NCBI GenBank assembly: GCA_038873795.1
Contig: JAVZDR010000024.1
Coordinates: 1-8,094 of the forward strand
Direction of reading: 5' to 3'
DNA length: 8,094 nt
Source: Candidatus Micrarchaeaceae archaeon
GTDB taxonomy: Archaea; Micrarchaeota; Micrarchaeia; Micrarchaeales; CABMGC01
The position numbers and the translations under genes are program-made. Under the pieces are notes generated by a model that ran no database searches, was not told where the DNA came from, and saw only the letters and a program-made list of their open reading frames with translations. Numbering within the stretch: the stretch's first letter is position 1; every line of letters begins with the position of its first letter. Below, piece after piece: positions 1 through 8,094 of this stretch.

Positions 1-42
1 GTGAATCCTCTTTCTTCCCGCTAAAAAGACGATGCGCAACGC

Positions 43-50
43 TTATTAAT
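43..50 (+). promoter_or_regulatory. Putative archaeal TATA box for secG (leaderless transcript)
   Basis: AT-rich TTATTAAT lies 21-28 nt upstream of the ATG at 71, with no SD-like motif. Confidence 0.45.
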
Positions 51-70
51 TTTGCTGCGCAAATCTGATT

Positions 71-226
71 ATGGCAACCTTGTCAACGCCGCAGCAGCAG
101 GCCGGCATACTGAGCTTTTACGATGCGCCTGAAAAGGGGCCGCGGGTCAGTGTGAAAGCCGTTATAATACTCGTAATTGTATTCGCGCTAATTGTAGCGA
201 TCTTCGACCACGCCGCTGCTATATAG
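71..226 (+). CDS. secG: Preprotein translocase subunit Sec61beta (archaeal SecG/Secbeta), 51 aa
   Basis: Manual translation: MATLSTPQQQAGILSFYDAPEKGPRVSVKAVIILVIVFALIVAIFDHAAAI*. The 'AGILSFYD' segment matches the AG(L/I)xx(F/Y)(Y/F) motif of Sec61beta and is followed by one C-terminal TM helix. It is below the ORF-track length cutoff. Confidence 0.9.
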   Translation: MATLSTPQQQAGILSFYDAPEKGPRVSVKAVIILVIVFALIVAIFDHAAAI

Positions 227-240
227 GGCTTGGCCTGCGT

Positions 241-1281
241 TCAGTTTCTCTGCTTTGTTGCCTCCCTTGGGGGCAGCACAATATTTATCTTTGCACCGCA
301 CTTAGGGCACCTGCCGTCGCTGGTTATATTGTATTCTAATATGTCAAAGACGAATCTTTTTATCAACAGGGCGCCGCACTCCGGGCAGTATGTATTCTCA
401 TACTTGTGGCCAGGCACATTGCCCAGGTAGACATATCGCATTCCCTCTTCCTTAGCCACTTTGTAATGGCTCTCAAGCGTCTCGACTGGCGTCGATGGGA
501 AGTCAAGCATCTTGAAATCTGGGTGGAATCGCAGGAAATGCAGTGGCACGTCTGGGCCCATGTTGTCATAAATCCACTTTACCATCTTCCTCGCATCTTC
601 TAGAGAGTCGCCCACCTTGGGCACGACAAGGTCTGTTATCTCGATGAATATGCCCTTCTTTTTCATCTCGAGCAACGCATCGAATATTGGGTGCTCCGAT
701 ATTATAGAGATGTACTTCCTCGAGAACTGCGTGTTTGCATTGCCTTTAAAGTCGACAGTCATGGCATCTATGTAGCCTGCGGCTGCATCCACAGCCTCTG
801 GAGTCATATAGCCGTTTGTTACGAATGTGTTGAAGATTCCAGCCTTGTGAGCCTCCTTTGCTGCATCGATCGCATACTCCATGAAGATTGTCGGCTCGTT
901 GTATGTGTAGGTTATGCCATCTACCCCATATTTCTTCCCGAGATTTATAAGCTCCTTGGGCATTATATCAGTGCCGATCAGCTCACGCTCATGGCTTATG
1001 TCCCAGTTCTGGCAGTAGAGGCAGTTGAAGTTGCATCCCACAGTGCCTATGCTGAGCATCGACGCCCCAGGCTTGTAGTGGAAGAGTGGCTTCTTCTCAA
1101 TCGGGTCTATGTTGAGAGCAGCTATGTGCCCATAGACAAGGAGGTAGACCTTGCCGCCCTTGTTGGCCCTGACGCCACAGAACCCTTTCTGGCCATCGCC
1201 TATGTTGCAGCGCCTGGCGCAGAGGTTGCAAATAGCCCTTTTGTTTGGCAGCTGCTCGTAAAGTATGCCCTCCTTCTCCAT
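241..1281 (-). CDS. amrS: AmmeMemoRadiSam system radical SAM enzyme (PFL-activase-like family), 346 aa
   Basis: N-terminal CxxCxxxC..G.CGVR.N, 'DPIEKKPLFHY', radical SAM motif CNFNCLYC followed by QNWDIS, 'YTYNEPTI', 'HFLRFHP', 'YVYLGNV', and a C-terminal Zn-ribbon CPECG...CPKCG. Confidence 0.9.
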   Translation of the reverse strand: MEKEGILYEQLPNKRAICNLCARRCNIGDGQKGFCGVRANKGGKVYLLVYGHIAALNIDPIEKKPLFHYKPGASMLSIGTVGCNFNCLYCQNWDISHERELIGTDIMPKELINLGKKYGVDGITYTYNEPTIFMEYAIDAAKEAHKAGIFNTFVTNGYMTPEAVDAAAGYIDAMTVDFKGNANTQFSRKYISIISEHPIFDALLEMKKKGIFIEITDLVVPKVGDSLEDARKMVKWIYDNMGPDVPLHFLRFHPDFKMLDFPSTPVETLESHYKVAKEEGMRYVYLGNVPGHKYENTYCPECGALLIKRFVFDILEYNITSDGRCPKCGAKINIVLPPREATKQRN

Positions 1282-1300
1282 AATAAGATTATTGCGTATA

Positions 1301-1308
1301 TATTTATA
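1301..1308 (-). promoter_or_regulatory. Putative TATA box for amrS (leaderless)
   Basis: Minus-strand TATAAATA lies 20-27 nt upstream of the ATG at 1281. Confidence 0.55.
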
Positions 1309-1373
1309 GCAGTAGTTGGCGTAGGCGATTTGCCCTTCTTGGGCAGCTTTCCCTTTTCAAGGCTCAGAGTCTC

Positions 1374-3050
1374 TCAGGATTTCATTGCTTCCGTGATACT
1401 TTCCAGCATCTTATTCTGGCCTACGCCGTATTCCTTGACCTTCTCGATGTCTACGCCAGCCTTCTTAGCTATGTTTTCAACTACCCTGAGCATTATACTC
1501 CCGCCGAATTCTATTATGCCACTTGTTATGCGCCGTGAGATGGCATTGCCCTTTCCTTCGTATTTTGCATCACGCGCAGCCATCTTGGCAAGGTGCCTGT
1601 ATGAAGCATAGTAGACTGCAAGCATAGACTTTGAAAGTGCCTCCCTGTTCAGCGACCTTGCCTTTATCCTGCCTAATGGCACGTTGAGCATAGGTGTAAC
1701 CGTGAATTCGAAGGGCCTATTGTCGACGAAAGAGTTGCTCAACTTGTTTATAAGTGCAACGGTCTCCCAGTTGTCATCATCAGTCTCGCCCTCCTGGCCG
1801 ACCTGCACTGTGAATGCTGGTCTCCAATAGTTCTTTGTCTCGACTTCTACTCCTTTCCAGACTATCTCCTGCCAGCTGCCATCTACGCCGATCTTCAGCG
1901 GCAGGGTCTTTGCAGGCATATGCTTTTTGGCGAGCTCCTCGCTGCCAGTCTCGAGGCCTGTCTGAACGCCTATCCAGTTGTTCGGACCGGCATGCATCAC
2001 CTTAGAGAGCTTTTCAATCAGCTCAGGGAAGCCCGCGGGTATAGATATTCTGGCATGTGTAGGATTTGAAGTCTTTACTCCCGGAATTGACATTACCGCC
2101 TGCATCAGCTCAATGAGTGCATCCTCGTTAGGCTCGAAGAACTTGCCGTGCTTGTAGCCGAAGAATTCATCTGTGTGCAGCCAAGCCTTGTTAGATCCGC
2201 CCTCTCTTACGTTTACTTCCACTTCCTTCCTAATCATATCTATTGTGTAGTACCTGAGAGGCCTCAGCGTCACCTCGCAGAAGTCACATCCTATGCCGCA
2301 GCCGCGCATTATCTCTACAAGCGACTTTATTGAGGGCCTGACAATCGTTGGGATCTTCTCGAGGCTTGGATATGCCCCATAGGAGGTCCTTGCAATGTAC
2401 CTCTCATCGTCTACCGAGATCATGTGGAACATGCTATCGAAGGTTATATAGCCCCTCCTGAACATCTTTGTGTCAATGCTGTCTGTGGCGATCTGCTCGA
2501 AGAGCTCATTGGCTACGTCATCTATCTCGCCCTGCACGGCATAATCTATCTTCTGCTTGGCAAAGTCGTCGTTCAACACGGTAAAGTCCCATACGCCCGG
2601 CCCGCCGACTACAAGCTTGGCCTTCTTACCAGCCCTCAGCTTGTTCAAGTAGTCAATTAGGTCATACCACTCCTGGCGCACCCATGCGTCGGGATCGCCG
2701 AAGAGCGCCGCATATGACATTGTCAATGGGCCTATGCCATAAGGATCCATTGTCGAAACGCCAATCACTTCTGTCTTATCATCTATGAACCTGTGGGCGT
2801 TGAAGATGTCTGTAACGGCTACATCTTCCCTGGGATTCTTCTGGAGGAGGGCGGCCTCGATCTTCCTAATTGAGTATGGTGCATGAAGCAGCTGCCCGTC
2901 CGGATAAGTCTTTGGGGGCTTGCCCCTGAGAAAGTTGTAGATGACCCTAGGGACGGATTTTTGTGGCGCGCTGGGCAGAAAGTCCAGTAGAGGAAAATCC
3001 CTGAATGTGTATATCAGCGTCGAGTCCGCGACGAGCACGTATCTGGCCAT
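1374..3050 (-). CDS. B12-binding-domain-like radical SAM protein, probable GDGT ring synthase (Grs)-family / tetraether-lipid-modifying enzyme, 558 aa from ATG 3050
   Basis: Radical SAM motif RGCGIGCDFC. The N-terminal 'VLVADSTL..F.DFLPSAP...APYSIRKIEAAL', 'GVSTMDPYG.GP', 'VVGGPGVW', 'KEVEVN' and 'GLETGS..L..K.M.AK' resemble GrsA/GrsB-family motifs as I recall them. ATG at 3050 is preferred over GTG at 3071 because a TATA-like element lies at about 3075-3081. Confidence 0.7.
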   Translation of the reverse strand: MARYVLVADSTLIYTFRDFPLLDFLPSAPQKSVPRVIYNFLRGKPPKTYPDGQLLHAPYSIRKIEAALLQKNPREDVAVTDIFNAHRFIDDKTEVIGVSTMDPYGIGPLTMSYAALFGDPDAWVRQEWYDLIDYLNKLRAGKKAKLVVGGPGVWDFTVLNDDFAKQKIDYAVQGEIDDVANELFEQIATDSIDTKMFRRGYITFDSMFHMISVDDERYIARTSYGAYPSLEKIPTIVRPSIKSLVEIMRGCGIGCDFCEVTLRPLRYYTIDMIRKEVEVNVREGGSNKAWLHTDEFFGYKHGKFFEPNEDALIELMQAVMSIPGVKTSNPTHARISIPAGFPELIEKLSKVMHAGPNNWIGVQTGLETGSEELAKKHMPAKTLPLKIGVDGSWQEIVWKGVEVETKNYWRPAFTVQVGQEGETDDDNWETVALINKLSNSFVDNRPFEFTVTPMLNVPLGRIKARSLNREALSKSMLAVYYASYRHLAKMAARDAKYEGKGNAISRRITSGIIEFGGSIMLRVVENIAKKAGVDIEKVKEYGVGQNKMLESITEAMKS

Positions 3051-3099
3051 TTCTAACACCAAATTTTTCACTGCCTTATAGAAGGAATCAAAGCAAAGA

Positions 3100-3170
3100 A
3101 TCTAAGAGAAATATTGTAGAAAAAATATAAAAATCTGCCACATATGCGAGGTGAGTATCGCAAGGGCAAA
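3100..3170 (-). terminator. Putative terminator downstream of tRNA-Ile (hairpin plus T-rich tract)
   Basis: On the minus strand, TTTGCC..TGCGA-loop-TCGCA..GGCAGA is followed by TTTTTATATTTTTTCT. Confidence 0.4.
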
Positions 3171-3178
3171 TGTTTGGA

Positions 3179-3272
3179 TGGGCCCGGAGAGATTTGAACT
3201 CTCGACCTTCCGATCTTTGAAGGGCAATGCCCTTATCAGTCGGACGCTCCGACCATGCTAAGCTACGAGCCC
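3179..3272 (-). tRNA. tRNA-Ile(GAU) with 19-nt intron at 37/38 (intron 3215-3233)
   Basis: Minus strand: GGGCTCG TA GCTT AGCATGGTCG GAGC G TCCGA CTGATA [AGGGCATTGCCCTTCAAAG] A TCGGA AGGTC GAGAG TTCAAAT CTCTC CGGGCCC A. It forms a complete cloverleaf of 75 nt after splicing, with the anticodon at 3235-3237. CCA is not encoded directly after the discriminator. Confidence 0.95.
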
Positions 3273-3294
3273 ACATGTTTAAATATGCACGAAT

Positions 3295-4272
3295 TTATTT
3301 ATATTGCTTATTCTTTTCTTTGGAAATGCTGGCAAAGCGCCTGAAATCTGAGAGCAATTCGTGCTCAAGCCTCTTCAGGCGCAACGCCGCGGCAGGATGG
3401 AATGTCAGCATAAACTTTATGCCATCCCTCTCGAATATTTTGCCGTGGTTCTTGTTCACATCCCCGATGCCAAGCAGTGCATTACCCGCGGTGTCGCCAA
3501 GAAGCAGCACGTATTTTGGCGCTATAATGGCAATCTGCCTCCTAAGGAAAGGGAGGCATTCGCGTATCTCCCCTTCTGTGGGTTGCCTGTTCTTTGGCGG
3601 AAAGAATTGCACCACGCTTGTTATGTATACCTTCTCGCGCCTCATCCCGGCTCTTCTTAGCATGCTTTCGAGGAGCTGGCCGCTTCTGCCAACAAAGGGC
3701 CTCTGCTGGGCGTCTTCATTCGCGCCTGGCGCCTGGCCTATAATCATGATCTTTGCATCGAGAGGGCCCTCGCCCTTTACGAACCTTGCGCTCAACCCCC
3801 AGCCCCTCTTCTCTGAGAGCCTTGCATACTCCTCGTTAAGGGCGTCCATTGCGTCTATCCTCGAGGCGTATTCGTCGGCAGCCTTTATAAGTTCCTTTGT
3901 GTCTTTGTATGAAGCCTTGAGCATTGCATCATTGTAGTCAAGCCAAACATAGCCTGTGTGCTCTTTTGATATTCTGACCTTGTCGTCGCCCTTCCGGACC
4001 TCGCCAAGGAAGACTGTAAGAGACTTGAGTACCTTCACTTTGCCCTCGTAGAAGAAGTACTTATAACTCTGCCTGAAGAATGGCTTTACCTCAGGCACCA
4101 TACCAGTCTCCTCTCTTGTTTCACGTATCGCTGCATCATATGCTTTCTCGCCTTTCTCTATGTGGCCTTTGGGTATGTCAAGCCTGCCATCATCCCTCTT
4201 AAGGAAGAGGAAGAGTCTTTTGCCACTCTCTTTTTTGTATATGAAAATGCCAGCTGAGTACTCGAACCTCAT
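3295..4272 (-). CDS. Fusion protein: N-terminal Nudix hydrolase (Ap4A-hydrolase-like) + C-terminal family-4-like uracil-DNA glycosylase domain, 325 aa
   Basis: Intact Nudix box G-HIEKG-E-KAYDAAI-RE-TR-EE-TG with 'PKGH' and 'IS.EH..Y.W' typical of Ap4A hydrolases. UDG motifs 'GEGPLDAKIMIIGQAPG.NED...RPFVG.SG', 'PP.NR.P', 'LLG..A' and 'TFHPAA'. Confidence 0.9.
   Translation of the reverse strand: MRFEYSAGIFIYKKESGKRLFLFLKRDDGRLDIPKGHIEKGEKAYDAAIRETREETGMVPEVKPFFRQSYKYFFYEGKVKVLKSLTVFLGEVRKGDDKVRISKEHTGYVWLDYNDAMLKASYKDTKELIKAADEYASRIDAMDALNEEYARLSEKRGWGLSARFVKGEGPLDAKIMIIGQAPGANEDAQQRPFVGRSGQLLESMLRRAGMRREKVYITSVVQFFPPKNRQPTEGEIRECLPFLRRQIAIIAPKYVLLLGDTAGNALLGIGDVNKNHGKIFERDGIKFMLTFHPAAALRLKRLEHELLSDFRRFASISKEKNKQYK
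3296..3303 (-). promoter_or_regulatory. Putative TATA box for tRNA-Ile, embedded in the last codons of the Nudix-UDG gene
   Basis: Minus-strand TATAAATA lies 24-31 nt upstream of the tRNA 5' end at 3272. Confidence 0.5.
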
Positions 4273-5789
4273 GCACCCACCAGCTTGCTTGATGTGCAGT
4301 AAGCACTTTCAAGATAATCTGCCTCAGTCCTGTTTGTGTAGAGGGAGATTGGAAAATCCAGCAAGGCGGTGTAAAGCCTGTCATATTTGCAGTGTATGCC
4401 TGTAAGGTTCTTGGCTGGCATTACCACAAAGGCATCGGCAAAAACCGCGCTGGCATTTACAACATAGGCGAGCTCTGTGCTGTAGACAAAGAACCTAGTG
4501 CCGTTGGATTCTACATCGTATATGCTTGCTGGCACACCATTAACGCCCATTGCGCCCATCCTCCCGAATATTGTGGTGTTTTTAAGCAGGTCGCTAATGA
4601 TGCTTGGGTTGGGCTTGGTGACGAGCACAACTATGGGGCTCTGGTTTGTAAATGTCTCATTTGAAAGCAATACCAGCGCGGCGTTCTGTGTCACTTCGGA
4701 GAAGCTGGAAAAGTTCATGCCGCTGCCTATCTCTGAAAGGTCCGATGCAAGGCTCTTGCTCGCGAGGGGGTTGAACTGGGCATGATTGTATACAAGCATG
4801 GGCGATATATTGAGTGCAGTCGAGTAATTGGCTGTAATTGCGAGGTAGGCAAATGAGAGCGCAAGCGCCGCAAAGATGGAAGGGGAAGCTAAGCGCAGCG
4901 TCGCAAGGCTGGAAAGAGAGCGCCTTTGCGTCCTCTTTGTGAAGGGCATCCTGAGCCCGAAGAGCGGAGCGGCAACGAGCATCACGATTATATCAGCATA
5001 GAAGAGAAGCATGCCCGCAAAGTTGTGAACAAATGATACTGCTGCGTTTGGCCCGCTTGCTATCCACAGATAGCCTATTGCAGACATCCTGGCTATATTG
5101 AGGAGAAGGAGGAGGGCAAAGGCAGCCACTATCCAATATACCTTCCTTGAGAGCCTGCCGTTATAGAAATATGCGACCGGTATTAGGAAGAAGACTATGC
5201 CTATCAACATGCCTATGCCTGCGCATGTGGTGCCTATGCCTATGAGATAGCCGCCTGCCCTGATTGAAAGGGGCGGCATGTAGGCTGCGCTTGAGTCAAA
5301 GGCGTGTATTATTGAGTAGACTACAGCAGTATTCAGCCTTGCAAAACCTTGGTTCACGCCCACAAGAGGCGTAAGGAATATCGGCGATGCAAAGAGTGTA
5401 TAGATGAGGATGCTCTTGAATGAGCTAAGGTTCTTGAAGCCGAAGAGTATTATGGCTATGGCTGCAAACCCAAGGGGCATTAGGAGCATATCAACCTTGA
5501 AGCTCATGTAGAGTATCGAAAATGCAAGCCTCAGGTATATTGCCAAGGCAATGAAAACCGCAAATAAGCATATGCCAAGTATTGTGCTTTTGGCGCTCGG
5601 CCTTGGAATCAGCTTGTTTTTTGCGGCAAAGAGCGCAAAGAGGGGCAGCATCAGCATTGGCACTATCACGTATGTTGTCGGATCTGTGTCAAGTATCGAA
5701 AATGAGGTTATTGAAAGCGATGTGAGAAGCATCACCACAATGGCTATAGCAAAGACCACAATGCCAATCCCTTTAGTGTAATGCCTCAT
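4269..5789 (-). CDS. Exosortase/archaeosortase family membrane protein with extracellular C-terminal domain (~506 aa)
   Basis: Polytopic membrane protein with the catalytic-triad contexts 'IGTTCAGI' (Cys), 'LLLNIARM' (Arg) and 'FVHNFAG' (His). The ATG at 5789 is preceded by SD-like GGTGG; an alternative TTG start lies at 5801. Its stop overlaps the next start (ATGA at 4269-4272). Confidence 0.85.
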   Translation of the reverse strand: MRHYTKGIGIVVFAIAIVVMLLTSLSITSFSILDTDPTTYVIVPMLMLPLFALFAAKNKLIPRPSAKSTILGICLFAVFIALAIYLRLAFSILYMSFKVDMLLMPLGFAAIAIILFGFKNLSSFKSILIYTLFASPIFLTPLVGVNQGFARLNTAVVYSIIHAFDSSAAYMPPLSIRAGGYLIGIGTTCAGIGMLIGIVFFLIPVAYFYNGRLSRKVYWIVAAFALLLLLNIARMSAIGYLWIASGPNAAVSFVHNFAGMLLFYADIIVMLVAAPLFGLRMPFTKRTQRRSLSSLATLRLASPSIFAALALSFAYLAITANYSTALNISPMLVYNHAQFNPLASKSLASDLSEIGSGMNFSSFSEVTQNAALVLLSNETFTNQSPIVVLVTKPNPSIISDLLKNTTIFGRMGAMGVNGVPASIYDVESNGTRFFVYSTELAYVVNASAVFADAFVVMPAKNLTGIHCKYDRLYTALLDFPISLYTNRTEADYLESAYCTSSKLVGA

Positions 5790-5809
5790 CCACCGCACCA
5801 AAGAATTTT

Positions 5810-5867
5810 GTCCTCAGCCGATATAGGCCTCATCACATTTCAGCAGTTACTCTTTTCTTCACAGGAC
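5810..5867 (-). ncRNA. Box C/D 2'-O-methylation guide sRNA (58 nt)
   Basis: Minus strand: GTCC T [C: GTGAAGA] AAAGAGTAACTG [D': CTGA] AAT [C': GTGATGA] GGCCTATATCGG [D: CTGA] GGAC. All four boxes are in order, both guides are 12 nt, there is a terminal stem GTCC/GGAC, and a TATA box lies about 25 nt upstream. Confidence 0.9.
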
Positions 5868-5888
5868 GTTATTATTTATGCTTCTTGC

Positions 5889-5896
5889 TTTATATA
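5889..5896 (-). promoter_or_regulatory. Putative TATA box for the C/D sRNA (and possibly the downstream exosortase operon)
   Basis: Minus-strand TATATAAA lies 22-29 nt upstream of the sRNA 5' end at 5867. Confidence 0.6.
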
Positions 5897-5907
5897 TCTG
5901 CGTTTGA

Positions 5908-5994
5908 AGCCAGGAGGGGGACTTTCGTATGGGATATGTCGAACCCCCCTCTGCCGCTCTGCAGGCGGCTGCATAGCCGATCTGCCATCCTGGC
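5908..5994 (-). tRNA. tRNA-Cys(GCA) with 16-nt non-canonical intron at 59/60 in the T-loop (intron 5922-5937)
   Basis: Minus strand: GCCAGGA TG GCA GATCGGCTA TGC A GCCGC CTGCAGA GCGGC AGAG GGGGG TTCGAC [ATATCCCATACGAAAG] T CCCCC TCCTGGC T. Anticodon GCA is at 5960-5962, with G37 and the U73 discriminator typical of tRNA-Cys. It is 71 nt after splicing. Confidence 0.95.
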
Positions 5995-6060
5995 CTAATA
6001 GTATAAATGTGAAAAAGATATAAAGATGCTCTATAACTATTATACATCTGTGGTGTCTCT
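5995..6060. promoter_or_regulatory. Divergent AT-rich promoter region for tRNA-Cys (-) and the CBS-HPF/pilin unit (+)
   Basis: Minus-strand TTTATAT at about 6018-6024 lies about 25-30 nt upstream of tRNA-Cys. Plus-strand TATA-like elements (TATAAA at 6003 and ~6019, TATAAC at 6032) precede the ATG at 6061. Confidence 0.5.
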
Positions 6061-7203
6061 ATGGAAAATGCATTCGAAACCCTTCCAAAAGAATTTGTTT
6101 CTGCAGCAAAGTTCTGCGATTACAAGACGCCAGTGATGGAGGCTGTCGATGACATAAAAAGGTTTGGGGCTGTGATAGTCACCAAGCAGGGTCGCTACTT
6201 CGGCATAGTCGATACGAGAACCATGGCAAGGGTGCAGCGGTCAAAGCTCACAAAAGGCTTCCCGATAGGCAAGCTTGCGATCAAGGCGCCACTCATAGAC
6301 GATGGCACCTCTATAGACAACGCAATACTGAATTTCCACAACACCTCCACAAAGGTGCTCCCCTACGCTGAGAAGAACAAGATACGCGGCGTAATAAACA
6401 GGGAGAAGATACTGAGTGCAATGCTTTCGCTCCACACCCTCTCGAAATTCAAGGTTGCGGATGGCATGTCTACGCCTGTCATAGGAGTAAGCAAGGATTC
6501 AAACCTGGCGCAGGCGATAGCGGCAATGCGGAACAACAACATAAATAGGCTGCTTGTTATTGATAGCGGCAAGGTCTTCGGCATACTGACCTATGCAGAC
6601 ATAATGGGCATACTCTCAAAGCCTTCTGAAAGGATGCCAAAATTCAAGTCGGAAAGTTCCTCGATGAGCAACATAAGTGTTAGCAGCGTCTGCGCAAGGG
6701 AGGTATACAGCATAGAGCAGGACAGCAGCATAGAAGACGCAATGAGGGAATTCTTAAGGAGGAATATCTCCTCTCTGCTTGTGACAAGGGGAGGCAGGCC
6801 AATAGGTATAATAACAGTGAATGATGTCTTTGGCGTAGCTGTGGCAAATTCCACTGCCGTTGAGAACAAGATAATAATATCTGGGCTTGACGACTACACG
6901 AAAGAATATGAAGAGGAGATAACCAACGAGCTGAACAGGGTTGCTGACAAGGTTGGCAGATTCAGCAAGCTGAAGGTTGATTCCATAGCTGTAAACGTGA
7001 GGAGGAAGAGGGAAAGGAACTATGAGATGAAAGCCAGGGTGATGCTGAGCAAGAGGGGCAGCATAATCGTTTATTCGAATGGCTACACCATCAGCGAAAC
7101 CCTAAAAGATTTAGTTAGTAAGATTTATAGGAAGATAAAGACAAGGAAGGAAGAAATTGTAACTTATAAAAAGTCTAAAGTTGGCGCATATGAGGAAGTA
7201 TAG
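6061..7203 (+). CDS. Four-CBS-domain protein with C-terminal HPF/RaiA-like domain; probable archaeal ribosome hibernation factor (Hib type), 380 aa
   Basis: Four CBS repeats (e.g. 'YFGIVD', 'IRGVIN', 'VADGMSTPVI..A..AM....INRLLV...VFGILT..DI', 'ISSLLV....PIGIIT..DV'). These are followed by a basic ~100-aa domain (KIIISGL...AVNVRRK...YEMKARV...IVYSNGYTISETL..LV.KI.RKI) with the beta-alpha-beta-beta-beta-alpha pattern of HPF/RaiA. Confidence 0.8.
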   Translation: MENAFETLPKEFVSAAKFCDYKTPVMEAVDDIKRFGAVIVTKQGRYFGIVDTRTMARVQRSKLTKGFPIGKLAIKAPLIDDGTSIDNAILNFHNTSTKVLPYAEKNKIRGVINREKILSAMLSLHTLSKFKVADGMSTPVIGVSKDSNLAQAIAAMRNNNINRLLVIDSGKVFGILTYADIMGILSKPSERMPKFKSESSSMSNISVSSVCAREVYSIEQDSSIEDAMREFLRRNISSLLVTRGGRPIGIITVNDVFGVAVANSTAVENKIIISGLDDYTKEYEEEITNELNRVADKVGRFSKLKVDSIAVNVRRKRERNYEMKARVMLSKRGSIIVYSNGYTISETLKDLVSKIYRKIKTRKEEIVTYKKSKVGAYEEV

Positions 7204-7651
7204 GCTGCAGTCAAGCTTTGAGCTGCTCATAACGCTCTCTCTTGGACTAGCTATACTACTGCCTATAGTGGTGCTTGCCTTCATGCAGATGGCTAGCGCA
7301 ACGTCATCGCTTGCTGCCATAGAGTCGCAGCAGGCGGCATCCAAGCTTGCAAGCATTGCCACACTAGTTGGAAGCGAGGGGCCACCTGCTAAGCAGCTTG
7401 TTCAAATTGAGGTTCCGCCAGGAGTGCAGTATATCTATGTGGGCACTGCAAATGGTGGCATAGGTCACGCAATAACATTTGTCATAAGGTCGGGCTCAGG
7501 GCTCAATTACGTCACTTCTTACACGCCAGTCAACGTGAGTGGCAATCTCGGCGGGATAGTAGCTACCGGCACATACCTTGTGAACGTGAGTGCCACATCG
7601 GCATGCCCCTTCCAAGCGCCAGTGCCTTGCGTTTACATATCGCCCTCGTGA
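7190..7651 (+). CDS. Type IV pilin-like protein with class III signal peptide, 153 aa
   Basis: MRKYRL-QSSFELL...: a basic leader, Q at +1, E at +5, then a hydrophobic helix, an amphipathic helix, a 'G.G.PAK..V.IEVP' beta-rich domain and a C-terminal Cys pair. The ATG at 7190 overlaps the end of the upstream gene. Confidence 0.75.
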   Translation: MRKYRLQSSFELLITLSLGLAILLPIVVLAFMQMASATSSLAAIESQQAASKLASIATLVGSEGPPAKQLVQIEVPPGVQYIYVGTANGGIGHAITFVIRSGSGLNYVTSYTPVNVSGNLGGIVATGTYLVNVSATSACPFQAPVPCVYISPS

Positions 7652-7728
7652 CAATGTTGATTTGATGCCCAACGGAAAGCCACCGGAAAGCGCAGCACGC
7701 TGCGAAATTGCCTCAGGGTGCGGATGCA

Positions 7729-8094
7729 ATGTTTAGAAAAGCGCAGTTTTCTGTAGAGTTCATGATCGTCTTCTCATTCATACTGCTTGTCTTCCTCTTC
7801 CTCTTTGCAATGATAACTTCGCAGAGGTCGCTCGGCCTGAGCAACCAGCTCTTCTCGCAGATGCAGCTCATAGCGCAGAGCATCGCATTGCAGATAAACA
7901 ACGCCATAAGCGCAGGCAGCGGCTATTCAACTTCAATGCACATAGGCACGACGGTAGGGCTTGTGCCATACAACCTTACAATAACAAAGAATGGCATGAT
8001 AGTAGTGAGCGCATATGTGGGCAAGCAGCTGATGCAGGCAAGGGCATATTCAATGGCAAAGAGCATAGTATCGTCGCCAAGTTTCGTGGCAAGC
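7729..8094 (+). CDS. Class III signal peptide (pilin-like) protein, 3'-truncated by window end
   Basis: Manual translation: MFRKA-QFSVEFMIVFSFILLVFLFLFAMITSQRS...IAQSIALQINNAISAGSGYS..., open to 8094. It has the canonical K-A|Q-x-x-x-E prepilin motif and an upstream GGGTG SD-like element. It is absent from the ORF track because it has no stop in the window. Confidence 0.85.
   Translation, partial: MFRKAQFSVEFMIVFSFILLVFLFLFAMITSQRSLGLSNQLFSQMQLIAQSIALQINNAISAGSGYSTSMHIGTTVGLVPYNLTITKNGMIVVSAYVGKQLMQARAYSMAKSIVSSPSFVAS

Follow-up and report, generated by a model that had tools for sequence, protein, structure and literature searches.

The window analyzed here is an 8,094-nt stretch of DNA from Candidatus Micrarchaeaceae archaeon, a tiny symbiotic archaeon. 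On its minus strand, positions 3295..4272 (stop codon included) encode a single 325-residue polypeptide in which a Nudix domain is followed by a long helix and then by a uracil-DNA glycosylase (UDG) domain, an arrangement drawn from the ORF list, the Pfam and NCBIfam domains and an AlphaFold2 (AF2) model. As the original prediction had read it, the ORF list gives one intact frame without frameshift, opening with ATG and containing 0 internal stops; this start codon agrees with the homologues, whose N-termini follow the pattern M-x-F-E-Y/F-S-A-G. A Pfam search places PF00293 (NUDIX) at aa 6-130 (E 5.3e-16) and PF03167 (UDG) at aa 167-302 (E 7.7e-36). Upstream on the minus strand lies the gene for a 510-residue membrane protein of the archaeosortase/exosortase family (4269..5801; PF09721, TIGR04178). 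Because its TGA stop, read from the sequence, overlaps the ATG of the fusion (ATGA), the two genes are probably co-transcribed, and 63 of 80 related loci have an archaeosortase gene immediately upstream in the same orientation.

The union of a Nudix domain with a family-4-like UDG is confirmed as a genuine, conserved protein. Near-full-length fusions occur in 71 of the 92 genomes sampled from the source order, which belongs to the Micrarchaeota, whereas of 109 genomes from other families of the phylum 0 carry one, and the fused copies within the order show that the gene is not an assembly artefact. Restriction to this one assembly, or a domain both inactive and non-conserved, had been named beforehand as grounds for abandoning the fusion; what we find is a gene spread across the order, with the Nudix box conserved in 88 and the UDG His in all of 89 fused sequences. 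Matching stretches number 566 across species-representative genomes, both Pfam domains are present in every one of the best 120 database matches, and the fusion persists down to ~41-45% identity. The sequence is held in public databases under automatic names only, and our literature searches found no paper describing a Nudix-UDG fusion, in keeping with the earlier remark that no characterized example was known. Both domains belong to textbook families; their covalent union is uncharacterized.

The Nudix domain (aa 1-122; 3907..4272, minus strand) was assigned from PF00293, PDB matches and Foldseek. Its Nudix box, GHIEKGEKAYDAAIRETREETGM (aa 36-58; 4099..4167, minus strand), was located in the translation against the consensus GX5EX7REUXEEXGU, and the two hallmarks of the superfamily, box and fold, are both present, with Thr at the first U position. 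The original prediction had set an intact box at approximately aa 1-135; the box is indeed intact, but those residues correspond to the Nudix domain as a whole. Residues G36, E42, R50, E51, E54 and E55 are each retained in 88 of 89 fused sequences, and the box has decayed in one fused representative, P0137. ApnA hydrolases account for 10 of the 12 PDB sequence matches, with alignments that span the full domain (top matches 1kt9, 3u53, 5cfi, 3i7u and 4ilq), and Foldseek comparison with Ap4A hydrolases gives TM scores on target of 0.79-0.88 (0.80-0.88 for 1ktg, 3i7u, 4ijx, 3u53 and 4ilq). PMC4734340 defines the Lys positions that bind the P1 phosphate in NUDT2-type enzymes, together with a second adenine-stacking position; read from the alignment, the former fall on K35 (invariant) and K83 (at least 90% conserved) and the latter on Y/F122 (kept in 23/26 sequences). 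The loop-5 Tyr that stacks on adenine (Y82 in the human enzyme) corresponds to position 75, which, counted on the alignment, is aromatic in just ~14 of 26 sequences. Taken by its sequence, the Nudix half appears to be of the NUDT2/Ap4A-hydrolase type and not MutT- or dUTPase-like. Since no NCBIfam Nudix equivalog scores above its own cut-off against the fusion, we infer the substrate only from resemblance, the putative targets of cleavage being dinucleoside polyphosphates or similar substrates with an Np(n) linkage, for example Np4-capped ends.

The state of the box also bears on a non-catalytic role, in which the Nudix fold would serve the glycosylase as a module for recognizing lesions or DNA. 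The model for such a role is MutY/MUTYH, described in PMC9266487 as a glycosylase core with an attached Nudix-like domain for reading 8-oxoG. That domain is non-catalytic according to the same paper, whereas 88 of 89 fused sequences keep a complete box with its metal-binding Glu residues, and alignments with active Ap4A hydrolases cover the Nudix half from one end to the other, so that a recognition module of the MutY kind is scarcely credible here.

The UDG domain (aa 155-325; 3295..3810, minus strand), assigned from PF03167, TIGR00758, PDB matches and Foldseek, is by its sequence a probable cluster-free derivative of family 4. With TIGR00758 (UDG family 4) the fusion reaches 167 bits, above the cut-off of 125.3, which, together with PF03167, bears out the family-4-like domain expected from the original prediction; for NF040953, the equivalog for archaeal type-4 UDGs, it falls short, at 157.4 bits where the cut-off is 250. 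PDB matches are 4zbx, 1ui0 and 1l9g, with Foldseek TM scores on target of 0.84-0.86. Alignment to 4zbx and to Cys-bearing relatives puts WGLS (aa 158-161; 3790..3801, minus strand) at the site of the family-4 CxxC Fe-S ligands, and W158 is conserved in 84 of 89 fused sequences. Motif A, defined for family 4 as GE[AG]PG (PMC10359453, PMC5387724), reads GQAPG in the translation (3724..3738, minus strand), with Q180 in 88/89. In the segment formed by S219 and the following VVQFFPP (3595..3618, minus strand), aligned to 1ui0 with numbering counted against PMC5387724, Ser takes the place of the Asn that contacts uracil (Tth N80), and a cluster Cys has given way to Phe (S219 in 86/89, F223 in 87/89). 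C239 is the lone family-4 cluster Cys left and also the single Cys of the whole UDG half. The motif-3 Asn, N228 (Tth N89; 3589..3591, minus strand), is conserved in 88/89 sequences; H292 of motif B HPA, the catalytic His (Tth H155; 3391..3399, minus strand), lies in a region reading HPAAALR and is conserved in 89/89, the roles of both residues being taken from PMC5387724. The stacking Phe F193 and the thymine-excluding Glu E186 are likewise each found in 89/89. The changes at the Fe-S ligands and at the two pocket residues are absent from the original prediction. We regard the UDG half as a putative derived family-4 form that has given up three of the four Fe-S cysteines and altered two residues of its pocket.

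Mutagenesis of T. thermophilus UDGa indicates what such pocket changes can cost: E41Q by itself lowers k2/Km 888-fold (PMC5387724, Table 2) and N80A brings an ~40-fold loss (PMC5387724), which suggests that the Gln/Ser pocket found here could work slowly or have another specificity. For cluster-Cys mutants of family-4 UDGs, the loss of activity reported in PMC5295032 is just partial. These mutational costs, the near-invariance of Q180 and S219 and the score below the NF040953 cut-off all lend themselves to a reading in which the UDG half is no ordinary uracil glycosylase and instead acts on another base (hypoxanthine, xanthine or a 5-substituted pyrimidine) or binds lesions slowly and tightly. 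The catalytic His, motif-3 Asn, stacking Phe and thymine-excluding Glu are, however, all conserved; a related protein, P0145, has Ser at the N80-equivalent position alongside a canonical GEAPG; and the lone UDG-superfamily gene is the only one available in 61 of 91 genomes of the order, so that without the UDG activity of the fusion uracil repair would have no glycosylase. We consider an altered glycosylase unlikely.

AF2, run on a 108-sequence alignment, returns a rigid and confident model (mean pLDDT 96.5, pTM 0.92) in which the helical linker foreseen at the outset is one helix (aa 123-154; 3811..3906, minus strand; DSSP on the AF2 model). Y149 of this helix is invariant, and Y135, N146 and L152 are each at least 90% conserved across the 108 sequences. 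Its C-terminal part is the counterpart of the N-terminal helix in stand-alone family-4 UDGs, and the stand-alone UDG relatives of genus g22 retain the LN-EY...W-LS portion. A Foldseek search returned no PDB chain spanning both halves of the fusion. The long helix would keep the two halves in a fixed arrangement and, as a guess, the Nudix domain and helix together may buttress the N-terminal region of the UDG that the cluster formerly held.

The repair complement of the source genome includes one PF03167 match in total, which is the fusion itself, one Endo IV-type AP endonuclease match and four HhH-GPD matches; a separate MutT-like Nudix of 158 aa is also encoded. Across the order (n=91), PF03167 matches number exactly one in the 61 genomes mentioned above, two in 24 and none in 6. 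The UDG half may well still initiate base excision repair of uracil: the fusion is the sole UDG-superfamily gene here and in most carriers, and the source genome also encodes an AP endonuclease of the Endo IV type. A check for an absent dUTPase or stand-alone UDG, suggested with the original prediction, gave a divided answer: the source genome (94% complete) is without a stand-alone UDG and has no PF00692 or PF22769 match for a dUTPase/DCD, but a dUTPase-superfamily (PF00692) match is present in 59 of 71 fusion carriers, the same-genus genome G019 among them. On the latter count, we reject the fusion as a general replacement of dUTPase.

These observations weigh on the central claim of the original prediction, namely that one enzyme acts on the same damaged base at two levels, the nucleotide pool and DNA, with the Nudix half hydrolyzing dUTP or deaminated or damaged dNTPs, possibly in place of a dUTPase, and the UDG half removing that base from DNA. 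The source genome without a dUTPase match would suit it, recurrent fusions in both orders (see below) favor some functional link, and the Nudix of the split genes and that of P0150 show weak, sub-threshold matches to the mycobacterial MutT1 8-oxo-(d)GTP phosphatase (E 4e-12 and 4e-16). Yet the nearest solved relatives of the Nudix half, in sequence and in fold, are ApnA hydrolases and not MutT, NudI or dUTPases, the carriers commonly hold a dUTPase-superfamily gene of their own, and the source genome already has its separate MutT-like Nudix; the claim is not supported, and we think it unlikely. Its companion suggestion, in which the glycosylase would be tied to the turnover of the alarmone Ap4A, may be the better match for this type of Nudix.

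The two genes also exist apart. Other Micrarchaeota families carry separate Nudix and UDG genes, far apart in most, and in two genomes of one genus (G039 and G199) the separate genes are adjacent in the gene order of the fusion, with a stop/start overlap of 4 nt; the UDG of this pair combines CxxC with GQAPG and ITS. P0133 is a fused form with all Cys still present, and genus g22 has a cluster-free UDG without a Nudix domain. A seemingly split fusion in G150 proved to be an assembly break, the UDG ending at a contig end and the Nudix beginning another contig. In genus g63 the Gln/Ser UDG variant is not tied to a Nudix neighbor, its gene lying beside no Nudix gene.

Outside the Micrarchaeota, a six-member Thermoplasmata clade carries the fused gene in genomes of 1.4-1.9 Mb, where the neighboring genes are biosynthetic (prephenate dehydratase, dihydroorotate dehydrogenase). 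Misbinning of these copies is unlikely in view of the genome sizes, of these neighbors and of six copies in one clade. Thermoplasmata are known hosts of Micrarchaeota, and the fused gene is a marker common to Micrarchaeota and this host group. The 'Marsarchaeota' titles of two further loci (L018, L074) are doubtful, since both nest in the Micrarchaeota clade and keep the archaeosortase neighbor. Fusions in the reverse order, UDG-Nudix, are found in P0145, P0149, P0150 and P0172 (Thermoplasmata and metagenome proteins), and in P0161 a UDG is joined with a different Nudix. Reverse-order fusions are rare; among the 150 matches listed for P0150 in 201 sampled Thermoplasmatota genomes (31 more lay beyond the list), none spans both halves.

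This distribution allows a plainer account, in which neighboring but unrelated housekeeping genes were welded together during genome reduction, each half acting independently and the union meaning nothing beyond co-expression. The overlapping split form in the gene order of the fusion fits such an account, as do the small genomes of the carriers in the source order (0.5-1.3 Mb), the renewed loss of the Nudix half in g22, the distance between the two genes in most other families of the phylum, and the Gln/Ser UDG of genus g63, which stands away from any Nudix gene. It sits poorly with the joining of the same families again in the opposite order and with the same Nudix subtype (P0145, P0149, P0150), with the union of a UDG with a different Nudix in P0161, with a fusion kept over wide divergence together with conserved helix residues and a confidently fixed domain arrangement (pTM as above), and with its retention after transfer into or out of the larger Thermoplasmata genomes. 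We judge a neutral merger unlikely.

The reading that we favor, with a probability of roughly 0.6, is that of a two-enzyme protein in which a NUDT2-type Nudix and a cluster-free UDG are fixed by the long helix, the genes having fused first and the cluster having been lost afterwards. Both halves look catalytically competent from their conserved motifs. The UDG half would descend from a family-4 uracil-DNA glycosylase that lost its [4Fe-4S] cluster, with aromatic residues now at former Cys sites. In the proposed history, the Gln/Ser UDG variant arose with the cluster still held; in one lineage the UDG gene came to lie directly downstream of the Nudix gene, stop and start overlapping; the two genes then fused, and cluster loss followed within the fused lineage; finally, this lineage would have spread through one Micrarchaeota order, with one exchange with Thermoplasmata. 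Because the root of the tree (P0133) was chosen, this order of events is one of parsimony. As to why the two activities were joined, our committed guess is that fusion may ensure that two stress 'house-cleaning' functions are always made together, in a 1:1 ratio. The halves can nevertheless part, as the g22 UDG without a Nudix domain and the decayed box of P0137 attest.

A closer coupling can also be imagined, in which both halves work on one nucleic-acid substrate, the Nudix acting on a pyrophosphate-linked DNA adduct or end, or in which Ap4A sensing gates the glycosylase. The Nudix targets might then be, for instance, 5'-adenylated (AppDNA) ends that abortive ligation leaves behind in the course of base excision repair, or ends that are ADP-ribosylated or carry an Np4 cap, while the Gln/Ser cluster-free pocket excises the base. 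The idea keeps some life because the same two families have been joined repeatedly and independently in both orders, but we hold it to be a long shot. Were it true, archaea would possess a two-step repair enzyme of a new kind, and dinucleoside polyphosphates would for the first time be tied mechanistically to base excision repair.

For the two-enzyme protein itself, several implications follow. Even if its halves act independently, the fusion would be the main, and usually the sole, uracil glycosylase of a whole DPANN order, and it breaks the family-4 rules used in annotation. Independent recurrence as Nudix-UDG, as UDG-Nudix and as adjacent overlapping genes is a classic signature of proteins that serve one process, and offers a testable connection in archaea between the hydrolysis of Ap4A-type nucleotides and uracil repair. 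The relatives moreover form a natural series for cluster loss, from canonical enzymes through Gln/Ser forms with a cluster and fused forms with a cluster to fused forms without one.

Comparisons with known systems place each half separately. NUDT2-type Ap4A hydrolases (C. elegans 1KT9/1KTG, human 3U53/1XSA, Plasmodium 5CFI, Aquifex 3I7U, Chlamydia CT771) align with the Nudix half over the whole domain (E 3.6e-17 to 1kt9) and share with it the PKGH-x-E-x-GE start of the box and the S-x-EH-x-x-[YW]-x-W segment. Identity is merely ~24-32%, however; the fusion lacks the two residues preceding the PKGH segment, where the C. elegans hydrolase has Y27-P28, its loop-5 stacking Tyr position is variable and, unlike these hydrolases, it has a glycosylase attached. 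The family-4 UDGs of Sulfolobus tokodaii (4ZBX), Thermus thermophilus (1UI0) and Thermotoga maritima (1L9G) have the same fold as the UDG half at 36-38% identity, and share with it HPA in motif B, the Asn of motif 3, the stacking Phe and the Glu that excludes thymine. In contrast, CxxC has become W-x-L-S and VKC has become VQF, with three of the four [4Fe-4S] Cys gone, GE[AG]PG has become GQAPG, the Asn (Tth N80) has become Ser, and a Nudix domain has been added at the N-terminus.

UdgX of Mycobacterium smegmatis (6AJO, 6AIL and others), also of a family-4-like fold, comes next among the structural matches (TM on target 0.70-0.79), but the fusion scores 118.8 bits with the UdgX profile TIGR03914 against a cut-off of 189.95, and its translation contains neither the R-loop KRRIH nor GEQPG, motif A being GQAPG. 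UdgX retains its Fe-S cysteines. The cluster-less MutY (MutYX; PMC11722440) is an earlier example of glycosylases that usually hold a [4Fe-4S] cluster but have lost it in some lineages, although its enzyme family differs from that of the UDG half. The reverse-order fusions have the opposite domain order and a canonical UDG half (CxxC, GEAPG, VKCRPP), and in P0145, P0149 and P0150 the Nudix is of the same subtype as ours (BLAST E 1e-14 to 4e-12 over the domain). Finally, MutY/MUTYH is the one well-studied DNA glycosylase with a Nudix-fold domain on the same chain (PMC9266487); MutY combines an HhH-GPD core with a C-terminal, non-catalytic MutT-like domain, whereas the fusion combines a glycosylase of the UDG fold with an N-terminal Nudix domain whose box is intact.

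The gene at positions 3295-4272 (minus strand) is an uninterrupted ORF of 325 aa. Its Pfam matches are to a NUDIX domain (aa 6-130, E 5.3e-16) and a UDG-superfamily domain (aa 167-302, E 7.7e-36), and a complete Nudix box occupies aa 36-58. Among NCBIfam models, the protein passes the family-4 UDG subfamily model TIGR00758 (167 bits, cut-off 125.3) and stays below the cut-offs of the archaeal type-4 UDG equivalog (157 vs 250) and of UdgX (119 vs 190); no Nudix equivalog reaches its own cut-off. The Pfam matches, TIGR00758 and the Nudix box bear out the original prediction that a Nudix and a UDG-superfamily domain are fused in a single intact ORF. An AlphaFold2 model computed from a 108-sequence alignment (mean pLDDT 96.5, pTM 0.92) connects the domains by one long helix, aa 123-154, and such a pTM on a two-domain chain indicates that their relative placing in the model is confident. 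In Foldseek comparisons with the PDB, family-4 UDGs match the C-terminal half (1l9g, 4zbx and 1ui0; TM on target 0.84-0.86) and Ap4A hydrolases the N-terminal one (1ktg, 3i7u, 4ijx, 3u53 and 4ilq; 0.80-0.88). No PDB chain spans both halves, the top TM on query being 0.51.

The fusion is real and conserved. In a 5.8-billion-protein collection, all of the best 120 matches (312-347 aa, 47-100% identity) contain both Pfam domains. After clustering at 50%, about 14 representatives are full-length Nudix-UDG proteins. Relatives are encoded in 566 stretches of species-representative genomes, the best 80 all full length. Among 201 genomes sampled evenly from the phylum, a near-full-length fused match occurs in 71 of the 92 genomes of the order, so that the fusion is not unique to this assembly; the two families of the order contribute 33/36 (f1, the window's own genome counted) and 38/56 (f2), and the 109 genomes of the phylum's other families contribute none. 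These counts take in the unpublished genome G197 and treat genome G029 as non-fused. The sequence has been public for years under automatic names only, since the best 120 matches include a Candidatus Micrarchaeum record (EET90367.1 / UniRef100_C7DGM0) labelled 'Bis(5'-nucleosyl)-tetraphosphatase [asymmetrical]' and others labelled 'NUDIX domain-containing protein', 'uracil-DNA glycosylase family protein' or 'DNA polymerase'. No paper in the open-access literature searched pairs 'Micrarchaeota' with 'uracil-DNA glycosylase', and among the papers listed there, no title or abstract points to a description of this protein.

Directly upstream lies a gene for an exosortase/archaeosortase-family membrane protein of 510 aa (4269-5801, minus), whose TGA stop overlaps the fusion's ATG (ATGA). 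In 63 of the 80 related loci (L006-L085), a homologue takes this place in the same orientation; among the other 17, the upstream flank is shorter than 1.2 kb in four, and six carry Thermoplasmata titles. One database protein (P0127, 859 aa) joins exosortase, NUDIX and UDG domains on a single chain. We record the pairing as conserved synteny, in which we see no functional logic. On the plus strand, a 156-aa protein with a hydrophobic N-terminus, pilin-like by eye (7181-7651), has no Pfam or NCBIfam match and is much better conserved than its own neighbors, recurring at 54-73% identity in 28/80 loci. In every case it points away from the archaeosortase/fusion pair and adjoins a 380-aa CBS-domain protein (6061-7203, plus), which recurs in 30/80. 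Downstream of the fusion, at 22 nt from its stop codon, lies a tRNA-Ser(TGA) gene (3175-3273, minus; Rfam 56.3 bits, ARAGORN). Beyond it, an AmmeMemoRadiSam-system radical SAM enzyme (241-1281, minus; TIGR04337, 346 bits), for which the window shows no AmmeMemo partner, adjoins a 565-aa radical SAM protein that weakly matches B12-binding rSAM models (1374-3071, minus); near the fusion in relatives, these are found in 1/80 and 0/80 loci, respectively.

Six of the 80 related loci are titled Thermoplasmata or Ferroplasma (L069, L070, L073, L078, L079 and L084). Their genomes measure 1.4-1.9 Mb (four of six checked), the flanking genes include biosynthetic ones (prephenate dehydratase, dihydroorotate dehydrogenase), and an archaeosortase neighbor is absent from all six. 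These copies have the cluster-free Gln/Ser form of UDG, and in a quick IQ-TREE analysis of 89 fused proteins (LG+G4) they form one clade (SH-aLRT 98) outside an 81-row clade (support 90) containing all Micrarchaeota-titled rows. Since Micrarchaeota are described in cultivation with Thermoplasmatales hosts (PMC5498576, PMC8975820), the simplest reading is one exchange of the gene between Micrarchaeota and the host lineage; the tree accommodates either direction, because its root, the fused protein P0133, was chosen by us. Two loci titled 'Candidatus Marsarchaeota' (L018, from a genome of ~0.9 Mb, and L074) fall inside the Micrarchaeota clade and keep the archaeosortase neighbor; they look like mislabelled bins.

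The Nudix half matches 12 PDB sequences at E up to 1e-3, in alignments that extend over the whole domain, and 10 of these are ApnA hydrolases: C. elegans, human NUDT2 (three entries), Plasmodium, Aquifex, Chlamydia CT771, T. thermophilus Ndx1 (two) and lupin. In the available description of such enzymes, the P1-phosphate is bound by a His, human K42 and human Y82, and also by Plasmodium K94 (human K89), and the adenine is sandwiched by two aromatic residues, a conserved Tyr of loop 5 and a second one that is Tyr or Phe (human F128; PMC4734340). By our reading of the PDB alignments, human K42 corresponds to the invariant K35 of the fusion, K89 to K83 (kept in at least 90%), F128 to Y/F122 (23/26 sequences) and Y82 to position 75, aromatic in only ~14/26. 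The catalytic Nudix box residues are present in 88/89 fused sequences, the exception being P0137. From these comparisons we conclude that the Nudix half is probably an active NUDT2-type enzyme, which would cleave dinucleoside polyphosphates or related Np(n)-linked substrates. An Ap4A-type reading of this half is better supported than the main mechanism originally proposed, in which both halves act on the same base in the nucleotide pool and in DNA; that mechanism is not supported.

The window, contig C24, belongs to a 600-kb genome assembled in 55 contigs, with completeness put at 94%; database relatives carry the name Micrarchaeota. On the question, raised earlier, of whether a stand-alone UDG is absent, the fusion is the genome's sole UDG-superfamily match. 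The genome also encodes one Endo IV-type AP endonuclease along with four HhH-GPD proteins, and has no ExoIII match. Besides the fusion, it has three Nudix genes: one for an isopentenyl-diphosphate isomerase (above cut-off), one for a MutT-like protein of 158 aa and one for a NudE/ADP-ribose-like protein of 169 aa. As for a dUTPase, this genome has no PF00692 or DCD (PF22769) match, but this lack does not extend to the carriers at large. A PF00692 match occurs in 30/35 f1 and 42/56 f2 genomes, and the fusion is not a general substitute for dUTPase, because 59 of the 71 genomes carrying it have one. The same-genus genome G019, counted here, has two PF00692 matches, unlike the window's genome, where the gap reflects either lineage loss or the assembly.

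Outside the order, Nudix and UDG are matched as separate genes. G039 and G199, which belong to a single genus, each have a Nudix gene (140-147 aa) followed directly by a 186-aa UDG gene in the order of the fusion, the Nudix stop and the UDG GTG start overlapping by 4 nt. Alignment sorts the phylum's stand-alone UDGs into three grades. Grade C is canonical family 4 (CxxC, GEAPG, ITN, VKCRPP). Grade B keeps all Cys, with GQAPG, ITS and VKCFPP, and occurs in G039, G199 and genus g63, the last with no adjacent Nudix. Grade A has W-x-L-S for CxxC, with GQAPG, ITS and VVQFFPP, and is made up of the fused family plus a few derivatives that stand alone. In the fused protein P0133, every Cys is still present. 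Genus g22, inside f2, carries a UDG of grade A and the distal stretch of the helix but no Nudix domain, which we read as a secondary loss; genome G150, considered as a split fusion, was rejected as a contig break. Pfam finds the reverse order, UDG then Nudix, in P0145, P0149, P0172 and P0150, the last from a cluster with one member named Thermoplasmata archaeon. All four have a canonical UDG half, and the Nudix half of three of the four matches the window's Nudix from end to end (E 1e-14 to 4e-12), better than do the window genome's own Nudix paralogues (6e-8, partial). This form is rare, and none spanning both halves appears among the 150 matches listed from 201 sampled Thermoplasmatota genomes. 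P0161 combines a different Nudix type with a grade-B UDG on one chain. The fusion is built from two known families by a well-resolved evolutionary path, and the Nudix-UDG association is recurrent.

Further variants were observed. Genus g25 (L099, L100; G016, G127) has a stand-alone Nudix 48-52% identical to the fused form and, elsewhere in the genome, a different Cys-less UDG (GEAPG, ITN, VKSHP with an insertion), which may represent a second, independent loss of Fe-S ligands. Among fused metagenome proteins, P0137 has a decayed Nudix box (GKRQIKHGN...GKILDKTRI) and an intact UDG half, and P0141 has GGSPG and YDPGS, with Asp for the catalytic His; one or other half appears to decay in some lineages. 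In P0237 (421 aa, metagenome), Intein_splicing and Hint domains lie between the two stretches of a family-4-like UDG split by an intein.

The UDG half was aligned to T. thermophilus UDGa, with residue roles as described in PMC5387724 and counts over 89 fused sequences. The catalytic H155 (H292, 89/89), N89 (N228, 88/89), F54 (F193, 89/89) and E47 (E186, 89/89) are retained. E41 is changed to Q180 (Q in 88/89), and N80, the bidentate contact to uracil N3/O4, to S219 (S in 86/89). The motif-A Glu is conserved in family 4, with a role in water activation (PMC10359453), and for the Thermus enzyme E41Q alone is reported to lower k2/Km 888-fold and N80A ~40-fold (PMC5387724). Only one of the four cluster Cys remains, and W158 (84/89), F223 (87/89) and F/Y224 occupy the places of the other three or lie near them. 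Because of Q180, S219 and the replaced Cys, the UDG half lacks two or three defining family-4 features, with its catalytic core retained. Of 91 genomes of the order, 61 have it as their sole PF03167 match, 24 have a second, weaker match and 6 have none; for this reason we think that it still repairs uracil, although it may have a shifted specificity. The fusion is probably bifunctional. Family-4 UDGs with mutated cysteines are reported to lose activity only partially (PMC5295032), and the cluster-less members described for the MutY family offer a precedent for cluster loss in another glycosylase family (PMC11722440).
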